Source: Escherichia phage JEP6. Taken from it: a stretch of 64,000 nt of DNA. The position numbers and the translations under genes are program-made. Shown in pieces: positions 1 through 64,000 of the stretch (its first letter is position 1; the number at the start of each line of letters is the position of its first letter). The notes under the pieces were generated by a model. That model had not been told where the DNA came from. It made no database searches and saw only the letters and a list, made by a program, of their open reading frames with translations. The DNA lies in sequence record MT764206.1; one strand, given 5' to 3'.

Positions 1-587
1 AACCGCAACACATGGAATATTTTTAATGCTAAAATAAGGAGTAACAATACGGAATAATGACTTCAGTGATTTAGCACGAGTCATATCTGCCACAGATTTT
101 TCATTCAAGGCATCTTCCGTTTCTTTCTTAGAAGCCATATTACCAATTGAGTCGATGAATACAATAACCTTTTCACCACGCTCAATAGCTTCAAGCTGAT
201 TCACCATATCAATTTTCAGTTGTTCAACTGACTGGATTGGCGTATGAATTACTCGTTCTGGGTCAACTCCCATGGATCGCAAATAAGCTGGAGTAATACC
301 AAATTCGCTATCATAGAATAGACAAACCGCGTCAGGATATTTGTTCAAATATGCCGCAACCATAGTCAAAGACATATTTGATTTAAAGTGTTTAGAAGGC
401 CCTGCAAAAATAGTTAAACCAGACTGCATACCGCCATCAATCGCACCAGAAATAGCGATATTAAGCATTGGAATTTTTGTACGAATTACATCCTTTTCAT
501 TAAAGAATTTAGATGTAGTCAGCTCAGCAGTCATTTTAGAAGTGGAAGCTTTAATTAAACGGGATTTTAAATCTGCAATAGACATTC
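1..587 (-). CDS. uvsX: UvsX recombinase (RecA-like), N-terminal part; C-terminus lies beyond window start
   Basis: Reverse complement of 1-587 translates MSIADLKSRLIK...GPSKHFKSNMSL (P-loop); ATG at 585-587. Confidence 0.9.
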
Positions 588-662
588 ATTTTTTCCATAG
601 GCATCATTATATTTTCCTCACTGGTTAAAGATAGAGTAATTATAACACAATAAATTTAGGCA

Positions 663-1505
663 TTAATCAACTGCTATTGGATGAATAGCATTAAACTTAT
701 GAAATGCTTCTGATTTTTCTTTACGCGAAACACACATGCGAAGAACCTTTAGTGGTTCATCTTCTTCACCCAACGATTTTCGTTTTTCAATATTTGAAGT
801 TTTCCAACGAGCTTGCTCTGGAAACTCTCTATTGATTTGCTCAAGCGCTCTATTATGTTTAGAATTACTACGAATTGAACTACACCCACCGGGAGCGTGT
901 GATTTTCCAGATACAACTAGATATTTGAACAAGGCCAAATGCGGATAACCTTGATTAATTAAATTGAGAAATGCATACATATCTTCGCATAAATCAATTT
1001 TTCCATACCCAATTTGTTCTGTCGTAAGTTTTCCGAGGTCATACCATGTATTCGTGAATCCATATGAGTTTTCACGATAATTACCCCAAGATGAAGTAAT
1101 TTTAAAAATTGGTAGACGAGCATGACCGTGATAATACCCGCAATCCATGGCATCTTCAACGTATTGAATTAATTCATAGAACTGTTCACGAGTTAATTGA
1201 TTAATTTTATCTACACGCCGTTTATCGTCTCTCTTTCGTATTGAACTCATACGAATAGTAGTATCATCATCAATCATCCAGATTCGTTGACCTGCATACA
1301 TATCAGTAATTGCTTTACGAGTACCGGCAATTCCATTAACATCATCAGGAATAGTTACAATTTTAGCTCTAGACCCGTAAGCATCATAATAAGCTTTTTC
1401 TTCGTGTTCACGCACTACAATATGGGGTTCATAATCAGTCGGAAACATATTAAGGGCAGAAACTGCCCCTACACGCTGATAACTTGGAATTACGAATTGA
1501 ATCAT
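663..1505 (-). CDS. Putative DNA glycosyltransferase at the beta-gt locus (not the 351-aa T4 beta-gt; possibly T2/T6-type beta-glucosyl-HMC-alpha-glucosyltransferase)
   Basis: About 280 aa between uvsX and gene 42; IWMIDDDTT DXD-like motif; ATG at 1503-1505 overlaps gene 42 stop (ATGA); track start at 1511 is GTG. Confidence 0.6.
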   Translation of the reverse strand: MIQFVIPSYQRVGAVSALNMFPTDYEPHIVVREHEEKAYYDAYGSRAKIVTIPDDVNGIAGTRKAITDMYAGQRIWMIDDDTTIRMSSIRKRDDKRRVDKINQLTREQFYELIQYVEDAMDCGYYHGHARLPIFKITSSWGNYRENSYGFTNTWYDLGKLTTEQIGYGKIDLCEDMYAFLNLINQGYPHLALFKYLVVSGKSHAPGGCSSIRSNSKHNRALEQINREFPEQARWKTSNIEKRKSLGEEDEPLKVLRMCVSRKEKSEAFHKFNAIHPIAVD

Positions 1506-2242
1506 TTCCACTCACCGTTATAATCTTTTTTCACAATATGAGTTTCGCCAGTATTCCACCAATGATCAACCAAGTAAAAATGACGAGAATATACATGAAG
1601 ACTTCCAACATTCCATATAATAGAACCTGCTTTATACTGACGAGTTGAATCGCCTGCATTCAAATCAGATACTAATTTATCTAATACGTATTTTTGCCAT
1701 GCATAATCATTACGGAATCCGAAGACCACGTCATTTGAGCGCATGTTAACAACCGCATTGACTTTCTTATCACGAATCAGGTACTGTACTGTATTAGTAC
1801 ACATGAAATCTGACATACCATCTTTATTGTAGTCAAATTGCATGGATGGACGAGTATAAATCATGATACCACGTCGAGAATCAGGATTTTGACCAAGTTC
1901 AGCTAAACACATATCATACTGGGCATAGTTATCTTCTGACCAGATAGCCCAACCATAATTCGAGTTAATTTCACCTTTAGAAGATGCTACCTGCTGCCAA
2001 ATCTTCGGTGTTTCACCTGGAATATCTTTAACAAACAGACTTTGAGACTTATACCATTCAAGTTCACGCTGAATGTATTCATCATTAAGAGCGCCAAAAA
2101 TAAACGGTTCATCTGCTACAAATGATGCGCCAATAATTTCAATAGTTTTAACGCCAGTTTTATCAACTACGAAATCTTTTTCCTTTAATGCAAGCCCCAA
2201 ATGAAGACGGATTTCTTCAACTGTCATAGAGTCACTAATCAT
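1502..2242 (-). CDS. 42: dCMP hydroxymethylase
   Basis: 246 aa MISDSMTVEEIRLHLG..., near-identical to recalled T4 gp42 except the C-terminal residues; thymidylate-synthase fold family. Confidence 0.95.
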   Translation of the reverse strand: MISDSMTVEEIRLHLGLALKEKDFVVDKTGVKTIEIIGASFVADEPFIFGALNDEYIQRELEWYKSQSLFVKDIPGETPKIWQQVASSKGEINSNYGWAIWSEDNYAQYDMCLAELGQNPDSRRGIMIYTRPSMQFDYNKDGMSDFMCTNTVQYLIRDKKVNAVVNMRSNDVVFGFRNDYAWQKYVLDKLVSDLNAGDSTRQYKAGSIIWNVGSLHVYSRHFYLVDHWWNTGETHIVKKDYNGEWK

Positions 2243-2395
2243 TTAAACCTCAATTGATACATTCATATTTAACTTGTAACAGTAATAAACCCCAACCTAA
2301 AATAATAGTTGGAATCATAAGAGGAACCGTTACACTATAGTATATACTTATTATAACCATCAAGATTAAAAGCAATGCTGTTATAATTTTGCTTT

Positions 2396-2647
2396 TCATT
2401 CCTTCTCTCTGATGATAATTACCTGATTTGGCTGCGCAGACTTTTTAGTTTCACCCGCAATTGACCAAATAAATGTAATAAACCAACCAATAATTGACCA
2501 GTTAAACAGTAAAGATGTGAAAAAGATTCCTACTGTCGATTTTGACCCACGCATCAAGGCGATAAACCATGGAAGCATGTATATAATAATAGCCAACACG
2601 CCTGAAACTAAAACCATAAAAATTGAACCTGCTACTAAAGTTTCCAT
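2396..2647 (-). CDS. imm: Immunity to superinfection membrane protein
   Basis: 83 aa with two hydrophobic helices, at the position between 42 and 43. Confidence 0.7.
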   Translation of the reverse strand: METLVAGSIFMVLVSGVLAIIIYMLPWFIALMRGSKSTVGIFFTSLLFNWSIIGWFITFIWSIAGETKKSAQPNQVIIIREKE

Positions 2648-2654
2648 GTTTTCC

Positions 2655-3035
2655 TCACTTAGTCAAATTTTTTACACATGAATTATAAGAATTCACTACA
2701 TACTCCATCGGAGCATTTTTACCTGTACGCCATTGGTAATTATTAGCCCAATTTGCCCAAAGTTCTGCACAGTAGTTTTCAATTTTTTCTTCGCGTGTAA
2801 TTACATCCGAATTACGATATGCTTGAGCAGATTCATCTGGACGAATAGCTTCGTCAAAATTCGCCTGCATTTGTTCTACTGTCTGTTTTGGAGCTTCTTT
2901 ATAACACTTGACATTAGGATTATAAAATTTGCTTGAACAGTTTACAATTTTTCCTACATCAGACTGATTTACTACCGGTCCTTGAGCTACACAACCAGTA
3001 AGACCTAATGCAATAACCAAAATAGCGATTTTCAT
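2655..3035 (-). CDS. Predicted lipoprotein (imm.1 position)
   Basis: N-terminal MKIAILVIALGLTGC lipobox-like signal; 126 aa. Confidence 0.6.
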   Translation of the reverse strand: MKIAILVIALGLTGCVAQGPVVNQSDVGKIVNCSSKFYNPNVKCYKEAPKQTVEQMQANFDEAIRPDESAQAYRNSDVITREEKIENYCAELWANWANNYQWRTGKNAPMEYVVNSYNSCVKNLTK

Positions 3036-3045
3036 AATAATTTCC

Positions 3046-3303
3046 TCAAATACAAGTAGTAATTACTCCAGTAGTGCTTACACAGATATTACCTAATTGA
3101 ACACCCAGCGTTCCATTAGTATTCATATGAAGATTATCATCAATTTTTGTTGATACTTTACCATTCATGTGAATAACAGTATTAGATTCAATCACATTCT
3201 GAGTGTCATTTTCAATATCAATAAATGGAACAGCTGCTAATGCAACTAGAACAACTGCTAATGCAACTAAACACGCTGCTAAACAACCATAAACAATTTT
3301 CAT
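3046..3303 (-). CDS. Small secreted/membrane protein
   Basis: ATG at 3301-3303 with GGAGAAT SD; hydrophobic N-terminus; track start at 3315 is TTG. Confidence 0.5.
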   Translation of the reverse strand: MKIVYGCLAACLVALAVVLVALAAVPFIDIENDTQNVIESNTVIHMNGKVSTKIDDNLHMNTNGTLGVQLGNICVSTTGVITTCI

Positions 3304-3336
3304 TTTATTCTCCAAATCCGTATCAGTTGATAGTTG

Positions 3337-3367
3337 TATAGTACCATGGAAGAACAGGGATGTAAAC
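3337..3367 (-). promoter_or_regulatory. Early sigma70-type promoter (-35 GTTTAC, -10 box TGgTACTATA)
   Basis: Plus strand tatagtacca ... gtaaac; member of a repeated cassette. Confidence 0.6.
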
Positions 3368-3457
3368 GGTTTTGTGAAAAAATTTTTTTAATGAATTTAC
3401 AGGACCTAGAATCATCTGTTTTTCATAAGTATAGATTTATATTACTTGTATGAAAAA

Positions 3458-3473
3458 GGGACCCGGAGGTCCC
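3458..3473 (-). terminator. GC hairpin 3' of gene 43
   Basis: gggacccggaggtccc palindrome directly after the gene 43 stop codon. Confidence 0.5.
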
Positions 3474-3486
3474 TAGATTTATTCTA

Positions 3487-6183
3487 TCAGCCAAACAGGA
3501 AGTCTAACGAAGCTTTTTCTTCATAGTCCATGCCAGCCGATTCACACATACCTGCAAGCGGTTTAACAAACGATTTTTGGAACAAAGTTGAGTGGTCAAT
3601 CCAAGATAGCACATCAGAACGAATTTCTTTTGGAAGTTCTGTACCCGATGGCCAAGCAATGCACTTGTCACCAAATGGATTTCCTTCACGTAATGGAAGA
3701 ACCATTACTTTATTTCCATCCAAAATTGGAGCTACACCCAGACCACTAACAGCTCGACGATAAGTTAGCACACCGCGAATATGGAACGGGCATTTAAATC
3801 CTGGCCAACCTTTATCATCATATTTCGCTATATCGTTCGCAGTTTTTACTTCAGCAATAACTTTATAGTCAAGTTGACGATATTCTTTCTCGAAGTTCTT
3901 GTAGTATTCTTGGACAGACTCTTCACCTTCCTGAAGAATACGACGAATACTTTCTTCGAGAGCTTCTTGCACTGCTTTTGGTGTTGAACTCTGCTGAGTT
4001 TCCATACCCATGATTTTTAGATGCGGTTCAGCAAATCGTTTATCTTCCATATCATAAACGTTCAGAGCATAACGCTTTTTCGCTTTCCAAAATCCACCAA
4101 CACCCTTTGAACCAAGTGGAGGGCAAGAAATAGCTTCACGGTCCATATGCATCAGATGCTCGCGGTTATTCATATAATCACATAACTCACGATATGCAAC
4201 ATCAATCATAGGTTCCATCTTTTTCTTACCGAACTGATTCATGAATTCAACTAAATCGTTCTGCTCTTTGAATCGGTCAAGACCAACTTTTTCAATAACT
4301 TTATCTACACAAACATATACCGAATCAGTATCACCTGCTGCGATGAAATCTTCACCATTAGTTCCGCATACTTTATTCAGATATTCATTAATTTTACGAG
4401 CAATCCACTGAATACCAACTTGGCCGAAAATTGTGATAGCAGTAGCATTTCGCAAATCATAGTAACGGAAATGAATATTACCAAGAGCACCATAAAGACT
4501 GTTAATAAGAATTTTACGGTTCAGCTGATTTGTATTAGCAAGTGTAGCCGCTTTTTCACATTCTTCAATCAAACTATTGAGAACAGATTCGGTGTAATTC
4601 GACAGTTCATTTAAGAAATCATCACTGAACTTAACATATCGTTCAACTTCTGGTTTAGTTGAACAAGACCCTGCGCCTTTCATAATAATCTTTTTAATAG
4701 CTTCGGCATTCATTTCTTCAGCGAACATTTTCTTTTTCCAGTCTTTACGCTGGAAAAATACTTTAGCGATTTCCTTTGGAATGATACCTTCTTGATGCTT
4801 ATCATACATCCATCCATTCGGAGAACAAGAATATTCTTCACTTGGCTTAGGAGCTGTTCCTGCGATATATTCATGGATTGGATGAACTTTAAACTGCCCA
4901 CGAATAGTCTCAGGACTAATGTTAACCTGACGAATAATGCTAGGATACAGAGACGTCAAGTCAAAACTCATAATATATCGACGAGCAATTGGTTTAGGTT
5001 CAAACACAAATGCACCCGGAAAACTTTGTTTAACGTGCGAACCTTGTTGAGGAATAACCTTATGTTCACCTTTCAATGAGTTAAAAATAATAGCATCCCA
5101 AGTTTTAATAGGACTCATTACACCAGAAAAAGGCATTTTAGCATAATAAGACATACTTAAAACTAGATCGATAAACCCGCGAATTTTATCAATTGCTTGA
5201 ACTGATTCTACGTCAATGATGTTATAACTAATGTATCGTTGATGATTAGTCTCACGAAGTTTATTAATAGGACCATCGTACGGTAATTTACCTTTTTTGG
5301 TTTCATGTTGAGCAACTGATTCCAAAGAGAATGACGGCAAATTAGTAAATGCGAATTTCTTATACAAATCTAAATAATCAAGAATAGATACGCCATCAAT
5401 AGAATAAATTTCTTTGCTACCGTACACATTTTGAATTAGTTTAGATTTTACCCGACCAATTGGAGAGAAACGTTTCATACTGCGTTCACCGAGAACCATT
5501 TTAACGCGATTCATGATATACGGAACGTCAAATCCCTCAATATTCCAACCAGTAAAAATAGCAGGTCGTTTCTGTTCCCAGAGATTGATATATTCCATGA
5601 GCATATCACGCTCATTATCGAATGGCATATAAATTACTCGGTCAAGAATTTCTTGAGGAACTTCATCACCACCTTCACAGTCAAGCTTAGCAGCTAACTT
5701 TGCATCCCATTTTGATACTGAACCGTACATTGAATTCAAAAGGTCGAAAACATAAAAACGATCGTCAATTGAATCATAATGAGTGATAGCATCAATTTCA
5801 TATTCTGCTTTCATTGGGTCAGGAAATTTATCGCCAGTAACCTCAATGTCACAGTTAGCTACACGAACAAATTTTCGGTCATAAACAATTTCTGAACCAT
5901 ATGTATCACTGATATAAGCGAGTTTAAAATCGTTCATACCGAGAGCTTCGAGACCGATGTCTTCCATTCGCTTCATCCAATCTCGAGCATCTTTCATTGA
6001 TGGAAATTTTTGAGGAGCGCAATTTTTACCATAGATGTCTTTATATTTTGACTCTTCCTTACAATGCCTAAACATAGTTGGAAGATATTCTACTTCACGA
6101 GTACGTTCCTTTCCGTTTTCATCAATATAACGTTCAACAATGTTATTTCCGACTGTTTCAATAGAGATATAAAATTCTTTCAT
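3487..6183 (-). CDS. 43: DNA polymerase (family B) with 3'-5' exonuclease
   Basis: 898 aa MKEFYISIETVGNN...; motifs CDIEVTG (exo I), DLTSLYPSII (pol A), AAGDTDSVY (pol C). Confidence 0.97.
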   Translation of the reverse strand: MKEFYISIETVGNNIVERYIDENGKERTREVEYLPTMFRHCKEESKYKDIYGKNCAPQKFPSMKDARDWMKRMEDIGLEALGMNDFKLAYISDTYGSEIVYDRKFVRVANCDIEVTGDKFPDPMKAEYEIDAITHYDSIDDRFYVFDLLNSMYGSVSKWDAKLAAKLDCEGGDEVPQEILDRVIYMPFDNERDMLMEYINLWEQKRPAIFTGWNIEGFDVPYIMNRVKMVLGERSMKRFSPIGRVKSKLIQNVYGSKEIYSIDGVSILDYLDLYKKFAFTNLPSFSLESVAQHETKKGKLPYDGPINKLRETNHQRYISYNIIDVESVQAIDKIRGFIDLVLSMSYYAKMPFSGVMSPIKTWDAIIFNSLKGEHKVIPQQGSHVKQSFPGAFVFEPKPIARRYIMSFDLTSLYPSIIRQVNISPETIRGQFKVHPIHEYIAGTAPKPSEEYSCSPNGWMYDKHQEGIIPKEIAKVFFQRKDWKKKMFAEEMNAEAIKKIIMKGAGSCSTKPEVERYVKFSDDFLNELSNYTESVLNSLIEECEKAATLANTNQLNRKILINSLYGALGNIHFRYYDLRNATAITIFGQVGIQWIARKINEYLNKVCGTNGEDFIAAGDTDSVYVCVDKVIEKVGLDRFKEQNDLVEFMNQFGKKKMEPMIDVAYRELCDYMNNREHLMHMDREAISCPPLGSKGVGGFWKAKKRYALNVYDMEDKRFAEPHLKIMGMETQQSSTPKAVQEALEESIRRILQEGEESVQEYYKNFEKEYRQLDYKVIAEVKTANDIAKYDDKGWPGFKCPFHIRGVLTYRRAVSGLGVAPILDGNKVMVLPLREGNPFGDKCIAWPSGTELPKEIRSDVLSWIDHSTLFQKSFVKPLAGMCESAGMDYEEKASLDFLFG

Positions 6184-6185
6184 AG

Positions 6186-6220
6186 ATATTCCTTAGTTTA
6201 TAGCCCGAGTTATTAGGCTC
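6186..6220 (-). promoter_or_regulatory. Gene 43 translational operator region (hairpin plus SD)
   Basis: mRNA reads GAGCCUAAUAACUCGGGCUAUAAACUAAGGAAUAUCUAUG; stem-loop immediately 5' of the SD. Confidence 0.5.
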
Positions 6221-6241
6221 TTGATATATTATACTCCAAAT

Positions 6242-6259
6242 AAGGGGCCGAAGCCCCTT
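6242..6259 (-). terminator. C(UUCG)G tetraloop hairpin after regA
   Basis: aaggggccgaagcccctt; the transcript strand has a UUCG loop. Confidence 0.6.
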
Positions 6260-6261
6260 GC

Positions 6262-6630
6262 TTAATTTCCAATCGTATATTTAGGAACGAGTTTCCATTC
6301 ATGTTTTTGCTTAAAAGAAATAACTCGGAAGTTATTAGTTAAATCTTTCATAAAAGTTCTTTGACCAGGGACGATTTCAATCAGTCCCCAATCTTCTAAT
6401 AGCCATGCAATCGAATCACGACGAACTTCATCTTCTTCTGTCATTTCAACTTGACGACCATCCATACGAAGCATTTCTTTAAAATGAACGATATAGTATA
6501 GTCCTTTTTTCTGAAGAATATGACAGGACTGATACAGAACTTTATCTTTATTATTAGCAATTCCCATACGAGTCAAAGTTTCTTTAACTTTCAGAAAATC
6601 TTCAGGTTTTTTAAGAGTAATTTCAATCAT
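6262..6630 (-). CDS. regA: Translational repressor RegA
   Basis: 122 aa MIEITLKKPEDFLKVKETLTRMG..., recognised as RegA; position after gene 62. Confidence 0.93.
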   Translation of the reverse strand: MIEITLKKPEDFLKVKETLTRMGIANNKDKVLYQSCHILQKKGLYYIVHFKEMLRMDGRQVEMTEEDEVRRDSIAWLLEDWGLIEIVPGQRTFMKDLTNNFRVISFKQKHEWKLVPKYTIGN

Positions 6631-6631
6631 T

Positions 6632-7195
6632 TTACCATTCCAATGCTAGTTTTTTGAGTTGTTTCTGTTCTTTTACATTCTTAGTCACTTCTTTCAAAAA
6701 ATCATCCGTGACTAAACCTTTTAGTTCTTTTAATACTAAAGGAAGTTTTCCATTTTTAGTAAGAATTGATTTATAGTTAATTGCATCATTTGTATTAACT
6801 TGATACCGCTTAGCAAGTAACTTAATAATCAATACTTCGGTAGAATCTTCAACCAGTTTTGCCCATTTACCATATCTTTTACCCCGAGGAACAGCAGCCA
6901 TCAGATAATTAAAATGAGCTTCATCACTTAAACCTGATCCAATTAAATTCATAGCATATACAGCTGGCATGCATTCAGGAAATTGTGATAATGCATTCTC
7001 AACCATGTATTTTGAATAATCTTTTTGAGCAATAGAGCATTTAGTTTTATTATTGATCGCTCCAATTATTTCAAAAAATTCATTTTCAGCTTTTTCTTTA
7101 AAAGAATCAGCAGCGGATTGGACAGCTGTCCAATCTTTTGAATACCAAGCAACTTGATGCTCGTTTAATTGAATATCATCTTCAAATAAGCTCAT
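6632..7195 (-). CDS. 62: Clamp loader small subunit
   Basis: 187 aa, position between 44 and regA; 1-nt spacing to neighbours. Confidence 0.85.
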
Positions 7196-7196
7196 A

Positions 7197-8171
7197 TCAC
7201 TTCCACTGCATTTCGCATGCTAACTGAATGAAAAGATAAGCTAGATGCAATTCAGTATTAGCTGCAATACCATGATACTGATTATTTTCGCCGACAATTT
7301 CGTACATACGAATAATGCTCTGTGGAGTTACACGTGTATAGATTTCTTCGGCAAGTTTACCTACGAACCACGAATAATCAGCTGCATATTTTGGTGCTAA
7401 AGCTCTGAGCTGTTTAACATCTTTATTTTTGAGAGACTCAAGAACATCATCAATAGCACCACGATCGTTAGTAACCAGTGATAAAATACCAGCATCCAAA
7501 ACACCTTTAGATGAATAACTATCGAGCTCGCCAATAGTTTTACGAAAATCAGGAAAATTCTTTTTAACCAAAGCTGCTACAACTTTCATATCAGCTATAG
7601 CAATTCCTTCACGCTTGCAGATTTCAGTCAATCGACGAATCATCTGCTTCATCATTTCAATTTTATCTTCATCGGTCGGTTGACCGAATGTAATAACTCG
7701 GCAGCGTGACTGAAGTGGTTTAATAATACCATCAATATTGTTAGCAGTAATAATAATACTACAGTTTGAACTATAAGCTTCCATAAAGGAACGAAGATGT
7801 CGCTGAGACTCTGCTAACCCTGAACGGTCAAATTCATCAATAACGATTACTTTTTGACGACCATCAAATGAAGCTGCACTAGCAAAATTAGTCAAAGGAC
7901 CACGAACGAAATCAATTTTACAGTCTGATCCATTCACAAACATCATATCAGCATTTACATCATGGCACAATGCTTTTGCTACAGTTGTTTTACCTGTTCC
8001 TGGAGAAGGAGAATGAAGAATAATATGTGGAATCTTACCTTTACTTGTAATAGATTTAAAGGTTTCTTTATCAAAGGCGGGAAGAATACATTCATCGATA
8101 GTAGATGGACGATATTTCTGTTCAAGAATGTGTTCTTTTTCATTTACTGTAATCATAATTTCCTCATTCAA
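7197..8171 (-). CDS. 44: Clamp loader ATPase subunit (AAA+)
   Basis: Walker [11 protein letters not shown], Walker [12 protein letters not shown]-like motif. Confidence 0.93.
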
Positions 8172-8188
8172 GTTTTAGTGTAAATTTA

Positions 8189-8202
8189 AGGGCCGAAGCC
8201 CT
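8189..8202 (-). terminator. C(UUCG)G hairpin between 45 and 44
   Basis: agggccgaagccct. Confidence 0.5.
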
Positions 8203-8205
8203 CTA

Positions 8206-8892
8206 TTAAAAATCGTGGGTAGAATCAGCTTCAAGAGCTACTACATAATTCGCATGTTCACCTTCAAATTTAGCAGCACCTTGTTTACCTTTTGCCCAGA
8301 GCAGAAGTTTATAATTTCCTGGTTGCATTTTCATATTTGCCATATTGATAATGAAATTAAATGTATTTTCACCATCATAATCACCAAGAGTCAAAGAATA
8401 TTTAACACGGGTCAGAGCAGAATCTTCTACTTTATTAAAACCGTTAATTACGATTTTACCTTCTTTTACCGTGATAGCAATTGTATCAATTTGCAGACCA
8501 CGAGATACACGCAACAGTTGTTGAAGGTCTTCAGCTTTAATTTCAGTAACAACAGATGCTACCGGGAATGGAATTGGTTTATTAGGAGCAACTACTGTAC
8601 TCGGATCGGCTGCTGGCCAAAAAATTGTTGAGCGAGCATCAGCAATTTTAATATTACCATCTTCTGACTGGGAAATTTCTGCATCATCATTAACTAAAGA
8701 CAGAATACCGAGAAAACCGTTCAAATCGTAAATTGCTACATCAAAATCAATAACGTCAGAAATATTTGCTTCCGCATAAGTTGTACCATTAACTGCGCGA
8801 GTCATAATAAATTGACCGGATTTAAGCATAATACCGGAGTTAATAGTAGCGAAATTTTTCAAAATATTCAGTGTATCTTTAGACAGTTTCAT
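8206..8892 (-). CDS. 45: Sliding clamp
   Basis: 228 aa, MKLSKDTLNILKNFATINSGIM...; conserved position. Confidence 0.9.
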   Translation of the reverse strand: MKLSKDTLNILKNFATINSGIMLKSGQFIMTRAVNGTTYAEANISDVIDFDVAIYDLNGFLGILSLVNDDAEISQSEDGNIKIADARSTIFWPAADPSTVVAPNKPIPFPVASVVTEIKAEDLQQLLRVSRGLQIDTIAITVKEGKIVINGFNKVEDSALTRVKYSLTLGDYDGENTFNFIINMANMKMQPGNYKLLLWAKGKQGAAKFEGEHANYVVALEADSTHDF

Positions 8893-8920
8893 GTAATTTC
8901 CTTCAATTCAAATGAGATTT

Positions 8921-8947
8921 AATTTTATAACTAATTTAATAAAGCAA
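8921..8947 (-). promoter_or_regulatory. MotA-dependent middle promoter for gene 45 (MotA box TTGCTTTA plus -10 TAAAAT)
   Basis: Reverse complement reads ttGCTTTAttaaattagttaTAAAAT, about 40 nt upstream of the gene 45 ATG. Confidence 0.5.
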
Positions 8948-9337
8948 TTAACGATTAAAATCAGCCGCAATTGTTTCCGCAATAATTTGAGCAGCAACAA
9001 TTAGACGTTCATCTGCATTACCGCAATAATCATCTTCAAGGCGTTCACCACATGAAGTCATAATAAATTTAGCACCAGCGTTTAGAGATTCTGTAGTATG
9101 TTTGCGCATTAGTTCAATCCATTTATTACTTACTTCACGATCGATAGCTTCATAATACGCATGACGAGCAGGTGCAGATTTAATTTTGTTCTGAATAACT
9201 TCCATTGCGTTATCAGAAAGAGACAAAACCCATGCTCGACGAATTTTATTTTGGTTTTGTGGATTTGATTCAGAACGCACGTGTTTTGGCTGAATATCTT
9301 TTACATCAACAGTATAATTCACAGTAATTTTAGTCAT
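8948..9337 (-). CDS. rpbA: RNA polymerase-binding protein RpbA
   Basis: 129 aa ORF directly upstream of gene 45, matching T4 order. Confidence 0.65.
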
Positions 9338-9346
9338 AATACACCT

Positions 9347-9535
9347 TTAGTCATAATAATCAGTAACAGTCCAAGCTTCATTTCTATTGGACATTATTTT
9401 TGTATATTCTGATTTAAATGCATTCCTAAGCATAGATTCAGTAACTATATGCTCTTCGTTAGAAAAATTATTTCTCAGAATATATCGTTTTATTTCAGGA
9501 ATAGTTAATAGATGCTGTCCAGTTGAATATTCCAT
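9347..9535 (-). CDS. Hypothetical protein (45.2 position)
   Basis: 62 aa ORF, tightly packed in the operon. Confidence 0.45.
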   Translation of the reverse strand: MEYSTGQHLLTIPEIKRYILRNNFSNEEHIVTESMLRNAFKSEYTKIMSNRNEAWTVTDYYD

Positions 9536-9590
9536 GTTTTTCCTCCATAGAGATTATACTCTAATAAATTAAAGCATAATCTCTTATAAA

Positions 9591-11273
9591 TTAAACCATT
9601 ACAGTAAATCGACCGACTTTCTTCATTTGAAGATGCTGACCATATTCTTGCGGGTCATGGTCTTTATGCGAAATTATAAAAACATTAGTGTTTTTCATTG
9701 AATTTATAATATTAGCTACACCTTTAATACCTTCGGCATCAAATGACCCATCAAACACTTCATCAAGAATTAATGTACTAATACTAACACCAGATACGAT
9801 AGAAGCAATATCACGCCAAGTAAATAAAAGAGCAATATCGATTCGTGCCTTTTCGCCTTCACTAAATGAAGCATAACTAAAATCTTCACGACCACGGGAT
9901 TTAATTGTCTCATTAAATTCTTCATCTAATGTAAACACATAATCCGCTTCCATTATTTTAAGATAATGGTTAATCTGCTTATTAAATAATGGAATGTACT
10001 TTTTAATAATAGCACCTTTAATACCAGAATCTTTGAGCATATCAGTCAAAATTCCTCGGTGGTATTTTTCCATTACTAAATTAGTTTTTGTCTTAACAAT
10101 TTTATCAAGTTCTTCTTGAAGCAGTGCTATTTCATCAGCATGGTCAATAAACTCAGAAGATGCTTTTTCTATAGCCGCTTTAACCTTTTTAGCTTTATCT
10201 ACTGCTGCGATCAGAGATTGCTTTTTATTGCGAATATCATTTGCCAACGACTGTTGGGTTTTAATATTATCTCGGTATTCATCAACAAGAACTTTTAAAT
10301 TATCACGGTGTGTTGAAAGCTGTTCAAACGAATGCGTACATTCAGAAACTTTATCTTTAATTTTAGAAACAACTTTATCACCGGAACTTAATTGTGACAA
10401 ACAGGTTGGACATAATCCACCTTCGTGATACATATTAATGACTTTATTATACGAGTCAATTTTTGATTTAATTAAAACTGCTTCTTGACCGATTTTATTA
10501 AATGCATCAGTCGGGTCTTCATCTAAAACAATATTAACTAATCTTTCGTTAGCTTCTTCTATTTCCGATTTTAGCGTTCTAGCTTCTTTTGCCAAATCAT
10601 CATACATATTTTGAAGACGAGTAAGATTGTCACCAGACAATTTTTTCTGGCGTTCAACATTATCGTTATATATTTTAATTTGTTGGATAATACTATCTTT
10701 TTTAACATCAAGCACTTGGTTTTGTGAGTTTAATTCACGTATTAGTGCTTTATTAAGCTTATCCATTTCAGCTAATGTTCCTACCTCAAGCAGGTCTTCC
10801 ACAAGCTTTCTTCGCGCAGGGGTCGACAAACCCATGAAAGGGGTATACCCTGCTGTACCAAGGACAACAATCTGCTTGAAACTGGCATATGACATTCCGA
10901 TAAGCTGTTCAAATTCTGCTTGGAAATCTTTACTGCTGGCAGATTCATTAAGACGTGTACCGTTAACGGTGATTTCGAAAACGTTTGGTTTTTGTCCTCT
11001 TTTGATATAGTACTTTTTCTCATCATATTCCATCCACAGTTCAACTAAAAGTTCTTTCTTATTTGTGCTGTTTATTAATTGACCTTTCTTTACATCACGA
11101 AATGGCTTGCCAAAAAGCCCAAATGTGATGGCTTCTAGCATAGTAGACTTACCACCGCCATTTCGTCCAGTAATAAGAGTTTTTTGAACCTTATCTAATT
11201 GAATGTCAATCCCATTTTGACCAACTGACATTATATTTTTATATTTTACTCTATTAAGTTTAAAATTCTTCAC
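9591..11273 (-). CDS. 46: Recombination endonuclease subunit (Rad50/SbcC-like ATPase)
   Basis: Walker A GRNGGGKST, long coiled coil with CPTC zinc hook, D-loop LILDEVFDG. Confidence 0.92.
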   Translation of the reverse strand: MKNFKLNRVKYKNIMSVGQNGIDIQLDKVQKTLITGRNGGGKSTMLEAITFGLFGKPFRDVKKGQLINSTNKKELLVELWMEYDEKKYYIKRGQKPNVFEITVNGTRLNESASSKDFQAEFEQLIGMSYASFKQIVVLGTAGYTPFMGLSTPARRKLVEDLLEVGTLAEMDKLNKALIRELNSQNQVLDVKKDSIIQQIKIYNDNVERQKKLSGDNLTRLQNMYDDLAKEARTLKSEIEEANERLVNIVLDEDPTDAFNKIGQEAVLIKSKIDSYNKVINMYHEGGLCPTCLSQLSSGDKVVSKIKDKVSECTHSFEQLSTHRDNLKVLVDEYRDNIKTQQSLANDIRNKKQSLIAAVDKAKKVKAAIEKASSEFIDHADEIALLQEELDKIVKTKTNLVMEKYHRGILTDMLKDSGIKGAIIKKYIPLFNKQINHYLKIMEADYVFTLDEEFNETIKSRGREDFSYASFSEGEKARIDIALLFTWRDIASIVSGVSISTLILDEVFDGSFDAEGIKGVANIINSMKNTNVFIISHKDHDPQEYGQHLQMKKVGRFTVMV

Positions 11274-11485
11274 AAAAGATTCCTTTTAATGTATCTTTTA
11301 GACCATTCTATCATATCATCATAATCTAAAAAGTATTCATCAAATTCAGTCATGCAAACAACACCTTGTGCTGTTTTTGATGTAATATAAATTATTCCAA
11401 CATATCTAGAATCTTCTTCGGTATAATCAATGTTTGCTATGAATTCATCGTTAATGTCAAATGTCGAAAACTTCACAGTATGCAT
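11270..11485 (-). CDS. Hypothetical protein (46.1 position)
   Basis: ORF; the ATG at 11485 is the likelier start and reduces overlap with the upstream ORF. Confidence 0.45.
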   Translation of the reverse strand: MHTVKFSTFDINDEFIANIDYTEEDSRYVGIIYITSKTAQGVVCMTEFDEYFLDYDDMIEWSKRYIKRNLL

Positions 11486-11720
11486 CCTTAATACAAGATA
11501 CAGCCATATCTCGCAATGATTTAGGTGTGTCATTATCTAAAATGTTGAAGTTAAAAGATACAGCCCAGTCAGTGCAGACCGTGACCTTTTTAATACAATT
11601 ATCTTCAACTTCTAGTGGTTCAAACCAATATTCAATAATTTCTTTATGCCCAATATCATCTTTTACTTCGCATTCAAAATGCTGACTCATCATAACATTT
11701 TTAAATTCATCAAAAGTCAT
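11457..11720 (-). CDS. Hypothetical protein (46.2 position)
   Basis: 87 aa ORF, start overlaps the gene 47 stop. Confidence 0.45.
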   Translation of the reverse strand: MTFDEFKNVMMSQHFECEVKDDIGHKEIIEYWFEPLEVEDNCIKKVTVCTDWAVSFNFNILDNDTPKSLRDMAVSCIKDAYCEVFDI

Positions 11721-12736
11721 TGTGTTGCCTCTACATATAGCTGATTTGCATATTGAATAAGTGCTTCACGGTCAGAATCAGTGATGTCTGGAATTGCATT
11801 AATATACTCTTCCATTAATGTCTGAAGCGATTGAACTTCAACTTCTTCACTGTCATCTGACTCGACAGAGTTATCAATCTTTGACACAACTCGTAACGAA
11901 TGCACAACTTTTTCTAGTTCAGATTCGAACTTCGTCAGATTTTTGTCTACTTCAGTTACTATAACACGTACTGATAGATTTGTAAAATCTTTATAGTCAA
12001 TTTTTCCTTTAAATGGATAATGAATTCTACGATGCCAGGTAGTATTGTTTGGAATAAATTCCATTCGTTCTGTTTCTGTATCAAACATCCAGAACCCACG
12101 AGGGTCATTCTCGTCACCGGCAGTTAGTGTCCATGGTGTCCCAATATATCTGACGTTAGCAGCCTCAGAGATAGTATGGAAGTGACCAGACCACACCTCT
12201 TTATAAGTCTTAAGGAAATCGGGTTCAAGACCATGAGATTTCATTCCTTTATAAAAATAAAATCCATTCAGTTCCCAGTGACCAACACAAAAAGAAGCAG
12301 ATGAAGTTTTGATGTGCTCAAGAATTTCACCAGTATTTTCTTCGCACATCCAAGGAATTAAATCAATCAAACATCCGTCAAAATCTACTGTAGTAGGCTT
12401 ATCATATACTTTAACATTAGGATATTTAGCCAAAAGCTCAGTAGAGGCATTTGGATGCATTACATTTTTATAGTGGAGATCGTGATTTCCTACAATAGTA
12501 TGTAATGTGATTCCAGCGTCATCAAGCATTTGAACTATTTCACGGGCAAACTCCATAGTTTTGTGTGTGATTGCTTTTCGCACATCAAAAATATCACCAT
12601 ATTGAATCCAGGTAGTAATTCCATTTTTCTTAGAATATTCTATTGCTTGTTTAATTCCATCAATTTGAATACCGCGAATCCACTCATCATCAGCTTTAAC
12701 GCCTAAATGCCAATCACCTAAATTTAAAATTTTCAT
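11717..12736 (-). CDS. 47: Recombination endonuclease subunit (Mre11/SbcD-like phosphoesterase)
   Basis: Motifs GDWHLG, GDIFD, GNHD, GHWE. Confidence 0.92.
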   Translation of the reverse strand: MKILNLGDWHLGVKADDEWIRGIQIDGIKQAIEYSKKNGITTWIQYGDIFDVRKAITHKTMEFAREIVQMLDDAGITLHTIVGNHDLHYKNVMHPNASTELLAKYPNVKVYDKPTTVDFDGCLIDLIPWMCEENTGEILEHIKTSSASFCVGHWELNGFYFYKGMKSHGLEPDFLKTYKEVWSGHFHTISEAANVRYIGTPWTLTAGDENDPRGFWMFDTETERMEFIPNNTTWHRRIHYPFKGKIDYKDFTNLSVRVIVTEVDKNLTKFESELEKVVHSLRVVSKIDNSVESDDSEEVEVQSLQTLMEEYINAIPDITDSDREALIQYANQLYVEATQ

Positions 12737-12873
12737 ATATCAAGAACCGTCATTGAAATGCAAAATAAAATTATTGAAATAAATCCATCTGGAGTGCTAA
12801 AGAACCCAATCCAACACGCTCTAGTGAATAGATAAAATGCAAGAAAAAGTATCACATATCCAAGAAATATCAT
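12733..12873 (-). CDS. Small hydrophobic peptide (47.1 position)
   Basis: 46-codon ORF MIFLGYVILFLAFYLF..., stop overlaps the gene 47 ATG (ATATGA); below the track size cutoff. Confidence 0.35.
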   Translation of the reverse strand: MIFLGYVILFLAFYLFTRACWIGFFSTPDGFISIILFCISMTVLDI

Positions 12874-12896
12874 TATATCAAACTCCGTATAAAGCT

Positions 12897-12914
12897 AAAG
12901 GGCCGAAGCCCTTT
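12897..12914 (-). terminator. C(UUCG)G hairpin at the alpha-gt stop
   Basis: aaagggccgaagcccttt. Confidence 0.55.
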
Positions 12915-14115
12915 ATTTTGTAATAATGTCAAACTGTTCTTTAAAGCAGAAGCTTGAATCTTGGTGCTGATACAAAAATTCATATGCTTTTTCTCGCTCA
13001 CGGTCATAAAGAGCTCGGTCAGATGACAGTTCTTTAATACGCTCGAATGTTGATTCCATGTCATTTTCATCAAACCAAATGATACCACTATCATGCGAGG
13101 TCAAAGGAGTATTATCAACACGGAATTTTAAATTATCACCCGTTGATTTCCAAAATACCGGAATTGTACCGCAAGCACCTAATTCAAGATGAGTATATTC
13201 GAGTGAGCGTTGTAAGTATTTCTGGTTAAGTTTACTCAACTGATATCCAAAGCCAGATTTACTCATTCGTTCAAGCATTTCACTATTAATATAACAATCT
13301 AGGATTTGTGCCGGTTGATTCGGCGTGAGATTCATTTTATCAATCTCACGATTACCATAATATTCATACGGAATACCTTTTTCCTTAATTGCAATAAAAG
13401 CAGGGGAACGTTCAAGACCTTCCATTACAGTGGATTTACCAGCAGGTTTTAAGAATTTTTCGTGAAAATCAAACATCTGATAAAAACCTTTCCATGTAGT
13501 CGTACGACCAATCCAACGGTTGATGTTCATGTTAATTTCAGAAACATCTTTCCAATAAGTTGACCGAACCTTCACAATATCCATAGGAGGCTGAAAATTA
13601 TATACTGTTGGTGCTTCTTCAATATCATCAAACAGAGAAACAGTTTCTGGATACCATTCTTTCATCAGAACTTTATTAAAATCGCCATTATCAGAATGAC
13701 TAAAAATAACATCAGCTCGACGAACAGTTTCTTCTAATCCCAAATTTCGACGCAAAGAAAGCACAGAATGATCATGCTGATAAACTACAACACGAATAGA
13801 AGGTTTAATATTATCTAAAAGTTTTTTATAGTTATTAATCGTAGCTTCTTGAACGGAAGTAGCAGGAACAGAATTAATAATTAGAATATCACAATCATTT
13901 ACCAGCTTAAGTGCTTTATCGTATTCTTTAGCTAAAATAACTGGAATTGAAAATGATTTGTGGTCATGAGAACTTGTACGAGTAAATGATTTATCTTTAG
14001 CATAAACCAAAGTTACTTCATGACCATTTTTAATAAACCAATCACGCTGCTCAAGAGAAAATTTAGTTACACCGCAACCTTCAAGACCCCGAGCCAGAAA
14101 AATGCATACTTTCAT
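12913..14115 (-). CDS. agt: DNA alpha-glucosyltransferase
   Basis: 400 aa M(K/R)VCIF(L/M)ARGLEGCGVTKFSLEQRDWFIKNGHEV..., recognised as T4 AGT. Confidence 0.92.
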   Translation of the reverse strand: MKVCIFLARGLEGCGVTKFSLEQRDWFIKNGHEVTLVYAKDKSFTRTSSHDHKSFSIPVILAKEYDKALKLVNDCDILIINSVPATSVQEATINNYKKLLDNIKPSIRVVVYQHDHSVLSLRRNLGLEETVRRADVIFSHSDNGDFNKVLMKEWYPETVSLFDDIEEAPTVYNFQPPMDIVKVRSTYWKDVSEINMNINRWIGRTTTWKGFYQMFDFHEKFLKPAGKSTVMEGLERSPAFIAIKEKGIPYEYYGNREIDKMNLTPNQPAQILDCYINSEMLERMSKSGFGYQLSKLNQKYLQRSLEYTHLELGACGTIPVFWKSTGDNLKFRVDNTPLTSHDSGIIWFDENDMESTFERIKELSSDRALYDREREKAYEFLYQHQDSSFCFKEQFDIITK

Positions 14116-14169
14116 TTAATATCCTCTTTGTTTTGGTTTATTTTATCAAAAAATTTATAAAGCAATATA

Positions 14170-14183
14170 GGAGCCGAAGCTCC
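14170..14183 (-). terminator. UUCG-type hairpin upstream of alpha-gt
   Basis: ggagccgaagctcc. Confidence 0.45.
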
Positions 14184-14359
14184 TATCCGCATAATACGCC
14201 ATACAAAGGCTCGTTAGAGCTTCTAAATTTTTATGCGCTTATATGTTATAGTTCCTTCTGCTTTAGCTTTATCGTAAGACTCTTTAAAGCGTCTCATCAT
14301 TTCTACTTTAGAGGAACGAATTTTATTATAATCTATTTCAGAAGTCTGGTGTTCATCTT

Positions 14360-14566
14360 TCATAACTGCCACCATTTTTTGACTTGATAAGAATCAACCC
14401 ACACTTTCATATTAGGGTCTGCTCTTACAATAGGAGGATTAACTTCTTTAATTGAACTATCATGGTATTCTTTTTCAGAAATTTTCACGCAAAGATGACC
14501 GTTCAAAGATTCAGTAAATCCTGCATTAATTTTAAGACGCTTGAATTTTACGTGTGTAAGCATCAA
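14360..14566 (-). CDS. Hypothetical protein
   Basis: 68 aa ORF. Confidence 0.4.
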   Translation of the reverse strand: MMLTHVKFKRLKINAGFTESLNGHLCVKISEKEYHDSSIKEVNPPIVRADPNMKVWVDSYQVKKWWQL

Positions 14567-14849
14567 TCATATCCTCAATCTGCGATCTAGTAGTCTTCCA
14601 AAGAATACTGATGAGTTCATCGTTATATGGCTGTTTTAGAATATCCCGACTTTTCTTGATAGCATATTCGTATTGAGCAAAATTATTATTTTCAGCTGCG
14701 ATCTGAGCGTGCTTATAAAGACGATTCAGTTCGCGTTTGTTTTTAGACAATAACTTATTTGCTTTTCTTTCTGCTTCAAGACGGTTCTTTTCTTCAATAG
14801 AAGAAATAAGCTTTTCCACTTCATCATTAATTTCGGGTTTATCAGTCAT
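14532..14849 (-). CDS. Hypothetical helical protein
   Basis: 105 aa ORF, charged and coiled-coil-like. Confidence 0.5.
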   Translation of the reverse strand: MTDKPEINDEVEKLISSIEEKNRLEAERKANKLLSKNKRELNRLYKHAQIAAENNNFAQYEYAIKKSRDILKQPYNDELISILWKTTRSQIEDMIDAYTRKIQAS

Positions 14850-14850
14850 A

Positions 14851-15069
14851 TTATTTCTCTAATATAAAATAAAAATCATCATCTGTTAAATGATACCGAT
14901 AGTTTAATTCTACACCATTAGATTTAAAAGCGGTATCATACGGATTTTCTGGATCAATATCAATGTCAAGAGCTAAAACTTCCCTGAGATACATTTTAAG
15001 TAAATAGGGAATAGCTTCAACTTCAGGTATTTCTTCCAAGAATCCGGAGAGGTTAATCGTTAGCCTCAT
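14851..15069 (-). CDS. Hypothetical protein
   Basis: 72 aa ORF abutting gene 55. Confidence 0.45.
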
Positions 15070-15610
15070 ATAAAAAATCCAAACTAGGAGAATCGTCTAC
15101 AACACTTTTCTTTTCAGCCCCTGGTGTTCTATAGGTTGATTCTTCGTAATGCGTCATTTTATCGTAGATGTCTTGAATAAAAGTTTCATCTACTAACGCA
15201 ACCATATCGTCGTCACGACTGTCATAGACATTGTGAACGAAGTAACTATATTTCTTTGCAACTTCCTTACGTTCTTTTTTAATACGTTGGACGAATGCAT
15301 TAAAACAAGCTTGAGTTATATACGCATGTGGGTTTTTATATTTCGTTTCATCAAAATTATGAAGCCCCTTAATAGAAGCTTCTATACCATCTGCAATCAT
15401 TTCTTGTTTCCAAGACTGGGTGTATCCTGAAAAGTTGAAACGTTTAGATAAGCCTTCTGCAATAAGCATAATGGCTAATCCGATAGTATCATTCTGACGA
15501 ACTACTTTATTTGGGTCTTTATTATTTGCTAATTCTGTTTTCCAATCAATAATAGCTTGTAAAAGCTCTTTATTGTTTACGTAATTATATTTAGGCTTAG
15601 TTTCTGACAT
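15053..15610 (-). CDS. 55: Late-transcription sigma factor
   Basis: [23 protein letters not shown]... matches gp55 (185 aa from the ATG at 15610). Confidence 0.9.
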
Positions 15611-15688
15611 TTTCACCTCTTAGCTCAATTCATAGATCTATTATATCATAATATTTGAAGATCTATCTTAAAGCATAGAGGATATCAG

Positions 15689-15958
15689 TTATCTAAGTAA
15701 ACAGTATGCTTGGAATACTTTCTCCATCATCTTTTTAAATTCATGAATATCTATATAATGACTAGTTAAATCAGCATGATATAAAAAGTCTAAAAACTTT
15801 TCATGTGTGCTAACATATTCGCTTTCATTTAATTCAGAAACATGGCTTTCCCAATATCCAACACCAGTCTTATTTGGGAAAAATGAAATTTTCATGTATT
15901 GGTCAACATAGAAAATGCCATAATTTTCAATAGTAATAGAAATATTAATAAATTTCAT
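15689..15958 (-). CDS. Hypothetical protein
   Basis: 89 aa ORF. Confidence 0.45.
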   Translation of the reverse strand: MKFINISITIENYGIFYVDQYMKISFFPNKTGVGYWESHVSELNESEYVSTHEKFLDFLYHADLTSHYIDIHEFKKMMEKVFQAYCLLR

Positions 15959-16170
15959 ACATTCATCAACTTAGCCGCTTCAAGAGCTGCATCTAGTGAA
16001 TCAAATTGGTCAACGTATTCAATCAATTCGCCGTAATTAGCGTATAACCACCATTGGCTAAATTCATACTCAAGGATGAATCCGTTTCCTTCAATTTGAG
16101 TTAAACCAATGCCATTTGTATTTACTTCATACCCAGCAAGACGTAAATCGTTAATAAGAGCTTCGTTCAT
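15955..16170 (-). CDS. Hypothetical acidic protein
   Basis: 71 aa ORF. Confidence 0.45.
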   Translation of the reverse strand: MNEALINDLRLAGYEVNTNGIGLTQIEGNGFILEYEFSQWWLYANYGELIEYVDQFDSLDAALEAAKLMNV

Positions 16171-16172
16171 AA

Positions 16173-16499
16173 TTATACCTTAGTAATTTTCAGGTCTGCA
16201 AATTTTTTCTTGCGTTGATTTTTCATGCGACGAATAGCTTTATCGGAAATTTCATGCTTTTGATAAGCTTTAGATTCTACACCAAAAGCTTTAACATCAA
16301 ATTCTGACAAGATATATTGAACCAACAATTCACGGACAGTATTGCGTCCAATCTTCTGATCATTCTGTTTCATCATCTGATGAAGCTCTTTTTCCCATTT
16401 ATCCAAAATTTGAGGAGTTACAATATCGCCTTTTTCTAGCAAAGAAACTACTTTATCATATGCGTAAGAATTAATGACGTTTTTAATTTGAATAGTCAT
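16173..16499 (-). CDS. Hypothetical protein
   Basis: 108 aa ORF. Confidence 0.5.
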   Translation of the reverse strand: MTIQIKNVINSYAYDKVVSLLEKGDIVTPQILDKWEKELHQMMKQNDQKIGRNTVRELLVQYILSEFDVKAFGVESKAYQKHEISDKAIRRMKNQRKKKFADLKITKV

Positions 16500-16537
16500 A
16501 CATTATCCTCAATTACGTTAAAATTTTATTATCCAAA

Positions 16538-16553
16538 AAGGGCCGAAGCCCTT
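16538..16553 (-). terminator. C(UUCG)G hairpin
   Basis: aagggccgaagccctt. Confidence 0.5.
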
Positions 16554-16752
16554 AGCTAAACTTTTTGGCACCCTTCCAGCCTTCGTACATCATTGCGACT
16601 GACAATGACAAAGCTCCTTCACATGCTGCATACTTATTATTCCAGAACCAATTTAGAAAAACTTCATCCTCAATACCATTGTGTTTCATGTTCTGGAAAA
16701 ATTTGGCGCGTTCTTCACGAAGCTTTTGCGATAATTTAGATTCAGGATTCAT
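16552..16752 (-). CDS. Hypothetical protein
   Basis: 66 aa ORF. Confidence 0.45.
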   Translation of the reverse strand: MNPESKLSQKLREERAKFFQNMKHNGIEDEVFLNWFWNNKYAACEGALSLSVAMMYEGWKGAKKFS

Positions 16753-16968
16753 TTAAATTTCCCAATTACCATTTTCATCAATAAATTTAATCCAGTCATT
16801 TACTGACCACTTGGTCGTATCGCCTTTTGGAGTAACATTTAAAGTATATAACCCCTGCTTAAAAAGCATTCGTTTGATATTCATATTTTCCTCAGCTGTA
16901 ACGATAGCACTCGTTTGATTTACGTTTAGCAACTCGTTGAGAAATATTATAATCAAAATCATCGTCAA
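16753..16968 (-). CDS. Hypothetical protein
   Basis: 71 aa ORF. Confidence 0.4.
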   Translation of the reverse strand: MTMILIIIFLNELLNVNQTSAIVTAEENMNIKRMLFKQGLYTLNVTPKGDTTKWSVNDWIKFIDENGNWEI

Positions 16969-17230
16969 TGTAAACTGATTTTTTCAACTTTCTTACTTCA
17001 CCACGTAATTGACGATTCAATTCATTCTTAACCTCTGAATCAACACCTCGCATACGTCGCCATTTATCTGAGCGAAAAATGTTTTCAACCATATCTTTAT
17101 GACTTACCCCATCAGGAGCTTTACGCTTTCCGAAATAGTCATAATCACGCACTTTTAAGTCTTTACGACGATACGTTTTACCCATAGAGTTTAATTTCCT
17201 TAGCAACTGAACTAAATACAGCACGGTCAC
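16892..17230 (-). CDS. Hypothetical basic protein
   Basis: 112 aa ORF, K/R-rich; the true start may be internal. Confidence 0.4.
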   Translation of the reverse strand: MTVLYLVQLLRKLNSMGKTYRRKDLKVRDYDYFGKRKAPDGVSHKDMVENIFRSDKWRRMRGVDSEVKNELNRQLRGEVRKLKKSVYIDDDFDYNISQRVAKRKSNECYRYS

Positions 17231-17360
17231 AAATCATGTGTTTATGTAACTTAAGTATAAGATAATAAACATCATAACCATTTACGTAAGTAACGCGAAC
17301 AGCATTACCATTAATAAGATAATACTGTCCCTTTTTAATTTCTTTATCAATCATAACCAT
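17178..17360 (-). CDS. Hypothetical protein
   Basis: 60 aa ORF downstream of the promoter at 17388-17420. Confidence 0.4.
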   Translation of the reverse strand: MVMIDKEIKKGQYYLINGNAVRVTYVNGYDVYYLILKLHKHMICDRAVFSSVAKEIKLYG

Positions 17361-17387
17361 ATCAATTCCTCAAAGGCAATTCATGTG

Positions 17388-17420
17388 TTAATAATACCAC
17401 GGTTTGAACTTGTTGTAAAC
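17388..17420 (-). promoter_or_regulatory. Early promoter cassette copy
   Basis: taataatacca ... gtaaacaactttgtgaaa. Confidence 0.5.
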
Positions 17421-17499
17421 AACTTTGTGAAAATATTTTAGGGAATGATAAGAAAGGAACGATAGCTTAGAATGGTAATATACAGAATGTAAGAAAGAA

Positions 17500-17514
17500 A
17501 GGCCCAGAAGGCCT
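17500..17514 (-). terminator. Hairpin after the glutaredoxin-like gene
   Basis: aggcccagaaggcct. Confidence 0.45.
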
Positions 17515-17517
17515 ATC

Positions 17518-17970
17518 TTAGTCTTCTATGATATCTCTATCATATCCAAGTGAAATGAGGGTTTCTTTGAAGTGTTTAATGTTCTTTTGTCTGGAATCAT
17601 TAATGAAAATGACTGGATAACGAATGTTAAGAGATGTGAATCCGGCGCGTTTAGCAAGAGATACAATCAGTGGACGATCATACTCAATCTTACCATTATT
17701 TGTAAGAACTTTATAGAAAGTAAAAGGAGCACTGAGCTCCTTTAGAAGTTTTGTAACTGATTGACATCCAGGACAACGACCTACTTCATCTGGAATTCCA
17801 TAGACTTCAATCTTATTCTTTAAGTTCGAGTTTTGTTCCACGAGAAATAATTCCTTGGTAAGCCCAATAAGGAGGATTAACAGAATCCTCGCCAGAGTTT
17901 TCTTCAGGAAAATAAACCTGGATAACGAAGCCGGATTCATCAAAGGTAAAATAAACCGTAGGCAGTTCAC
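17518..17970 (-). CDS. Glutaredoxin/NrdH-like redoxin (CPGC active site); start uncertain, conserved domain begins near 17814
   Basis: KIEVYGIPDEVGRCPGCQ... redoxin motif; no in-frame ATG near the domain start; the long ORF overlaps the upstream ORF by about 158 nt. Confidence 0.6.
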   Translation of the reverse strand: MNCLRFILPLMNPASLSRFIFLKKTLARILLILLIGLTKELFLVEQNSNLKNKIEVYGIPDEVGRCPGCQSVTKLLKELSAPFTFYKVLTNNGKIEYDRPLIVSLAKRAGFTSLNIRYPVIFINDSRQKNIKHFKETLISLGYDRDIIED

Positions 17971-18124
17971 CTAACAAATCGGCACGAGCGTTGATTTCTT
18001 CGAGGTCTTGTTCACGTCCAGCCCAGAAGCTTGGGTTCAGACTACATTCATAGAAATAATAGTCATTACCGAACATATCAAAACCATTCCAACTCTCTAC
18101 TACATACCGCTCAAAACTAATCAT
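17813..18124 (-). CDS. Hypothetical acidic protein
   Basis: 103 aa ORF. Confidence 0.5.
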   Translation of the reverse strand: MISFERYVVESWNGFDMFGNDYYFYECSLNPSFWAGREQDLEEINARADLLGELPTVYFTFDESGFVIQVYFPEENSGEDSVNPPYWAYQGIISRGTKLELKE

Positions 18125-18126
18125 AA

Positions 18127-18342
18127 TTAAGCCTTTTTATCAAGAACAGCATTCAGCTTGTTAGTAATTTTATCCAGACGCTCATTGAACTCACTAGAAG
18201 ATAAACCTTTTTCTGGAGAAATTAAGCTAATCACGAAAAATATAGCAATAAAAGGAATAAGGAAAATAGCTCCAACTGCCATAAACAGAAAGAATGTTAC
18301 AGTTGTAAGAAAATCAGCTAAACCTTTACGAAATTTATACAT
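18127..18342 (-). CDS. Small membrane protein
   Basis: 71 aa with a central hydrophobic helix. Confidence 0.5.
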   Translation of the reverse strand: MYKFRKGLADFLTTVTFFLFMAVGAIFLIPFIAIFFVISLISPEKGLSSSEFNERLDKITNKLNAVLDKKA

Positions 18343-18457
18343 ATTTTATCCTTAATTAATTAACCAAGCATTGATAAGTACTAAACTATACTGCGAATAA
18401 AATTCTGGACCAAAATGAAAAATCATATCATTTATAGTATCCATAATGTAATTCAAT

Positions 18458-18928
18458 TTAATCATGTTTCCACACCCCATCGGTATTTGACCAAAGTCGC
18501 TGATTATCTGATCCTCGCCACAACTTTTTAGTCGGAAGATTTTTCTCATACTTCCCATCAATAATAACATCAACATATTTAAGCATTTCTAGTTGTTTAA
18601 TATCTTCAAACTTATATCCTGTCCACAACCAAATGCTTTTATTGGGATAAAGATTTTTAATAGTTTGAACCACAGAGTGAATCACGTCTCTGTTATCAGG
18701 ATAAAGAGGGTCACCTCCAGTTATAGTCAATCCTTCTATATAATCATTATTCAAACATTCAATTAATTGCTCTAGTGTTTCACCAGTGAATGGAATACCA
18801 TTTCTAGCATTCCATGTTGATTTATTATAACACCCTTCGCATTTATGCAAACATCCAGTAACAAAAAGAACGGTCCTGCACCCAGGACCATTAACAAAAT
18901 CGCAAGGATAAAATCTATCATAATTCAT
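18458..18928 (-). CDS. nrdG: Anaerobic ribonucleotide reductase activating protein (radical SAM)
   Basis: CxxxCxxC cluster CLHKCEGC; 156 aa. Confidence 0.9.
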   Translation of the reverse strand: MNYDRFYPCDFVNGPGCRTVLFVTGCLHKCEGCYNKSTWNARNGIPFTGETLEQLIECLNNDYIEGLTITGGDPLYPDNRDVIHSVVQTIKNLYPNKSIWLWTGYKFEDIKQLEMLKYVDVIIDGKYEKNLPTKKLWRGSDNQRLWSNTDGVWKHD

Positions 18929-20205
18929 TGGTGTTTAACCCTATGCATGATTTCTTTATTTTTACCGAGATTAAATCCGCGTTCGTTCGGATTTCCCAAA
19001 TAACCACATGTTCTTCTTATTGTGTTCATCTTTTTAGGATCAGTTTCTCCACAAATAGAACAAACAAATCCGTTTTCAGTAGGAGTCATTTCATGGGTGC
19101 TTCCGCATGTAAAACATTTATCTACTGGCATATTAACACCAAAATAATCTAAATGTTGTGCAGCATAATCCCATACGGCCTCAAGACCTTTTAAGTTATT
19201 TTTCATATCAGGAAGTTCAACATAAGAAATGTGACCACCTGTCGCAATGAAATGATATGGCGCTTCACGAGAAATCTTTTCAAACGGAGTAATATTTTCT
19301 TCTACTGAAACATGGAAACTATTAGTGTACCAACCTTTATCGGTAACATCTTTTACGCTTCCATATTTTTCTGTATCAAGTTTACAGAAGCGATAACAAA
19401 GGTTTTCAGCAGGAGTCGAATATAAACTAAAAGCAAATCCGGTTCTTTCAGTCCACTGTTTAAGATGGGCATTCATTTTAGTTAAAATTTCCTGTCCAAT
19501 ATCACGACCGACAAGAATATTCAATTCATGAATACCAATGTATCCTAAAGACACTGAACTTCTACCGTTTTTAAATAACTCAATTATGTCGTCATCAGGT
19601 TTAAGACGAACCCCAAATGCACCTTCTTGGTAAAGAATAGGAGCAACAGTCGCTTTAACTCCTTTTAAGGAACTAATTCTACACATCAAAGCTTCAAAAC
19701 ACAAATCCATTCGTTCATTGAATAATTCAACAAATTTCTGTTCATTGAACTGTGTTCCAATATAAGAATCTAACGCGATGCGAGGAAGATTCAATGTTAC
19801 AACACCAAGATTATTACGTCCATCAAGAATTTCATTGCCAGTCGAATCTTTCCATACGCTCAAGAAACTACGGCAACCCATTGGAGAAACAGGAACAGAT
19901 GAACCAGTGATAGCTTTATTATTCTTAGCTGAAATAATATCAGGATACATCCTTTTGCTTGCGCACTCTAGAGCAAGCTGCTTAATATCATAGTTCGGAT
20001 CGTCTTTGTAAAGATTAACACCTTCTTCAACAAACATAACAAGCTTAGGGAAAATAGGAGTTATCCCATCACGACCAAGACCTTTAATACGATTTTTCAG
20101 AATTGCTTTCTGAATCATTCGTTCAGTCCAGTCAGTTCCCGTACCAAATGTAATTGTTACAAAAGGCGTTTGTCCGTTTGAACTAAAGAGAGTATTTACT
20201 TCATC
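18925..20205 (-). CDS. nrdD: Anaerobic ribonucleotide reductase, exon 2 (approximate 5' boundary)
   Basis: Glycyl radical motif RRTCGYLG and Zn ribbon CFTCGS...CSICG; the ORF's first ~17 codons are probably intron. Confidence 0.85.
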   Translation of the reverse strand, partial: DEVNTLFSSNGQTPFVTITFGTGTDWTERMIQKAILKNRIKGLGRDGITPIFPKLVMFVEEGVNLYKDDPNYDIKQLALECASKRMYPDIISAKNNKAITGSSVPVSPMGCRSFLSVWKDSTGNEILDGRNNLGVVTLNLPRIALDSYIGTQFNEQKFVELFNERMDLCFEALMCRISSLKGVKATVAPILYQEGAFGVRLKPDDDIIELFKNGRSSVSLGYIGIHELNILVGRDIGQEILTKMNAHLKQWTERTGFAFSLYSTPAENLCYRFCKLDTEKYGSVKDVTDKGWYTNSFHVSVEENITPFEKISREAPYHFIATGGHISYVELPDMKNNLKGLEAVWDYAAQHLDYFGVNMPVDKCFTCGSTHEMTPTENGFVCSICGETDPKKMNTIRRTCGYLGNPNERGFNLGKNKEIMHRVKHQ

Positions 20206-21249
20206 ATTATATTCAGCATGAGTCGCAAATTCATGCCCGTTTATATGAAACAACAAAATTTGGATAGTCCATAGATATGCAACGTTCTTTTATAGTGCTA
20301 GGATGAAAATTTAGCGCTTTAGCTGCTTCTATATAAGACGTATACTTAATACCGTCAACAACCACATATTCAGGAACTTTATGAATAGTAGTCTTAATAC
20401 TCAAAACAAGAGGATGAGTTTCGACTTCACTTTCAGTGCAATTTAAATATTCCGCTGCTTTTTTAAAACTTCTAAAAGTTTTATTTTTAAGCTTTATCGA
20501 TACTTGTTTTTTACTTTTTCGACTATTGATATTATTTTGCACATGTTCCTTAGATCTTCCGTTTTTAGCATAATATTCAGCTACAGAAGATTTTATATTG
20601 TTTTTATGAGATTCGGATAACACTTTACCCTTATGAGCATCTCTTAATTTTTGAATATGTTCTTCAGTATCCGGATGCTTATAAAACTTTTTACCGCCTA
20701 TGGATTTATTTAAACATTTTTTGCTATAAAAATATTTACGTATGACCTCTTCTTCATGTTTTAATGCATCTTTATAACTATCAAATGTTTTTAAAATTAT
20801 CCATTTAGTAGGTGTATCAGTTTTTAAGCGTTCATTTATATACTTAGATGACGTTGTGTAAGTTTTCCAGTTTGTGGGCTTGTTTTTAATTGTTCTAAAT
20901 TTTTTATAACCGATATAAATGTCGCCATTAGAAAACTTAACTAAGTATGTAAATGCGTCTTTATCTTTTATTTTAGTACAACGTCTTTTTATCCATTTCA
21001 TTGTTTCACCTCGTATTCATAAGATAATCTTATTTATACAAGATGACTGCTGCATGTCGCCATGCAGATTAGACTATATCTTCATCTTTCGATGCCGGCC
21101 GTTTCGAATAGCATTAGCTTCTATTCTACACCGCTACATTCATCACGGTTAGTCGTTAGGCATTTAGTTCAAAAGAACATTTAGCACGGGATTGTCTACT
21201 AGAGAGGTTCCCCGTTTAGACCGGTTTTACATGAGCCTGAATTAAATTA
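20206..21249 (-). mobile_element. Group I self-splicing intron in nrdD (boundaries approximate) carrying a homing endonuclease ORF
   Basis: nrdD reading frame interrupted; about 250-nt structured non-coding core at 21002-21249 followed by the endonuclease ORF. Confidence 0.8.
20231..21001 (-). CDS. GIY-YIG homing endonuclease (I-TevII-like) encoded within the nrdD intron
   Basis: AFTYLVKFSNGDIYIGY GIY-YIG motif; basic C-terminal DNA-binding region. Confidence 0.85.
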   Translation of the reverse strand: MKWIKRRCTKIKDKDAFTYLVKFSNGDIYIGYKKFRTIKNKPTNWKTYTTSSKYINERLKTDTPTKWIILKTFDSYKDALKHEEEVIRKYFYSKKCLNKSIGGKKFYKHPDTEEHIQKLRDAHKGKVLSESHKNNIKSSVAEYYAKNGRSKEHVQNNINSRKSKKQVSIKLKNKTFRSFKKAAEYLNCTESEVETHPLVLSIKTTIHKVPEYVVVDGIKYTSYIEAAKALNFHPSTIKERCISMDYPNFVVSYKRA

Positions 21250-21787
21250 ACTCATACGCCTGAAACGCGTCGTATACGTCTTTTTCTGTTTTAGATTGGG
21301 CATAATTCAACGCATCAGCGATTTGCCATTTTTCTGCATCCTCAATATGTTTTGCATAGGTGCGTTTAACATATGGAGAAAGTACTTTATCTACATTCGC
21401 AAAAGTCGTTCCGCCATATTGATGAGAAGCAACCTGTGCAGTAATTTGTGCCATAATTGCAGTAGCAACGCCGATTGATTTAGGAGTTTCAATCTGCGCA
21501 TTACCGAGCTTAAATCCGTTTTCAAGCATTCCTTTTAAATCTACTAAACAGCAATTAGTAAATGGAAGAGCAGGGGAATAATCAATATCATGGAAATGGA
21601 TAATTCCGCTTTCATGCGCTTTCATAATAAAAGACGGGACCATATTTTTGGCAATGTGTTTAGACACAATACCAGCCATAAGGTCCCGTTGAGTTGGAAA
21701 AACACGAGAATCTTTATTAGCATTCTCGTTTAAAAGGTCTTTATTAGTTTTATGAATCAATCCTTCAATTTCTTTTTCAATTGTCAT
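21250..21787 (-). CDS. nrdD: Anaerobic ribonucleotide reductase, exon 1 (approximate 3' boundary)
   Basis: MTIEKEIEGLIHKTNKDLL... N-terminus; ATG overlaps the gene 49 stop. Confidence 0.85.
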
Positions 21788-22257
21788 TTTAAACTCTTTC
21801 TAAGCTGCTTCTTAAATGAAGCTATTAATTGTGTTTTGGTGTCAGATTCATTATATTCAAATCCTCTTTGAAGCATCTCAGCCATCATTTCCTCTTTTCC
21901 TAAACGAGAAAATTCCTTTGATTTATCTCCAACAAAGTTAGGGTGAATATTATTTTGGGTGTAATCGGATTTTAAATAAGTAAGTAAATTTTCTAGCCAT
22001 TCAAGATAATCAACGCCTTGTCCTTTTAAACCAGAACGATTAAATTTATGTTTCATTTGACCTTCTGCAGCATTGCAGAGATTACAAAGCAATCCACGTA
22101 CCTTTCCTGCTTTTGGTCCATTTAATTCATGGTCATGGTCGAGGTGATTAGCTTGAACATCAGGATTTAGTTCTCGTTGGCAAATTAAGCATTTACCGTT
22201 TTGTGCATTATAAAATTTTTGTTTTTCTTCTTTGTATAATTTGCCAGTCAATAACAT
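21784..22257 (-). CDS. 49: Endonuclease VII (Holliday junction resolvase)
   Basis: 157 aa MLLTGKLYKEEKQKFY...; Zn-binding CLICQ...CNLC; HNH-like core. Confidence 0.93.
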   Translation of the reverse strand: MLLTGKLYKEEKQKFYNAQNGKCLICQRELNPDVQANHLDHDHELNGPKAGKVRGLLCNLCNAAEGQMKHKFNRSGLKGQGVDYLEWLENLLTYLKSDYTQNNIHPNFVGDKSKEFSRLGKEEMMAEMLQRGFEYNESDTKTQLIASFKKQLRKSLK

Positions 22258-22264
22258 AATAAAA

Positions 22265-22287
22265 CCCTTACCTTGAATAGATAAGGG
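22265..22287 (-). promoter_or_regulatory. RBS-sequestering hairpin upstream of gene 49, with a late-promoter-like ATAAATA box at 22288-22296
   Basis: mRNA reads AUAAUAAAUA-CCCUUAUC-uauucaa-GGUAAGGG-uuuuauu-AUG; the SD AAGGG sits in the 3' arm. Confidence 0.55.
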
Positions 22288-22299
22288 TATTTATTATTT

Positions 22300-22476
22300 T
22301 CAAGTATTGTAAAACATTCGATGCAATCGCTTATATTGTCGAATCATCTTTTTAGTAGGACGAGAATAAGTTCCTACACAAGTGGTCATATTAGGGTCTG
22401 TAGAATTTCCTTTAATAAAAAGTTTCCAAACCTTACCGCCATTTAACTTTTCAGTATAAATCAATTCAGTTTTCAT
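22300..22476 (-). CDS. Small hypothetical protein (49.1 position)
   Basis: 58-codon ORF MKTELIYTEKLNGG...; ATG overlaps the upstream stop (TAATG); below the track cutoff. Confidence 0.35.
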   Translation of the reverse strand: MKTELIYTEKLNGGKVWKLFIKGNSTDPNMTTCVGTYSRPTKKMIRQYKRLHRMFYNT

Positions 22477-22940
22477 TAAAATGCTCGGTCAGAAAAAGAA
22501 ATTTGAGTTTCAAGCCATTCAATATATTCTGCCGCAGCTTGCATCAAATTTCCTTCATAACCATCGTTGTTTTCTTGCGCAGCTAATTTAGCTAATGCAT
22601 ATGAAATGCGTTCACCTTGAAAAGCGGCTTTAGGTTTATGAATAGCTTGATCAACTCGTTCTACAACTTCTTCAATTTCGCCATTTTCTACTGATTCAGT
22701 ATTCCACAAGCACCAATACGTAATTGGCTTATCGTAGATGTTAATAACCTTTCCATCAGAAAGTTCAATTTCAATAATTCCAGTATCAGGTTCTATATCA
22801 TCTTCACATTCTTTTGCGAGTTCACGAACTTTAAAGACAGTACCTGCACTAAGTTCTGGCCAATAATTACATAGCCCTTTATCAGCACGATTAATTCTAA
22901 ACCACTTATCTACTGTAATCATGTCCCATCTCCATATCAA
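22476..22940 (-). CDS. Hypothetical acidic protein; possibly the Lon-protease inhibitor pin by position
   Basis: 154 aa ORF at the expected pin position; identity not confirmed. Confidence 0.4.
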   Translation of the reverse strand: MIWRWDMITVDKWFRINRADKGLCNYWPELSAGTVFKVRELAKECEDDIEPDTGIIEIELSDGKVINIYDKPITYWCLWNTESVENGEIEEVVERVDQAIHKPKAAFQGERISYALAKLAAQENNDGYEGNLMQAAAEYIEWLETQISFSDRAF

Positions 22941-23045
22941 TTAAGTCATTTATCGTAGGTTCATTATATACTATTTCTTCATCAGTGTAAACCGGTTCTT
23001 CCGGCTCTGGCTCTACAGTTTCCCATCTAGCCGCCCACCAGGGTT

Positions 23046-23366
23046 TTATAGCGTAATCCATTCTCGTATTGTCTGAGTTACTACACGTTCACGGGGCTCG
23101 ACCAGTTCAACAGTCGGAACTGCATAATACCAGTCAGAATGGTAAGAACCTGAACGGCATTCATTTACGGAAACATGTACATTATGTTTTGGACTAAAAT
23201 AAACACACTGACGATATTGACATTTACCGTCTTGCACCCAGTCTTCTATTTCGATAGGTTTAAGATAATCCGAAAAATCGAAATCATAATTTTCTGAAAA
23301 TGCATCATGGTCTTCGATGATTTCACTCAGAACTGCATCAACATCTAATTTATTTTCAATATTCAT
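23046..23366 (-). CDS. Hypothetical acidic protein
   Basis: 106 aa ORF. Confidence 0.5.
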   Translation of the reverse strand: MNIENKLDVDAVLSEIIEDHDAFSENYDFDFSDYLKPIEIEDWVQDGKCQYRQCVYFSPKHNVHVSVNECRSGSYHSDWYYAVPTVELVEPRERVVTQTIREWITL

Positions 23367-23376
23367 TTTTCACCAA

Positions 23377-23586
23377 TTAATTTCGCAATTTATTAAGTTC
23401 TTCATAATCAATCCAGGATTCTAGTCCTGATGGCAAATCAGATTCAATTTCCCAAAGAAGCTCTTCAATTTTCTGAAGACGTTCTAATTCTTCAGCTGGA
23501 ATAGTAACCATTGATGGAGCTCTTGATACGCTAATATCGTAAATCATATTTACCCCAGTTTGACCATACAATCGCCATATTTCCAT
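23377..23586 (-). CDS. Hypothetical protein
   Basis: 69 aa ORF. Confidence 0.45.
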   Translation of the reverse strand: MEIWRLYGQTGVNMIYDISVSRAPSMVTIPAEELERLQKIEELLWEIESDLPSGLESWIDYEELNKLRN

Positions 23587-23765
23587 TTAGAAATAGACTT
23601 TTCACCATTAGAATAATAAACTTCGAGTTTAGCACGGCCATTTTTAATTTGAATAACCTTTGCTGTCATCAAAGTTCCATACCCATAATAAACTGCAACC
23701 TCATCACCTACATATACCGCGCTTCCGCGGTAGTCATGGATATAATCAGTTCCTTCGAGCATCAT
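23550..23765 (-). CDS. Hypothetical protein
   Basis: 71 aa ORF. Confidence 0.45.
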   Translation of the reverse strand: MMLEGTDYIHDYRGSAVYVGDEVAVYYGYGTLMTAKVIQIKNGRAKLEVYYSNGEKSISKWKYGDCMVKLG

Positions 23766-24025
23766 TTAAAGTATTCCCGCAATTGGTCAAATCCACCAAT
23801 ATGACTTCCATCAGGAGCAAATACTTGTGGCATCGTCAGTCCAATTTGAGTATCACGACCCAGTTTAGTTAGAAGCTCAGCGATTTTCTCATCATCAAAA
23901 ACACCTTTTTCCGGCATAATGTTGATAAATTCAAACGGCTGTTTCTTCACAGTCAAGAGACGTTTTGCATTATCGCAATACACACATTTGTGGATGTTGC
24001 TATCATAACCATATACTTTAAACAT
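23762..24025 (-). CDS. nrdC: Thioredoxin/glutaredoxin for ribonucleotide reductase
   Basis: 87 aa MFKVYGYDSNIHKCVYCDNAKRL... with CVYC active site. Confidence 0.92.
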   Translation of the reverse strand: MFKVYGYDSNIHKCVYCDNAKRLLTVKKQPFEFINIMPEKGVFDDEKIAELLTKLGRDTQIGLTMPQVFAPDGSHIGGFDQLREYFK

Positions 24026-24026
24026 A

Positions 24027-24317
24027 TTATTCCTTAATTCCTAGTACTTGTTTAAAAGTCTCGTCGTAATCAAGACTTTGACCTGTTTGTTCTTTATGTT
24101 TGTATATAATATCACTTACTTCTGATAGCATATTTTTATATGAACGAGTTAAAGCAGATTTAAGCACGCTGTATCTATCAGGAAATTTACCATGTTCATT
24201 ATAATAAGCTATTGCTAATTCACGGACTGCCTTTTCAGCAGTCTCCATATATTCTTTACGCTTGGTCATTTTCTTCTCGGTTAAATCGGTGTTTGCAATG
24301 ACGACATTTATATTCAA
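24027..24317 (-). CDS. Hypothetical protein
   Basis: 96 aa ORF. Confidence 0.5.
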
Positions 24318-24573
24318 GCTCTGGTTTACGCCAGTTAATCAATTGGACCTGTTCAGTACCACATTTTGGGCAATTCGGAACATTCTTAGAAGCCCTTTCG
24401 CGGCGTTCAACCATAACCATAATGGCATCCCAAGCAGGAGGTTTAAAGTCTAGATCGTCACAGCCATGAATCTTTCCACGCATTTCCAAATCGTCTTCTT
24501 CACCAGCCATAATAATTTTAATTAGACTAGAATTACTTGAAGCTGCAATGTCTTCTAATAGACGCTTTTTCAT
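24256..24573 (-). CDS. Zinc-ribbon protein
   Basis: CPKCG ... CRHC pairs; 105 aa. Confidence 0.5.
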
Positions 24574-25499
24574 TTCAATACCTCAATAGCATTGCGTAAA
24601 CCATTTGCTTTGGCGGTTAAAGCCTTAAGAACTTTAGTATGCTCTTCAATTTGTTTTTCAACTTCAATCAAACGAGCATTGAGATATTCGCGTTCTTCAC
24701 TCAGATTATCAGCCTTTTCTGCTTTAGGTTCTTTTACAACTTGCTTATATGTATTAGGGTTCTTCAGTTTAATTAGAATGCGTGAACTGTACAGCATTGA
24801 ACCATTATCTTCGGTTTCGTCATACATTTCCACTACGTCCATCATCTCCACCATCGTGCAGAGTTTATAAGACAACGAACGAATAATTTTGTTGTGCTTA
24901 TTAATTTCTCTAGCTGTCATGGTGCCGAGATTACGTGAGTAATAATAAGGAACCTGGATATTAATTAATACTGATGAACCACCTGGCTTGTGTGTTACTT
25001 CATCAGCAATAACCCAATCCTTAACATGAACTGTATTTGTACGGTCATCGCCCGCGGTAAATAGTTTACGAGCATGCTTAAAAAGCATATTCACTTGGTC
25101 ATTGAATTGACAAGCGAATTTATCAGCAAATTTAGTTTCGGGAATGGTAGATAACCAATCAGCCAAATGGGTCTTTTTAACATCGTTAACAATAGTAAAT
25201 TCAACCAAATCGGTTATAGATGTCTCAGATTTAATGAAGCTCGGCTTCATAAAGTTTTTAATGTTATCACTAGCTACAGTAGAAGATAACAGACGAGAAC
25301 GTTTAAACCATTGAAGCAAATTGCCTAACGAATGTGAATACGCATTTTGTGTATCTTTACAAATATGGTTTTCCCATCCAATATAGTCTAAAAAATCACG
25401 AAGAATATTATTGATTACTGCTCTGTGTCCTATCTGATAATTACGATGTTTAGTAATAAGACTGTCAAAATAATCAATATAATGTTTACGAGTTTTCAT
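24570..25499 (-). CDS. Hypothetical protein, member 1 of a tandem paralogue array (C-terminal coiled coil)
   Basis: 309 aa; shares the FK(R/E)SRLLS motif with the next ORF. Confidence 0.55.
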   Translation of the reverse strand: MKTRKHYIDYFDSLITKHRNYQIGHRAVINNILRDFLDYIGWENHICKDTQNAYSHSLGNLLQWFKRSRLLSSTVASDNIKNFMKPSFIKSETSITDLVEFTIVNDVKKTHLADWLSTIPETKFADKFACQFNDQVNMLFKHARKLFTAGDDRTNTVHVKDWVIADEVTHKPGGSSVLINIQVPYYYSRNLGTMTAREINKHNKIIRSLSYKLCTMVEMMDVVEMYDETEDNGSMLYSSRILIKLKNPNTYKQVVKEPKAEKADNLSEEREYLNARLIEVEKQIEEHTKVLKALTAKANGLRNAIEVLK

Positions 25500-25551
25500 G
25501 TTCTTCTCACTTGGTTAATGATTTATACTCCGAGCCATCCTTGGCTTTAAA

Positions 25552-26553
25552 TTACTTAATTAACTGTAAAGCTTGTTCCAGACGATCAAGACGATTAACA
25601 GATTCTTCCCAAATCCTTTTAGCCTGCTCATATTCTTTCTGCGCTTTATTAGAAATTTCTAGAACTTCTTTATAAGCTTTTTCTAGTGCAATAACTTCTG
25701 GACGAATTTCTATCGGTTCAGGTGAATCATCAAGACATTCCATTAGTTCCTCAAGGGTAGTTTCTTCTTTAGGAGTATTCACAATTTCATCACATTTTTG
25801 TTGGTAAATTTCTTTATCAGTTAGTGAATAAGCACATTTCACTTCACGAAGGCTAATTACGAGTTTATATCCTTCCCAGCCGCATATATTCTTAAAAGGA
25901 TATGTATGAATACTTTTTACAGTTTCCATACAGCCCAAAGCCGCCTCTAATTGATGAGTTATAGTGCTAGCAATTGAGAAAAATTTATTAATGTTCTTTT
26001 GGTTAGCTTCTGGTGTAAAAAATCTGTAATTAATAAAAATAGCTACTTTGTTTTTATCAAGCTCATATTCTTCTGCTATAATCATATCATCAGCTAAGGG
26101 ATGAATTTGACGATAATCGCCATAACATAATTTAGAAGCTGATTTTAGAATTTGCTTCGTAAAACTCCTAAATTCACTAACCCAACGACGAGTAAAAATA
26201 TTCTCAGGGTCTTCTTTAGTATTAAGATGATAAGTATTAACATCACCGAACCAATTATATCCTACTACATCTTTGGTTCGTTTAATTTCTTTCCCAAAAT
26301 TACCAAGAATATCCCGATTAACCAAATATGAAAGAAGACGAGACTCTTTAAAGGTTTTCTTGATAAGATCTTTATCTACACGGCTAGAAATTTTACGAAT
26401 TTCATGAATAAATTTAGTAGAAGAAACAATACTTGCATCAACACTATTGAGCCATTGATTGATAATAGAAAGAACGCTATTTTGGCCAAACATCGGTATA
26501 GCTTTATCATCAATAACGCTATTGAATGATTTGATATATTCGTTACGAGTCAT
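25552..26553 (-). CDS. Hypothetical protein, paralogue array member 2
   Basis: ATG at 26553 with GAGGAG SD; shares motifs FKESRLLSYLV and F(R)xxTKQILKSASKL with neighbours. Confidence 0.55.
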   Translation of the reverse strand: MTRNEYIKSFNSVIDDKAIPMFGQNSVLSIINQWLNSVDASIVSSTKFIHEIRKISSRVDKDLIKKTFKESRLLSYLVNRDILGNFGKEIKRTKDVVGYNWFGDVNTYHLNTKEDPENIFTRRWVSEFRSFTKQILKSASKLCYGDYRQIHPLADDMIIAEEYELDKNKVAIFINYRFFTPEANQKNINKFFSIASTITHQLEAALGCMETVKSIHTYPFKNICGWEGYKLVISLREVKCAYSLTDKEIYQQKCDEIVNTPKEETTLEELMECLDDSPEPIEIRPEVIALEKAYKEVLEISNKAQKEYEQAKRIWEESVNRLDRLEQALQLIK

Positions 26554-26610
26554 AATAATCTCCTCAGTAGAAAGTAAAAACATTATACCACATCCTTGTG
26601 GCAAAGTAAA

Positions 26611-27633
26611 CTAGTTCAGTGCATTTAGTGCATTGTTCAGTTTAGAACGTTGCTTTGTCAGATTTTGAACCCTTGACTGAGCTTGTTTTAACACCTTTTC
26701 AGCTTCTAACACTTCATTGGTCGCTTTAACGAGTTCATCATCTACTGCCTTAAGAGACTTCTCAATCGCGTCAGCGTGCCATTTTTCTACAGGTTTAAAA
26801 TTTGAATTTTCAGTAGGAAGAAAACTCACTTTATTAAGTTTACATGCATCTATATTGCTTGAGCTATACATCCAAAATTTAGGATCGTTTGATGAGTAAT
26901 TAGATGAATTTAAGGTATTTTGCACTTCCTGCTTTTTCTCTTGAACAATTTCATCCTTTCTCAAAAATTCATATTTAAATGAAACGATCATATCAAGTTC
27001 ATATGTTGTTGTATGTTCCCAATTTCGCTCAAAATGAGGTAAAATCTTAGATTGAACAGCAGCAACAACATCCATATACTTAAATGCTTCTGTCAGCTGT
27101 GATTTAAGACATTCACAAATTGAAAGAGAATTTTTTGTATTAGGTTTAAAGCTAATTCGTGCAGTTCTATTATTTTCTTTTAATGGTCTTACTTCCATCT
27201 GAAGAGTATAACCATCAAATTTCAGGTTCTTTAAGTTAATGTCAGAACCTTTTAATCGACTCGCAATTGATAAAATTTGTTTTAATTGTTTACGGAATAG
27301 AGCAATAAATCTCCATTCAAGACGATAATGATTTGGATTAAAAAATCCAGTTGATAGATCAGTCTTACTTTGACCAACGCCTCGAACAAATAGAGGATTT
27401 TTATAATCAATAGTTTTACAGAAATCGGTGAGCTGCTCGCGAGCAGTCATTTGTGTAATATACCCTGCTTTACTAAAATTACGCACCCATTCACTGCTAT
27501 TCGTATACTTAAAGTGATGAATAACACGATTAACTTTATCAGGGTCTAAATTATTTTCACACAAAAATGTCATAACATCACGAGTATAACTGGCATTACG
27601 AACCATATCTTCAATTTGAGAACGAGTTTTCAT
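26611..27633 (-). CDS. Hypothetical protein, paralogue array member 3
   Basis: 340 aa; FRKQLKQILSIASRL motif; C-terminal coiled coil. Confidence 0.55.
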   Translation of the reverse strand: MKTRSQIEDMVRNASYTRDVMTFLCENNLDPDKVNRVIHHFKYTNSSEWVRNFSKAGYITQMTAREQLTDFCKTIDYKNPLFVRGVGQSKTDLSTGFFNPNHYRLEWRFIALFRKQLKQILSIASRLKGSDINLKNLKFDGYTLQMEVRPLKENNRTARISFKPNTKNSLSICECLKSQLTEAFKYMDVVAAVQSKILPHFERNWEHTTTYELDMIVSFKYEFLRKDEIVQEKKQEVQNTLNSSNYSSNDPKFWMYSSSNIDACKLNKVSFLPTENSNFKPVEKWHADAIEKSLKAVDDELVKATNEVLEAEKVLKQAQSRVQNLTKQRSKLNNALNALN

Positions 27634-27641
27634 GGTGTTCC

Positions 27642-28529
27642 TTAAGATTTAAGTAAATCAACAATTTTAATTAATTTTTCACGTTCAGATTTAGCTTTAC
27701 TACTCAATCCAGATAGTCTGAAAATTTCATCGTCATATTGTTGAATAGAAATATTCAGCTCTTCAATTTGCTTATTAAAATAATCAATTTGTTCAGAATG
27801 CTTTTCATTACTGCGAACTGGTACAGGTTTTGTAGGCAATTTAGATGAACTGGATTCATCTGGGCGATAAATTAAAATGCAATTTGAACCAATCGGACAT
27901 TTAGCACCAGACACATATTCTAATGTTCCGGCTTCTTTTAAAACTTCAAAGGCTAAACAGAGATGATGCCCCATATTAACATAATCTGTAGAGCGAGCTC
28001 TGACGTAATAATCATCTCCACGAGTGCTAAATTTAAAGCATTTAAGGTCTTCTGTATTATTGGTCTTAAAAATCATTTGTTTATCTAGACCTTTAGCTAA
28101 TCGAGCACCTAATGCTAATAATCGTCGTTGATTTTCCCACAAATCCGCAATCATTTGGTCGAATGATAATTTTGGCATTAGTCGACCATAAAGGTCATAT
28201 CCTTTATTATAATTGCGAAGAATTTCACTCGCATTAATACGAGACAATGCTCCAATTTTATTAAGGGCTTTCATGATGCGATTAGATAAAAGCATTCCAG
28301 ACCCGTTTGTTCGTTGTAAATGTTTTTCTAATCCAAATCCAATATCAACTTTAAACTTATCTAAAATTTCGGCGTGAACATCTTTATCGATAACATTTAA
28401 ATTTAGTACTGGGTTAAATTTATGAAAAAATTTATCTGACTCGTCGCGTTGAAGTACAGTCCATTCATTTGATTTTTTATTAACTAAAGATTTAATTACT
28501 GCATTGACATTATTAATTGCTACTGACAT
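27642..28529 (-). CDS. Hypothetical protein, paralogue array member 4
   Basis: ATG at 28529 with GAGG SD; C-terminal coiled coil. Confidence 0.5.
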   Translation of the reverse strand: MSVAINNVNAVIKSLVNKKSNEWTVLQRDESDKFFHKFNPVLNLNVIDKDVHAEILDKFKVDIGFGLEKHLQRTNGSGMLLSNRIMKALNKIGALSRINASEILRNYNKGYDLYGRLMPKLSFDQMIADLWENQRRLLALGARLAKGLDKQMIFKTNNTEDLKCFKFSTRGDDYYVRARSTDYVNMGHHLCLAFEVLKEAGTLEYVSGAKCPIGSNCILIYRPDESSSSKLPTKPVPVRSNEKHSEQIDYFNKQIEELNISIQQYDDEIFRLSGLSSKAKSEREKLIKIVDLLKS

Positions 28530-28536
28530 ATTTTCC

Positions 28537-28944
28537 TCACTCAATTTCAATTTTACTAAATACACAGAATATGATGGAAAAGACTATATAAGCACCGCAT
28601 ACAGATTGAACTAATACCATTCCAAAGAACCAAACAATATTATCAAACAATGTCTGTTTTACGTCGAAAGGACGTAAACTTACAGTAATATTATCACCTT
28701 TTTCTATTGAAGAATACATCTCTGGGGAAATATATTCACTAAATCTATAACCGTCTTTGAGTTCATATATAGCAATAAACGATAAACTAGACCCCTTTCC
28801 TTGTGTTCCTGTAATAGTATTAACTACAGTAACATCATAATCTTTATAATGCATATAATCATTAATTGCGTAATAACCATATGCAATTACTATACATAAA
28901 CAACATATCAATAAATTCAATCTTTTAATTATCAACTGTTTCAT
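28537..28944 (-). CDS. Membrane protein
   Basis: 135 aa with N- and C-terminal TM helices. Confidence 0.5.
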   Translation of the reverse strand: MKQLIIKRLNLLICCLCIVIAYGYYAINDYMHYKDYDVTVVNTITGTQGKGSSLSFIAIYELKDGYRFSEYISPEMYSSIEKGDNITVSLRPFDVKQTLFDNIVWFFGMVLVQSVCGAYIVFSIIFCVFSKIEIE

Positions 28945-28999
28945 AATAATCTCAATTAAAAGGGCTTAGAACCATTATACCATCCTTGGTATAAAGCGG

Positions 29000-29527
29000 T
29001 TATGCGAGTACCGTCTTTAACCGTTCTTCAAACTTCCGAAGAGTATTCTGGCGTTCAGCTCTTTGCTTTTTGTAAGTTTCAATACGCTCTGAAATGAGAG
29101 TGTATCGTTCATTTACTGATTCTTTCATAAAATCAGGAATTTCACGAGAAGCTTTAATCTCGTCAAATTTATCAATAACAGCTTGCTCTTCAGCAATTAA
29201 GTTATCATACATCAAAATATCTTTCTTGATGAACTCAATATCTTCTTGAGTTACACGAGATAATTTAGATGCTTTATCCTTTTTGTACTGTTCGTTAGTA
29301 TCACGAGACCAGTGTAATGTACGATTTTTATTCGTATTCTTGTAAATTTCTACAATACCGATCTCATCGATAATAACGATCCAATTCCAACGGGATTTGT
29401 AAATTTGTCCTCCATCAACAGTGATTTCACCTCCGATTGAGATGTCATTAAAGAACTTGCTTTGTGCTTCTGATTTAAATTTACCATCGTTGTAATTTAC
29501 CAGGTTGAAAATATCTTTAGCGTTCAT
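29000..29527 (-). CDS. Hypothetical protein
   Basis: 175 aa ORF downstream of the promoter at 29555-29585. Confidence 0.5.
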   Translation of the reverse strand: MNAKDIFNLVNYNDGKFKSEAQSKFFNDISIGGEITVDGGQIYKSRWNWIVIIDEIGIVEIYKNTNKNRTLHWSRDTNEQYKKDKASKLSRVTQEDIEFIKKDILMYDNLIAEEQAVIDKFDEIKASREIPDFMKESVNERYTLISERIETYKKQRAERQNTLRKFEERLKTVLA

Positions 29528-29554
29528 TTTGTGTTCCTCCGTAGTTGATAGTTG

Positions 29555-29585
29555 TATAGTACCACAGAGGAACGGTCTTGTAAAC
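29555..29585 (-). promoter_or_regulatory. Early promoter cassette copy
   Basis: tatagtacca ... gtaaaccactaaaag. Confidence 0.55.
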
Positions 29586-29587
29586 CA

Positions 29588-29902
29588 CTAAAAGAAACTT
29601 CTTTCACAATTTTTTCCACTGAACCATGCGCTCACTGCTTTCTTAGTCTCAGGAGCAGTGTTATCCATAAACCATTCAAAGGCAGCCTTTTTATGATTCT
29701 GGAGGGCTTCTCGGGCTTTAATCTGCTCACGGTCTATTAACACTAACATATGAGCCTTTCTTGTCACCATGGGCTTCTTATGATTTTTTGAATACTCCCA
29801 ATCATTTGTCCATCGCATCGTTGTTGCGAATTGAAGTACAGCTTCTTTAATCTTAGTTTCGTAAATTTCACGAGCCTTTGAGTATAACATCATTACCTCC
29901 AT
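29588..29902 (-). CDS. Hypothetical protein
   Basis: 104 aa ORF. Confidence 0.5.
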   Translation of the reverse strand: MEVMMLYSKAREIYETKIKEAVLQFATTMRWTNDWEYSKNHKKPMVTRKAHMLVLIDREQIKAREALQNHKKAAFEWFMDNTAPETKKAVSAWFSGKNCERSFF

Positions 29903-29992
29903 TTACCAGTTTAATTCTAGTCATCTTTTTAATGGCAGTCCATATAATCTATTTCTGAACTGCCTTTTTGTCTTAGAAGTCCTCTTATGAAT

Positions 29993-30961
29993 TTATTTCA
30001 GAAGAGTAACCTCAGCGATTTCTTCCCAACCGTTTTTGTCGGTCATAATGAAGTCAGCAAGATAAAGAGCAGTACGCAGTGAAACATTACGTAAACGGTT
30101 AACATTGACTTTCATCCATGATAATGCTTTATAAGTTTCTTCATCAGAAAGACCGCGCTTTTGCATCATGTCAGTTGAAAGAATAACATCTTCAACCCTG
30201 ACCATAATTTCTTCATTAGTGTGAACACCCAAATCCAAATAAACCGAGCGGGACACTAATGCTTGTAAATGTGGAGCAAGTTTAGTACCACGGTCTAATT
30301 CGCGGTCAATGTCAACGTTTGTGATAAAAACAATCGTTCCTTTAAATTCAAACTCACGCTCAATGCCTTTTTCTTCTAAGTAAGAAGACGCAGTGCTCCA
30401 GCAGACTTTACGGGTCTCTCCAGTGTCCAGAGCGGCTTTTAGAAGATTAAGAATGTCCATATCAGAGAAAACATCCACATCATCAATCAAAAGGACAGAA
30501 TTCTCTTCACGATTATTCCAAAGCTGCTCATAAAGACCAATACCAGAGATTTTACCATTAATGCTTTTATATTCAATGTATCCAATATCATTTGCTTTAT
30601 TTAAAGCTTTATCTAAAGAATACGTTTTACCAATACCTGCTGCGCCAGAGATAATTAATGAACGAATATTTCCGTTAATAATACCATTCGTCATCATTCC
30701 CATAACATTAAATCTTTTATTAATGCGGGTTTTCATATCTTCATATGATTCTTTAACTTCTTCAACTTTTACACCATCATATGAAATATCTGATTTGTAA
30801 ACCCAAACACCGCGACGTTTACCGTCAATTTCAACAAAAACTTTACCATCTCCTTGTGCATCTACCGGAGCATTATCTGGGAACCATTCTCCTAAGAGCT
30901 CAAAAGTTCCAGAGATTTCTTTACCGAAGTAGATACCCTTATTGATAGTTACAGTTTTCAT
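29993..30961 (-). CDS. P-loop NTPase (AAA-like)
   Basis: Walker A GAAGIGKT, Walker B LLIDDVD; ATG at 30961 with GGAG SD. Confidence 0.6.
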   Translation of the reverse strand: MKTVTINKGIYFGKEISGTFELLGEWFPDNAPVDAQGDGKVFVEIDGKRRGVWVYKSDISYDGVKVEEVKESYEDMKTRINKRFNVMGMMTNGIINGNIRSLIISGAAGIGKTYSLDKALNKANDIGYIEYKSINGKISGIGLYEQLWNNREENSVLLIDDVDVFSDMDILNLLKAALDTGETRKVCWSTASSYLEEKGIEREFEFKGTIVFITNVDIDRELDRGTKLAPHLQALVSRSVYLDLGVHTNEEIMVRVEDVILSTDMMQKRGLSDEETYKALSWMKVNVNRLRNVSLRTALYLADFIMTDKNGWEEIAEVTLLK

Positions 30962-30993
30962 TTTATTCTCCAATTTCACATTTGTTTTGATAG

Positions 30994-31025
30994 GGTAATA
31001 GTATCACACTACTACCCTACTGTAA
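30994..31025 (-). promoter_or_regulatory. Early promoter cassette copy
   Basis: taatagtatca ... gtaaac. Confidence 0.55.
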
Positions 31026-31030
31026 ACAAT

Positions 31031-31294
31031 TTATTTTAATGTTTGCCAAATTTTTACTGCTTCGCGACGAGATACTTCTACAGCTCCAAGTTCTACGGCT
31101 TTTTGGCGTCGGCGAGCATGTAAGTCATAATGTTTAATGCGTTTATCTTGAAACCAAGAACGTTTCATTCCTATTGCTTCTGCCATTTTATGAAGCTCTT
31201 CAATATCTCCATCAGTGAACATATGACAATTTTTAGTTGGATGACCGCGAAGTTTCCATCCATGATTCATTAAAACATCTACGTAAACTGTCAT
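31031..31294 (-). CDS. Hypothetical basic protein
   Basis: 87 aa ORF. Confidence 0.5.
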   Translation of the reverse strand: MTVYVDVLMNHGWKLRGHPTKNCHMFTDGDIEELHKMAEAIGMKRSWFQDKRIKHYDLHARRRQKAVELGAVEVSRREAVKIWQTLK

Positions 31295-31475
31295 TGATTC
31301 TTCTCCAAATAAGTTTCGATAATTTTCTGAGCGAGATAAACTGCATTATCTTCAGTTGCATCTTCTAAGAAACTTTCAAAACACTCTGAAATTTCTTCTG
31401 TGTCAATCAACTTTTTTACTTCAATTGGTGTAATTTTCATTTTGTTTTCCGTTTAAGTGTTTGTTTTGATAGTTG

Positions 31476-31506
31476 TATAGTACCATAAAGCTTTATGCTT
31501 GTAAAC
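31476..31506 (-). promoter_or_regulatory. Early promoter cassette copy
   Basis: tatagtacca ... gtaaaccactttgtgaaaaaa. Confidence 0.55.
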
Positions 31507-31538
31507 CACTTTGTGAAAAAATTTTTGAAATAAAAAAA

Positions 31539-31556
31539 GGGAGCCCGAAGGCTCCC
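31539..31556 (-). terminator. C(UUCG)G hairpin
   Basis: gggagcccgaaggctccc directly after the upstream gene's stop. Confidence 0.55.
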
Positions 31557-31558
31557 TA

Positions 31559-32572
31559 TCATTTATAATAACTTCGGTGGTTTTCAAGATAGACCTTCTC
31601 AAGGAAGTCATCCCAGAAACTCATGTCTACTGTTTTAGGCATACCGTTCTTAGAAGCTTCAGTAGATGCTGCTTCTACTTGATCGACCACATCTTCCAAA
31701 AACTCTTGAACCGTTTTAAATGGATGTTTACCCAACTTCACGTCGAGAATAAATGGAGCATCTTGGAGTGGATAAACCAAGTCACCAGTTTTGTAAATTT
31801 CCAATAGTTGGAGTCCACCACGACAAGCATGACTCAGAGCTTTCCAGTCAATGCCTTCATTGGCTTCGGCCTTACGAGCGCGTTCACCGTATTCAGCATC
31901 TAATTTGTTCAGTGACTGCTTAAGCTCAATAAGAGAAAGCGTTGTCTGATATTTACGACCCAACACTGTGTAAAACGTTTGTGGGCCTGTTTTCTCATGA
32001 TTATGGAACACCCATTCACAGAATTCGTTTTCTGGAAGACGATGCTTAATATCTTCAACTTTAGTGCGGCGCTGCTTAATAGAACCATCTTCTTGGTAAT
32101 CAACCCATTGCTCGGGGATTTGATTAACTACTTTCAATACATCACGTAATGCAGCCAAACGAGAACCCTTAACACCGTATTTAGAAGCTTGTTTGCGGAC
32201 ATATCCTAAATAGGATTTCATGTTAGTCGTATAAAAACGAGAACGGTTGTCTTGAATAAACTTCCACACATCAGGCAAATCAGATTTAACCACTAGTTCA
32301 GGTGGAGTGTGAAGCATATCCAATGCTACAGTTTCACCATCTGCTGCTAATTTAAAGAAATACTTAAGACTATACAATTCGTGGTCAATATCATCTTTAG
32401 TGTTTTTAGATGATGTGTTGTTGGTGTTTTTACTCATGTGCTCTTTGACATTTCCGATAAGAATATCACGAGCAGGAGGAACAAAGATTTCTTTAAAATC
32501 TACATCAGATTCTGGGGTAGAAGTTCCATAAAGATGACTACCAAAATAACTTTTCATTACTGTTTTCATCAT
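31559..32572 (-). CDS. Nucleotidyltransferase-fold protein (Pol-beta-like NTase motif)
   Basis: YFGSHLYGTSTPESDVDF = hG[GS]x(9-13)DxD signature; 337 aa. Confidence 0.5.
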   Translation of the reverse strand: MMKTVMKSYFGSHLYGTSTPESDVDFKEIFVPPARDILIGNVKEHMSKNTNNTSSKNTKDDIDHELYSLKYFFKLAADGETVALDMLHTPPELVVKSDLPDVWKFIQDNRSRFYTTNMKSYLGYVRKQASKYGVKGSRLAALRDVLKVVNQIPEQWVDYQEDGSIKQRRTKVEDIKHRLPENEFCEWVFHNHEKTGPQTFYTVLGRKYQTTLSLIELKQSLNKLDAEYGERARKAEANEGIDWKALSHACRGGLQLLEIYKTGDLVYPLQDAPFILDVKLGKHPFKTVQEFLEDVVDQVEAASTEASKNGMPKTVDMSFWDDFLEKVYLENHRSYYK

Positions 32573-33030
32573 TCAGCCTTATATTCAATAACAGGACACA
32601 CTTTAGCTTTACGAGCTTTTAAAAATTCAACGATAACCGATTTCTTGGGTTGAATAGGAGGTAAACCTTTATACGCCCTATCAATATTTTCTACGTGTAA
32701 AGCATAATCCTTTTTCCATTTATAATCTTTATATTTTTCACGCAAATGTGCAGGAATAACAAATGAACCAATAATAAGTAAAACAACCAAAAGCGCAAGT
32801 ATAAATGCTGATGGAATAAGAGTCCATAAACTACCAAAAATAAGCCAACGCTGTAGGCTTTCTGCACAGATGATAGTTAGACCTACGAGTATAGTACATC
32901 CGAAAAAAGAAACGAAAAATGTAGGAATGGCAATAGACCAAAAATATGCGCATAGTGTCTTAGGTCGTTGCCATTCATCGTTAAACAATTTGAATAATTT
33001 ATAGTGCCAAGAGTTTTCATTAATAATCAT
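32569..33030 (-). CDS. Membrane protein
   Basis: 153 aa with three predicted TM segments. Confidence 0.5.
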   Translation of the reverse strand: MIINENSWHYKLFKLFNDEWQRPKTLCAYFWSIAIPTFFVSFFGCTILVGLTIICAESLQRWLIFGSLWTLIPSAFILALLVVLLIIGSFVIPAHLREKYKDYKWKKDYALHVENIDRAYKGLPPIQPKKSVIVEFLKARKAKVCPVIEYKAE

Positions 33031-33032
33031 AA

Positions 33033-33251
33033 TTATCCTTTCATTGAAGGTGTAACAGTTGTTAAATACTTAATCATAGCTTCAGCTTCTGATTTTGATA
33101 ATGAAATTTCTCCATTGTTTTGACGAATAGAAATAAAATCCGGATGACGGTCACCACCGGCTTTTAAAACACACATATAAGTATCAGTTTCATCTTCAAT
33201 ATTTGAAATGATTGAAGCAGTTCCACACGAATGTGGTTTTTGATAAATCAA
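33033..33251 (-). CDS. Hypothetical protein (C-terminal SIRQ...YL..V.P.M motif family)
   Basis: 72 aa; C-terminus similar to the 33560-34114 product. Confidence 0.45.
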   Translation of the reverse strand: MIYQKPHSCGTASIISNIEDETDTYMCVLKAGGDRHPDFISIRQNNGEISLSKSEAEAMIKYLTTVTPSMKG

Positions 33252-33289
33252 TACAGCTTTTCTTCCACCATTTGACTGTTCATAAACTT

Positions 33290-33553
33290 TTAATACATCA
33301 ACAAATCACTTCTTTTATCAATAGCTAAAATGTTATTTTCATCTTCAATGTTAAATCCTTCGGATACTTCATAAAGTGTCACCCATAAATCACCTATATC
33401 GATAGTAGCATTTTCCTTTCCATGACTTTCAAGAGCATGACAAATTTTCTTAATTTCGTCATAACTCATTTTAATAATATCATCTCCTTGACTAAGAAAG
33501 ATGTCATTTTTAAATTCAACACGAATTAAACCGCTTCCACTTGAAATAAACAT
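33290..33553 (-). CDS. Hypothetical protein
   Basis: 87 aa ORF. Confidence 0.45.
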   Translation of the reverse strand: MFISSGSGLIRVEFKNDIFLSQGDDIIKMSYDEIKKICHALESHGKENATIDIGDLWVTLYEVSEGFNIEDENNILAIDKRSDLLMY

Positions 33554-33559
33554 ATTTCC

Positions 33560-34114
33560 TCACTTTGAAATCATAGTTGGAATAACAGAATCAAGATAAG
33601 TCTTTAACGCAATAGCTTCGTCTTTGTTTAATGTAATGATATGTGATCGAAAATCGTCAATTTGACGAATAGATACTACATCTCCTTCTTCATAGCATTT
33701 TGATACATTTAAAACAGTTTCATCATTCTGATTGCAAGCGTTAGTAATAATAGCATTGCAATTTTTGAGCCATTTTAAACTATGTTTTCTTTCATTAGAA
33801 TAATAAAAATATTTAATCTTAGCTATAAAACTATCCCAATGGATAACTGATAAACACATTGACTCACTTTCAATGTTAAATCCTGGGCATGAAGAATAAA
33901 AATGAATTTTGTGCTCATCATTGATGCTTACTATTTTATCAGCATAAGGATATTCAATTTGGGTTAAATGAATAATTTCACTAGGTGTAAAATACAGCAT
34001 ATCGTCTTCTTGCGTCAAACGATACATGTTATTTACTTTTTCTATAGCCAATTCACCAAAAAGCGGACTAACTTCTAATACTAATCGTTTCATATTAATC
34101 CTTTTTATTGGCAC
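33560..34114 (-). CDS. Hypothetical protein (SIRQ motif family)
   Basis: 184 aa; C-terminus VSIRQIDD...LKTYLDSVIPTM. Confidence 0.5.
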   Translation of the reverse strand: MPIKRINMKRLVLEVSPLFGELAIEKVNNMYRLTQEDDMLYFTPSEIIHLTQIEYPYADKIVSINDEHKIHFYSSCPGFNIESESMCLSVIHWDSFIAKIKYFYYSNERKHSLKWLKNCNAIITNACNQNDETVLNVSKCYEEGDVVSIRQIDDFRSHIITLNKDEAIALKTYLDSVIPTMISK

Positions 34115-34373
34115 GAATTTGTTCTAAAATTTTAGAATATTCCTTTGTATCAGATTTACGTACAATTGATACACTATAAGGCATACTATCGGTGTCTTTT
34201 ATAAAGCGTTCCAAATGACACTCTAACAAAATTTCTGGATTATAAATCGTGTACATCAAATTACCTGTTGCTCCACGATATTGGCAGATTTCTACTGATT
34301 GAACACCATTCCATAATTTTGTTAAAACTAAATCACCTACTTCTAATTTAGGAAAGCCCATGTTATTCACCAA
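34095..34373 (-). CDS. Hypothetical protein
   Basis: 92 aa ORF. Confidence 0.45.
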   Translation of the reverse strand: MVNNMGFPKLEVGDLVLTKLWNGVQSVEICQYRGATGNLMYTIYNPEILLECHLERFIKDTDSMPYSVSIVRKSDTKEYSKILEQIRANKKD

Positions 34374-34548
34374 TTAAAGTTTCAATATAAGAATCAAGAT
34401 TTACTTTAGCTTCTTCCATAAGAGTTTTGTATTTAATCTTGTTAGCATGTCCGGAGAAAGCTGATTCATCAATAATTGTTGATGTATGAACAGCTTTACT
34501 ATACGTCTCAATTAATTCTCTTAATTTAAAAGCCTGCTCACTTGTCAT
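34363..34548 (-). CDS. Small helical protein (EQ..K paralogue family)
   Basis: MTSEQAFKLRELIE... Confidence 0.45.
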   Translation of the reverse strand: MTSEQAFKLRELIETYSKAVHTSTIIDESAFSGHANKIKYKTLMEEAKVNLDSYIETLIGE

Positions 34549-34677
34549 TACATACTCCTTTGAATAATATCAATAATGTTGTTCACCAGATTATAAGTAA
34601 ACATTGGGTAATTATATTGAATCATCACATACACAACAAACAAAACTTTCATTCTCTTCTCCTTGGCAGTTGACAAG

Positions 34678-34710
34678 ATTACTATACCATAACCTTGCCA
34701 ACTTGTAAAC
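34678..34710 (-). promoter_or_regulatory. Early promoter cassette copy
   Basis: actatacca ... gtaaac. Confidence 0.45.
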
Positions 34711-34875
34711 CATTAAATGACGTTTTCAATAAAATTCTGAAGCTTTGTGTGAGCATCAACCATGATTTTCATTTCTTCTTTGGCGAAAGCTGTACCTCTT
34801 TCCCGAGAAGAACATTCATAGTCAGAAACTGCATTAGCATATTCTTCAATTAGCTTCATTAAAAACATCTGCTTT

Positions 34876-35070
34876 TCAGTTTTCATTATTCCACCTAATC
34901 ATTTCAAGATATTGGACTAACTTAGCTTTAGATTTATCCAAATCCTTTTTAGCTGCTTCTATACCGTCGTATGAATATCCTTCACAATGCTCAACTGCTA
35001 ATTGATATGAATCTATTTCAATATCATGCGCTAATTTAATGATTTTTTCAAACTGTTCGCGTGTTAGCAT
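34876..35070 (-). CDS. Small helical protein (EQ..K paralogue family)
   Basis: MLTREQFEKIIKLAHD... Confidence 0.45.
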   Translation of the reverse strand: MLTREQFEKIIKLAHDIEIDSYQLAVEHCEGYSYDGIEAAKKDLDKSKAKLVQYLEMIRWNNEN

Positions 35071-35072
35071 AC

Positions 35073-35291
35073 TTAAACTCTCGTATTATGATCGATAATT
35101 TCATCAAGAAACATATCTAACGCTTCTAAAGCATTATCAACTTTAGCTTCAAATTCTTCAATACCTGATAAGGCAAAGTTAATGCGTTCCTCATCTGCTT
35201 TGCGAATTAAATCTACCAATTCTTTAATTTTATCCGCTTGTTCGATACTAATCATTATTCCACCACATATGAAAGAGAGAATATTGCACAC
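35073..35291 (-). CDS. Small helical protein (EQ..K paralogue family)
   Basis: ...[16 protein letters not shown]... Confidence 0.45.
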
Positions 35292-35443
35292 GCCATGTGA
35301 GTTGCAGCTTCATCACACATATCATAACGTTTCTTAAGAAGTTCTACAAGTTCTTCACTAGTGACTTCATCCATGTCGACGAAAAAATCACCATTAATGA
35401 TGACGTAGATATTTCCTTCTTGATTAAGTGCTTCAATTTTCAT
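35255..35443 (-). CDS. Small hypothetical protein
   Basis: ATG at 35443 downstream of the promoter; the track start at 35488 is TTG and lies inside the promoter. Confidence 0.4.
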
Positions 35444-35470
35444 GATGTTCTCCTCTTTATCCGATGGTTG

Positions 35471-35501
35471 TATAGTACCACGGCTCAAACGGAAAGTAAA
35501 C
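35471..35501 (-). promoter_or_regulatory. Early promoter cassette copy
   Basis: tatagtacca ... gtaaac. Confidence 0.55.
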
Positions 35502-35517
35502 CGGTAAAATGAAAAAA

Positions 35518-35533
35518 GTCTCCCGAAGGAGAC
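35518..35533 (-). terminator. C(UUCG)G hairpin
   Basis: gtctcccgaaggagac. Confidence 0.55.
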
Positions 35534-35538
35534 TAATG

Positions 35539-35925
35539 TTATTCGAGGGAAAGAAGATACTTACTCTGGTAAAACATTCCAGTAATATCATCTATCGTGC
35601 TTTGGATGGCTGGAGGCATTTCTTTATAAATGCTGTTAGATTGGTCTAGTATGCGATCAATCATTTTAATTGTGTCGGTAGGAAGTTTACTAGCATCTGG
35701 AATTGAAGGTGTGTATTTTCTACCAGAATACCCCAAATATTGCTCACCAAATTTATCAATCAAATCTGGCAACTCGGAGAAAATAAAATCGTATGCTTTG
35801 TGTCTAGCATAACTTTTAGTTTCAAAATGTGCAGAATGAAAATAAGCTTGTGCAGCCATTAATAAACCTAAGTATTCATCTGCCTTTGAAGGTTTTCCAC
35901 TTTGTGAAAAGTCGCTGAATTTCAT
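35539..35925 (-). CDS. Hypothetical protein (rI.-1 position)
   Basis: 128 aa ORF immediately downstream of rI. Confidence 0.5.
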
Positions 35926-36215
35926 TCAGTCTCCAATTTAATGTTCATAATTCTAGCGTATGATTGTGCCATCTCCGCGCCTCGTTCTATACATTCAAAA
36001 TCAGAAGAGCACGGGTCATTTTTATAGGTCGTTCTCATAAAACTATAGAATTGTTCAGACGATTCTACGCTTTTATTTTCAAAAAGCATATAAACGTGCC
36101 TAATACCAGATTCCATAAATTTATCAAAATGAGGATCGACATTCGCTTCAATCGATGGAGATAAAACAAATGACAATCCTAGCATGGCAAATAGTGTCGT
36201 TGCTTTTAAGGCCAT
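35922..36215 (-). CDS. rI: Lysis inhibition antiholin RI
   Basis: 97 aa MALKATTLFAMLGLSFVLSPSIEANVDPHFDKF... with signal-anchor and periplasmic domain. Confidence 0.9.
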   Translation of the reverse strand: MALKATTLFAMLGLSFVLSPSIEANVDPHFDKFMESGIRHVYMLFENKSVESSEQFYSFMRTTYKNDPCSSDFECIERGAEMAQSYARIMNIKLETE

Positions 36216-36227
36216 AAAGGCCTCCTA

Positions 36228-36440
36228 TCATTTTTGCCCTGTATTTACTTTATGCCGATGCACGGCCTTAACTTTATCAAGGTATTTTTCAAAATTTCGC
36301 AATCTAGTATAGTCTGCCGGAGATTGGTTGAGTGATACTTCTCGACGCAAAGCTGAAATGATATTTCCAACTTCCCTACGAATTTCATCTAATTGAAGAA
36401 CGGTAAGATTGCGAAGTTGCTTTTCAGTTAATTGTAGCAT
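36228..36440 (-). CDS. Hypothetical protein (rI.1 position)
   Basis: 70 aa ORF. Confidence 0.5.
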
Positions 36441-36465
36441 ATATACCCCTTTAGTTAGATAAACC

Positions 36466-36473
36466 TATTTATA
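36466..36473 (-). promoter_or_regulatory. Late promoter TATAAATA
   Basis: Plus strand tatttata, 26 nt upstream of the ATG at 36440. Confidence 0.45.
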
Positions 36474-36482
36474 ACTTTTGCA

Positions 36483-37064
36483 CTAACCGAGCTTTTTAGT
36501 TAATTCATTCCAATGTTTTCTACACAAAGAAACATAAATTTCATCACCAATACAGATTTGATTACCTTCTTTAACTGGTGTTCCATCTTCCATTAATCGA
36601 GCTGTCATAATAGCTTTTTTACCACAATGACAAACTGCCTTTAGTTCAATAAGTTTATCTGCAATCGCCAAAAGTTCTTTAGAACCTTCAAATAATTTTC
36701 CAGCGAAATCAGTCCTTAGCCCATAAGCCATAACAGGAACATTATATGTATCAACAATTCGACTTAATTGATGCACCTGTTCAGTTTTTAAAAACTGAGC
36801 TTCATCTACAAATACACAATGAATATCTTTTTGTGCTTCAGCCCATTTATAGAACTCAAAAATATCCATATCATCCGTAATAATATTCGCTTCCTGCTTA
36901 ATTCCAATGCGAGAAACGACTTCACAGACAGAATCGCGAGTATCAATAGCAGGCTTAAGAACTAATACACCCATTCCGCGTTCTTTATAATTATGTGCAG
37001 CAGTCAAAAGAGAAGCAGATTTTCCAGCATTCATTGCTGCGTAAGTAAAAATTAAACTCGCCAT
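36483..37064 (-). CDS. tk: Thymidine kinase
   Basis: P-loop AMNAGKS; Zn site CHCGKK...CRKH; 193 aa. Confidence 0.93.
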   Translation of the reverse strand: MASLIFTYAAMNAGKSASLLTAAHNYKERGMGVLVLKPAIDTRDSVCEVVSRIGIKQEANIITDDMDIFEFYKWAEAQKDIHCVFVDEAQFLKTEQVHQLSRIVDTYNVPVMAYGLRTDFAGKLFEGSKELLAIADKLIELKAVCHCGKKAIMTARLMEDGTPVKEGNQICIGDEIYVSLCRKHWNELTKKLG

Positions 37065-37065
37065 C

Positions 37066-37254
37066 TTAGTCCTTAGTTAAATTTTCTAAATATGTTTTTA
37101 AATCATTTTCAGCTTTATCGATAGATTTTACTAATTCGTAATATGTTTCGGCATCTCCATATTCAGAAGATATTTCAAAAGACAAATCCTTTTCTAAACT
37201 AATAATTTCACCAACTAAAAATAATATTTCGTTCTTTTGTTCGCGAGTAATCAT
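37066..37254 (-). CDS. Small helical protein (EQ..K paralogue family)
   Basis: MITREQKNEILFLVGEI... Confidence 0.5.
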   Translation of the reverse strand: MITREQKNEILFLVGEIISLEKDLSFEISSEYGDAETYYELVKSIDKAENDLKTYLENLTKD

Positions 37255-37436
37255 AAGGAATTTATATAATCAATAAGTTCTTGTTCTTTATTATCGAATT
37301 CTTTAGAAAGTTCTTCGTACTCGTTTGCACTAAAAGGACCGCATTCATTACAAACTTTTTCCAATTCACTATTTTTATCCATAACTTCGTGGATAAGAGA
37401 AAAGAGTTTGTCTTTTTGTTCTTTGCTTAGGCTCAT
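37251..37436 (-). CDS. Small helical protein (EQ..K paralogue family)
   Basis: MSLSKEQKDKLFSLIHEV... Confidence 0.5.
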   Translation of the reverse strand: MSLSKEQKDKLFSLIHEVMDKNSELEKVCNECGPFSANEYEELSKEFDNKEQELIDYINSL

Positions 37437-37602
37437 ATATTAATTTCCAGAAGTTTTAAAATAATTCGCTTTTGCTTAAATATTTCCATAGTTAAATGAT
37501 CAGTATCTTTTTGGCCAATTCCAATGGCAAAACCTTTATTAGCAGCGAGTTCAATTAAATTATCAAGTTCACGTGACACTTCATATTGTAACTCAGAACT
37601 AT

Positions 37603-37815
37603 TCATTTCGGTTTACCTTCTTTAACGAAATCTGGATAAGGATAAAATCCCGAATAAAATCCTTCACCTTTATGATTGATGCATCCTTTATTAGAACAAT
37701 AGCACCAATAATCGAAATCACAAGCCATTTCATCGTTGCATAAAGCAAAAACAACTGGCCATTTACACTTTTCACAATGGGCATTTTTAAGAATACTAGT
37801 TTGGCTCATAACCAT
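37603..37815 (-). CDS. Cys-rich small protein
   Basis: CEKCKW...C..DEMAC...CYCSNKGC; 70 aa. Confidence 0.45.
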   Translation of the reverse strand: MVMSQTSILKNAHCEKCKWPVVFALCNDEMACDFDYWCYCSNKGCINHKGEGFYSGFYPYPDFVKEGKPK

Positions 37816-38033
37816 GTAACCTTTAAGCAGTATTCTTCTACATGCTGTTTACGACCTTTCTTATCAATAAAGGTATATTCAACGAATGTTCCAATGTAGT
37901 CTTTATCTACATCATGCGGACTATTAATTGGACATTTAGTACGGCAAATGCGTTCCCATTGACGAATAATTACTGCCTTATTCTTTGGGTCATATGGATG
38001 TGGATAATGTATATTCATAATAATGGTTCCCAA
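37806..38033 (-). CDS. Hypothetical protein
   Basis: 75 aa ORF. Confidence 0.45.
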   Translation of the reverse strand: MGTIIMNIHYPHPYDPKNKAVIIRQWERICRTKCPINSPHDVDKDYIGTFVEYTFIDKKGRKQHVEEYCLKVTWL

Positions 38034-38482
38034 TCAACAATCACAATTTCTAATTTAGAGGAATATGTATCTAAAATCCCCTCAATAATATCCCAGTTCC
38101 CTTTACCTATGCCTGCACCAATCCTAGGCATATAGATTGTAGGTTTAATCAGTTTATTTTCACCAAACTCATTTAATTCTAACATACAATTCATTAAAGC
38201 GAAATACTCAAAATTTGGCCCTGGTTGAAATTGAGTATAAAGATTAAAGCAGTAAGCTTTATGAGTCCTAAAGTATTTTTCATAGACTGAATAAGAACCA
38301 AGTTTAGTTACATCACCCCATTCAGTCTGTAGTTTATCAGCTTCCAGAATTTTAGGGAAAGCTTTGGTTAATTGACCTGCGACTCCAGCTTTCATCGTAT
38401 GAAAACAATTGCATCCATGCGCAATATTTTTACCTTCAGCGAAAAGGGCGACAATATCGCCCTTGATATATTTTACAATCAT
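38015..38482 (-). CDS. Macrodomain protein (TARG1/DarG-like ADP-ribose hydrolase fold)
   Basis: GDIVALFAEGKNIAHGCNC...AGVAGQL and YMPRIGAGIGKGNW resemble the TARG1/C6orf130 motifs (SLAHC...GAGIA; MPRIGCGLD). Confidence 0.6.
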   Translation of the reverse strand: MIVKYIKGDIVALFAEGKNIAHGCNCFHTMKAGVAGQLTKAFPKILEADKLQTEWGDVTKLGSYSVYEKYFRTHKAYCFNLYTQFQPGPNFEYFALMNCMLELNEFGENKLIKPTIYMPRIGAGIGKGNWDIIEGILDTYSSKLEIVIVDWEPLL

Positions 38483-38826
38483 TTAGTACTCAATCCTCGA
38501 TTATAAGAATCTACCAAACGGTCAACCATTGAATGACAAGCGGCTTTATCTTTCTCCTCCGCAACTGAACATTCTAAGGTATTCCACTTTTTAGCATATC
38601 GTTTTAATAATGTATCGTTTTTGTATCTGCTTGATTTATCTCTTTCTCCATCTTTATATGCATATATTAATTTCTGCGCAAATTCAGCTTGGCACGCTTT
38701 ATTTTTCCCACAATAATCTGCCGCAGTGCGGTTTACATATTCTCTAATTTCAGTATATGATGTATCTGCTGACGCAGAAGCAGAAAATGAAATTAATCCT
38801 ATACATAAAACCAAAATTTTAGTCAT
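38479..38826 (-). CDS. Secreted Cys-containing protein (vs position by order)
   Basis: Signal peptide MTKILVLCIGLISFSASASA; 115 aa. Confidence 0.5.
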   Translation of the reverse strand: MTKILVLCIGLISFSASASADTSYTEIREYVNRTAADYCGKNKACQAEFAQKLIYAYKDGERDKSSRYKNDTLLKRYAKKWNTLECSVAEEKDKAACHSMVDRLVDSYNRGLSTK

Positions 38827-38992
38827 TTACTATTTCCAAAAGTTTATTATTTTTAAGGTAATTAGCCTTTTCTAGGACTTCAGAAGCATATTTAGAACCA
38901 GCTTTAACATTCCATCCTGAATTATAAGAGGATATTGCTTTTCTTATATCGCCCTTATGTATATTTAACCAATAAGAAAGTTCAATGTACGC

Positions 38993-39364
38993 TCAGGAAG
39001 CTGAATTGGATCGTTTATTCAACATTCTTTTTATTTCAGCATCGGTCATATTATAACCAAGTTCCTTAACTCTTGCTCGCATAGTAGGCAAATAATTTTG
39101 GAACATTCCGTAGGCGTGATGCTTTGGTTTAGATTTTAAATTAACTCCGCCAGAGCTTTCTTGCCATAAAATAGCAGCCATTATATGACCTAATCCGCTC
39201 TTGTGGATATTTTTGTGTGTTTTATATTTTCCATCCTTAGAAAATTGTTCCCCGAATTGATACGCGTAACGCATGTTATCGAGTTGGACATTACTGAAAG
39301 TATGCTCGGAGCTATGTGCCATCATTGAAATGGCCAATAGACCAGCGAGTAGTGCTTTTCTCAT
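38993..39364 (-). CDS. Secreted protein with lytic-transglycosylase-like motifs
   Basis: Signal peptide; LWQESSGG ... AYGMFQ (SLT-like E-S / G-x-M-Q motifs). Confidence 0.45.
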   Translation of the reverse strand: MRKALLAGLLAISMMAHSSEHTFSNVQLDNMRYAYQFGEQFSKDGKYKTHKNIHKSGLGHIMAAILWQESSGGVNLKSKPKHHAYGMFQNYLPTMRARVKELGYNMTDAEIKRMLNKRSNSAS

Positions 39365-39371
39365 GCTTACC

Positions 39372-39833
39372 TCATTGAGTTTTAATTACTGCTTTAGAAG
39401 CCTTTCCTGGTAAACGACGACTGTTGATAATTGCCATCCTACATTGAAGTGACGGGTCTTTGAACTTCGCGTTAGGTTTACAAACTGTAAATCCAAGCCA
39501 AAGATTTCCATCTGTGATTTCTAGACGTCCAGGACGATATTCAACCCCATCAATAAAATCCTCGTCAATGTCAGGACGCGGAGGCATACTCAGGAATTCA
39601 TTAACTTCTAAAACATGGTCTTTTATTTTATGGAATAATTCAAAAACATATGTCTCATCAATCTCCCGTTGAATTGCGCGATCAAGAAGATGTTGAGAAT
39701 ATTTTAGATGAAACGATGAGACCCCTGCTGCTTTTGATGCCTCACGAATCTCATTGTTAATTTGACGAAACTCCGACTCAAAGTGACGACGAAGCTTATT
39801 TCGACGGATAAAAACTTCTGTGTTGATAGTCAT
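39372..39833 (-). CDS. regB: Endoribonuclease RegB
   Basis: 153 aa at the expected position; recognised N-terminus MTINTEVFIRRNKLRRHFESEF. Confidence 0.8.
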   Translation of the reverse strand: MTINTEVFIRRNKLRRHFESEFRQINNEIREASKAAGVSSFHLKYSQHLLDRAIQREIDETYVFELFHKIKDHVLEVNEFLSMPPRPDIDEDFIDGVEYRPGRLEITDGNLWLGFTVCKPNAKFKDPSLQCRMAIINSRRLPGKASKAVIKTQ

Positions 39834-39857
39834 GTTATTCTCCTCTTAACTGATAGA

Positions 39858-39890
39858 AAAATTATACCACAGTCAAGAGGAAAAGTAAAC
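39858..39890 (-). promoter_or_regulatory. Early promoter upstream of regB
   Basis: aaattatacca ... gtaaac. Confidence 0.5.
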
Positions 39891-39892
39891 AA

Positions 39893-40171
39893 TTATTCTT
39901 TAAATCTAATCAATTTATTCATAGACTTTGAAACTTCTGCACGAACCTCATGTAGATTTTTGAGCTGTTCAAGACGCTGCTCATAGTAAGCAATTTCATC
40001 TTCTTCGAGACAGTCCTGTGAATCTTCTTTAAGATAACGTGCATAGTCCTGGAAAGCGTTACGAACTACTTCCTGGAAGTCATCAAGACTTTGAATTTTC
40101 TTAGGAGCAACAGATACACGACGAGGGGCAGTATAATACTCATAACCAAACCCTGCGCTTAATTGAGCCAT
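39893..40171 (-). CDS. Hypothetical protein (vs.3 position)
   Basis: ATG at 40171 overlapping the upstream stop; the track start at 40213 is less likely. Confidence 0.45.
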
Positions 40172-40473
40172 TAGTATTTTTCCTCTGGTTGGAACACAGC
40201 ACGGCAAGCCCACATACTGGCTTCTTTGAGTTTCGTTTTAGCAATAGTTAACTGATCGAGGCTTTCGGCGTAATTCTTCGCGAGTTCACAGTCTTCACAA
40301 TTATCTAGTGCTTCCCAGAATTCATCGTATAAAGCATCAAAGATAAGTCCTAAACGAACTTCAGCGTCTTTGATAGCATTCACTTTACCGATTTTCTTTT
40401 CAGTATGCGGCTTATAACCCTTAATATCTTCAATCATATTTGACTTCCTCACCAGTACATAAATCATATTCAA
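40171..40473 (-). CDS. Hypothetical protein at the vs.4 position; candidate anti-CBASS Acb2 by synteny
   Basis: About 90-100 aa, third ORF upstream of regB; identity by map position only. Confidence 0.4.
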
Positions 40474-40651
40474 CTAAACGAATAGGTTCATGAATGCCAT
40501 ATCCTTGAACAGAAATTTCTGTAGTAGGATAAATTCCATCAATATCGCCCATATTCCACGCTTCATTAAATTGCTGTTCGCCTGAATTACTAAACCATTC
40601 GGCGAAAGCATTTAGCACATCTTCAGAACCTTCAATAATTATCTTTGCCAT
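40430..40651 (-). CDS. Hypothetical acidic protein
   Basis: 73 aa ORF. Confidence 0.45.
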   Translation of the reverse strand: MAKIIIEGSEDVLNAFAEWFSNSGEQQFNEAWNMGDIDGIYPTTEISVQGYGIHEPIRLVEYDLCTGEEVKYD

Positions 40652-41013
40652 TACAAACTCTCGGTAAAGGTACGAGCGATAACGTCGCGCTGCTGTTCCG
40701 GAGTCAGAGAGTTAAAGCGAACTGCATAACCGGATACACGGATGGTCAGCTGCGGATATTTTTCCGGATGCTTAACTGCATCTTCCAGAGTTTCACGACG
40801 CAGAACGTTAACGTTCAGGTGTTGACCACCTTCAATTTTAACTGTAGGCTGTTGCTCAATTTCAATTTCACGGGCATGCAAACCGTAGAAAATTTCTGGG
40901 TCTACAAAAGAGTCCTCTTTAAAGGTTTTAGAAACGATAATTCGTGCTTGAATACCATCTTCAAAATAAATAGTACCTTTATGTGTGCCTTCAAGAATTT
41001 GATATGCTTTCAT
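40651..41013 (-). CDS. Autonomous glycyl-radical cofactor (GrcA/YfiD-like)
   Basis: C-terminal [25 protein letters not shown] glycyl-radical motif; 120 aa. Confidence 0.75.
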
Positions 41014-41020
41014 ATAAACC

Positions 41021-41350
41021 TCAATTAGAAAATAAATTTATCCAAGATTGTTCTTTAATTAAAAATGGCTCAGAATCATATGCCATTAAACTCTGTGTGA
41101 TTAGTCCTTTAAAAGGCCCATCAATAAATTCCATGGTAAAATATGGAATTTTATTCATTAGCCGTGCATTAGGAGCAGTACACAAAACTCTGCATCCTTT
41201 GAATACACCTTTTTGTAATTTGTATTGCTTAGGATAAAATTCACTTAAAATGTTATTTTTTGCCAAAATTTCAAAATGATTCACCAATTTATTTTTAATA
41301 GTTTTTGGCGAAAAATAAAGATATTCGAAAAGCTGAGTGTCTGTCATCAT
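41021..41350 (-). CDS. Hypothetical protein
   Basis: ATG at 41350 overlaps the upstream stop (ATGATGA). Confidence 0.45.
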
Positions 41351-41886
41351 TGCATTCCGATTACGAAAAACTGCGGACGAGTAATACCACCAATACAACA
41401 TTTAATATTACAGCAGCAGTGTACAGTGTCAATGTGGACACTATAAATCTTATCCATATCAGGAGATTTGACAGGCTCATCAATTATATATAAAATTCGC
41501 GAAAGCGATAAACCTCTGAACTTGCTTCCTTTATTACCAATAAAACTGCGCACAGAATCAGTAAATAAACGAAAACGTATATCATCATTAGAATAACGCG
41601 AAAATTCCTTTTTAATGTTATTTGCAGAAATTTTAGCGTAAGCTGAAGTATTAGAAAGAACAATAACCGTTCCGCCATCATATAACCAATTAGCAGCAAA
41701 GTTAGTCACAGCAATTGATTTACCTGATTGACGTCCACCATCTAGTCGAAGTGTGCAATACTGTTTAAGTAAGTCTTCAAATGGTGGGACATAACCGTTC
41801 TTACAAATTTCTTCTACTCTAGCATCAGAATGGTGTGTAAAAGCATTCATCAGGGATAGATAAGGTCCAGTTAAAAATGTTCTCAT
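41347..41886 (-). CDS. Hypothetical protein occupying the denV-side position
   Basis: 179 aa; DGGRQSGKS P-loop-like segment; Cys-rich tail; no similarity to endonuclease V. Confidence 0.45.
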   Translation of the reverse strand: MRTFLTGPYLSLMNAFTHHSDARVEEICKNGYVPPFEDLLKQYCTLRLDGGRQSGKSIAVTNFAANWLYDGGTVIVLSNTSAYAKISANNIKKEFSRYSNDDIRFRLFTDSVRSFIGNKGSKFRGLSLSRILYIIDEPVKSPDMDKIYSVHIDTVHCCCNIKCCIGGITRPQFFVIGMQ

Positions 41887-41966
41887 TTAGTTTCTCTTTT
41901 AGGTTGGGCCATTCCGTGGCGCATGAATTGTCCATTTCTGTATTTACCCCTCCAAGTAATTATGAA

Positions 41967-41997
41967 TATACTATCACAATTCTAGGAGAAAGTAAAC
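41967..41997 (-). promoter_or_regulatory. Early promoter cassette copy
   Basis: tatactatca ... gtaaac. Confidence 0.5.
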
Positions 41998-41999
41998 TG

Positions 42000-42302
42000 T
42001 TATTTACCTTTAATTACTTTAGCTGCTTCGATAGCCGCTTGCTGAAGGTCATCCATAGACATACCGAATTTAGAAGCAAAGTTATCAATTTTCTTTTCGA
42101 CAGCATTCAAAGGCTTGGCCTGTTTACCTTCATTAGCGCCAGGAAGAGCGAGAATACGCTCTTTGTCAATATAAAGGCTTACAAGTTTCTTACGGTCTTT
42201 ATCGGACAAATCATGAAATGAATGGGCCTTTTTATTTATAGCGGCTTCTAATTTACCTGCACTCACTCGCGCTTCAGTAATAAATTCTTGATATGTTTTC
42301 AT
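42000..42302 (-). CDS. Internal head protein (IPII/IPIII-like) with capsid targeting sequence
   Basis: MKTYQEFITEARVSAGKLEA... CTS with L-x-E cleavage context; 100 aa. Confidence 0.7.
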   Translation of the reverse strand: MKTYQEFITEARVSAGKLEAAINKKAHSFHDLSDKDRKKLVSLYIDKERILALPGANEGKQAKPLNAVEKKIDNFASKFGMSMDDLQQAAIEAAKVIKGK

Positions 42303-42357
42303 ATGTTTCCTTTAAATGTAAATATTTTAATTGGTAATTGACTGTTTAAGTAACTGT

Positions 42358-42391
42358 GAATATATTATCACAATTCTAAGAGAAAGTAAAC
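42358..42391 (-). promoter_or_regulatory. Early promoter cassette copy
   Basis: tatattatca ... gtaaac. Confidence 0.5.
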
Positions 42392-42396
42392 TGCTT

Positions 42397-42921
<525 letters not shown>

Positions 42922-43362
42922 TTAAAAGAGGTTGTTCATTATTCGGTAAAGTGAAGGACCCATCACATATTGCCACTGAGTACGAGGAATAAGAGCAAAA
43001 GCGTCCATCTCTGGAATCATAACACCATCTTTATTTTCAAAATAAGACTCGCAATGGCAATTTCTAAACATCTCATGCTCTACTGGAATCGTATAATAAA
43101 ATAGCTGTAAGTCTTTATTACTAGAATATTTAAATACACCTAGGTCTTCTAGAAGGTCTGGATTATAATTGCTAAAACCGGTCTCTTCTAAGCATTCTCT
43201 TTTTGCAGCTTCCAGTGCATTCAAATCAGAACTTTCTACACGGCCCTTTGGAATATCCCAGCGGTGTGCCATCATTCCAGGCTTACGAGAACCAGTAACC
43301 CGACCCATAAATAAATCTTTATCTTCTGTCATAAAGATAATACCAGCTGATAAGGTTTTCAT
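42922..43362 (-). CDS. nudE: Nudix hydrolase
   Basis: Nudix box GRVESSDLNALEAAKRECLEETG. Confidence 0.8.
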   Translation of the reverse strand: MKTLSAGIIFMTEDKDLFMGRVTGSRKPGMMAHRWDIPKGRVESSDLNALEAAKRECLEETGFSNYNPDLLEDLGVFKYSSNKDLQLFYYTIPVEHEMFRNCHCESYFENKDGVMIPEMDAFALIPRTQWQYVMGPSLYRIMNNLF

Positions 43363-43847
43363 TTTAATTTCCTGCATTCAGTGATAAAGTTATTTAAATT
43401 TTGAGCATATTTCTTTTCATCAAAAATCTTTTGCTGTCTGCGTAAACGCCATGGCATTTCAATGAACATACGCCATATTCCTGATAATACTGCTGCTGTA
43501 AAAATATTAACAAGTATAGTTAAAAGAACCCAATCTCCTATTCTGTCCATTGGATTTTTTATAAAAAAGTAAAATACGAACGATGATATAGGAAGACTAA
43601 TGATATACCACAGAATAACCTTCTTATCTGTGAACCAATCGGCATTCGTTAACTTAGCGCGACCATTTTGAATACACACGAATTTATCATCTGTTACAGT
43701 AAATGGTTTAGCTGCTTGATATCCCATTCTAAACTCCCTAATTAATCGTTTCTTTGTATCTTCGGAACAACCATTCCAATCAACTCTATCAACTGAAATG
43801 CCATCATCCCCATCATCTAAATCATACCAGCGAGTTTTTAAAATCAT
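43359..43847 (-). CDS. Membrane protein
   Basis: 162 aa with two TM segments. Confidence 0.5.
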   Translation of the reverse strand: MILKTRWYDLDDGDDGISVDRVDWNGCSEDTKKRLIREFRMGYQAAKPFTVTDDKFVCIQNGRAKLTNADWFTDKKVILWYIISLPISSFVFYFFIKNPMDRIGDWVLLTILVNIFTAAVLSGIWRMFIEMPWRLRRQQKIFDEKKYAQNLNNFITECRKLK

Positions 43848-44218
43848 TTAATTTTCCTGCAATCGCTCACAAACTCTTTCATTGATTCATTTTCAATATA
43901 AGACATGTAGCTATTATATTCTTTTAATTGTATTTTGTAATCCTTTTTTCTTTGCCAATTTATTTTAAAATTATCATAATGAAAATATAACATAGTACCA
44001 AAGAATGAAAACAATGAAATAATTTTAGTATAACAAAGCTCACTCCAAACTTCTATTATATCTATTATACCGCTGACGTTACTACGGATGTTTAAAATAA
44101 GACAGTCAATTAACAATCCAAAAAGACTACCTGCAAGAGCTGCAAATGCTGATACGGCAAGAATTAATAGTGCCTCTGGAAACGAATATTTAACTTTATT
44201 TAGTTTTGGCTTTTGCAT
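43844..44218 (-). CDS. Membrane protein
   Basis: 124 aa with hydrophobic helices. Confidence 0.5.
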   Translation of the reverse strand: MQKPKLNKVKYSFPEALLILAVSAFAALAGSLFGLLIDCLILNIRSNVSGIIDIIEVWSELCYTKIISLFSFFGTMLYFHYDNFKINWQRKKDYKIQLKEYNSYMSYIENESMKEFVSDCRKIK

Positions 44219-44613
44219 CGTGATTCCTTAACAAATTTCATAATTTCATCAAATTCATACGCAGCAAGTTTAAGCTGATATTCCTTTTTAATCTTTTTAC
44301 ACTGTGCTTTCCAATCACGTACACGTTTACGATAATGTCTTCCTTGATACCAATATCCTATCCAATTTACAGGTACTAATAAAAGTGGAACTATTAATGG
44401 AAGAATTAGCATTAACACAAGTATTTCGCCAGAATCAATATCAGTCATAACATCTAAAACGCCTCCAATAATCAATAGAATTACAAATGATATGAGTATA
44501 ACAGGACCTATTAATACATCAGTAGAAATTAGCTGGCGCTTTAATTCATACTTTAAGGGTTTACTTGGAAGATACATTGATGGTTTTGACATATTCTCTA
44601 CATTCCTTAACAA
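44200..44613 (-). CDS. Membrane protein
   Basis: 137 aa with two TM helices. Confidence 0.5.
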   Translation of the reverse strand: MLRNVENMSKPSMYLPSKPLKYELKRQLISTDVLIGPVILISFVILLIIGGVLDVMTDIDSGEILVLMLILPLIVPLLLVPVNWIGYWYQGRHYRKRVRDWKAQCKKIKKEYQLKLAAYEFDEIMKFVKESRCKSQN

Positions 44614-45175
44614 ATTTTTCTAGTAATAAATCACTTTCAAAATTAGGATTTTCCACGAATTTATCAAAAAGATCATCAACAATATTCAAGATATTTCTTT
44701 TACTAAGAATACGTTTATTTTCATGCTTCGTTTCAGAATCAACTATAAGAGTAAAGAAATATTTCTTTCCCTGAAATTTTACTGTAGTATCAATATAGAA
44801 TAAATTTGACTTTTGTAAGTTACGTTTAAACCATGCGTCACTTAAACTATAAATGCCGAGATAATCATAATCGTCGTTTAAATAACATACTGTCCATTCA
44901 GGAGAAATGAAATCAGTAAATTCAACATCAAAATCACACGTCAATAAATGAATTGATTCAATACTGTTAATAAGTATTCCAGGACGTATTAAAGACTTTT
45001 TACCTCTGGAAAATCTTCCAGAAAGACTTTCATTAGTTTCATATGAAGAACCCCAATAGTAATTACGTCCTTCTGCCATGCGTTTAAGAGCATTTAGTAA
45101 TTGGTCTGGAACATCAACCTGTCTTTGGAACTCTTCAAACATTGAATTGAAATCACTTTGCATTTTCATTTTCAT
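44561..45175 (-). CDS. Hypothetical protein
   Basis: 204 aa ORF. Confidence 0.5.
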   Translation of the reverse strand: MKMKMQSDFNSMFEEFQRQVDVPDQLLNALKRMAEGRNYYWGSSYETNESLSGRFSRGKKSLIRPGILINSIESIHLLTCDFDVEFTDFISPEWTVCYLNDDYDYLGIYSLSDAWFKRNLQKSNLFYIDTTVKFQGKKYFFTLIVDSETKHENKRILSKRNILNIVDDLFDKFVENPNFESDLLLEKFVKECREYVKTINVSSK

Positions 45176-45195
45176 TCCTATTTACTCCAAGTAAT

Positions 45196-45211
45196 AGGGG
45201 CCGAAGCCCCT
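45196..45211 (-). terminator. C(UUCG)G hairpin
   Basis: aggggccgaagcccct. Confidence 0.55.
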
Positions 45212-45216
45212 TATCA

Positions 45217-45810
45217 TTATTTCAGAGAATTAATGTATTCCTGAACATCGGCAGAGGTAGTTTCAACCCCGGAAATATTACCGTTAAAGGTTTCAACTCG
45301 AGCAAGAGTATCTTCAATATCAACCTTAGTCAGTGCTGCAATTTCAACTACATCATCGGCAGTACTAATTCCAAGGGCATTTGCTGCACGAGTTTCACGG
45401 ATATATTCCAATTTAACTGCAAGTTCTTGACGAGCATCATCTAACTCAACTACTTTCTTAGCGATTTCAATTCGCATTTCAGCATAACCGTCAGCCTTAG
45501 TAGTCAACTGCTCAGCTGTTCGACGATATAGTAAACCGAGTTTAGCATGCATTGTTACATCTTGACCTTCGGAAAGAAGTTTACGAATTTCACGCTCTTT
45601 TGATTCGGCTTGTCGATTCTTTTCGACAATAAGTTCACGAATACGTTTTTCTTCATTAATAGATTTAACAGAAGCAGTTTTTAGATCTTTAATTTTATCA
45701 AGTAGTTTTGCTGCTGCAGCAGTATACTGTTCTTCAACAGATAAATTTTTAGCCATAGCAGAACCAAGTTTAGTGCGAATAAATTCAACAATTTTCTTCA
45801 GTGTGTTCAT
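45217..45810 (-). CDS. Hypothetical coiled-coil protein
   Basis: 197 aa ORF. Confidence 0.5.
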
Positions 45811-45850
45811 AGTATTTCCTTAGGTTGATTAAAAATAAAATCTGTGGAAG

Positions 45851-45881
45851 AATTATATCATGCTACTTAAGAGATGTAAAC
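45851..45881 (-). promoter_or_regulatory. Early promoter
   Basis: aattatatca ... gtaaac. Confidence 0.45.
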
Positions 45882-46386
45882 TATTTTTAATTTTACAAAT
45901 TCGTTCAGCTTCTTCAACAGCGGCAGTGATAATGCTTTTAGCTATAGGAGTACTAATACTAGTAGCTTTTACACTTAACACGATTTCTTTATCTTCACCA
46001 GGCCAACCCCACGATTTTTCACCATGAGTGCCTTTAATTACAGCAGACACCTCAAGTGAGCATCCATTATCGCATGTTTTTACATTAACAACCCAAGTGT
46101 CACTTTTCTCAACCGGTTTATCCCAGTAAATATTAAGAATACGTGGGACATCAAATTTAGCAGGGCAAATCTTAACCGTAAGACCTTCGCTTTCTAGCCA
46201 ATTAATAAGAGGGCGTTCATACATGCGGCGATGTGGGCTTTGAACTCGACAAGCTTTGTACCCATTGCTCGCGGCTTCACTAAGCTCTTCTAATACCTGC
46301 TTTTGCATTATTGATAAGATACCATCAAAAGATTTTTCGGAAGTTTCATTCAGTTCGGTATAAAGAGACATAACAGTTTTCCTCAA
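45853..46386 (-). CDS. Hypothetical protein
   Basis: 177 aa ORF. Confidence 0.5.
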   Translation of the reverse strand: MRKTVMSLYTELNETSEKSFDGILSIMQKQVLEELSEAASNGYKACRVQSPHRRMYERPLINWLESEGLTVKICPAKFDVPRILNIYWDKPVEKSDTWVVNVKTCDNGCSLEVSAVIKGTHGEKSWGWPGEDKEIVLSVKATSISTPIAKSIITAAVEEAERICKIKNSLHLLSSMI

Positions 46387-46396
46387 ATTATAGGCT

Positions 46397-46427
46397 CATA
46401 ATATCTCAATCATGAGCCTATGTAAAC
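46397..46427 (-). promoter_or_regulatory. Early promoter
   Basis: cataatatctca ... gtaaac. Confidence 0.45.
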
Positions 46428-46691
46428 TTATTTCATATTATTGAAATATTCTTCTGCGATTTCGTCGTTATCATGGTAAACTTTAGAAGACAGTTTAACA
46501 TAACTTTCAGCAGTGAACATGTTAATCACAACCTTTACAGTATACCACTGACCATCTTCATTACCCATTACTGCGTAAGTTTCAAACATCGGATGGTCAG
46601 GACCGATAACTTTAATATCATTCACTGTACGACCAAAATCTTCTGAAACACATTTCATAAAGAAGTTGAACAGTTCGCCGTAATTATCCAT
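46428..46691 (-). CDS. Hypothetical protein
   Basis: ATG at 46691 with GGAG SD; the track start at 46745 lies inside the promoter. Confidence 0.5.
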   Translation of the reverse strand: MDNYGELFNFFMKCVSEDFGRTVNDIKVIGPDHPMFETYAVMGNEDGQWYTVKVVINMFTAESYVKLSSKVYHDNDEIAEEYFNNMK

Positions 46692-46733
46692 TTCATTCTC
46701 CAAGTTGTTTTTCTGTATCAGTAGTTGATAGTT

Positions 46734-46766
46734 GTATAGTACCATGGAAGGACAAGGATGTAAACC
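46734..46766 (-). promoter_or_regulatory. Early promoter cassette copy
   Basis: tatagtacca ... gtaaaccgttttgtgaaaaa. Confidence 0.55.
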
Positions 46767-46902
46767 GTTTTGTGAAAAATTTTTTAAAAAGTTTTAGGGA
46801 ATTCTAGGGCAGGGAGGGGCAATTAAAAGATAGGATAATATATTATAAAGGGTAGAAACTAAATGATGTCTAGAGAGGCCTGGAAAGGCCTAGATACCAA
46901 AA

Positions 46903-46926
46903 AGCCCCAACCTTTTGGCTAGGGCT
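46903..46926 (-). terminator. Rho-independent terminator (10-bp stem, AAAA loop, U tract)
   Basis: agccccaaccttttggctagggct followed on the transcript by UUUUU. Confidence 0.6.
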
Positions 46927-46933
46927 AAGAATG

Positions 46934-47407
46934 TTATTTGATTTGTTTAGCAGACCAAATGCGGTCTTTAATAATTTTTTGGATGTCTTCAACATACTCA
47001 AGAGAGTGAGCATGTGGGTTATCTTTGAAACTATAAGCACGAGCTAGCTTTTGGCCTTCAGTTTTGATTACTAAAAGCTCTTTAAGGATAGCTTCATATT
47101 TAGCGATAATTCCTTTAACAATATTTTTTTCTTGTGCAGCTTTAGGATCTGCTTTAGGCGCAGGTTTACCCGAAGCCTTTGCAAAAGCAGCGCCAGTAGC
47201 AACTAGACTTTTCCAGGCCATACTAACTGCATTTCCCGTAAATCCTTCTGCTTTCATGTCGCGAGCAAATTGGAATCGTGATTCGTCAGAAGCATCTTTA
47301 TAGGAATATTTACCCGCTGCAATGGCTGCTTTTGCGACAGCTTGAATTTCGGTGCTAGATGCTTCATTTAACACCGCTTCATTTAAAAATTGAGCATATG
47401 ATTTCAT
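46934..47407 (-). CDS. Internal-protein-like protein with N-terminal capsid targeting sequence
   Basis: MKSYAQFLNEA... resembles the IP CTS (MKTYQEFI.E); Ala/Lys-rich; 157 aa. Confidence 0.55.
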   Translation of the reverse strand: MKSYAQFLNEAVLNEASSTEIQAVAKAAIAAGKYSYKDASDESRFQFARDMKAEGFTGNAVSMAWKSLVATGAAFAKASGKPAPKADPKAAQEKNIVKGIIAKYEAILKELLVIKTEGQKLARAYSFKDNPHAHSLEYVEDIQKIIKDRIWSAKQIK

Positions 47408-47461
47408 CTTATTTCCTGTTTTAATTCGTGGATTTAATATACTACTATATTTATACTAAAA

Positions 47462-47485
47462 AGCCCCAACCTTTCGGTCGGGGCT
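47462..47485 (-). terminator. Rho-independent terminator (GAAA loop), near-identical repeat of 46903-46926
   Basis: agccccaacctttcggtcggggct followed by U tract. Confidence 0.6.
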
Positions 47486-47489
47486 AAGC

Positions 47490-47790
47490 CTTGCGGCAAC
47501 CTTGTCGGGGTTCCACCTGCTAAGGCAAGTGTTTGTACGAAACGCCGGGATTCGAACCCGGTTATTAAGTAGTTGACGCTACTCAATATTTTTAAAAGGC
47601 CATATCTCGACCATATCCGAACGTTCCGTCAAAAACGCTACTCGGCTTATGGCAAAGATATTTCCTCGAATCGATAATTCGGTGCGCCGTTTCTGCTGTG
47701 ATGTAAGAGGGCATCAATAAACGTAAAGATTATTAACGCAATTCCTTACTCAGGGAACATCAGTCCGACGACTTACCGGTAGCGACCCGG
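47490..47790 (-). ncRNA. Small stable RNA region (rnaC/rnaD-like) with tRNA-like 3' domain
   Basis: No ORF; T-arm-like CCGGGTTCGAATCCCGG on the transcript at about 47546-47565; ends at a terminator. Confidence 0.4.
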
Positions 47791-47794
47791 TTTC

Positions 47795-48145
47795 TTAATA
47801 TTCTTTTAAAGAATCAATATATTCACGGCGTTTACGCCACAAATCAATTGCTTCATACGCGGATTCAGCATTTCGAATTAGCCGGCATTTATGTAAAGAC
47901 TTATGATTTTGATATTGTGTAGATAACGGAATTGTATCTAAAAGGTCTTTACGATCAAAATATTCGTAACCATCTAAACCAAATGAACGATTTTTGAGAA
48001 ATTGCCAATGACCATATTCGTTTTCGACATAAACATAATCTGCATGCTGATAAAGCAAATTAATTACACGTTCAGAAATAACAGTATCATTATGATTAAA
48101 ATAGAATGTTAAATCATGAACTACTAAATAAACATTACCTTTCAT
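47795..48145 (-). CDS. Hypothetical protein
   Basis: ATG at 48145 with GAGGAAAAT SD; the longer track ORF would overlap tRNA-Arg. Confidence 0.5.
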   Translation of the reverse strand: MKGNVYLVVHDLTFYFNHNDTVISERVINLLYQHADYVYVENEYGHWQFLKNRSFGLDGYEYFDRKDLLDTIPLSTQYQNHKSLHKCRLIRNAESAYEAIDLWRKRREYIDSLKEY

Positions 48146-48163
48146 ATTTTCCTCACTTATAAT

Positions 48164-48240
<77 letters not shown>

Positions 48241-48243
48241 TAA

Positions 48244-48909
48244 TTAAAATTTCATTTTTCGACCTTTAAACCATCCTTCTGGAATTGGGTCAGTTTTCTT
48301 AATACGTTTAGAAACTTTTTCATCTAATGAATGAATCCACATCATACCAAATTGGGAATTCTTTTCGCCCTGTTGGTGTTTATTTCTGGCGTGAGATTCT
48401 TTCATTTTATTAATAGTTTCAGGAGTATGATGCTTATTTAAAAATCTGCTATTATTTAAAAATTTTTCCCTGTATTCAGGAGTTGACCACAAGCGTTTAA
48501 ATACATTTGAACCATGTTTACGATATTTTTCTTGAAGTAAAATATCATTTTTAAAACGTGACTTAAACGATTTAGCTCCTTTTAAACTAGCGTCTTTCTT
48601 CTGGTTTAGCATCCCAGGAATATTTATATGATCCCATCCACCTTCACCACCTAATTTCAAATTATAAACATCAGGGCGCTTTAAAAACTCTTCAGTCACA
48701 ATATTCTTTTCTGACTCAAACATAGAGGTTTTATCGTCAAAGAACTCTAATATTTCTTTAGAAAAATTTTCTATACCATACTTATCTTGGGCTCTTTTTA
48801 ATAATTTACCAGAACCCATATATCCATCATCTAAATTTTCGGTAGAATGCACACCAATATAAATTTTATTATTAATTTTATTTGTTATTTTATAAGTGTA
48901 ATGGAACAT
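48244..48909 (-). CDS. segB: GIY-YIG homing endonuclease (SegB-like) in the tRNA cluster
   Basis: HYTYKITNKINNKIYIGV GIY-YIG motif; 221 aa. Confidence 0.8.
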   Translation of the reverse strand: MFHYTYKITNKINNKIYIGVHSTENLDDGYMGSGKLLKRAQDKYGIENFSKEILEFFDDKTSMFESEKNIVTEEFLKRPDVYNLKLGGEGGWDHINIPGMLNQKKDASLKGAKSFKSRFKNDILLQEKYRKHGSNVFKRLWSTPEYREKFLNNSRFLNKHHTPETINKMKESHARNKHQQGEKNSQFGMMWIHSLDEKVSKRIKKTDPIPEGWFKGRKMKF

Positions 48910-48950
48910 AAATATCTCCTATTTCTAAGAGTATTTATGTTCCCAAAATA

Positions 48951-49022
48951 TGGCCCTGGGTGGAATTGAACCACCATCTGGCGATTATGAGTCGCTTGCT
49001 TGAACCTTCCAGCTACAGGGCC
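48951..49022 (-). tRNA. tRNA-Ile (anticodon CAT, presumably lysidine-modified)
   Basis: Perfect 7-bp acceptor GGCCCTG/CAGGGCC; T-arm GGTGG-TTCAATT-CCACC; anticodon loop CTCATAA. Confidence 0.7.
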
Positions 49023-49028
49023 TTGATA

Positions 49029-49101
49029 TGCTGATTGACGGAATCGAACCGCCGACGTCCTCATTACAAGTGAGGTGCTCTACCTACTGAGCTAAATCAG
49101 C
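49029..49101 (-). tRNA. tRNA-Thr (anticodon TGT)
   Basis: Acceptor GCTGATT/AATCAGC; anticodon loop CTTGTAA; T-loop GGTTCGATTCC. Confidence 0.8.
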
Positions 49102-49108
49102 GAAATTA

Positions 49109-49195
49109 CGGAGGCGATAGGATTTGAACCTATGAGTCGCCGGAGCGACTGCCGGTTTTCAAGACCGGTGCATTAAACCACTCTGCCACGCCTCC
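49109..49195 (-). tRNA. tRNA-Ser (anticodon TGA), long variable arm
   Basis: Acceptor GGAGGCG/CGCCTCC; anticodon loop CTTGAAA; 87 nt. Confidence 0.8.
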
Positions 49196-49197
49196 AG

Positions 49198-49271
49198 TCT
49201 CCGTGGCAGGATTTGAACCTACGACATTCTGCTCCCAAAGCAGACGCTCTACCAAACTGAGCTACACGGAG
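49198..49271 (-). tRNA. tRNA-Pro (anticodon TGG)
   Basis: Acceptor CTCCGTG/CACGGAG; anticodon loop TTTGGGA; T-loop GGTTCAAATCC. Confidence 0.8.
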
Positions 49272-49281
49272 TAAATTAAAT

Positions 49282-49355
<74 letters not shown>

Positions 49356-49360
49356 AAATT

Positions 49361-49447
49361 TGGTGCGAGAAGTGGGACTCGAACCCACAAGGAAATCATT
49401 CCGCAGCATTTTAAGTGCTGTGCCTTTACCAATTTGACCATTCTCGC
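49361..49447 (-). tRNA. tRNA-Leu (anticodon TAA), long variable arm, CCA encoded
   Basis: Acceptor GCGAGAA/TTCTCGC; anticodon loop CTTAAAA; T-loop GGTTCGAGTCC. Confidence 0.8.
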
Positions 49448-49453
49448 GTTATA

Positions 49454-50062
49454 TTATTTATTACGTGAAAAAGACTGTTCTATCAATTCTGGACACTTTC
49501 GTTCTATCCATTTTCTAGCTTTTTGTGGGCTTATACCTATTATTTTAGCAGCTTTACTAACCCATCCAAATTTAGAATAATCGATTTTAACTAATTCTTC
49601 GTAAATTTCATCAGTTAAAATCTTTTCATTAATATTTACCAGTAAATGATATAATTTGTTATCATTAGCAATTTTAATGAATCTTTTATAGTTTCCGCCT
49701 TTACTTAAACCTAATGAAGTAATTGCAGATGATATAGTAGCCGAATTTAATAATGCGTTTAAAATTTCTTCATCACTAACATTATAACGCTTTTTATTAT
49801 TTTTAATATTTTTACCAGCAAAAGTATCAGTTTGCGAGTGACAGTTTGGACATAATAATCTTAAATTTGATTTAAGATGATTTTTGTTATTTCCATCAAT
49901 ATGGTCTAATTGCAGAACAATATGCTTATTTTGCCATTTTGAAATTTTACAAATTGCACACTCATATGGAAAAATATTTTCTTTTATTATTTTGTCTTTC
50001 AGCTTTCCTGTGCTAAAATTTGGGTGTTTTCCTTCAAAAATTTCAGCTAATTTAGTATCCAT
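49454..50062 (-). CDS. HNH homing endonuclease
   Basis: LQLDHIDGNNKNHLKSNLRLLCPNCH HNH motif; ATG at 50062. Confidence 0.75.
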   Translation of the reverse strand: MDTKLAEIFEGKHPNFSTGKLKDKIIKENIFPYECAICKISKWQNKHIVLQLDHIDGNNKNHLKSNLRLLCPNCHSQTDTFAGKNIKNNKKRYNVSDEEILNALLNSATISSAITSLGLSKGGNYKRFIKIANDNKLYHLLVNINEKILTDEIYEELVKIDYSKFGWVSKAAKIIGISPQKARKWIERKCPELIEQSFSRNK

Positions 50063-50172
50063 AATATGATTCCCAATTATTAACAAAGGCTCTCAAACAA
50101 GAACCCTTGATGATAGAGGGTATTAATCAGTGCGGTACGAGTTAATAATAACAAATAATTCTTAAAGCATAT

Positions 50173-50466
50173 TTACCATTTATGATGATACATATTTACG
50201 ATGCATTCAAGACCCAAAGGATTCTTGAAAATATCATATTCAAGAGGACCTTTTTCTGTTTCAATAAAGAAATCAAAATTTACTGTATTAAATTTACGGT
50301 CTTCCTTCACTAATTTAACTTGAGAAGATGAACGGTCAATGTAAACCTTTTCAACTTCAAAACATGTTAAAATGCCATAATCATCAATCAAGGCTTTAGC
50401 AGCATCTTGATCATATTTATATCCATTTTCAACGGACGATACTTTCGCATAAAGAATCATTATCAA
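50173..50466 (-). CDS. Hypothetical protein
   Basis: 97 aa ORF. Confidence 0.5.
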   Translation of the reverse strand: MIMILYAKVSSVENGYKYDQDAAKALIDDYGILTCFEVEKVYIDRSSSQVKLVKEDRKFNTVNFDFFIETEKGPLEYDIFKNPLGLECIVNMYHHKW

Positions 50467-50843
50467 CCTTCATCAACAATAGTATGCGTATTGGCATTTA
50501 CAATTTGCCACCAATCAAATCGATTAGAACCATACATCGGTTTGTTTTCATTTTCTTTAATAATGTCACGGAGTTCATCTTCAGTGGCGGCTTTCGCGAT
50601 TAAATCAGCATATCCACCACGAGGATAATAATTATCACCTGCAAAAAGTAAAAAGTTTGGTTTAATGTTATTGAACTCTTCAAGAGTAATAACTTTTCCT
50701 GTTGGTTGAACAATCTCTACATATTTATATCCCAATTTTTGAGCAGCATCTACTGCTTCAAGCAAAGTATCATGAGCCCATCCTATTTGACAATTCGGCT
50801 TTTTAGATGGATTAGCCTGATAATCCGCGTACACTTTATACAT
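50463..50843 (-). CDS. Hypothetical protein
   Basis: ATG at 50843 (MYKVYADYQ...); about 126 aa. Confidence 0.5.
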   Translation of the reverse strand: MYKVYADYQANPSKKPNCQIGWAHDTLLEAVDAAQKLGYKYVEIVQPTGKVITLEEFNNIKPNFLLFAGDNYYPRGGYADLIAKAATEDELRDIIKENENKPMYGSNRFDWWQIVNANTHTIVDEG

Positions 50844-50844
50844 T

Positions 50845-51030
50845 CTATTCACCTTTAGAAATTTTATCCATAACAATAGCGATTAAACCAATTAAAAATG
50901 CTACTACAAGTGAAAACACGTTTTCTGCTGTAGTCAATAATCCGCATATAAATCCAACAAACATTGAAAAACTAAAAGCAGAAGCAGAAATTGCAATAGC
51001 AACATTTCGAATTAATTCACAACGTTTCAT
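50845..51030 (-). CDS. Small membrane protein
   Basis: 61 aa with two hydrophobic helices; GAGGAG SD. Confidence 0.5.
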   Translation of the reverse strand: MKRCELIRNVAIAISASAFSFSMFVGFICGLLTTAENVFSLVVAFLIGLIAIVMDKISKGE

Positions 51031-51056
51031 TTTATTCTCCTCAGTAGTTGATAGGG

Positions 51057-51088
51057 TAATAGTATCACAACTAAAACCCTATGTAAAC
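51057..51088 (-). promoter_or_regulatory. Early promoter cassette copy
   Basis: taatagtatca ... gtaaacaactttgtgaaa. Confidence 0.55.
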
Positions 51089-51106
51089 AACTTTGTGAAA
51101 TATTTA

Positions 51107-51394
51107 TTACAAAAGATTTTTAGCAATAATTTTGAGCTGAGCTACTGAAATATGCTTGGCTTTAAACAACGCAGTTTCTTCAGCAGGAGAGATAACGATT
51201 GTAGCACCATCCTTTTTAGCAGACCACCCATCGCCTAGGTAAACAGTACCTTTGATTTCTTCGCCATCAACCAGACTAATCATTGGTTTACCTTCTCGTC
51301 CTTTATTTGCTTTAATAACTTCAGAAGTAAGAGTAGCTTCGGTAATGGTAGAAACCGGGGTAGTTGTAGAAGTAAACTCTTTGAAAGTTTTCAT
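51107..51394 (-). CDS. ipI: Internal protein I (injected anti-restriction protein) precursor
   Basis: 95 aa MKTFKEFTSTTTPVSTITEATLTSE... with CTS and L-x-E cleavage site. Confidence 0.85.
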   Translation of the reverse strand: MKTFKEFTSTTTPVSTITEATLTSEVIKANKGREGKPMISLVDGEEIKGTVYLGDGWSAKKDGATIVISPAEETALFKAKHISVAQLKIIAKNLL

Positions 51395-51422
51395 TTTATT
51401 TTCCTAATTAATTTTGATGAGA

Positions 51423-51453
51423 TAATAGTATCACTACCTCATCAGCATGTAAA
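51423..51453 (-). promoter_or_regulatory. Early promoter upstream of ipI
   Basis: taatagtatca ... gtaaacaactttgtgaaa. Confidence 0.55.
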
Positions 51454-51466
51454 CAACTTTGTGAAA

Positions 51467-52163
<697 letters not shown>

Positions 52164-52164
<1 letters not shown>

Positions 52165-52877
52165 TATAGTACCTTTAGTGTATTTTTAATTTTAGAAAAA
52201 AGTTCTTCAAGAGAACCATCGTTTGTAATTACTAAATCGCCATCACGAATTGGCAATCCAGCTTCTGTAATATGTGTATCATTGGATTTTTGACCAGGAC
52301 GAACTACATGAATTACTGTAGCACCCATCGCCCTAGCCGCATCCATTTCATGATCTTGACGAGTATCAGGAACGATATAATAATCATAACCTGAGTTAAA
52401 TTTATCAAGATAATCTAAAGCAAATAATTTTACCCAATACATGCGGTCGAAGTTATTAACAATCAAATCCGTACCTAGGGCTTGCATCAGACGACGGACT
52501 GACCATTGATCTTCAATATTATTTATAACGTCAGCAATCTTATTAAATGCTACGAAATTAACTGCGTCATCAAAAACAAATACGCCTTTAATTGGGCTTT
52601 TACTATTAAGATAGCAAAATGCTTGTTCCATAATCGTAATTACTTCTAATTTAGTCAGATTTAAATTAGTCTCACGATCATAGTCAATTCCTTCAAACTC
52701 TTTACGAGTTAAGCAAGGATAGTCAGTGCTTGCTGCAAATACACCCCATGCATAAGCCAATGCATCTTTAATAGGACCAGCAAGTTGATATTTAACTGCA
52801 GAATAATTTTCCATGATAAAATCTGCAGTAGTATCTTTTCCACTACGCTTTACACCACTTAAAAAGATTAGTTTCAT
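52164..52877 (-). CDS. 1: dNMP kinase
   Basis: P-loop LSGVKRSGKDT; 237 aa. Confidence 0.9.
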
Positions 52878-52926
52878 ATGTTTCTCCTCAAATTTAGTTA
52901 AGATTATAACACATGAAACTGAAGCA

Positions 52927-53457
52927 TTAAACTTCTGCTATAATTTTGCCATCTTTTTCTACTTGAAAATACGTATAAGGAATCGTTGCTGTACATACTA
53001 AAGCCGGGTCTGAATCTTCCGTGTAGCTAAATTCTACTTCAGACAGGTCAGAAACCCAAGGCTTATAAAAATTTATTGACATCACGATTTCAGTTTTACT
53101 GTTATCTAAAATGTAAAGCGTAATGTATTCAGGACCTGTTTTTTGGGCAGTATTTTCGCCTGTAAGATAGTTACTAGTTCCTAGCATCCATTCATACATT
53201 CCTATCCACGACTTAAGTTCTTCATCAACTATAAATCTCACGATGAGTGGATCGTACTCAAATGTAACTCCTGGACGCTGTGCTCTACCTAGTCCAAACG
53301 GCCCAGTCACGGTATCAGTAACAGGTATCCTAATTCCCGGAATAGGAACTGACTGAGCATTTAAAGTAAAAGCAGATGTAGTATTACTATGCGGTATTGA
53401 TACTACAAAGTTAGTTGTATTTGCTTGGTTAAAAATTTGTTGCAGTGCTTGCGACAT
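52927..53457 (-). CDS. 3: Tail completion / sheath stabiliser
   Basis: 176 aa from the ATG at 53457 (MSQALQQIFNQ...); the track ORF has an N-terminal extension. Confidence 0.8.
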   Translation of the reverse strand: MSQALQQIFNQANTTNFVVSIPHSNTTSAFTLNAQSVPIPGIRIPVTDTVTGPFGLGRAQRPGVTFEYDPLIVRFIVDEELKSWIGMYEWMLGTSNYLTGENTAQKTGPEYITLYILDNSKTEIVMSINFYKPWVSDLSEVEFSYTEDSDPALVCTATIPYTYFQVEKDGKIIAEV

Positions 53458-53563
53458 ATATTCCTCATAATGCTTTATAAATGTTGGTGGTATAATGGGT
53501 CTAAGTCCCTTCCATTCAATTCCAATTAGAACAAACAACAGAAAAGAATGGAAGATAATAGAA

Positions 53564-54388
53564 TTAGATATTTGACCAGACTTTGTTTGCAGAGAAACGT
53601 TTTCCTTTTGAAACGAACTGCTGAAGTGGCATTAACACAACGTTCGCCCAGTCTTTCGGGGCGATTTCAACAAGGCTACCCATAATATTACCAGGTATAT
53701 ATGCCTTAATCATTTGGTCTGCACCCCTAAATCCTTTCACTTGACTCCAATCAATTTTTAATTTCGTTTTATTAGTAATAGTAGGTGTATTTGAATATTG
53801 CTTTAAAAGCTCTTCTAGAAACTGTTGACGAGCTTTAGGTGGAATATAGTGCAAGTTTAATCCATACATTAAATTATGCTTACCTAAACCAAGGTAAATT
53901 ATCAAAGGAAATTTATCCCAGTAAGGAAGAGTTTCCTTGTGTTTAGCATCATAAGCAAAAGCATATATTCGTCCCGGCTGCGGGCGAACAACTTTATGTC
54001 CTTTTACCTGCTTAATAGTTTCAGCAAACCACTTTCTGGTTTTATTATTAATTGCTGCACCTTCATTACGAATTTTATCACGCAATGTTTGCCTGAATGA
54101 ATTTATCATAAGCAGTTGTCTTTCTTGCTTATTGAGTTTATTCATTGGTTTTGATTCAAGCTTTTGAATCTTTTCAGCTGTTTTAATTCCTGAAGCATAT
54201 TTTGACATTGCCGAAGTAAACGTAGAGTATTTGATTCCTCTTTCTTCAGCAAATTGCTTTCCTGTCATTCCTTTTGCTTTGGCCTTTTTGTATTCAAGAC
54301 CTATTTGAATCCATTTCTTTTCGTTTAATGATTGCTTAACCTTTGGAACTTGGGGAGTGCTTTCATTAATTATTTGAAAAATAGCCAT
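53564..54388 (-). CDS. 2: DNA end-protector protein
   Basis: 274 aa at the conserved position. Confidence 0.8.
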
Positions 54389-54840
54389 TATGCCCCCTTA
54401 AAGCCAAGAGCTCGTAATCCATCTTCTGTTAGAATTCTAAATTTTATTCCACGCTTTTCAGCTAAAGATTGTGCTGCTTTCCATTTGTCAGTATTAACGG
54501 AATATGTATAAATTTCATTCATAAATCTTTTCTTCGCTGCGGTTGTTAGATGTGCTGGTTTAATTGGTGGTTGTGTTTCTTTTTTAGGCTTTATTTCAAT
54601 AAAAAATTCTTGTCCAGAAGAATCTTTCATCCAAATATCCATGAAGTATCTACGTTTTTTCCCTTCTGCATTACAAAAATAAGGAATTACTGCTGTTTCA
54701 CTACCCCATGCAATAATTTCTGGATTTTTATCTAACCATTCAAAAAAGAATTTTTCCCAATTTGATCTATACGTAATTTTTTTAGGGTCACCTCTATATT
54801 TTGATATATTTTTAGGAACCCATTTTCCAGAATATGCCAT
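54388..54840 (-). CDS. 4: Head completion protein
   Basis: 150 aa [21 protein letters not shown]... Confidence 0.8.
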
Positions 54841-54851
54841 TGGATTCTCCT

Positions 54852-54874
54852 TATAAATAGATAATATATTTATA
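54852..54874. promoter_or_regulatory. Divergent late promoters (TATAAATA on plus for gene 53; TATAAATA on minus for gene 4)
   Basis: tataaata at 54852-54859 (plus) and tatttata at 54867-54874 (reverse complement TATAAATA). Confidence 0.6.
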
Positions 54875-54887
54875 AACAGGAGGGCCC

Positions 54888-55478
54888 ATGCTCTTTACAT
54901 TTTTTGATCCGATTGAATATGCGGCCAAAACGGTGAATAAAAACGCGCCGACTATTCCTATGACAGATATTTTTAGAAACTATAAAGACTATTTCAAACG
55001 CGCTCTTGCGGGATACCGCTTACGTACTTATTATATCAAAGGTTCACCACGCCCGGAAGAATTAGCAAATGCTATATATGGAAATCCACAGTTGTATTGG
55101 GTTTTATTGATGTGTAATGATAATTATGATCCATATTATGGATGGATTACTTCGCAGGAAGCTGCTTATCAAGCATCTATACAAAAATACAAAAATGTAG
55201 GTGGAGACCAAATAGTATATCATGTGAATGAGAATGGTGAAAAATTTTATAATTTAATATCATACGATGATAATCCATATGTTTGGTATGACAAAGGCGA
55301 TAAAGCTAGAAAATATCCTCAATATGAAGGAGCACTTGCTGCGGTAGATACGTATGAAGCTGCTGTTCTTGAAAATGAAAAACTTCGTCAAATAAAAATA
55401 ATAGCAAAATCAGACATCAATTCATTTATGAACGACCTTATACGTATAATGGAGAAATCTTATGGAAATGATAAGTAA
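54888..55478 (+). CDS. 53: Baseplate wedge protein
   Basis: 196 aa; first rightward late gene. Confidence 0.85.
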   Translation: MLFTFFDPIEYAAKTVNKNAPTIPMTDIFRNYKDYFKRALAGYRLRTYYIKGSPRPEELANAIYGNPQLYWVLLMCNDNYDPYYGWITSQEAAYQASIQKYKNVGGDQIVYHVNENGEKFYNLISYDDNPYVWYDKGDKARKYPQYEGALAAVDTYEAAVLENEKLRQIKIIAKSDINSFMNDLIRIMEKSYGNDK

Positions 55479-57234
55479 TAACCTTAATTGGTTTGTTGGT
55501 GTTGTTGAAGATAGAATGGACCCATTAAAATTAGGTCGTGTTCGTGTTCGTGTGGTTGGTCTGCATCCACCTCAAAGAGCACAAGGCGACGTAATGGGTA
55601 TTCCAACTGATAAATTACCATGGATGTCAGTTATTCAACCTATAACTTCTGCAGCAATGTCTGGAATTGGAGGCTCCGTTACTGGTCCGGTAGAAGGAAC
55701 TAGAGTTTATGGTCATTTTTTAGACAAATGGAAAACTAACGGAATTGTCCTTGGCACATATGGTGGAATAGTTCGCGAAAAACCTAATAGACTTGAAGGA
55801 TTTTCTGACCCAACTGGGCAGTATCCTAGACGTCTAGGAAATGATACTAACGTATTAAACCAAGGCGGAGAAGTAGGATATGATTCGTCTTCTAACGTTA
55901 TCCAAGACAGTAATTTAGATACTGCAATAAATCCCGATGATAGACCGCTATCAGAGATTCCAACTGATGATAATCCAAATATGTCAATGGCTGAAATGCT
56001 TCGCCGTGATGAAGGATTAAGACTAAAAGTTTATTGGGATACAGAAGGATATCCGACAATTGGTATTGGTCATCTTATCATGAAGCAGCCAGTTCGTGAT
56101 ATGGCCCAAATTAATAAAGTTTTATCAAAACAAGTTGGTCGTGAAATTACTGGAAATCCAGGTTCTATTACAATGGAAGAAGCGGTAACTTTATTTGAGC
56201 GTGATTTGGCTGATATGCAACGTGACATTAAATCACATTCTAAAGTAGGACCAGTCTGGCAAGCTGTCAACCGTTCTCGTCAAATGGCGTTAGAAAATAT
56301 GGCATTTCAGATGGGTGTTGGTGGTGTAGCTAAATTTAACACAATGTTAACTGCTATGTTAGCCGGAGATTGGGAAAAAGCATATAAAGCCGGACGTGAT
56401 TCATTGTGGTATCAACAAACAAAAGGCCGTGCATCCCGTGTTACCATGATTATTCTTACAGGGAATTTGGAATCATACGGTATTGAAGTGAAAACCCCAG
56501 CTAGGTCTCTATCAGCAATGGCTGCTACTGCAGCTAAATCTTCTGACCCTGCTGACCCTCCTATTCCAAATGACTCGAGAATTTTATTCAAAGAACCAGT
56601 TTCTTCATATAAAGGTGAATATCCTTATGTGCATACAATGGAAACTGAAAGCGGACATATTCAGGAATTTGATGATACCCCTGGGCAAGAACGATATAGA
56701 TTAGTTCATCCAACTGGAACTTATGAAGAAGTATCACCGTCAGGAAGAAGAACAAGAAAAACTGTTGATAATTTGTATGATATAACAAATGCTGATGGTA
56801 ATTTTTTGGTAGCCGGTGATAAAAAGACTAACGTCGGTGGATCAGAAATTTATTACAACATGGATAATCGTTTACATCAAATCGATGGAAGCAATACGAT
56901 ATTTGTTCGAGGAGATGAAACGAAAACTGTTGAAGGTAATGGAACTATCCTAGTTAAAGGTAATGTTAAAGTAGTTATTCAAGGAACAGCAGATATAACC
57001 GTTGAACAGGAAGCATACATAACTGTTGAAAAAGACACGACTGTTAATGTTAACCAAAACGCAGACATAAGTGTTAAAAATAAAGCAACTGTTAATGCTG
57101 AAAATATGGATGTCAACGTTGAGCAAGATTTAAATTTTTCAGCGACAAATATTAATTTAAGTGCATCTAATACTGTTCATATGGATGGCGGGGTTCTTTC
57201 TAAAGTATCAGGTGGAAACGTACAGGTTGGTTAA
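55462..57234 (+). CDS. 5: Baseplate hub / tail-associated lysozyme (cell-puncturing spike)
   Basis: MEMISNNLNWFVGVVED...; lysozyme domain MAEMLRRDEGLRLKVYWDTEGYPTIGIGH; C-terminal beta-helix shorter and divergent from recalled T4. Confidence 0.9.
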   Translation: MEMISNNLNWFVGVVEDRMDPLKLGRVRVRVVGLHPPQRAQGDVMGIPTDKLPWMSVIQPITSAAMSGIGGSVTGPVEGTRVYGHFLDKWKTNGIVLGTYGGIVREKPNRLEGFSDPTGQYPRRLGNDTNVLNQGGEVGYDSSSNVIQDSNLDTAINPDDRPLSEIPTDDNPNMSMAEMLRRDEGLRLKVYWDTEGYPTIGIGHLIMKQPVRDMAQINKVLSKQVGREITGNPGSITMEEAVTLFERDLADMQRDIKSHSKVGPVWQAVNRSRQMALENMAFQMGVGGVAKFNTMLTAMLAGDWEKAYKAGRDSLWYQQTKGRASRVTMIILTGNLESYGIEVKTPARSLSAMAATAAKSSDPADPPIPNDSRILFKEPVSSYKGEYPYVHTMETESGHIQEFDDTPGQERYRLVHPTGTYEEVSPSGRRTRKTVDNLYDITNADGNFLVAGDKKTNVGGSEIYYNMDNRLHQIDGSNTIFVRGDETKTVEGNGTILVKGNVKVVIQGTADITVEQEAYITVEKDTTVNVNQNADISVKNKATVNAENMDVNVEQDLNFSATNINLSASNTVHMDGGVLSKVSGGNVQVG

Positions 57235-57235
57235 T

Positions 57236-59272
57236 ATGAATTATAACGAAATTGTTGATGAATTAGTTGATACCATACAATCAGCTTGTTCAATTATTCC
57301 CGAAGGTTATTATAGACGAGTTAAATGGGAATTATACAATCCCAATAAAGAAATGATTCAACCCGATAATGGGGTTGAATGGGACACTGAAATTATTAAA
57401 TTAGATACCCATCTTTACACCGAAAATCCATTTGGTCATTCTTCTGATACATTTACTGAATCATCTAATGGAGAAACCCAAACTGGTGTTTTTTGTCATA
57501 AAATCGGCGTGTATTTTCCAACTCAAACTGCGTTAGAAGATTACGTTGAACAAATTGGTGCAACTTTACTTCCAGGTAATACTTGGTATGGTGCTGATTT
57601 ATCGAAACGTGAATTTTTTAAAACTGAAATTGAATATGATATGTATCGCATTGAAAATCGCGGAGGTACATGGCATCATACGGGTCCTAGAATAGATGCT
57701 AGGACAATGATCGGTGTTAACAATGACTATACAATGTATGTTAACTTTAACGGTTTAGGAGATTATCGAAGAGCATATTTAAAATATTATGAAGATAAAC
57801 CATGCACATATGTCGGTTTAACACTAAATTTAAATATAGATACATCAATTCCCGGTATTCCTTATTCACCTCCATCAATTATTGGAGAGCTTCCACTTAA
57901 TGCAATTTCATGCGTTAATTTTACTGCCCAATTTCCATACAATGGCTTAACATCTGCAATTATTGAGGCTTGGAACACCTCAAGAGATTCATTTAAACTA
58001 TATTGGGATATGTTGCCTGGTATGCCGGCAATTAGCGGAAGTGATTTTGAAAAATATTTTAATTCGGCATATACACATTTATCTGTAGCAATGGAAGAGC
58101 TTGGAAATTCGGCAATTGCCATGTGTCAATATGTTCAGCAACAAGCCTTTATGGTTTTTAAAAATTCTGTTTCACAAGTTCTAAATATTGTCGGTGGCGG
58201 ATGGGATTTATTAAAAAGTTTTTTACCTAAAATAACAATAATGGGCATATCTATTGATATTGAAGATTTATGTACATCAACAGATGGTGTTCAAAAATTG
58301 AAGGAAACCTTTGAAAATTTTAATCTGGAAGATACTATTAGTTCAATTTATTCTGCAATGGGTTCTGCATATGACTATTCTATAGAACGCGTTAAAATGT
58401 ATTCGCGGGATTTAGTTGATGCAATAACAGATTTATATGATTGGGCCTGGTCAAAATTAATGATGGCCGGTGTCGCTTTATCAAAATTATGTGTTGATTT
58501 AGCACAAATCTGGAGCATGCCGCCAATTATTCCAAATCCAGTGTGGTCTGTTATCACTTTAGTGAAGGAAATGATGAAACAAATTCCTCCATTAGATATG
58601 ATTATGTCAGGTAATTTTCCTGGATTTACTGCTTCTGATGTATATCAGATGGTTATGTCTATCGTATCTGAAAAAATTAAACAAGTTTATACTGAAATAG
58701 AATCATTAAAAACCCAAGCATTGGATGTATGGAATGAAATTAAACTAAAAACACAGGAATATAAAAAGCAAACGATTGAATTTAAACAATATTTATCAGG
58801 AATGGCTGAAAAGGTTGAAGATGAAATAACTATAGCAAAAAAGAAAGCGTTACAAGAAGCTGAATCCGCTTTAAATGTTTTAAAGGATAAATATAACAGT
58901 ATTAAAGACTTAATAAAAAATAAACAGATTTCTGTGTCTGATGTATTAGATTTAGCTTTGACTGAATTTCGAAAAATTCCATTAATTTCACAAATGGAAT
59001 CATTATTATCTTTAGCTGGAGCATCTATCGATGATATAATGAAAGTATATGAAAATAGCGTTACTAAAGCAAAATCATTATATCACGAATTCACCGATGG
59101 CGCTCGGTCAATGAAAGATCTATGCAAATCATTATACAATCAAATTTCGACTTTATGTTTGAGTAAGGTTGTGCAATGGATTAATAAAATGCTTGGAATA
59201 TTTGGATTAAGTATTACATTTCCAACAGTATCAATATGCATTCCATGCTTAAAAACTCCTATGAGGAATTAA
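57236..59272 (+). CDS. Large hypothetical protein between genes 5 and 6 (possible baseplate/spike-associated protein)
   Basis: 678 codons from the ATG 1 nt after the gene 5 stop; central hydrophobic Pro-rich segment; K/E-rich coiled-coil C-terminus. Confidence 0.6.
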   Translation: MNYNEIVDELVDTIQSACSIIPEGYYRRVKWELYNPNKEMIQPDNGVEWDTEIIKLDTHLYTENPFGHSSDTFTESSNGETQTGVFCHKIGVYFPTQTALEDYVEQIGATLLPGNTWYGADLSKREFFKTEIEYDMYRIENRGGTWHHTGPRIDARTMIGVNNDYTMYVNFNGLGDYRRAYLKYYEDKPCTYVGLTLNLNIDTSIPGIPYSPPSIIGELPLNAISCVNFTAQFPYNGLTSAIIEAWNTSRDSFKLYWDMLPGMPAISGSDFEKYFNSAYTHLSVAMEELGNSAIAMCQYVQQQAFMVFKNSVSQVLNIVGGGWDLLKSFLPKITIMGISIDIEDLCTSTDGVQKLKETFENFNLEDTISSIYSAMGSAYDYSIERVKMYSRDLVDAITDLYDWAWSKLMMAGVALSKLCVDLAQIWSMPPIIPNPVWSVITLVKEMMKQIPPLDMIMSGNFPGFTASDVYQMVMSIVSEKIKQVYTEIESLKTQALDVWNEIKLKTQEYKKQTIEFKQYLSGMAEKVEDEITIAKKKALQEAESALNVLKDKYNSIKDLIKNKQISVSDVLDLALTEFRKIPLISQMESLLSLAGASIDDIMKVYENSVTKAKSLYHEFTDGARSMKDLCKSLYNQISTLCLSKVVQWINKMLGIFGLSITFPTVSICIPCLKTPMRN

Positions 59273-59273
59273 A

Positions 59274-61253
59274 ATGACAACTCCTGTAAATTATCAATTA
59301 ACAAGAACAGCAAATGCTATTCCCGAGATATTCGTCGGGGGTACGTTTGCTGAAATAAAACAAAACCTCATTGAATGGCTTAATGGCCAAAATGAATTTT
59401 TGGATTATGATTTTGAAGGCTCAAGATTAAACGTTCTGTGCGACCTTTTGGCTTATAATACATTGTACATTCAGCAGTTTGGTAATGCTGCTGTGTATGA
59501 AAGCTTTATGCGTACTGCTAACTTACGAAGTTCAGTTGTTCAAGCTGCACAAGATAACGGATATTTACCTACTTCAAAATCCGCTGCGCAGACCGAAATT
59601 ATGTTAACATGCACCGACGCATTGAATAGGAATTACATTACTATTCCTCGTGGTACTCGCTTTTTAGCATATGCAAAAGATACTTCTGTTAATCCATATA
59701 ACTTCGTTTCTACCGAAGACGTTATTGCTATTCGTGATAAAAATAACCAATATTTTCCGCGTTTAAAATTGGCCCAGGGACGTATAGTAAGAACTGAAAT
59801 CATTTATGATAAATTAACACCTATTATCATTTATGATAAAAATATTGATAGAAACCAGGTTAAATTATATGTTGATGGAGCGGAATGGATTAACTGGACG
59901 AGAAAGTCAATGGTTCATGCTGGTTCTACATCAACAATTTACTACATGCGTGAAACTATTGATGGAAATACTGAATTTTATTTTGGTGAAGGTGAGATTT
60001 CCGTTAATGCGGCAGAAGGAGCATTGACTGCTAATTATATTGGAGGTCTTAAACCTACTCAGAACTCTACGATTGTTATTGAGTATATCAGTACTAACGG
60101 TGCAGATGCGAATGGTGCAGTCGGATTTTCATACGCAGATACATTAACAAATATAACTGTCATCAATATTAATGAAAACCCAAACGATGACCCAGATTTT
60201 GTTGGGGCAGATGGCGGCGGTGACCCAGAAGATATTGAACGTATTCGCGAATTGGGTACTATTAAACGTGAAACCCAACAACGCTGCGTAACTGCAACCG
60301 ACTATGATACATTCGTTTCAGAAAGATTCGGTTCTATTATTCAAGCGGTTCAGACTTTCACTGATTCTACTAAACCTGGTTATGCATTTATTGCTGCTAA
60401 ACCTAAATCAGGACTATATTTAACTACTGTACAACGTGAAGATATTAAAAATTATCTAAAAGATTATAATTTAGCTCCTATTACACCATCAATTATTTCT
60501 CCTAATTATCTTTTTGTTAAGACTAATTTAAAAGTCACATATGCTTTAAATAAACTACAAGAATCCGAGCAGTGGCTTGAAGGTCAAATAATTGATAAAA
60601 TTGATCGCTATTATACCGAAGATGTAGAAATTTTTAACTCATCTTTCGCTAAATCTAAGATGTTGACATATGTAGATGATGCAGATCATTCTATCATTGG
60701 CTCATCCGCGACAATTCAAATGGTACGTGAAGTACAAAACTTCTATAAAACGCCTGAAGCGGGTATTAAATACAATAATCAAATAAAAGATCGTTCTATG
60801 GAATCTAATACGTTTTCATTTAATTCTGGACGAAAAGATGTAAATCCTGATACTGGTTTAGAAGAAGATGTATTATATGACGTTCATATAGTATCAACAG
60901 ACCGAGATTCTAAAGGAATTGGCAAAGTTATTATTGGTCCATTTGCTTCTGGCGATGTTACAGAAAATGAAAACATTCAGCCATATACAGGCAATGATTT
61001 TAATAAATTAGCAAGTTCCAATGGACGTGACAAATACTATGTTATCGGTGAAATAAATTATCCAGCTGACATGATTTATTGGAATATCGCTAAAATTAAT
61101 TTAACATCCGATAAATTTGAGGTTCAGACTATTGAGCTATATTCTGATCCAATAGACGATGTTATTTTCACACGCGATGGTTCACTGATCGTATTTGAAA
61201 ATGATTTACGTCCACAATACTTAACTATCGATTTGGAGCCTATATCACAATGA
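59274..61253 (+). CDS. 6: Baseplate wedge protein
   Basis: 659 aa MTTPVNYQLTRTANAIPEIFVGG... Confidence 0.88.
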   Translation: MTTPVNYQLTRTANAIPEIFVGGTFAEIKQNLIEWLNGQNEFLDYDFEGSRLNVLCDLLAYNTLYIQQFGNAAVYESFMRTANLRSSVVQAAQDNGYLPTSKSAAQTEIMLTCTDALNRNYITIPRGTRFLAYAKDTSVNPYNFVSTEDVIAIRDKNNQYFPRLKLAQGRIVRTEIIYDKLTPIIIYDKNIDRNQVKLYVDGAEWINWTRKSMVHAGSTSTIYYMRETIDGNTEFYFGEGEISVNAAEGALTANYIGGLKPTQNSTIVIEYISTNGADANGAVGFSYADTLTNITVININENPNDDPDFVGADGGGDPEDIERIRELGTIKRETQQRCVTATDYDTFVSERFGSIIQAVQTFTDSTKPGYAFIAAKPKSGLYLTTVQREDIKNYLKDYNLAPITPSIISPNYLFVKTNLKVTYALNKLQESEQWLEGQIIDKIDRYYTEDVEIFNSSFAKSKMLTYVDDADHSIIGSSATIQMVREVQNFYKTPEAGIKYNNQIKDRSMESNTFSFNSGRKDVNPDTGLEEDVLYDVHIVSTDRDSKGIGKVIIGPFASGDVTENENIQPYTGNDFNKLASSNGRDKYYVIGEINYPADMIYWNIAKINLTSDKFEVQTIELYSDPIDDVIFTRDGSLIVFENDLRPQYLTIDLEPISQ

Positions 61254-64000
61254 CAGTAAAAGCACCTTCAGTCACTAGTCTCAGAATTTCCAAGTTATCC
61301 GCAAATCAGGTGCAAGTACGCTGGGATGACGTTGGTGCTAATTTCTACTATTTTGTAGAAATCGCTGAGACAAAAACAGACTCGGGGGAAAATCTCCCGA
61401 GTAATCAATACAGATGGGTTAACTTAGGATATACTGCAAATAACAGCTTCTTTTTTGATAATGCTAATCCATTGACATCGTACATTATTAGAGTAGCTAC
61501 CGCTGCGCAGGATTTTGAGCAGTCTGATTGGATTTATACTGAAGAGTTTGAAACTTTTGCTACAAATGCTTATACATTTCAAAACATGATTGAAATGCAA
61601 TTAGCTAATAAATTCATTCAGGAAAAATTTACTCTTAATAATTCTGACTATGTCAATTTTAATAATGACACTATAATGGCTGCATTGATGAATGAATCAT
61701 TTCAATTCAGCCCATCATATGTTGATGTTTCATCAATAAGTAATTTTATTATTGGTGAAAATGAGTATCATGAAATACAAGGTTCTATTCAGCAAGTATG
61801 TAAGGATATTAACCGAGTTTATTTGATGGAATCAGAAGGGATTTTATACCTTTTTGAGCGTTATCAACCTGTAGTTAAAGTATCCAATGATAAAGGACAA
61901 ACTTGGAAAGCTGTAAAGCTCTTCAATGACCGCGTAGGATATCCTTTATCTAAGACAGTATATTACCAATCTGCGAACACAACATACGTTCTAGGATACG
62001 ACAAGATTTTCTATGGCCGCAAATCGACTGATGTTAGATGGTCAGCTGATGATGTCAGATTTAGTTCTCAGGATATAACATTCGCTAAACTTGGCGACCA
62101 ATTACAAGAAATTTTTGCCACTTACGCGACTTTACCAGCGAATGTATATCGCATTGCAGAAGCTATTACTTGCACCGATGATTACATTTACGTTGTCGCC
62201 AGAGACAAAGTTAGATACATAAAAACGAGTAATGCACCTATAGATTCTGATCCATTATCTCCAACATATTCGGAAAGGCTTTTTGAACCTGATACAATGA
62301 CTATAACCGGAAATCCTAAAGCAGTATGTTATAAAATGGATTCTATTGGTGATAAAGTCTTTGCTCTTATTATTGGTGAAGTTGAAACATTAAATGCTAA
62401 TCCTAGAACATCAAAAATAATTGATTCTGCCGATAAAGGAATATATGTTTTAAATCATGCCACGAAAACATGGAAAAGAGTTTTTGGCAACACTGAAGAA
62501 GAAAGAAGACGTATTCAACCTGGATATGCGAATATGTCAACTGATGGTAAATTAGTTTCTCTGTCTTCGAGTAATTTTAAATTTTTAAGTGATAACATTG
62601 TTAATGACCCTGAAACTGCAGCGAAATATCAGTTAATCGGTGCTGTTAAATATGAATTTCCTCGTGAATGGCTAGCTGATAAGCATTATCATATGATGGC
62701 ATTTATAGCAGATGAAAAATCTGATTGGGAAACTTTTACACCTCAGCCGATGAAATACTATGCAGAACCATTCTTTAACTGGTCTAAAAAATCTAACACA
62801 CGCTGTTGGATAAACAACTCTGATAGAGCTGTAGTAGTTTATGCTGATTTAAAATACACCAAAGTTATAGAAAATATTCCGGAAACATCACCAGATAGAT
62901 TAGTTCATGAATACTGGGATGATGGTGATTGTACGATAGTAATGCCAAATGTTAAATTCACGGGATTTAAAAAATACGCGTCTGGGATGCTTTTTTATAA
63001 GTCTTCTGGTGAAATAATTTCTTACTATGATTTTAACTATCGAGTGAGAGACACGGTTGAAATAATTTGGAAGCCAACTGGAATATTTTTAAAAGCATTT
63101 TTACAAAACCAAGAGCATGAGACTCCTTGGTCACCAGAAGAAGAGCGTGGACTAGCTGACCCCGATTTAAGACCATTAATTGGCACAATGATGCCTGATT
63201 CTTATTTGCTACAGGATTCGAATTTTGAAGCATTTTGCGAAGCATATATTCAGTATCTTTCTGATGGATACGGAACTCAATACAATAATTTACGAAATTT
63301 AATTCGTAACAAATATCCACGAGAAGAGCATGCATGGGAATATTTGTGGTCAGAGATATATAAAAGAAACATTTATTTAAATGCTGATAAACGCGATGCT
63401 GTTGCGAGATTCTTTGAATCACGTAGCTACGATTTTTATTCTACTAAAGGAATTGAAGCATCATACAAGTTTCTTTTTAAAGTTCTTTATAATGAAGAAG
63501 TTGAAATTGAAATTGAATCTGGGGCTGGTACTGAATATGATATAATCGTTCAATCTGATTCTTTGACTGAAGATTTAGTAGGACAAACGATTTATACGGC
63601 AACAGGAAGATGTAATGTTACTTATATAGAAAGAAGCTATTCTAATGGTAAATTGCAATGGACCGTAACTATTCATAATCTTTTGGGAAGATTGATTGCC
63701 GGTCAAGAAGTTAAAGCAGAAAGACTTCCTAGTTTTGAAGGCGAAATTATTCGTGGAGTTAAAGGGAAGGATTTGCTTCAAAATAATATAGACTATATTA
63801 ATAGAAGTCGGTCATATTATGTAATGAAAATTAAATCCAATTTGCCTTCTTCCCGCTGGAAATCTGACGTTATTCGTTTTGTTCATCCAGTAGGATTTGG
63901 ATTTATAGCAATTACCCTTTTAACAATGTTTATTAATGTTGGTTTAACTCTTAAACACACAGAGACTATAATTAATAAATACAAAAACTATAAATGGGAT
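61250..64000 (+). CDS. 7: Baseplate wedge protein, N-terminal about 917 aa (continues beyond window end)
   Basis: Open frame from the ATG at 61250 (MTVKAPSVTSLRISKLSANQVQVRWDD...) to the window end; not in the ORF track because no stop is reached. Confidence 0.85.
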   Translation, partial: MTVKAPSVTSLRISKLSANQVQVRWDDVGANFYYFVEIAETKTDSGENLPSNQYRWVNLGYTANNSFFFDNANPLTSYIIRVATAAQDFEQSDWIYTEEFETFATNAYTFQNMIEMQLANKFIQEKFTLNNSDYVNFNNDTIMAALMNESFQFSPSYVDVSSISNFIIGENEYHEIQGSIQQVCKDINRVYLMESEGILYLFERYQPVVKVSNDKGQTWKAVKLFNDRVGYPLSKTVYYQSANTTYVLGYDKIFYGRKSTDVRWSADDVRFSSQDITFAKLGDQLQEIFATYATLPANVYRIAEAITCTDDYIYVVARDKVRYIKTSNAPIDSDPLSPTYSERLFEPDTMTITGNPKAVCYKMDSIGDKVFALIIGEVETLNANPRTSKIIDSADKGIYVLNHATKTWKRVFGNTEEERRRIQPGYANMSTDGKLVSLSSSNFKFLSDNIVNDPETAAKYQLIGAVKYEFPREWLADKHYHMMAFIADEKSDWETFTPQPMKYYAEPFFNWSKKSNTRCWINNSDRAVVVYADLKYTKVIENIPETSPDRLVHEYWDDGDCTIVMPNVKFTGFKKYASGMLFYKSSGEIISYYDFNYRVRDTVEIIWKPTGIFLKAFLQNQEHETPWSPEEERGLADPDLRPLIGTMMPDSYLLQDSNFEAFCEAYIQYLSDGYGTQYNNLRNLIRNKYPREEHAWEYLWSEIYKRNIYLNADKRDAVARFFESRSYDFYSTKGIEASYKFLFKVLYNEEVEIEIESGAGTEYDIIVQSDSLTEDLVGQTIYTATGRCNVTYIERSYSNGKLQWTVTIHNLLGRLIAGQEVKAERLPSFEGEIIRGVKGKDLLQNNIDYINRSRSYYVMKIKSNLPSSRWKSDVIRFVHPVGFGFIAITLLTMFINVGLTLKHTETIINKYKNYKWD

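Follow-up and report, generated by a model that had tools for sequence, protein, structure and literature searches.

The DNA around rI and tk in Escherichia phage JEP6 contains, judging from its sequence, two paralogue families of T-even accessory genes that have both been catalogued already, namely the Pfam family DUF7438 and the MobD.1/y05I family, and for neither has a function been demonstrated. No large lytic phage has been studied more thoroughly than T4, yet roughly half of its genes are without an assigned function. Our analysis of a 64-kb stretch of this genome (sequence record MT764206.1; the window) mainly confirms and tidies the existing annotation. A first-pass annotation had proposed that two families of paralogues are scattered around rI and tk, and shuffle z scores, leave-one-out HMMs and Pfam matches all indicate that these families are genuine.

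Results

Organization of the region

All seven ORFs listed previously were found on the minus strand and their coordinates were confirmed. The region is 96–97% identical in DNA sequence to vB_Eco-B1.1, T6 and RB14, with agreeing gene names. Within 4.4 kb the two families together account for eight ORFs (counting a split paralogue twice), and the features are as follows:

37251..37436, minus strand: tk.2, DUF7438; 61 aa, pI 4.4; Pfam PF24219 E 6e-19
37066..37254, minus strand: tk.1, DUF7438; 62 aa, pI 4.3; PF24219 E 7e-15; z 9.3 against tk.2
35517-35534: rI.-1 terminator hairpin, with the next element just after it
35472..35501, minus strand: T4 early-promoter-like element (GTTTAC, 18 nt, TGGTACTAT), upstream of the mobD.5-mobD.4-mobD.3-mobD.2a run
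35073..35255, minus strand: mobD.4, DUF7438; 60 aa; PF24219 E 2e-13; 183 nt in the T4 annotation
34876..35070, minus strand: mobD.3, DUF7438; 64 aa; PF24219 E 3e-18
34713..34886, minus strand: mobD.2a, DUF7438; 57 aa; PF24219 E 4e-15; z 5.6 against the 101c-like member
34681..34709, minus strand: sigma-70/early-promoter-like element (TTTACA, 17 nt, TG-TATAGT), upstream of mobD.2 and the 101c-like gene
34363..34548, minus strand: RB14ncORF101c-like gene (RB14 annotation), DUF7438; 61 aa; PF24219 E 1e-15
34095-34361: Phage_tudor gene (PF24144), neighbour of the 101c-like gene
33560..34093, minus strand: mobD.1 (y05I), T4_y05I_N plus T4_y05I_C; 177 aa from ATG 34093
33290..33553, minus strand: N-terminal fragment of the mobD.1 tandem paralogue (RB32ORF097c-like); 87 aa; T4_y05I_N E 1.8e-29, 102.7 bits
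33033..33251, minus strand: C-terminal fragment of the same paralogue (by alignment to RB14 ORF097c); 72-aa TTG ORF; T4_y05I_C E 8e-22, 77.8 bits

The DUF7438 genes form two tight runs, tk.2-tk.1 upstream of tk, and mobD.4-mobD.3-mobD.2a with the 101c-like gene downstream of rI.-1. The start of tk.2 overlaps the stop of the ORF upstream (ATGA), tk.1 overlaps tk.2 in the same way, mobD.2a and mobD.3 share 11 nt, and the sequence upstream of tk places the tk ribosome-binding site within the 3′-end of tk.1. The overlapping or near-adjacent frames suggest translational coupling. For mobD.4 a start at GTG 35291 was rejected in favor of ATG 35255, based on the T4 annotation and the start context, which puts M-I-S-I-E-Q at residue 1. 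The segment 34092-34536, containing the 101c-like gene and the Phage_tudor gene, does not align to the T4 locus. In the promoter scan the best match of the region was 34681..34709, at 10/12 with an extended -10 TG. The element at 35472..35501 was read from the sequence and lies under the scan threshold; we class it as early-promoter-like from the T4 early-promoter consensus.

DUF7438 is a true paralogue family

The first-pass annotation had counted at least five ORFs of this type; all five are real, and a sixth, mobD.2a (34713-34886), had been overlooked. The six score 50.8–68.6 bits (E 2e-13 to 6e-19) against PF24219, for which the gathering cutoff is 25 bits, and each covers positions 1–56 or 1–57 of the full 57-position model. 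A profile built from the six matched no further ORF in the window. Because these proteins are short and of low complexity, with pairwise identities of only 19–33%, and since the nearby small ORFs rI.1 and ORF110c also give weak scores against family members (z ~3.5), the resemblance could be argued to reflect chance among A/T-rich, helix-prone ORFs, and HMM construction with shuffled controls had been proposed as the check. The similarity far exceeds chance. Residue-shuffle z scores were 9.3 for tk.1/tk.2, 8.4 for mobD.3/tk.2, 6.4 for mobD.3/tk.1, 5.2 for 101c/mobD.4 and 4.6 for mobD.3/mobD.4, and none of 300 shuffles reached the observed pair scores. In leave-one-out HMM searches every member ranked first against 908 other six-frame ORFs from the same A/T-rich window, at E 2e-5 to 2e-3 compared with at least 0.06 for the best non-member. 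Chance resemblance, which is further opposed by positional orthologues in other genera and by pN/pS well under 1, is thus refuted by the shuffles, Pfam scores and HMMs, and we give it practically no credence.

The window ORFs are 95–100% identical to the same-named genes of T4, RB14 and T6 (tk.1, tk.2, mobD.3, mobD.4, mobD.2a), tk.2 being 98% identical to T4 tk.2. With six copies the window, like RB14, reaches the maximum, and otherwise does not differ materially from the known genes, whereas the T4 record AF158101.6 has four intact copies and a split mobD.2a. Copy number is 3–6 in eight annotated genomes and 0–5 in 40 IMG/VR loci. At 80% identity or more, tk.1 and the T4-type tk.2 allele are each present in 168 phage records, and both occur together in all ten Tequatrovirus loci examined; mobD.3 is found in 585 phage records. 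Orthologues of the tk.2, mobD.3, mobD.2a and mobD.4 types are found in Dhaka-, Mosig- and Gaprivervirus, showing that the duplications are old and that positional orthologues have been kept across four genera. The family is lineage-restricted, with only 32 clusters among 1.84 billion representatives. Across Tequatrovirus loci pN/pS is 0.07 for mobD.3 and mobD.2a, 0.21 for 101c and 0.35–0.40 for mobD.4 and tk.2, which shows that several copies are under purifying selection.

The DUF7438 proteins are stand-alone, with 57–64 aa lying within the expected ~57–67 aa. The earlier description of family 1 as small and helical is supported by the AlphaFold2 model of tk.2, the sole member modelled, which is a two-helix hairpin (H5-30/H37-60, pLDDT 90.6), and we suggest that each gene encodes an acidic antiparallel hairpin of ~60 aa. 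Conserved columns are M1, [ILM]3, T/S4, E6 and Q7, with a hydrophobic a/d(/e) pattern in both helices; loop and solvent-facing positions vary among the paralogues. Apart from the N-cap residues, polar conservation is essentially confined to one acidic residue near the C-terminus, plus a more weakly conserved Asp in helix 2. The terminal motifs described previously hold approximately but not literally, as tk.1 has E for K and mobD.4 ends in F-L-D-E-I. On the simplest reading, the N-terminal M-[IL]-[TS]-x-E-Q would be a helix N-cap and hydrophobic staple and the C-terminal [YF]-[LIV]-[END]-x-[LI] the final core turn of helix 2, and the two motifs should then adjoin at the open end of the hairpin. 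A further N-cap is suggested by an S/D/G/T column ahead of helix 2. Net charge ranges from -2 to -9, with tk.1, tk.2 and mobD.4 at -8 to -9 and the other three at -2 to -4. Fold searches with the tk.2 model returned generic hairpins only (best PDB E 0.28), and the BFVD matches were all uncharacterised phage proteins. Rop of ColE1 and designed hairpin dimers (DHD127) resemble DUF7438 as antiparallel two-helix hairpins of ~60 aa with an a/d(/e) pattern (TM 0.78–0.88), but there is no sequence relationship (E 0.28–3.4), and DUF7438 is acidic and phage-restricted.

MobD.1 and its split tandem paralogue

The 184-aa mobD.1 ORF matches T4_y05I_N (PF24449) at residues 11–107 (132.2 bits, E 1e-38) and T4_y05I_C (PF24448) at residues 112–181 (77.5 bits, E 1e-21), in N-to-C order on one polypeptide. 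Both domains, which Pfam titles 'y05I-like putative transcription factor' (T4 MobD.1), are also present in the second copy (33033-33553), but in different frames rather than on one polypeptide. The ORF at 33033-33251 was previously seen to share a C-terminal block with 33560-34114, and the two are indeed homologous (shuffle z 7.8; T4_y05I_C); the homology is, however, full-length, as T4_y05I_N is found in 33290-33553. We therefore reject 33033-33251 as a separate gene, since it represents the C-terminal portion of a mobD.1 paralogue of 173 aa (RB32ORF097c in RB14/T6). This paralogue is intact in RB14, T6 and vB_Eco-B1.1 (a 522-nt gene in the latter and in T6), whereas in the window it is split by a 1-nt deletion relative to RB14, GATTTGCTTGATG becoming GATTTG-TTGATG; unless the deletion is a sequencing error, this copy is a pseudogene.

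The proposal that this family, too, consists of small helical proteins did not hold: one 'member' is a frameshift fragment, and the AF2 model of MobD.1 is a beta-rich protein of ~175 aa with three beta-beta-beta-beta-alpha units. Only the N-domain is confidently modelled; units I–II are predicted to form a PC4/PUR/Whirly-like fold and qualify as PC4-like, while the third unit, the C-domain, is predicted at pLDDT <50. Units I and III show weak repeat similarity (hhalign E 0.003, probability 10%). A Pfam scan at E <= 1 gave T4_y05I_N/C only, with no PUR or Whirly match, and a PDB profile search gave nothing under E 0.29.

Discussion

We give an about even chance to a joint reading in which the DUF7438 proteins are hairpin dimers that modulate host proteins and MobD.1 is a PC4-like protein, probably a single-stranded nucleic acid binder or scaffold. 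Helical hairpins this short usually associate in pairs to form four-helix bundles, and we envisage the DUF7438 proteins as small dimeric protein-binding modulators of host proteins acting in host takeover or counter-defence; the variable surface of each paralogue could give it its own specificity. In T4, mobD.1, mobD.3 and mobD.4 are early as both RNA and protein, tk.1 and tk.2 are early RNAs with middle proteins, and mobD.2a is an early RNA without a protein class (PMC9697503). Transposon mapping in T4 found all these genes non-essential (bioRxiv 2025.11.20.689424), and nrdC.11-mobD.3 can be deleted (PMC9825161). The stretch adjoins genes recently proven to be anti-defence: tk.4, located in the window some 0.6 kb upstream of tk.2, is AdfM, a macrodomain protein active against DarTG2, and nrdC.1 inhibits Septu. 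Like the DUF7438 and y05I genes, these two are early, non-essential, variable accessory genes on the same genome arm, but their folds are unrelated, and for both a conditional phenotype has been demonstrated, whereas none is reported for the DUF7438 and y05I genes. An inhibitor or adaptor role would agree with the early expression and dispensability of these genes, with their acidic charge and varying copy number, and with the anti-defence genes next to them. The strong purifying selection on mobD.3 and mobD.2a speaks against the modulator reading, being more what one expects of a conserved target than of a rapid arms race.

Literature, fold and PDB searches identified no target, phenotype, binding partner or informative structural relative for the DUF7438 proteins. 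In the portion of the HIDEN-SEQ defence screens considered here no DUF7438 gene is reported as a hit, tk.4 being the single DarTG2 hit, and one comparison table in the supplement of bioRxiv 2025.11.20.689424 gives q = 1.0 for these genes. Redundancy among 4–6 paralogues could mask effects in such screens. A stronger version of the host-modulator reading, to our minds unlikely, is that the hairpins are modular effectors, forming homo- or heterodimeric four-helix bundles that each inactivate a separate host protein, whether of defence or housekeeping, and are hidden from single-gene screens by their 4–6 copies; tk.2 and tk.1 may even be an obligate pair, because both are found in 168 records at 80% identity or more and co-occur in ten Tequatrovirus loci. 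Were a target demonstrated for the hairpins, small phage effectors would gain a new class, and single-gene screens would be shown to miss effectors that are present in several redundant copies.

That the hairpins instead serve the phage's own machinery, as small adaptors or regulators acting on proteins of replication or nucleotide metabolism, we find quite improbable. In most loci with a Tk at least 68% identical, the gene immediately preceding tk is a DUF7438 member, and the tk ribosome-binding site lies inside tk.1. Such synteny is hardly informative, however, given that T4-like genomes keep their gene order throughout, and in more distant T4-like phages that retain tk the number of copies near it falls to 0. 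The selection on mobD.3 and mobD.2a would suit a conserved phage partner as well; all copies are, however, non-essential in T4 and the mobD block is deletable. The 101c-like ORF matches phrog_4859, and the label 'helicase loader' of PHROG 4859 has been carried into the phiD1 annotation. It is unsupported: above the Pfam cutoff the ORF matches DUF7438 only, and neither the Foldseek/PDB search with the tk.2 model nor the DUF7438 profile against PDB sequences gave a specific helicase-loader relationship. We assign a still smaller probability, making it very unlikely, to the idea that the hairpins act in nucleic-acid transactions, either by binding RNA as Rop-like four-helix bundles or by mimicking DNA. 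The structural matches do include Rop, a dimer of 63-aa hairpins (TM 0.83–0.88, rank 45), but its Foldseek E of 3.4 is no better than that of designed hairpins, and net negative charge disfavours direct RNA binding. The charge of tk.1, tk.2 and mobD.4 could mimic DNA, yet the other three members are just mildly acidic, and a conserved charged surface is lacking.

For MobD.1 the likeness is to the PC4-like fold superfamily, including Pur-alpha (PUR repeats I-II plus III), Whirly/PBF-2 p24 and MRP1/MRP2. We regard both MobD.1 and the tandem paralogue as probable single-stranded nucleic acid binders or scaffolds that work at an early stage of infection, and unit III, which holds the SIRQ...EA.A...YL block, would mediate homo- or heterodimerisation by analogy with Pur-alpha repeat III. 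Nucleic-acid binding is doubtful because the net charge is acidic, which is unusual for such a binder. The fold could thus belong to a protein-binding scaffold or chaperone and not to a nucleic-acid binder at all, a possibility that we rate as somewhat unlikely and that agrees with the acidic N-domain of MobD.1 (pI 5.0, charge -6).

Two families of small paralogues around rI and tk

We are highly confident in identifying the following genes, all on the minus strand, as two families of paralogous T-even genes that are early, dispensable and lineage-restricted.

Family 1 (DUF7438)
37251-37436 (-), tk.2
37066-37254 (-), tk.1
35073-35255 (-), mobD.4
34876-35070 (-), mobD.3
34713-34886 (-), mobD.2a
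34363-34548 (-), 101c, an RB14ncORF101c-like gene
Family 2 (MobD.1/y05I)
33560-34093 (-), mobD.1
33033-33553 (-), RB32ORF097c-like paralogue, frameshifted

Both families are already curated and are not new, since Pfam, PHROGs and the RB14 and T6 annotations hold both relationships. The first-pass annotation, which had reported two families of small proteins here, was right as an observation, incomplete in its membership and partly mis-described.

Membership of the DUF7438 family

All five family 1 ORFs grouped in the first-pass annotation are present, and their similarity exceeds that of shuffled controls. When Smith-Waterman scores were compared with those of 300 residue shuffles, 0 of 300 matched the real score (z = 9.3 for tk.1/tk.2, 8.4 for mobD.3/tk.2, 6.4 for mobD.3/tk.1, 5.2 for 101c/mobD.4 and 4.6 for mobD.3/mobD.4). 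A sixth member, mobD.2a, had been left out; it gives z = 5.6 against 101c in the same test. As a stricter control, 908 other six-frame ORFs from the same A/T-rich genome served as background: whichever member is left out, a profile of the other five ranks it at the top (E 2e-5 to 2e-3), while the best non-member has an E of at least 0.06. When all six were combined in one profile, the 64 kb yielded no further member. Each of the six scores 51–69 bits (cutoff 25) against Pfam DUF7438 (PF24219) along the entire model, and in PHROGs they are spread over phrog_653, phrog_2758 and phrog_4859. The mobD.4 ORF is a real member that had been given the wrong start, GTG 35291; ATG 35255 agrees with the T4 annotation and places M-I-S-I-E-Q at the N-terminus.

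Three further candidates, rI.1, ORF110c and mobD.5, were rejected as members, with no Pfam DUF7438 match and z of at most 3.7 to any member (HMM E 5.4 for rI.1). The start of rI.1 (36228-36440; 70 aa, basic, pI 10.2), M-L-Q-L-T-E-K-Q-L, superficially resembles the DUF7438 N-terminal motif, and ORF110c (37433-37606) is a 57-aa ORF of no detectable DUF7438 membership.

Distribution, copy number and evolution

Searching 1.84 billion cluster representatives exhaustively with the family profile gave 32 DUF7438 clusters at E ≤ 1e-3; with one exception these are proteins of 38–76 aa, mostly about 60 aa long. In an indexed search, the named matches were either T4-like phages or assemblies labelled 'bacterial' with phage-sized contigs of 165–171 kb. 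The exhaustive search also returned P0113, a metagenomic protein of 936 aa (79 bits), which was rejected as DUF7438 as its 15 tandem 24-aa 'LSSEQRSTLTELLHTIES' copies match helix 1 only; these 'LSSEQRSTLTELLHTIESTSETT' repeats probably represent convergence with the first DUF7438 helix or a repeat artefact. The contigs of P0126, a distant member, are short and unannotated and gave no informative context.

Counting copies in T-even genomes, in line with the proposal of the first-pass annotation, gave three to six in the block across eight genomes, the window included.

DUF7438 copies in the nrdC.11-tk.4 block of each genome
Window: 6
RB14: 6
phiD1: 5
T4 (AF158101.6): 4 intact, plus a split mobD.2a
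ECML-134: 4
Dhakavirus VR5: 3
Mosigvirus WFL6982: 3
Gaprivervirus RZ: 3

Among 40 IMG/VR T4-like loci anchored on tk, 0 to 5 copies lie within ±5 kb, and the most persistent slot is directly upstream of tk. By best-match assignment, genes of the tk.2, mobD.3, mobD.2a and mobD.4 types occupy corresponding positions in other genera at 42–67% identity, and the DUF7438 duplications are therefore older than those genera.

Comparison of the window genes with nine Tequatrovirus loci gave a pN/pS of 0.07 for mobD.3 and mobD.2a, 0.21 for 101c and 0.35–0.40 for mobD.4 and tk.2 (for comparison, tk 0.02 and tk.4 0.36). On this sequence comparison these DUF7438 copies are constrained coding genes, and pN/pS shows no sign of positive selection across the nine loci; the tk.1 ratio of 2.3 is meaningless, being based on very few substitutions (pS 0.007).

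There are two strongly divergent forms of tk.2: the T4-type occurs at ≥80% identity in 168 phage records, and a form of about 55% identity in 573. At ≥80% identity tk.1 is found in exactly 168 records, and as it is present only alongside T4-type tk.2 in ten Tequatrovirus loci, we regard tk.2 and tk.1 as one cassette. Despite the tk.2 allele split, the DNA to either side of this locus (37066-37436) is about 95% identical. Unequal recombination between tandem paralogues seems to have generated two of the database proteins: P0082, a 50-aa chimera of a tk.2 N-half and a tk.1 C-half, and P0154, which joins a mobD.1 N-part to an ORF097c-type C-part. We also note tk.4 (38015-38482), a macrodomain protein (Pfam Macro) whose T4 orthologue was lately given the name AdfM as an anti-DarTG2 factor; among Tequatrovirus loci its alleles fall into two divergent classes (minimum aa identity 57%, pN/pS 0.36).

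Predicted fold of DUF7438

The AlphaFold2 model of tk.2, built from the 32-sequence family alignment, consists of two antiparallel helices (residues 5–30 and 37–60; mean pLDDT 90.6), and the earlier description as small helical proteins thus holds for DUF7438 as a two-helix hairpin, while family 2 is not helical. Column statistics give near-invariant positions at M1, [ILM]3, T/S4, E6 and Q7, and hydrophobic columns at 11, 14, 15, 18, 21 and 25 in helix 1 and at 40, 43, 47, 50, 54, 57, 58 and 61 in helix 2, in an a/d pattern with an additional 'e' position near the termini. Since the helix begins directly past the conserved T/S, we suggest that the N-terminal motif of the first-pass annotation is an N-cap with a hydrophobic staple, and an S/D/G/T column just ahead of helix 2 resembles another N-cap. 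The C-terminal [YF]-[LIV]-[END]-x-[LI] would be the final turn that helix 2 contributes to the core, and the two motifs should lie adjacent at the open end of the hairpin. The remaining positions and the loop length are variable. In the window and in T4, mobD.4 has about 7–8 fewer inter-helix loop residues than in RB14, ECML-134 and phiD1; against comparison loci L001 and L005 this indel is limited to the variable hairpin loop. Net charges of −2 to −9 make all six proteins acidic.

Foldseek against the PDB returned only generic hairpins (the designed heterodimer DHD127, CsoR/FrmR and Rop), and against BFVD uncharacterised proteins of other T4-like phages, none at E ≤ 0.001 in either database; a sequence-profile search of PDB sequences gave nothing below E 0.07. 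These matches are functionally uninformative. A literature search on 'DUF7438' found no paper, and the Mosigvirus Emp paper was discarded as a source, its 109-aa protein being unrelated.

The MobD.1 family

The first-pass annotation had paired 33033-33251 with mobD.1 by a shared C-terminal block. The two are indeed related (z 7.8; T4_y05I_C at about 1e-21 in both), and 33033-33251 is a frameshift fragment. Alignment of RB14 with 33020-33570 reveals a 1-nt deletion, GATTTGCTTGATG -> GATTTG-TTGATG, which near 33300 cuts a 173-aa RB32ORF097c homologue into 33290-33553 and 33033-33251, the upstream piece matching T4_y05I_N at 1.8e-29. Family 2 therefore comprises a tandem pair of full-length paralogues, of which one is disrupted in the window. 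An unbroken RB32ORF097c gene is found in vB_Eco-B1.1, T6 and RB14, the three closest annotated relatives; in the window, the frameshift marks either a genuine pseudogene or an error of sequencing. The RB14 record already annotates ORF097c as 'similar to mobD.1'.

AlphaFold2, given 15 sequences, models the MobD.1 N-domain (residues 1–100) confidently (pLDDT ~90) with a beta4-alpha, beta4-alpha topology, which is a predicted PC4-like fold; a third beta/alpha unit follows in a low-confidence model. In Pur-alpha, an intramolecular domain (repeats I-II) is joined with a dimerising repeat III (reviewed in PMC7549692). By analogy, the block SIRQ...EA.A...YL...P.M would be the last strand and helix of the third repeat, through which two chains may pair. 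Between mobD.1 and its paralogue, conservation is highest in the C-domain (38–41% identity, against 22–23% in the N-part). A sequence link is absent: a Pfam scan and a PDB profile search found no PUR or Whirly relation. Units I and III show weak similarity (hhalign E 0.003, probability 10%), and internal sequence repeats were set aside on this weak evidence. MobD.1 is an acidic protein.

Expression, dispensability and possible mode of action

Time-resolved omics of T4 (PMC9697503 supplement) class mobD.1, mobD.3 and mobD.4 as early by RNA and protein, tk.1 and tk.2 as early RNA and middle protein, and mobD.2a as early RNA with no protein class. A T4 early-promoter-like element is read at 35501-35472 (-), past the rI.-1 terminator, and a second promoter-like element at 34709-34681 (-), ahead of mobD.2. 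Gene starts overlap the preceding stops or lie a few bases from them (ATGA or TAATG junctions), and mobD.2a and mobD.3 overlap by 11 nt.

Transposon mapping in T4 found mobD.1-.5, tk.1 and tk.2 non-essential (bioRxiv 2025.11.20.689424 supplement), and nrdC.11-mobD.3 was deleted in a T4 genome-reduction study (PMC9825161). The matches reported from defence screens in the HIDEN-SEQ paper are tk.4/AdfM against DarTG2 and nrdC.1 against Septu, and none of these genes. In the literature, tk.1, tk.2 and mobD.1-.5 appear in passing mentions or supplementary tables only. In T4 AF158101.6, mobD.2a (L004 7540-7721) is split between two frames, with an annotated length of 38 aa, whereas the annotation of the HIDEN-SEQ study has it intact at 174 nt; the split may be a reference error or a stock-specific mutation.

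The models picture family 1 as a two-helix hairpin and family 2 as a PC4/PUR-like protein. We tentatively propose, giving it rather less than an even chance, that the DUF7438 hairpins form dimers and bind proteins of the host, and that MobD.1 would bind single-stranded nucleic acid and dimerise via its third unit.

Genome setting

The 5.5 kb around the two families is 96–97% identical to Escherichia phages vB_Eco-B1.1, T6, wV7 and RB14, and the window is a Tequatrovirus genome. Its gene order follows the RB14/T6 map gene for gene, with every gene on the minus strand: nrdC.11 - RB32ORF096c - RB32ORF097c - mobD.1 - ncORF100c - ncORF101c - mobD.2 - mobD.2a - mobD.3 - mobD.4 - mobD.5 - rI.-1 - rI - rI.1 - tk - tk.1 - tk.2 - RB32ORF110c - RB32ORF111c - tk.3 - tk.4 - vs. 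Other differences from T4 are whole-gene stretches, with 101c and ncORF100c, ORF110c and ORF111c, and ORF097c and ORF096c having no counterpart at the T4 locus, where mobD takes the position of ORF097c/ORF096c. The stretch 34092-34536, absent from T4, holds 101c and the ncORF100c-like gene (34095-34361; 88 aa), which matches Pfam 'Phage tudor domain' (PF24144, E 2e-40). The RB32ORF111c-like gene (37603-37809; 68 aa, Cys-rich), also lacking in T4, matches Pfam 'Phage zinc binding domain' (PF23895, E 2e-29). Dhakavirus VR5 carries a putative homing endonuclease gene (L006 9193-9930) between a tk.2-like DUF7438 gene and tk, and in T4 the mobD homing endonuclease adjoins mobD.1; the paralogue clusters thus border endonuclease insertion sites.

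Follow-up and report, generated by a model that had tools for sequence, protein, structure and literature searches.

Which activity is encoded by the short open reading frame (ORF) that lies between the tk and regB genes of T4-like phages, and against what is it directed? We addressed this question in the window, by which we mean the whole 64,000-nucleotide stretch of Escherichia phage JEP6 DNA analysed here (MT764206.1). The window is from a Tequatrovirus, a T4-like phage. At positions 38015..38482, on the minus strand, it carries one ATG-to-stop ORF of 155 aa that an earlier, sequence-only reading had described as a TARG1/DarG-like macrodomain in a tk–regB accessory cluster. The ORF listing agrees with this description exactly, in length, coordinates and motifs (KGDIVALF, IAHGCNCFHTMKAGVAGQL and IYMPRIGAGIGKGNW). 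The product, of 17.6 kDa, comprises one macrodomain only. The gene is tk.4 (adfM) of the T4-type phages. Its product is identical at 152/155 positions (98%) to T4 Tk.4, which has the same length, and 100% identical to a protein of Salmonella phage SG1; it matches PHROG 335 at 5e-64. The gene order, tk, tk.1–tk.3, tk.4, vs, vs.1, regB, is that of T4, RB32 and SG1, and this near-identity, together with the conserved position between vs and tk.3, places the gene in the AdfM orthologous group. The coding sequence is under purifying selection: codon differences from T4 tk.4 comprise 11 that are synonymous and 3 that are not.

The placement of the cluster holds as well. Pfam identifies the TK gene at 36483–37064 (PF00265, 1.7e-60) and the RegB gene at 39372–39833 (PF10715, 1.4e-68), in the same order as in T4 and RB32. 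The ‘secreted proteins’ reported beside the macrodomain probably correspond to Vs, Vs.1 and RI, whose N-termini read as hydrophobic and signal-peptide-like. The genes in this block are tightly packed. The stop codon of vs (TGA) and the start codon of tk.4 (ATG) overlap in an ATGA at 38479..38482 (minus strand; from the sequence and the ORF coordinates), and a second ATGA, at 38015..38018 on the same strand, joins the stop of tk.4 to the start of tk.3, the latter mapped from the RB32 and SG1 annotations. The vs/tk.4 overlap is consistent with translational coupling within one transcription unit. Across positions 36000–42500, promoter-like sites (24, with 26.9 expected) and terminator-like sites (5, with 3.2 expected) were not above chance. 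These scans include a candidate site upstream of regB, at 39889–39861 on the minus strand.

Assignment of Tk.4 to the macrodomains draws on several searches. Pfam Macro (PF01661) aligns with 111 residues of the product at an E-value of 8.7e-5 and 22.9 bits, above the gathering score of 22 but marginal alone. A profile of the Tk.4 family, built from 112 sequences, matches solved macrodomains far more strongly: BT1257 (9e-19), Poa1p (9e-16), TARG1 (3e-15), SCO6735 (9e-15) and the DarG proteins of Mycobacterium tuberculosis (6e-13) and Thermus aquaticus (3e-11). Conversely, a reference-only profile of seven ALC1-like macrodomains, from which Tk.4 relatives were excluded, finds one match in all six frames of the window, and this is tk.4 (E 1.7e-19; runner-up 0.038). 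The AlphaFold (AF2) model of Tk.4 has a pLDDT of 96.1 and a pTM of 0.91; strands and helices alternate in it, and the predicted fold is a three-layer alpha/beta/alpha sandwich. The leading Foldseek matches to this model are TARG1, Poa1p, BT1257 and DarG, each with a probability of 1.00, the best being human TARG1 (OARD1, C6orf130; E 5.6e-10, TM ~0.7). Among the best 50 PDB matches listed, 39 are natural macrodomains, all with a probability of 1.00, and the other 11 were deposited as serine hydrolases designed de novo or computationally (the OSH55 series). The ADP-ribose-binding loops of the reference proteins align with residues N25, G33, G122 and G124 of Tk.4, which are conserved. Judged by its profiles and its predicted fold, Tk.4 is a true macrodomain and belongs to the ALC1-like class; the TARG1/DarG-type class proposed from the bare sequence is borne out.

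Binding of ADP-ribose would fall to two glycine-rich loops. Loop 1 (codons 22–35, HGCNCFHTMKAGVA; 38378..38419, minus strand) was delimited from family conservation and the reference alignment; in it, G23, C24, N25, C26, G33 and A35 are invariant among the 112 family sequences, and Asn25 aligns with Asn22 of DarG and Asn27 of SCO6735. Loop 2, the phosphate-binding loop (codons 119–130, PRIGAGIGKGNW; 38093..38128, minus strand), was delimited in the same way; P119 and G124 are invariant, and I121, G122, G128 and W130 are at least 90% conserved. Both loops are very similar to those of TARG1 (MGAGIA and MPRIGCG). The catalytic position is another matter. It lies in codons 80–84 (NLYTQ; 38231..38245, minus strand), where alignment and conservation show N80, Y82 and Q84 to be invariant in 112/112 family sequences. 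The residue at position 84 is Lys in TARG1 (K84), in DarG (K80, within FPTK) and in gp104 of phage PhiKZ, and it is the essential Gln85 in SCO6735. The second member of the TARG1 dyad, Asp125, aligns with Gly126 of Tk.4, a position occupied by Ala or Gly across the family. The claim that the loops of this protein resemble the substrate-binding and catalytic loops of TARG1 holds for the glycine loops that bind ADP-ribose only: the catalytic pair Lys84/Asp125 is replaced by Gln84/Gly126. A TARG1-type Lys/Asp dyad is ruled out.

What the Tk.4 active site does resemble is that of SCO6735, a lysine-less macrodomain of Streptomyces coelicolor, which frees DNA of ADP-ribose linked to thymidine (PMC9411070). 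SCO6735 loses its activity with the Q85A mutation and nearly all of it with N27S, Asn27 serving to position the essential Gln85 (PMC9411070). Residues Q84, N25 and G124 of Tk.4, all invariant in the family, align with Q85, N27 and G128 of SCO6735 (PDB 5E3B; numbering verified against PMC9411070). The family consensus of loop 2, GIAGGDW, resembles the GLAGGxW of SCO6735 and BT1257 and not the GNGGLDW of DarG, and, like Tk.4, SCO6735 and BT1257 are free-standing, with no DarT partner. Because the Lys84/Asp125 of TARG1 and the Lys80 of DarG are replaced by Gln84 and Gly126, the chemistry of Tk.4 is more likely to be SCO6735-like than TARG1/DarG-like. This lysine-less Gln84/Asn25 pattern is a refinement absent from the preprint on T4 tk.4 discussed below (bioRxiv 10.1101/2025.11.20.689424). 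The resemblance has bounds. BT1257 (PDB 2AFC/2FG1), the best solved sequence match of Tk.4, is only ~28% identical to it, and the distance from Tk.4 to SCO6735 and BT1257 is only modestly below that to TARG1 or DarG, so that placement in this subfamily rests on signature residues and not on a clear clade. SCO6735 also has a longer, mobile loop with lysines (K89 and K94) that is involved in DNA binding (PMC9411070), whereas the corresponding segment of Tk.4, FQPGPNFEY, contains no Lys. Finally, SCO6735 protects a cellular genome, and Tk.4 is a phage-encoded instrument of counter-defence.

That Tk.4 acts in counter-defence is already known, having been shown genetically in 2025. In Tn-seq experiments with T4, tk.4 was the sole significant match on a DarTG2 host, and was conditionally essential on that host only; a clean knockout sensitised T4 to DarTG2, and the gene received its new name, adfM (Humolli et al., bioRxiv 10.1101/2025.11.20.689424). 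This phenotype is on record for the T4 allele, in a preprint, whose authors consider that removal of ADP-ribose from DNA by Tk.4 ‘seems likely’ (bioRxiv 10.1101/2025.11.20.689424). Earlier, T4 and T2 lacking both adfA and adfN had been found to remain resistant to DarTG2, and a further factor was predicted (PMC11825919). Among the roles that the sequence-only reading had offered for the macrodomain, the first, reversal of DNA ADP-ribosylation by DarT-type toxins, is the one that the Tn-seq and knockout results for the 98%-identical T4 orthologue support; the other two, breakdown of immune signals and tuning of the ADP-ribosyltransferases of the phage itself, find no support. Our search of the literature on Tk.4 returned this preprint, a comparative-genomics note of 2006, since when the macrodomain has been annotated in T4-like genomes, and one passing mention of tk.4 elsewhere (PMC8573959), and nothing further. 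Phage T5 provides a comparison of a different kind. It is reported to be DarTG2-sensitive (PMC11825919; bioRxiv 10.1101/2025.11.20.689424), and in six-frame HMM searches of T5 no ALC1-like macrodomain is detectable (best E-values 0.028 and 0.62), the reference profile being the one that gives tk.4 1.7e-19. This absence fits the model, as a correlation from one phage.

We consider it probable, with good confidence, that tk.4 encodes an ADP-ribosyl glycohydrolase made up of a free-standing macrodomain, and that this enzyme serves as an ‘orphan antitoxin’ against DarTG2. During infection, host DarT2 would ADP-ribosylate thymidines in single-stranded phage DNA, at TNTC-type motifs, and so block replication. 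The two glycine-rich loops of Tk.4 (residues 22–35 and 119–130) would bind the ADP-ribose, and hydrolysis of the bond between thymine and ribose would restore the base and release ADP-ribose. Catalysis would most likely be independent of lysine, as in SCO6735: Asn25 would hold Gln84, the distal ribose would be positioned, and water would attack. Since Tk.4 has no C-terminal DarT-binding domain, it would erase the modification instead of sequestering the toxin. We infer both this chemistry and this DNA substrate for the window protein, and that its K31/A32/F94 allele acts like the T4 allele.

Comparison with DarG, the antitoxin proper, clarifies what kind of protein this is. DarG (M. tuberculosis, 5M3I; T. 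aquaticus, 5M31/5M3E) and Tk.4 share a fold class and a conserved Asn, and probably a target, thymidine-linked ADP-ribose on single-stranded DNA, which for Tk.4 is suggested by the T4 phenotype. They differ in catalytic residue (Lys80 of FPTK; Gln84 of NLYTQ) and in architecture: DarG is ~330–340 aa long and has a C-terminal domain that binds DarT, whereas Tk.4, at 155 aa, has none. Tk.4 scores 23 bits with the NCBIfam DarG model NF048014 (cut-off 250), and covers only positions 2–146 of DarG models that span 329–338 positions. In the window, tk.4 is flanked by vs and tk.3, and not by darT. Membership in the DarG family is ruled out by the model scores, the missing catalytic Lys and the domain architecture. 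We also surveyed the neighbourhoods of bacterial relatives of Tk.4 (80 genome loci with 143 flanking ORFs, found with a crude ORF caller and scanned with Pfam and PADLOC). The 25 commonest Pfam or PADLOC families of these 143 neighbours do not include DarT, and the neighbours are heterogeneous: semialdehyde dehydrogenase, ABC/AAA ATPases and a few NADAR and NAMPT proteins.

Two phage proteins bear comparison, too. Gp104 of PhiKZ, also called ‘AdfM’, is, like Tk.4, a single phage macrodomain that counters DarTG2, and biochemical work shows that it strips a DarT2-modified TNTC oligonucleotide of its ADP-ribose (Morgan et al., Cell Rep 2026, PMC13309987). Gp104 is of the DarG-like Lys type, with an FPTK motif and 35% identity to M. 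tuberculosis DarG, whereas Tk.4 is of the Gln type; the PADLOC DarG model gives gp104 132.9 bits and Tk.4 27.5, and BLASTP aligns the two over 23 residues only (E 0.019). Despite their common name, Tk.4 and gp104 belong to different subfamilies and are unrelated at the family level; they are probably independent recruitments, and two proteins that are not orthologous now bear the name AdfM. AdfN of T4 (gene 30.3) exemplifies the same strategy, a phage enzyme that erases DNA ADP-ribosylation made by DarT, with a different protein: it has a NADAR fold unrelated to Tk.4, is specific for guanosine-linked ADP-ribose, and acts against DarTG1 and not DarTG2 (PMC11825919).

A macrodomain may have more than one substrate, and this we count against the eraser reading. 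Tk.4 might mainly hydrolyse small ADP-ribose derivatives, such as ADP-ribose-1''-phosphate (as Poa1p does), O-acetyl-ADP-ribose, or immune signals like the gcADPR of Thoeris, its effect on DarT2 being secondary. Poa1p is indeed one of the strongest matches in sequence and in fold, and His22 and Thr29 of Tk.4 align with Poa1p His23 and Ser30, two of the residues mutated in PDB 6lfs and 6lft. The third mutated residue, Phe152, aligns with Gly126 of Tk.4, however, where the family has Gly or, in most members, Ala, and the family-invariant Gln84 is Ser in Poa1p. Database labels such as ‘phosphatase’, ‘contains A1pp phosphatase motif’ and ‘O-acetyl-ADP-ribose deacetylase’ point the same way as the Poa1p matches, but they derive from domain naming and not from assays. 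(The last label is attached by JGI to several Tk.4 relatives.) Moreover, the one recorded phenotype concerns DarTG2 specifically, and we regard a mainly small-molecule role as very unlikely.

A second alternative concerns the allele. The window protein differs from T4 Tk.4 by three substitutions: G31K and S32A, both within loop 1, and S94F. Codons 31–32 (38387..38392, minus strand) are AAA GCT, for Lys-Ala, in place of the GGT TCA, for Gly-Ser, of T4; comparison of the codons reveals a block of six contiguous changed bases, located exactly at this binding-loop site. Position 31, the first Gly of the loop, is Gly in all seven aligned solved reference macrodomains and in 95/112 family representatives, and Lys-Ala is a minority allele, found in 5/112 cluster representatives and in 2 IMG/VR contigs versus 25 contigs with Gly. 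Because Lys31 sits in the substrate-binding loop, the activity of the window allele could be altered or reduced, and the protein might even be a non-catalytic or weakened ADP-ribose binder, or a re-targeted allele. There is precedent in AdfA and AdfB, for which active and inactive alleles differ by single residues (PMC11481870), and the SG1 record labels its protein a ‘high-affinity ADP-ribose binding module’. Nevertheless, Lys-Ala recurs naturally, in SG1, in the two IMG/VR contigs and in cluster P0001, which has 122 member sequences; position 31 tolerates five residues other than Gly in the family (Lys, Ala, Asn, His and Asp); every family-invariant residue is intact and common to T4 Tk.4; and the remainder of tk.4 is under purifying selection. 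Loss or redirection of activity in the window allele seems to us very unlikely.

Equally improbable is the proposal that Tk.4 strips ADP-ribose from proteins or RNA—Glu/Asp-linked marks, as TARG1 does, or marks made by Alt, ModA, ModB or a host toxin—and so tunes ADP-ribosylation in infection rather than repairing DNA: TARG1 is the leading fold match, and T4 encodes three ADP-ribosyltransferases, but Tk.4 is without the TARG1 Lys84/Asp125 dyad for Glu-ADPr cleavage, and the products of Alt, ModA and ModB are Arg-linked, a linkage that no macrodomain is known to cleave. SCO6735 does also de-modify auto-ADP-ribosylated PARP1 (PMC9411070), but T4 Tn-seq reports tk.4 to be conditionally essential solely on the DarTG2 host (bioRxiv 10.1101/2025.11.20.689424).

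Returning to the reading of Tk.4 as an eraser of DNA ADP-ribosylation, its origin can be considered. At least 2,700 phage records contain a Tk.4-type macrodomain gene, and the sampled members all have Gln at the catalytic position; the chemistry of the Tk.4 type would therefore differ from that of the Lys-type AdfM of PhiKZ. We propose tentatively, at somewhat less than even confidence, that phages acquired their Tk.4-type macrodomains from cellular ones that are free-standing and lysine-less, like SCO6735 and BT1257, and not from DarG, that these macrodomains use Gln/water chemistry, and that anti-DarT2 erasers evolved at least twice. If so, the G31K/S32A block could be a sign that the substrate range is still adapting to different DarT variants or to other nucleic-acid ADP-ribosyltransferases. 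The Gln84/Asn25 family being lysine-less, enzymology should consider a non-covalent, water-mediated mechanism and not assume DarG-like chemistry. For the biology of these viruses, an enzyme of the phage itself that erases ADP-ribosylation of DNA would account for the DarTG2 resistance of the T-even phages, and binding-loop differences among its natural alleles could matter for predicting host range on strains that bear DarTG.

The ORF at 38015–38482 on the minus strand is tk.4. The ORF listing gives a single ATG-started frame of 155 aa, whose product holds KGDIVALF, IAHGCNCFHTMKAGVAGQL and IYMPRIGAGIGKGNW, the motifs quoted in the sequence-only reading. It is identical to the protein of Salmonella phage SG1 and matches T4 Tk.4 at 152/155 residues. 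In nucleotide comparison, 665 phage records match the 3-kb stretch around tk.4; SG1 is the closest (99.1%), and many Tequatrovirus genomes reach 98%. The gene had been placed in a tk–regB cluster, and so it lies: Pfam locates TK at 36483–37064 and RegB at 39372–39833, in the order common to the RB32, T4 and SG1 records (rI, tk, tk.1, tk.2, tk.3, tk.4, vs, vs.1, regB), to which RB32 and SG1 add two small ORFs between tk.2 and tk.3. ATGA overlaps, read from the sequence, join the tk.4 start codon to the stop codon of the upstream gene (38479–38482, minus) and its stop codon to the start of the downstream gene (38015–38018, minus), and tk.4 thus sits within a tightly packed, operon-like minus-strand array.

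Several neighbors deserve mention in their own right. The two small ORFs shared with RB32 and SG1, and not with T4, lie at 37433–37606 and 37603–37815 (minus); one encodes 57 aa with no Pfam match, and the other a Cys-rich product of 70 aa matching the ‘Phage zinc binding domain’ (PF23895, 2.6e-29). The genes tk.1 (37066–37254) and tk.2 (37251–37436) are tandem paralogues (DUF7438, 7e-15 and 6e-19), and tk.3 is DUF7202. Adjoining tk.4 is vs, the valyl-tRNA synthetase modifier (38479–38826), which showed the strongest depletion of all T4 genes on minimal medium in the transposon-sequencing study discussed below (10.1101/2025.11.20.689424). The N-terminus of Vs resembles a signal peptide (MTKILVLCIGLISFSASASA), which seems unexpected in a protein that modifies a cytoplasmic synthetase. 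In vs.1 (38819–39364, minus), an in-frame opal stop at 38993–38995 (TGG to TGA, W124*) shortens the 181-aa, SLT-like product to 123 aa; codon 124 is TGG in T4 and in the otherwise 99%-identical SG1. The opal may be a genuine nonsense allele or a leaky UGA, or it may stem from a sequencing error.

Tk.4 is an ALC1-like macrodomain, of the class that includes TARG1 and DarG. The sequence-only reading had proposed this class, to be checked by Pfam profile search and structure prediction, and both bear it out, the first narrowly. Against the single sequence, Pfam Macro scores 22.9 bits, barely over its threshold of 22; PHROG 335 matches at 5e-64, and a sequence search of the PDB returns BT1257 (5e-8), Poa1p, TARG1 and DarG. 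A family profile built from 112 relatives matches BT1257 at 9e-19, Poa1p at 9e-16, TARG1 at 3e-15, SCO6735 at 9e-15, and the DarG proteins of M. tuberculosis and T. aquaticus at 6e-13 and 3e-11; MacroD-type viral macrodomains reach only about 2e-3. The AlphaFold2 model carries very high confidence (pLDDT 96.1, pTM 0.91), and Foldseek ranks TARG1, Poa1p, BT1257 and the two DarG macrodomains as its closest PDB matches, each with probability 1.00. An independent control profile, made from seven reference proteins only (TARG1, two DarG, BT1257, Poa1p, SCO6735 and PhiKZ gp104), found just the tk.4 ORF in the six-frame translation of the whole window (E 1.7e-19; next 0.038). These profile, fold and control matches together establish the assignment.

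The sequence-only reading saw a likeness to TARG1-type macrodomains in the catalytic loops too; it does not extend to the catalytic residues. We aligned reference sequences, taken from PDB alignments and, for PhiKZ gp104, from its own paper, to the Tk.4 family. Gln84 of Tk.4 falls where TARG1 (K84), DarG (K80) and PhiKZ gp104 have the catalytic lysine, and Gly126 falls at Asp125 of TARG1; the TARG1/DarG catalytic residues are absent. All 112 family sequences keep Gln84, together with Asn25, Asn80, Tyr82, Gly33, Ala35, Pro119 and Gly124. BT1257 and SCO6735, which are close homologues (E 8e-54), both have Gln at the position of Gln84. SCO6735 removes thymidine-linked ADP-ribose from DarT-modified DNA; its Q85A mutant is inactive and N27S nearly so, and a lysine-independent, water-mediated mechanism has been proposed (PMC9411070). 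Gln84, Asn25 and Gly124 of Tk.4 align with Gln85, Asn27 and Gly128 of SCO6735, and loop 2 of the family (GIAGGDW) is near the GLAGGxW of SCO6735 and BT1257 and unlike the GNGGLDW of DarG. From these alignments, the chemistry of Tk.4 is likely to be SCO6735-like, and not TARG1- or DarG-like. Unlike SCO6735, Tk.4 lacks the Lys-containing extended loop.

Nor is Tk.4 a DarG. NCBIfam antitoxin_DarG, whose cut-off is 250, gives it 23 bits and the PADLOC DarG model 27.5 bits; both matches are confined to the macrodomain part, and Tk.4 lacks the C-terminal DarT-binding domain. PhiKZ gp104 received the name AdfM independently, and biochemistry shows that it strips ADP-ribose from a TNTC oligonucleotide (PMC13309987). 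It scores 133 bits with PADLOC DarG, has the FPTK lysine and shares 35% identity with M. tuberculosis DarG; BLASTP aligns it with Tk.4 over 23 residues only (E 0.019). AdfM is one name for two proteins that are not orthologues, the Gln-type T4 Tk.4 and the Lys-type, DarG-like PhiKZ gp104, and phages apparently recruited two different ALC1-like subfamilies for one job.

An A1pp (macro) domain in tk.4 was pointed out in 2006 (PMC1524935), and the T4 RefSeq record reads ‘contains A1pp phosphatase motif’; other records have ‘macro domain protein’ or ‘high-affinity ADP-ribose binding module’. T4 and T2 still resist DarTG2 without adfA and adfN, and the study of the NADAR factor AdfN foresaw one more anti-DarTG factor (PMC11825919). 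In a preprint of November 2025, Humolli et al. applied transposon sequencing to T4 on a DarTG2-expressing host: tk.4 alone came out as significant, its clean knockout sensitized T4 to DarTG2, and it was renamed adfM (10.1101/2025.11.20.689424). The suggestion that the protein reverses DarT modification is thereby supported; the preprint, which contains no enzymology, considers that removal of ADP-ribose from DNA by T4 Tk.4 ‘seems likely’. With the domain noted since 2006 and these genetics in T4, the finding is real, rightly interpreted and already known.

In the mechanism we propose, infection would free DarT2, which would ADP-ribosylate thymidines of single-stranded phage DNA and stall replication. 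Loops 22–35 and 119–130 of Tk.4 would hold the ADP-ribose, Gln84 and Asn25 would position the distal ribose, and hydrolysis of the base–ribose bond would let the ADP-ribose go. Speculatively, it could then be cleared by the Nudix hydrolase e.1/NudE (42922–43377, minus; PF00293, 3.8e-13), about 4.4 kb away; ADP-ribose hydrolysis by T4 NudE is reported by Xu et al. 2002, as cited in PMC1524935. Three other readings draw their positive support solely from database labels and fold similarity. That Tk.4 hydrolyzes small-molecule ADP-ribose derivatives is quite unlikely, and that it de-ADP-ribosylates protein or RNA slightly more so; the third concerns the allele considered below.

Relatives of Tk.4 occur in 2,721 of 50,697 phage records (tblastn), in Straboviridae of many hosts and in 88–160-kb phages of Escherichia, Klebsiella, Pseudomonas, Vibrio and Bacillus. 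Bacteria encode them too, in at least 494 genomes. Neighboring genes there are of many kinds, and the 25 commonest families, the only ones surveyed, for 143 flanking ORFs found with a crude ORF caller do not include DarT; the cellular relatives thus seem to stand alone, as SCO6735 does, and not to be the antitoxins of a conserved operon. Now and then these ORFs point to ADP-ribose/NAD metabolism or to defense genes: three are NADAR proteins, two are NAMPT/NAPRTase, and AAA_21 ATPases of the AbiLi-like kind are matched by eight (best E 3.6e-80); some of their contigs could be of prophage origin. Phage T5 is the DarTG2-sensitive control in PMC11825919 and 10.1101/2025.11.20.689424, and six-frame HMM searches of its complete genome with the Tk.4 family and reference profiles, filters off, gave no match (best E 0.028 and 0.62). 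This single correlation fits the anti-DarTG2 model. Two nearby T5 genes, T5.102 (6948–7766 of the T5 stretch, L085) and T5.105 (8089–8595), are annotated Sir2 (NAD-dependent deacetylase/ADP-ribosylase); at only 168 aa, T5.105 may be mislabeled.

The tk.4 of the window differs from that of T4 by 11 synonymous and 3 non-synonymous codons, a ratio that indicates purifying selection overall. Six contiguous bases at 38387–38392 (GGT TCA to AAA GCT; codons 31–32, in binding loop 1) produce G31K and S32A, two of the three replacements. Position 31 is Gly in every aligned reference macrodomain. Lys31, a minority allele in nature, is found in SG1 and in 5 of the 112 cluster representatives (its cluster has 122 member sequences); among IMG/VR contigs, 2 carry it and 25 have Gly. 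Active and inactive alleles one residue apart are known for other anti-DarT factors (PMC11481870). G31K/S32A may be adaptive or alter specificity; that it makes the protein a weakened binder is, like the protein or RNA activity, improbable. The main uncertainty in transferring the published function is how far the allele of the window acts as the T4 one does, and the remaining value of tk.4 lies in this binding-loop allele, in the Gln-type chemistry and in the clash of one name, AdfM, between non-orthologous proteins.

Follow-up and report, generated by a model that had tools for sequence, protein, structure and literature searches.

The gene at positions 40171..40437 on the minus strand of the window, i.e., of the whole 64,000-nucleotide stretch of Escherichia phage JEP6 DNA analyzed here (MT764206.1), is very probably the ortholog of T4 vs.4 (acb2, anti-CBASS protein 2) in a Tequatrovirus phage, with a product that would act as a hexameric cyclic-dinucleotide sponge blunting CBASS. 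Structure, ligand and role of the T4 protein have been published, and the window gene is an allelic variant of what is already known.

Identity of the gene and position of its start codon

The assignment had originally been made from gene order, and missing similarity to members of the Acb2 family had been named as the observation that would speak against it. First, the protein was compared with T4 Vs.4/Acb2, as had been proposed at the time. With 86 of 88 residues identical over the full length (97.7%; PDB 7UQ2, E=5.1e-56 against all PDB sequences), the match was near-total. Second, the protein matched Pfam family PF24729 (Acb2_Tad1_hairpin) over the entire profile (1-58 of 58) and scored 69.7 bits, well above the gathering cut-off of 27 (E=2.5e-19). 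Third, it matched PHROG 717 (E=6.4e-32), the group by which Jenson et al. defined the Vs.4 homologues (PMC10097602). In addition, matches to the acb2 protein were found by tblastn in 1,231 phage records; given this number and the E value against 7UQ2, the ORF is clearly not a chance one. A near-identical gene in GenBank PP328843 is annotated as 'anti-CBASS protein 2'. A weak, colinear match to Acb2 of Pseudomonas phage PaMx33 (8H2J/8IXZ, E~0.08) aligned Y8 with PaMx33 Y11 and K23 with K26. NCBIfam contained no model matching Acb2 or Acb1. Together with the exact synteny described below, these results support the assignment of the ORF as the counterpart of T4 vs.4.

The six-frame ORF list contained a minus-strand ORF of 100 aa at 40171..40473, which starts with TTG and ends with the stop codon at 40173..40171. 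The original prediction had given this ORF with its coordinates and no strand. Its lower end was placed correctly, and its upper end lay 36 nt too far, since the true start is most likely the ATG at 40437..40435. The resulting CDS (40171..40437) comprises 88 codons and a TAA stop; at its 5' end, the minus strand reads GGTGAGGAAGTCAAATATGATTGA.

A start at TTG 40473, from which the frame is indeed open, would add 12 residues to the N-terminus, which might block or alter the N-terminal pocket. However, the 12 codons concerned (40438..40473, minus strand) lie inside the CDS of the upstream neighbor vs.5 (40430..40651, minus strand) in a different frame. In the DNA, a Shine-Dalgarno-like GAGGAAG was read at 40444..40450 on the minus strand, a putative ribosome-binding site of acb2, with its GAGG (40450..40447) 9 nt 5' of the ATG at 40437. 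The T4 annotation, in which Vs.4 is 267 nt long and likewise shares 1 nt with Vs.3, begins at the ATG, as does the crystallized T4 Vs.4 construct, which consisted of residues 1-88 (PMC10097602). Furthermore, 45 homologues were collected from T4-like phages in IMG/VR, and an ATG was present within one codon of the acb2 start in all 45 of these Straboviridae sequences. The N-terminus MAIEDIKGY, which begins at the ATG, is one of the two start forms among them. The 100-aa ORF starting at TTG was rejected because of the vs.5 overlap, the GAGG site, the T4 annotation and the homologue starts, and translation from the TTG has practically no chance of being correct. Since the extension lies within vs.5, and in view of the T4 annotation, the crystallized construct and the homologue starts, acb2 was placed at 40171..40437; the 12-codon extension is most likely outside the real protein.

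Genomic neighborhood and comparison with T4

The genes vs.5, vs.4, vs.3 and regB follow each other on one strand, in the same order as in T4 (KJ477684) and PP328843. Thus, the gene order from which the vs.4 assignment had started, regB with two ORFs upstream, was found again, with regB at 39372..39833 and vs.3 at 39893..40171 (both minus strand), followed by the ORF at 40171..40473. The product of regB, which served as the synteny anchor, matched Pfam REGB_T4 (E=1.4e-68) and was 99.3% identical to T4 RegB. The product of the upstream gene vs.5 matched PHROG 1986 (E=9.6e-44) and was 100% identical to a protein of Tequatrovirus NIC06P2, and that of the downstream gene vs.3 was 98.9% identical to T4 Vs.3. 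When the T4 proteins were mapped onto the window by tblastn, they aligned in the T4 order: Vs (38826..38482, 99.1% identity), Vs.1 (39364..38822, 99.4%), RegB (39833..39375, 99.3%), Vs.3 (40171..39896, 98.9%), Vs.4 (40437..40174, 97.7%) and Vs.7 (41350..41024, 100%). A 1.8-kb stretch around the ORF had matches in 820 phage records. In about 500 of these, the identity was 95-99%, and the best match reached 98.8%; the best matches listed were all T4-like phages, several of them named Tequatrovirus.

The CDSs of the three genes overlap at their ends. The TGA stop codon of vs.5 (40432..40430) lies within an 8-nt overlap with the start of acb2 (ATGATTGA), an arrangement that points to coupled translation. 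The ATG of vs.3 shares 1 nt with the TAA stop of acb2 (TAATG), as is the case in T4. Judged from these overlapping stops and starts, translation of vs.5, acb2 and vs.3 from one message is suggested. A scan of positions 39300..43000 with promoter and terminator consensus sequences yielded 12 sites, i.e., no excess over the 13.1 expected in shuffled sequence. Among these sites, which as a set were not above chance, the minus-strand promoter-like site closest to acb2 on its upstream side was located at 41432..41405, and another at 39889..39861 just before regB. The vs.5-acb2-vs.3 region is an early region in T4. By analogy, we infer that acb2 is transcribed and expressed in JEP6 as in this T4 region.

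Several neighboring genes showed features of their own. In vs.1 (38819..39364, minus strand; 181 aa in T4, with a weak match to SLT transglycosylases), codon 124 is TGA instead of TGG, which places a premature stop codon at 38995..38993. The frame beyond this codon is identical to that of T4, and codon 124 is TGG in T4, PP328843, NIC06P2 and five relatives from IMG/VR. This TGA may represent a true nonsense mutation, an opal codon that is read through, or an error in the sequence. The gene vs.6 (40651..41013, minus strand) encodes 120 aa with a C-terminus matching Pfam Gly_radical (E=2.5e-18) and is annotated as autonomous glycyl radical cofactor GrcA in related phage records. The product of vs.8 (41347..41886, minus strand; 179 aa) matched its own PHROG and, weakly, that of the terminase large subunit (phrog_2, E=1.5e-5, residues 45-142); it is 92% identical to its NIC06P2 copy, compared to 98-100% for its neighbors. 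The slot between vs.8 and the lysozyme gene e (41887..42396) contains only an ipII-like gene (42000..42302) with 93% identity to T4 IpII, and tblastn with T4 denV (endonuclease V) and ipIII gave no match at any position of the window. In PP328843, denV is present in this slot while ipII and ipIII are absent. Based on this difference in gene content, the slot between vs.8 and e is variable among T4-like phages.

Functional residues and predicted mechanism

As reported for T4 Vs.4, the hexamer accommodates three cGAMP molecules, every one of them located between a pair of protomers (Jenson et al. 2023, PMC10097602). In this structure, Y8 and F82 stack on the bases, and Y8, H11, K23 and R79 provide hydrogen bonds or salt bridges; mutation of the hexamer-interface residues L29, A66, A73 and A77 abolishes binding, while that of F33 is milder (PMC10097602). 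A loss-of-function screen yielded the alleles T12I, L60F, S74N and A77I (PMC10097602), and the study on Panoptes added Y8A and the escaper allele F82C (PMC12657218). Compared with T4, the window protein was unchanged at Y8, H11, T12, K23, L29, F33, L60, A66, A73, S74, A77, R79 and F82. This list includes the pocket residues Y8, H11, K23, S74, R79 and F82 and, at the level of sequence comparison, the interface residues L29, F33, A66, A73 and A77. Among the 45 T4-like homologues, Y8, H11 and K23 were invariant, and R79 and F82 were present in 42. The alignment of these homologues revealed that residues 1-30 and 67-88, i.e., the pocket-forming segments, are nearly invariant, while the middle of the protein is variable.

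The only substitutions relative to T4 Vs.4 are E14K and F52L. Position 14 is occupied by D, E, K or Q among the homologues, and K14 also occurs in the closest relative, Tequatrovirus NIC06P2. At position 52, F was found in 19 and L in 16 of the 45 sequences. None of 50,697 phage records contained the exact K14/L52 sequence (100% match). Along the chain, residue 14 is a close neighbor of H11 and T12, and a quantitative effect of E14K on affinity or specificity is possible; nothing positive was found in favor of a quantitative difference between the K14/L52 and T4 alleles.

A more far-reaching consequence of the two substitutions would be an Acb2-family sponge with a shifted ligand spectrum, e.g., with weaker binding of the decoy 2',3'-c-di-AMP, or with binding of a Thoeris signal such as 3'cADPR. 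Besides the location of residue 14 near the pocket, it is in favor of this reading that some distant Acb2 homologues bind 3'cADPR (PMC12393519) and that decoy systems should select for changed specificity (PMC12657218). However, every reported contact residue is identical to T4, and E14K and F52L are common natural variants at variable positions. Moreover, the Thoeris-binding homologues are distant and not alleles with 98% identity to T4. A shifted spectrum was considered very unlikely. The same low probability was assigned to the more specific idea that the K14/L52 protein might show reduced binding of the Panoptes decoy 2',3'-c-di-AMP and retain that of 3',3'-cGAMP; if true, this change in preference would be a natural step in the arms race between sponge and decoy. 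The preferred reading is that of a sponge equivalent to T4 Vs.4.

It was also considered that acb2 may be inactive, i.e., a decaying remnant that has lost expression or folding. Loss of the gene may occur, as single-base deletions in acb2 are present in 3 of 46 related IMG/VR loci, for which sequencing error is an equally good explanation, and the neighboring gene vs.1 carries a premature stop codon in the window. In contrast, all 88 codons of the window gene are in an intact frame, the putative ribosome-binding site and the start/stop overlaps are preserved, and the functional residues are all unchanged. At the nucleotide level, acb2 differs from T4 vs.4 at 13 positions, and 11 of these differences are synonymous. 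This split of 11 synonymous to two non-synonymous differences fits purifying selection. With this ratio and the intact frame, the pseudogene reading was rejected as extremely unlikely.

As to the three IMG/VR loci, the truncating deletions are located at about 2230 (L044), 2060 (L046) and 2205 (L047). In the stretch compared between L047 and the near-identical locus L037, the deletion was the only difference within acb2. These deletions are either errors of sequencing or cases in which the sponge was lost naturally, and selection by a decoy system like Panoptes would favor such a loss.

A single-sequence AlphaFold2 model of the window protein consisted of two predicted helices (residues 10-45 and 50-81; mean pLDDT 80.3). 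When this model was compared with the PDB by Foldseek, 7UQ2 was the top-ranked entry, and the next were 8H2X and 8H2J, both of Acb2, with TM scores of 0.51-0.56 and an rmsd of about 6 A. The superposition on the 7UQ2 chain was moderate (TM 0.56, rmsd 6.2 A). Generic helical hairpins superposed better geometrically on the model, and the Foldseek ranking owes much to sequence. The model shows a predicted helical hairpin and nothing beyond. Because of the TM scores of 0.51-0.56 and the rmsd of about 6 A, it was not counted as independent structural support.

Taken from the work on T4, the following mechanism is proposed. The acb2 protein is probably translated from a polycistronic mRNA that also carries vs.5 and vs.3, and the 88-aa helical-hairpin protein would assemble into a hexamer. 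Three pockets would form, each between the N-terminal and C-terminal parts of a pair of protomers, and each pocket would hold one cyclic dinucleotide, e.g., 3',3'-cGAMP, in uncleaved form. Y8 and F82 would stack on the bases, and Y8, H11, K23 and R79 would supply the hydrogen bonds and salt bridges. In this way, the signal of the host's cGAS-like enzyme would be sequestered, the CBASS effector would stay below its activation threshold, and the phage would complete its cycle. It is by analogy with T4 that the protein is expected to form hexamers, to bind its ligands and to counteract CBASS, and that the time of its expression is predicted. T4 Vs.4 binds 3',3'-cGAMP with a Kd of about 30 nM, and inhibition of CapV was reported (PMC10097602). 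T4-type Acb2 also binds 2',3'-c-di-AMP (about 62 nM; PMC12657218), and further cyclic dinucleotides are among the Acb2 ligands (PMC10312549).

The original prediction had named the protein a candidate cyclic-oligonucleotide sponge. The sponge part of this description was retained; for the T4 type, the ligands have to be restricted to cyclic dinucleotides (PMC10312549). T4 Acb2 binds neither cA3 nor cAAG, and its D61R mutant did not rescue binding (PMC10312549). The window protein possesses D61 and T68 as does T4 Acb2, and the trinucleotide pocket of the PaMx33 type (R67/T74) is not matched. Thus, like T4 Acb2, the window protein probably does not bind cyclic trinucleotides.

Related systems and significance for the phage

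The closest known system is T4 Vs.4/Acb2 (7UQ2), with which the window protein shares its length of 88 aa, 86 of the 88 residues, all functional residues and the position of its gene between vs.5 and vs.3 near regB; it differs by E14K and F52L and the gene by the 13 nucleotide differences. Acb2 of PaMx33 (8H2J, 8H2X, 8IXZ; Huiting et al. 2023; Cao et al., PMC10312549) is the founding Acb2 and belongs to the same family with the same helical-hairpin architecture; its hexamer, like that of T4 Vs.4, takes up three cyclic dinucleotides. Y11 and K26 are essential for its dinucleotide binding, and T4 and PaMx33 Acb2 share 24.2% identity (PMC10312549). Unlike the window protein with D61/T68, PaMx33 Acb2 has a second pocket (R67/T74) for cyclic trinucleotides (PMC10312549). 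Thoeris anti-defence 1 (Tad1) is similar in that family PF24729 takes its name from a hairpin domain common to Acb2 and Tad1 and that both are oligomeric sponges of immune nucleotides. However, the main ligands of Tad1 are the gcADPR signals of Thoeris.

The window also harbors acb1 (T4 57B; 51467..51922, minus strand), which encodes a nuclease degrading cyclic nucleotides. Its product matched PDB 7T26 'Acb1' (E=4.1e-62), and all 146 residues aligned with 'anti-CBASS protein Acb1' of PP328843 were identical, the two proteins having 151 and 152 aa. Acb1 (T4 gp57B) is functionally related to Acb2: it targets CBASS nucleotide signals and is encoded by the same phage, outside the operon of acb2. 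In contrast, fold and mechanism are unrelated, since Acb1 cleaves the signal and Acb2 only sequesters it.

Thus, both of the known anti-CBASS genes are present in this phage, i.e., acb1 and acb2. The finding as such is ordinary and raises no new question. Its main value lies in correct annotation, as acb2 is labelled 'hypothetical protein' in most of the phage records listed, and it may be used in host-range prediction, e.g., for phage therapy. The work on T4 predicts that this phage would broadly evade CBASS systems signaling with cGAMP-type and other dinucleotides. It has been shown for T4 that the binding activity of Acb2 triggers the Panoptes decoy system (PMC12657218). The same work predicts sensitivity to decoy-nucleotide systems triggered by Acb2; by analogy, acb2 probably exposes the phage to systems such as Panoptes and would be a liability on hosts that possess them.

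Follow-up and report, generated by a model that had tools for sequence, protein, structure and literature searches.

The stretch of DNA that we analysed (64,000 nucleotides, here called the window) comes from a T4-type phage of the genus Tequatrovirus. On its minus strand, it encodes a protein of 120 amino acids that starts at an ATG codon and carries the glycyl-radical motif RVSGYAV in its C-terminal part. We will call this protein Vs.6, after its counterpart in phage T4. The features of the gene are as follows.

40651..41013 (stop codon included), minus strand: orthologue of vs.6/Y06I, a GrcA-like autonomous glycyl radical cofactor of 120 amino acids (from the listing of open reading frames, Pfam, TIGR04365, the structure 6owr, and the match to T4)
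41019..41022, minus strand: GAGG Shine-Dalgarno sequence, six bases from the ATG of vs.6 (read from the sequence)
40837..41013, minus strand: 5' half of phage type, codons 1-59, A+T-rich (34% GC), which encodes the N-terminal module (counterpart of YfiD residues 1 to ~65)
40664..40835, minus strand: host-identical tract of 172 nucleotides (nucleotides 179-350 of the gene, codons 60-117) encoding the glycyl-radical domain, with 100% DNA identity to E. coli grcA in a codon alignment
40720..40740, minus strand: glycyl-radical motif RVSGYAV, residues 92-98 (from a motif scan; invariant in two alignments)
40649..40653, minus strand: TAATG stop/start overlap of vs.6 with a downstream open reading frame of 73 amino acids at the position of vs.5 (from the sequence and the open reading frames 40430..40651 and 40651..41013)

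The gene and its counterpart in T4

The original prediction had placed a 120-residue open reading frame with a C-terminal glycyl-radical signature in this region. We found it at 40651..41013 on the minus strand, and its C-terminus reads exactly as it was quoted there. Pfam's Gly_radical family (PF01228) matches Vs.6 with E = 2.5e-18 and 67 bits, for a cutoff of 22.2 bits. The best match to a solved structure is to E. coli GrcA/YfiD (6owr, E = 9e-42), followed by pyruvate formate-lyase (PFL; 5e-26). Homologs of Vs.6 are encoded in 1,588 phage records, from Straboviridae, T5-like Demerecviridae, and jumbo phages. The domain match, the structure match, the homologs, and the dN/dS values given below rule out a chance open reading frame at 40651..41013. 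There is also an antisense open reading frame (40645..41028, plus strand, 127 amino acids), which we took to be a shadow of vs.6.

The Shine-Dalgarno sequence of vs.6 overlaps the TGA stop codon of vs.7, which is the upstream gene. At the other end, the TAATG overlap suggests that vs.6 may be translationally coupled to the open reading frame at the vs.5 position, as part of a tightly packed cluster. Between positions 39300 and 42500, neither promoter-like sites (12, versus 11.1 expected from shuffles) nor terminator-like sites (2, versus 1.8 expected) were enriched.

[quoted passage not shown]" The two genes are identical at 355 of 363 nucleotides (97.8%), and the two proteins are identical at 118 of 120 residues (98%). 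At residues 54 and 73, the protein from the window has Q and R, and the T4 protein has P and H. Since R73 is also the residue in E. coli GrcA, the copy in the window is slightly more host-like than Y06I from T4. Using megablast, we found that the closest DNA match to the open reading frame is from Escherichia phage HY03 (99.7% identity), and that at least 80% of the open reading frame is covered in 744 phage records.

The gene's neighborhood is also conserved. The order in T4 is denV, vs.8, vs.7, vs.6, vs.5, vs.4, vs.3, regB, and the window keeps this order from vs.7 through vs.6, vs.5, vs.4, and vs.3 to regB, in agreement with the annotations of both HY03 and T4. A colinear block (37805-41949 in the window, 60712-64862 in T4) is 97.2% identical. 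Unlike T4, the window lacks denV and ipIII from this neighborhood. Both the identity and the position in the cluster place the gene in the T4 vs.6 orthologue group (Tevenvirinae); on this comparison, the open reading frame is the orthologue of T4 vs.6, which encodes Y06I.

Because Vs.6 shares 98% of its amino acids with T4 Y06I and has the same neighbors, it belongs to a gene family that is already known. As a spare-part protein, Y06I has been textbook material since 2001, and the gene carries the label GrcA in databases. What is of interest beyond this is confined to two points: an indirect link to the phage's anaerobic ribonucleotide reductase via formate, and the tract of host-derived DNA.

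Likeness to GrcA and PFL

The C-terminal half of Vs.6 is shared with both GrcA and PFL. Over residues 58-120, Vs.6 is 100% identical to residues 65-127 of E. coli GrcA (P68066; 6owr) and ~80% identical to residues 697-759 of PflB (PDB 1h16 and 1mzo), whose radical loop it shares exactly. G95 (codon 40729-40731) is the radical glycine; its counterparts are G102 in GrcA and G734 in PflB (numbering from PMC12338860). The original prediction had staked itself on the conservation of the glycine-containing motif in an alignment with E. coli GrcA and with the C-termini of PFL. We made this alignment, and the motif is invariant. Across GrcA, the C-terminus of PflB, and phage homologs, 38 positions in the C-terminal half are invariant, including the glycine motif. 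When we aligned a larger set of GrcA homologs from phages and bacteria, 38 positions were again invariant, and 37 of these are in the C-terminal half. Vs.6 thus carries a C-terminal glycyl-radical domain of the PFL type, with the RVSGYAV loop.

Vs.6 is far from a complete enzyme of the PFL family, which has a barrel of ~750 amino acids and catalytic cysteines: it corresponds to just the last ~63 residues of PFL. It has neither the 10-stranded barrel of PflB nor the catalytic residues Cys418 and Cys419. Alone, Vs.6 cannot be an enzyme, and it would act only in trans on damaged PFL. As in the GrcA/YfiD class, it is a stand-alone protein: the 120-residue open reading frame has its own start codon, Shine-Dalgarno sequence, and stop codon. 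E. coli GrcA is also a small stand-alone protein (~14 kDa), but it has 127 amino acids instead of 120. The two also differ in their expression. Vs.6 is expressed from a cluster of early/middle phage genes, while E. coli GrcA is expressed from the host's own regulated promoter.

Among the NCBIfam models, the best match to Vs.6 is TIGR04365, which is the equivalog model for GrcA (IPR011140). Residues 20-120 of Vs.6 align to positions 25-126 of this 126-position profile (E = 1.2e-45). The score of 154.9 bits is below the cutoff of 170 bits because the N-terminal half of Vs.6 is divergent.

The N-terminal ~58 residues of Vs.6 are only ~30% identical to E. coli GrcA in an HMM-based alignment, yet they can be aligned. 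The DNA of the 5' half is essentially unalignable with E. coli grcA, and just upstream of the host-identical tract, the ungapped identity is 45%. Four residues (Q5, R24, K29, and D34) are conserved between the N-terminal halves of Vs.6 and those of other phage and bacterial GrcA proteins, and dN/dS in the N-terminal half is ~0.09-0.22. Judging from these sequences, the N-terminal half is under purifying selection and is old sequence of the phage lineage.

We built an AlphaFold2 model of Vs.6 with an alignment of 57 sequences. The model has a beta-rich N-terminal domain (pLDDT 86-89 over residues 1-50), a low-confidence linker (residues 58-69), and then the glycyl-radical hairpin and helices. 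Searches with Foldseek matched the model to YfiD (7e-7) and to PFL (2.4e-3), and the C-terminal half matched both. With the N-terminal domain as the query, we found weak matches to KOW/SH3-like domains (E of about 0.2). We considered whether this domain might be a folded domain that is specific to phages. We rejected this idea because AlphaFold2 gives Salmonella GrcA the same beta-rich N-terminal topology.

According to papers on YfiD, its N-terminal residues 1-60 promote binding to cleaved PFL (cPFL) and activation, and they are dispensable for catalysis. Since the divergent half of Vs.6 lines up with this region, Vs.6 offers a natural variant for dissecting how damaged PFL is recognized. The same divergence could be read as the mark of a decoy, which would compete with the host's PFL or GrcA for PflA, or would cap cleaved PFL, so that fermentation is redirected or shut down. 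The part of YfiD that governs recognition and activation of cPFL is indeed the part that differs from the host's protein (~30% identity), and inhibitors of host functions are common among the early genes of phages. But a pure blocker would have no need for a catalytic half and a radical glycine that are identical to the host's, and the phage and bacterial proteins are predicted by AlphaFold2 to share their N-terminal topology. Also, Y06I is reported to restore cleaved PFL in vitro, according to the account in PMC8683613. We consider a decoy to be very improbable.

Proposed rescue of PFL and the relation to NrdD

As related in PMC8683613, Wagner et al. 2001 found that E. coli YfiD and T4 Y06I both restore PFL that has been cleaved by O2, once the radical has been installed by the PFL activating enzyme (PFL-AE). 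No spare-part proteins other than YfiD and Y06I have been validated (Andorfer et al. 2021, PMC8683613), and the role of Y06I as a spare part for oxygen-cleaved PFL is summarized in PMC12338860 as well. Papers on YfiD give a KD of about 14 uM for its binding to cleaved PFL, and they report that PFL-AE radicalizes it essentially only when it is in complex with cleaved PFL. The G102 radical then abstracts a hydrogen from C419 of PflB (PMC12338860). In the searchable literature, we did not find an in vivo phenotype for a vs.6 mutant.

The earlier statement that T4 encodes a YfiD-like cofactor that can rescue oxygen-damaged PFL is borne out, since the open reading frame is the orthologue of Y06I and since the T4 protein has published biochemistry, as these sources recount it. 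The identity of Vs.6 with Y06I, and of its C-terminal part with that of GrcA, comes directly from our alignments. For the allele in the window, PFL rescue and the formation of the radical by PflA are predicted: we carry them over from the T4 protein, which is 98% identical, and from YfiD.

We propose that Vs.6 acts as follows. In a fermenting host that experiences fluctuating oxygen, O2 would cleave the host's PFL at the radical glycine G734. Vs.6 would dock on the cleaved PFL with the aid of its N-terminal half, and its C-terminal 61 residues, which are identical to those of E. coli GrcA, would replace the lost glycyl-radical loop. The host's PflA, with S-adenosylmethionine (SAM) and reduced flavodoxin, would install the radical on G95. 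The radical would be handed on to Cys419 of PFL, and the conversion of pyruvate to acetyl-CoA and formate would resume. Because the phage silences the host's genes and breaks down the host's chromosome, neither PFL nor the host's GrcA would be resynthesized, which is probably why the phage keeps a copy of its own. The rescued PFL would provide ATP, via acetyl-CoA, and formate, which could serve as the reductant for the phage's NrdD. Taken as a whole, a GrcA-type spare part of the phage for the host's PFL, with these steps and with the mosaic evolution that is described below, is the best explanation for this gene, and we hold it with high confidence.

The window also encodes an anaerobic ribonucleotide reductase and its activase, about 20 kb from vs.6:

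18458..18928, minus strand: nrdG (Pfam Fer4_12, 1.4e-48; Radical_SAM)
18925..21787, minus strand: nrdD, in the exon open reading frames 21242-21787 and 18925-20256 (Pfam NRDD, 1e-122 and 1e-40; Gly_radical, 1e-25)
20231-21001: open reading frame for a GIY-YIG endonuclease between the nrdD exons (match to SegE_GIY-YIG)

In the nrdD region, no Rfam family reached its gathering score. The original prediction had both NrdD and NrdG in the window, and Pfam agrees. It went on to credit the phage with a full anaerobic radical toolkit. NrdD, NrdG, and Vs.6 are all present, but the phrase is an overstatement: among the window's open reading frames of 80 or more amino acids, only NrdG has the CX3CX2C motif of radical-SAM activases. 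With this as the sole activase motif in 64 kb, Vs.6 must rely on the PflA and the PFL of the host.

The presence of these genes raises another explanation for Vs.6, namely that it is a spare radical domain for the phage's own NrdD. If NrdD were cleaved by O2 at G580, then Vs.6 would dock on the truncated NrdD and would be radicalized by NrdG. Besides the presence of nrdD and nrdG in the same window, the gene neighborhoods of some homologs fit with this idea. In 7 of the 80 viral loci that we sampled, the vs.6-like gene is adjacent to nrdD or nrdG, in the order nrdD/nrdG/vs.6 or nrdD...vs.6...nrdG, so that it lies directly downstream of nrdG or between the two. These loci are from Aeromonas phages (Ah1 and contigs of the size of Aeh1 or 65) and from jumbo phages of ~350 kb. 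At this locus of Aeromonas phage Ah1, the genes run nrdA, nrdB, one hypothetical open reading frame, nrdD, nrdG, vs.6, nrdC, nrdH, and vs.6 overlaps the end of nrdG. The T5-like phages that carry homologs of vs.6 also have NrdD. A role in nucleotide metabolism was the subject of speculation by Nolan et al. 2006 (PMC1524935), and PMC8683613 considers it conceivable that other glycyl radical enzymes have spare parts, too.

The sequence of Vs.6 argues against this explanation. When we compared Vs.6 to the window's NrdD with BLASTP, the E value was 2.7 and the radical loops were not aligned. In NrdD, the radical loop RRTCGYLG (within RRTCGYLGNPNERGF) is preceded by a CxxC...CxxC zinc ribbon. A spare part for NrdD would duplicate both the RxxCGYLG loop and the zinc ribbon, and Vs.6 has neither the loop nor any CxxC pairs. 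Instead, as described above, its radical domain is 100% identical to that of E. coli GrcA and ~80% identical to that of PflB. Even the homologs that are adjacent to nrdG all keep the PFL-type loop, with a sequence of the GGQHLNVNV type. Furthermore, PflA and NrdG are substrate-specific activases. The question of whether the module services NrdD, which the original prediction had raised, thus receives a mostly negative answer. Direct repair of the phage's NrdD by Vs.6 appears unlikely from these comparisons, and we give the full scheme, with cleavage at G580 and activation by NrdG, very little credence.

Although the question of servicing NrdD can largely be closed on these grounds, it can be replaced by another link, from PFL to formate to NrdD to dNTPs. 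Formate is the reductant of class III ribonucleotide reductases, including NrdD from T4 (PMC4493059). Because formate is both a product of PFL and the reductant of class III enzymes, and because homologs of vs.6 lie beside nrdD and nrdG in other phages, it is plausible that Vs.6 and NrdD are linked metabolically instead of physically: the rescue of PFL would supply formate and ATP for anaerobic dNTP synthesis.

A host-identical tract within vs.6

The 172-nucleotide tract in vs.6 is identical to E. coli grcA, and the last four codons of the gene differ from grcA only by synonymous changes. At the level of BLAST, the similarity extends over 40647-40835, with 97.4% identity. The GC content also changes within the gene: it is 34% in the 5' half and 48.6% in the 3' half (nucleotides 179-363), while the window as a whole has 34.5% and grcA has 48%. 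All complete E. coli genomes in the comparison (5,426 of 5,426) match the tract, at 95-99% identity, and it ranks as the best match in each record that scores at least 95%.

When the entire 64-kb window was compared to these 5,426 genomes with megablast, the grcA tract was the only match. By this measure, this strictly lytic T-even phage, which degrades host DNA, carries no other host-identical DNA within the 64 kb.

The GrcA proteins of Serratia and Xenorhabdus have the same C-terminal 61 residues as Vs.6, so identity at the protein level would not by itself reveal the mosaic. Synonymous codons are more informative. Relative to E. coli grcA, the gene in the window has synonymous differences at 4 of 60 codons and T4 has them at 2 of 59. 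This is similar to a cryptic lineage of Escherichia (2 of 61), and it is well below Citrobacter (14 of 61) or Salmonella (24 of 59).

To describe the distribution of the tract, we compared 80 viral loci to 81 bacterial grcA genes. The tract is present in Tequatrovirus-like and Mosigvirus-like copies and in no others. The copies from phages of Klebsiella (KP179 and Matisse) and Enterobacter (CC31), and from T5-like, Aeromonas, and jumbo phages, are 65-88% identical to the best bacterial grcA. The longest exact run in these other lineages is at most 56 nucleotides, among 81 bacterial grcA genes that do not include those of K. pneumoniae, Aeromonas, or Vibrio. Within this set of sequences, we see no evidence of recent conversion by host DNA in the Klebsiella, Enterobacter, T5-like, Aeromonas, or jumbo-phage lineages.

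The two halves of the gene also differ in their divergence between phages. In the 5' half, the dS that separates the window from Mosigvirus-like copies is 0.48; in the 3' half, it is 0.07-0.12 (p = 3e-4 to 3e-3, Fisher's exact test on raw differences). Klebsiella phage KP179 is equally distant from the window in the two halves, with a dS of 0.92 in each. In a sliding comparison of phage copies, an island with 98-100% identity is flanked by 89-90% identity in the 5' half and by 73% identity in the downstream gene, and Mosigvirus ATK47 has the same pattern. Across our phage database, 638 records have at least 95% identity in the 3' half, while 431 do in the 5' half. Identities in the 3' half are bimodal, with just 8 records between 90% and 95%.

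The most economical explanation for these patterns is gene conversion from host to phage after the split of Tequatrovirus and Mosigvirus. An old grcA homolog of the phage lineage would have had its 3' half overwritten by host grcA DNA in the Tequatrovirus and Mosigvirus that infect E. coli. The conversion may have occurred more than once, or it may have occurred once and been followed by exchange between phages. The shared 5' boundary of the tract does not distinguish between single and repeated conversion because this is where the homology ends.

We considered two other histories for the tract and rejected both. The phages might continuously track their current hosts, but the E. coli allele is still found in Tequatroviruses whose isolation hosts were Yersinia, Serratia, Citrobacter, or Salmonella. 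Or, the DNA might have moved from phage to E. coli, but it has an E. coli-like GC content and it shows graded divergence to the grcA genes of Citrobacter, Salmonella, and Klebsiella.

A host-identical tract with a host-like GC content could also be a recent and accidental pickup of the 3' end of grcA, in which case the open reading frame might have no function at all. This would be hard to reconcile with an open reading frame that hundreds of independent isolates have kept intact and that has homologs in so many phage records, or with a 5' half that appears to be old phage-lineage sequence under purifying selection. The gene also comes with a Shine-Dalgarno sequence and with stop/start coupling to its neighbors, and the T4 protein is reported to be active in vitro, at least as PMC8683613 presents it. 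Of the explanations that we have discussed, a functionless pickup strikes us as the least credible.

If vs.6 is a functional chimera, then conversion after the divergence of these phages, whether once or repeatedly, might keep the gene matched to the current host's PFL and PflA, and the payoff might be formate for NrdD in the microaerobic gut. We offer this adaptive reading tentatively; it is possible, but we would not bet on it. A full-text literature search, whose reach did not extend to key older papers on T4, found no description of the mosaic at the DNA level.

The vs.6 gene provides an unusually clean and datable case in which part of a virulent T-even phage's gene has been replaced by host DNA, and it bears on how lytic phages gain and maintain auxiliary metabolic genes. 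A related system is found in cyanophages, whose host-like auxiliary metabolic genes, such as psbA, show intragenic recombination between host and phage. As with psbA, a lytic phage carries a metabolic gene of its host, and this gene shows exchange with the host's copy. Unlike in psbA, only one half of vs.6, itself a very small gene of a T-even coliphage, shows the exchange, and the tract is all but identical to the allele that E. coli carries today.

A host-identical tract in vs.6 and bacterial-like sequences on viral contigs

Within vs.6, the GrcA-like gene, 172 nucleotides (window 40664-40835) are 100% identical to grcA of Escherichia coli. When the entire 64-kb window was compared to 5,426 E. 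coli genomes with megablast, this tract was the sole match. The tract is common to Tequatrovirus and Mosigvirus even though its flanks have diverged (dS of 0.48 in the 5' half of the gene versus 0.07 in the 3' half). The tract looks like the product of host-to-phage gene conversion.

Another bacterial-like sequence is on a 19-kb contig from IMG/VR (locus L117 of our homologue comparison):

L117, 3001-3294: GrcA-like ORF, 150 aa

The 3' half of this ORF is 91% identical to a Yersinia grcA, far nearer to a bacterial gene than the remaining phage copies from outside Tequatrovirus are. The ORF could represent a second instance of host origin, or else a fragment of host DNA. Full-length ORFs of PFL size (643-760 aa) are found on three IMG/VR contigs that are catalogued as viral (L158, L160, and L165); they may belong to host sequence or to the flanks of prophages and not represent PFL encoded by a phage.

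GrcA-like genes beside nrdD and nrdG, and the N-terminal region

In Aeromonas phages and in jumbo phages of ~350 kb, vs.6-like genes either follow nrdG immediately on its 3' side or lie in the interval that separates it from nrdD:

L087 (Aeromonas phage Ah1), 4522-5384
other sampled loci: L164, L166, L130; L113, L115, L116

The radical loops of these adjacent genes are still of the PFL type, not the NrdD type.

In the AlphaFold2 models of Vs.6 (mf0f8d9fa84ea) and of Salmonella GrcA (m9254a012ec85), the N-terminal 50 to 60 residues are beta-rich and confidently predicted (block-mean pLDDT of 84-89). According to NMR work, residues 1-60 of YfiD are disordered. This N-terminal region may fold upon binding.

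The split nrdD, the vs.4 position, and comparison with T4

Other features of the window are:

18925-21787, minus strand: nrdD, as two exon ORFs interrupted by a segment with an endonuclease ORF
20231-21001: GIY-YIG/NUMOD1 endonuclease ORF, within the segment that splits nrdD
40171-40473, minus strand: 100-aa ORF at the position of T4 vs.4, two genes downstream of vs.6

Across window positions 17000-23000, Rfam gave neither a group I intron nor any other family at the gathering score. The 100-aa ORF matches Acb2_Tad1_hairpin in Pfam (3.9e-19), which is a family of anti-CBASS cyclic-nucleotide sponges.

Within the region compared, ~370 nucleotides of the window (37437-37805) have no counterpart in T4. 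JEP6 lacks the denV and ipIII of T4 (window 41886-42400 versus T4 64862-66384); on the T4 side, the alignment skips twice (64862 to 65384; 65823 to 66384).
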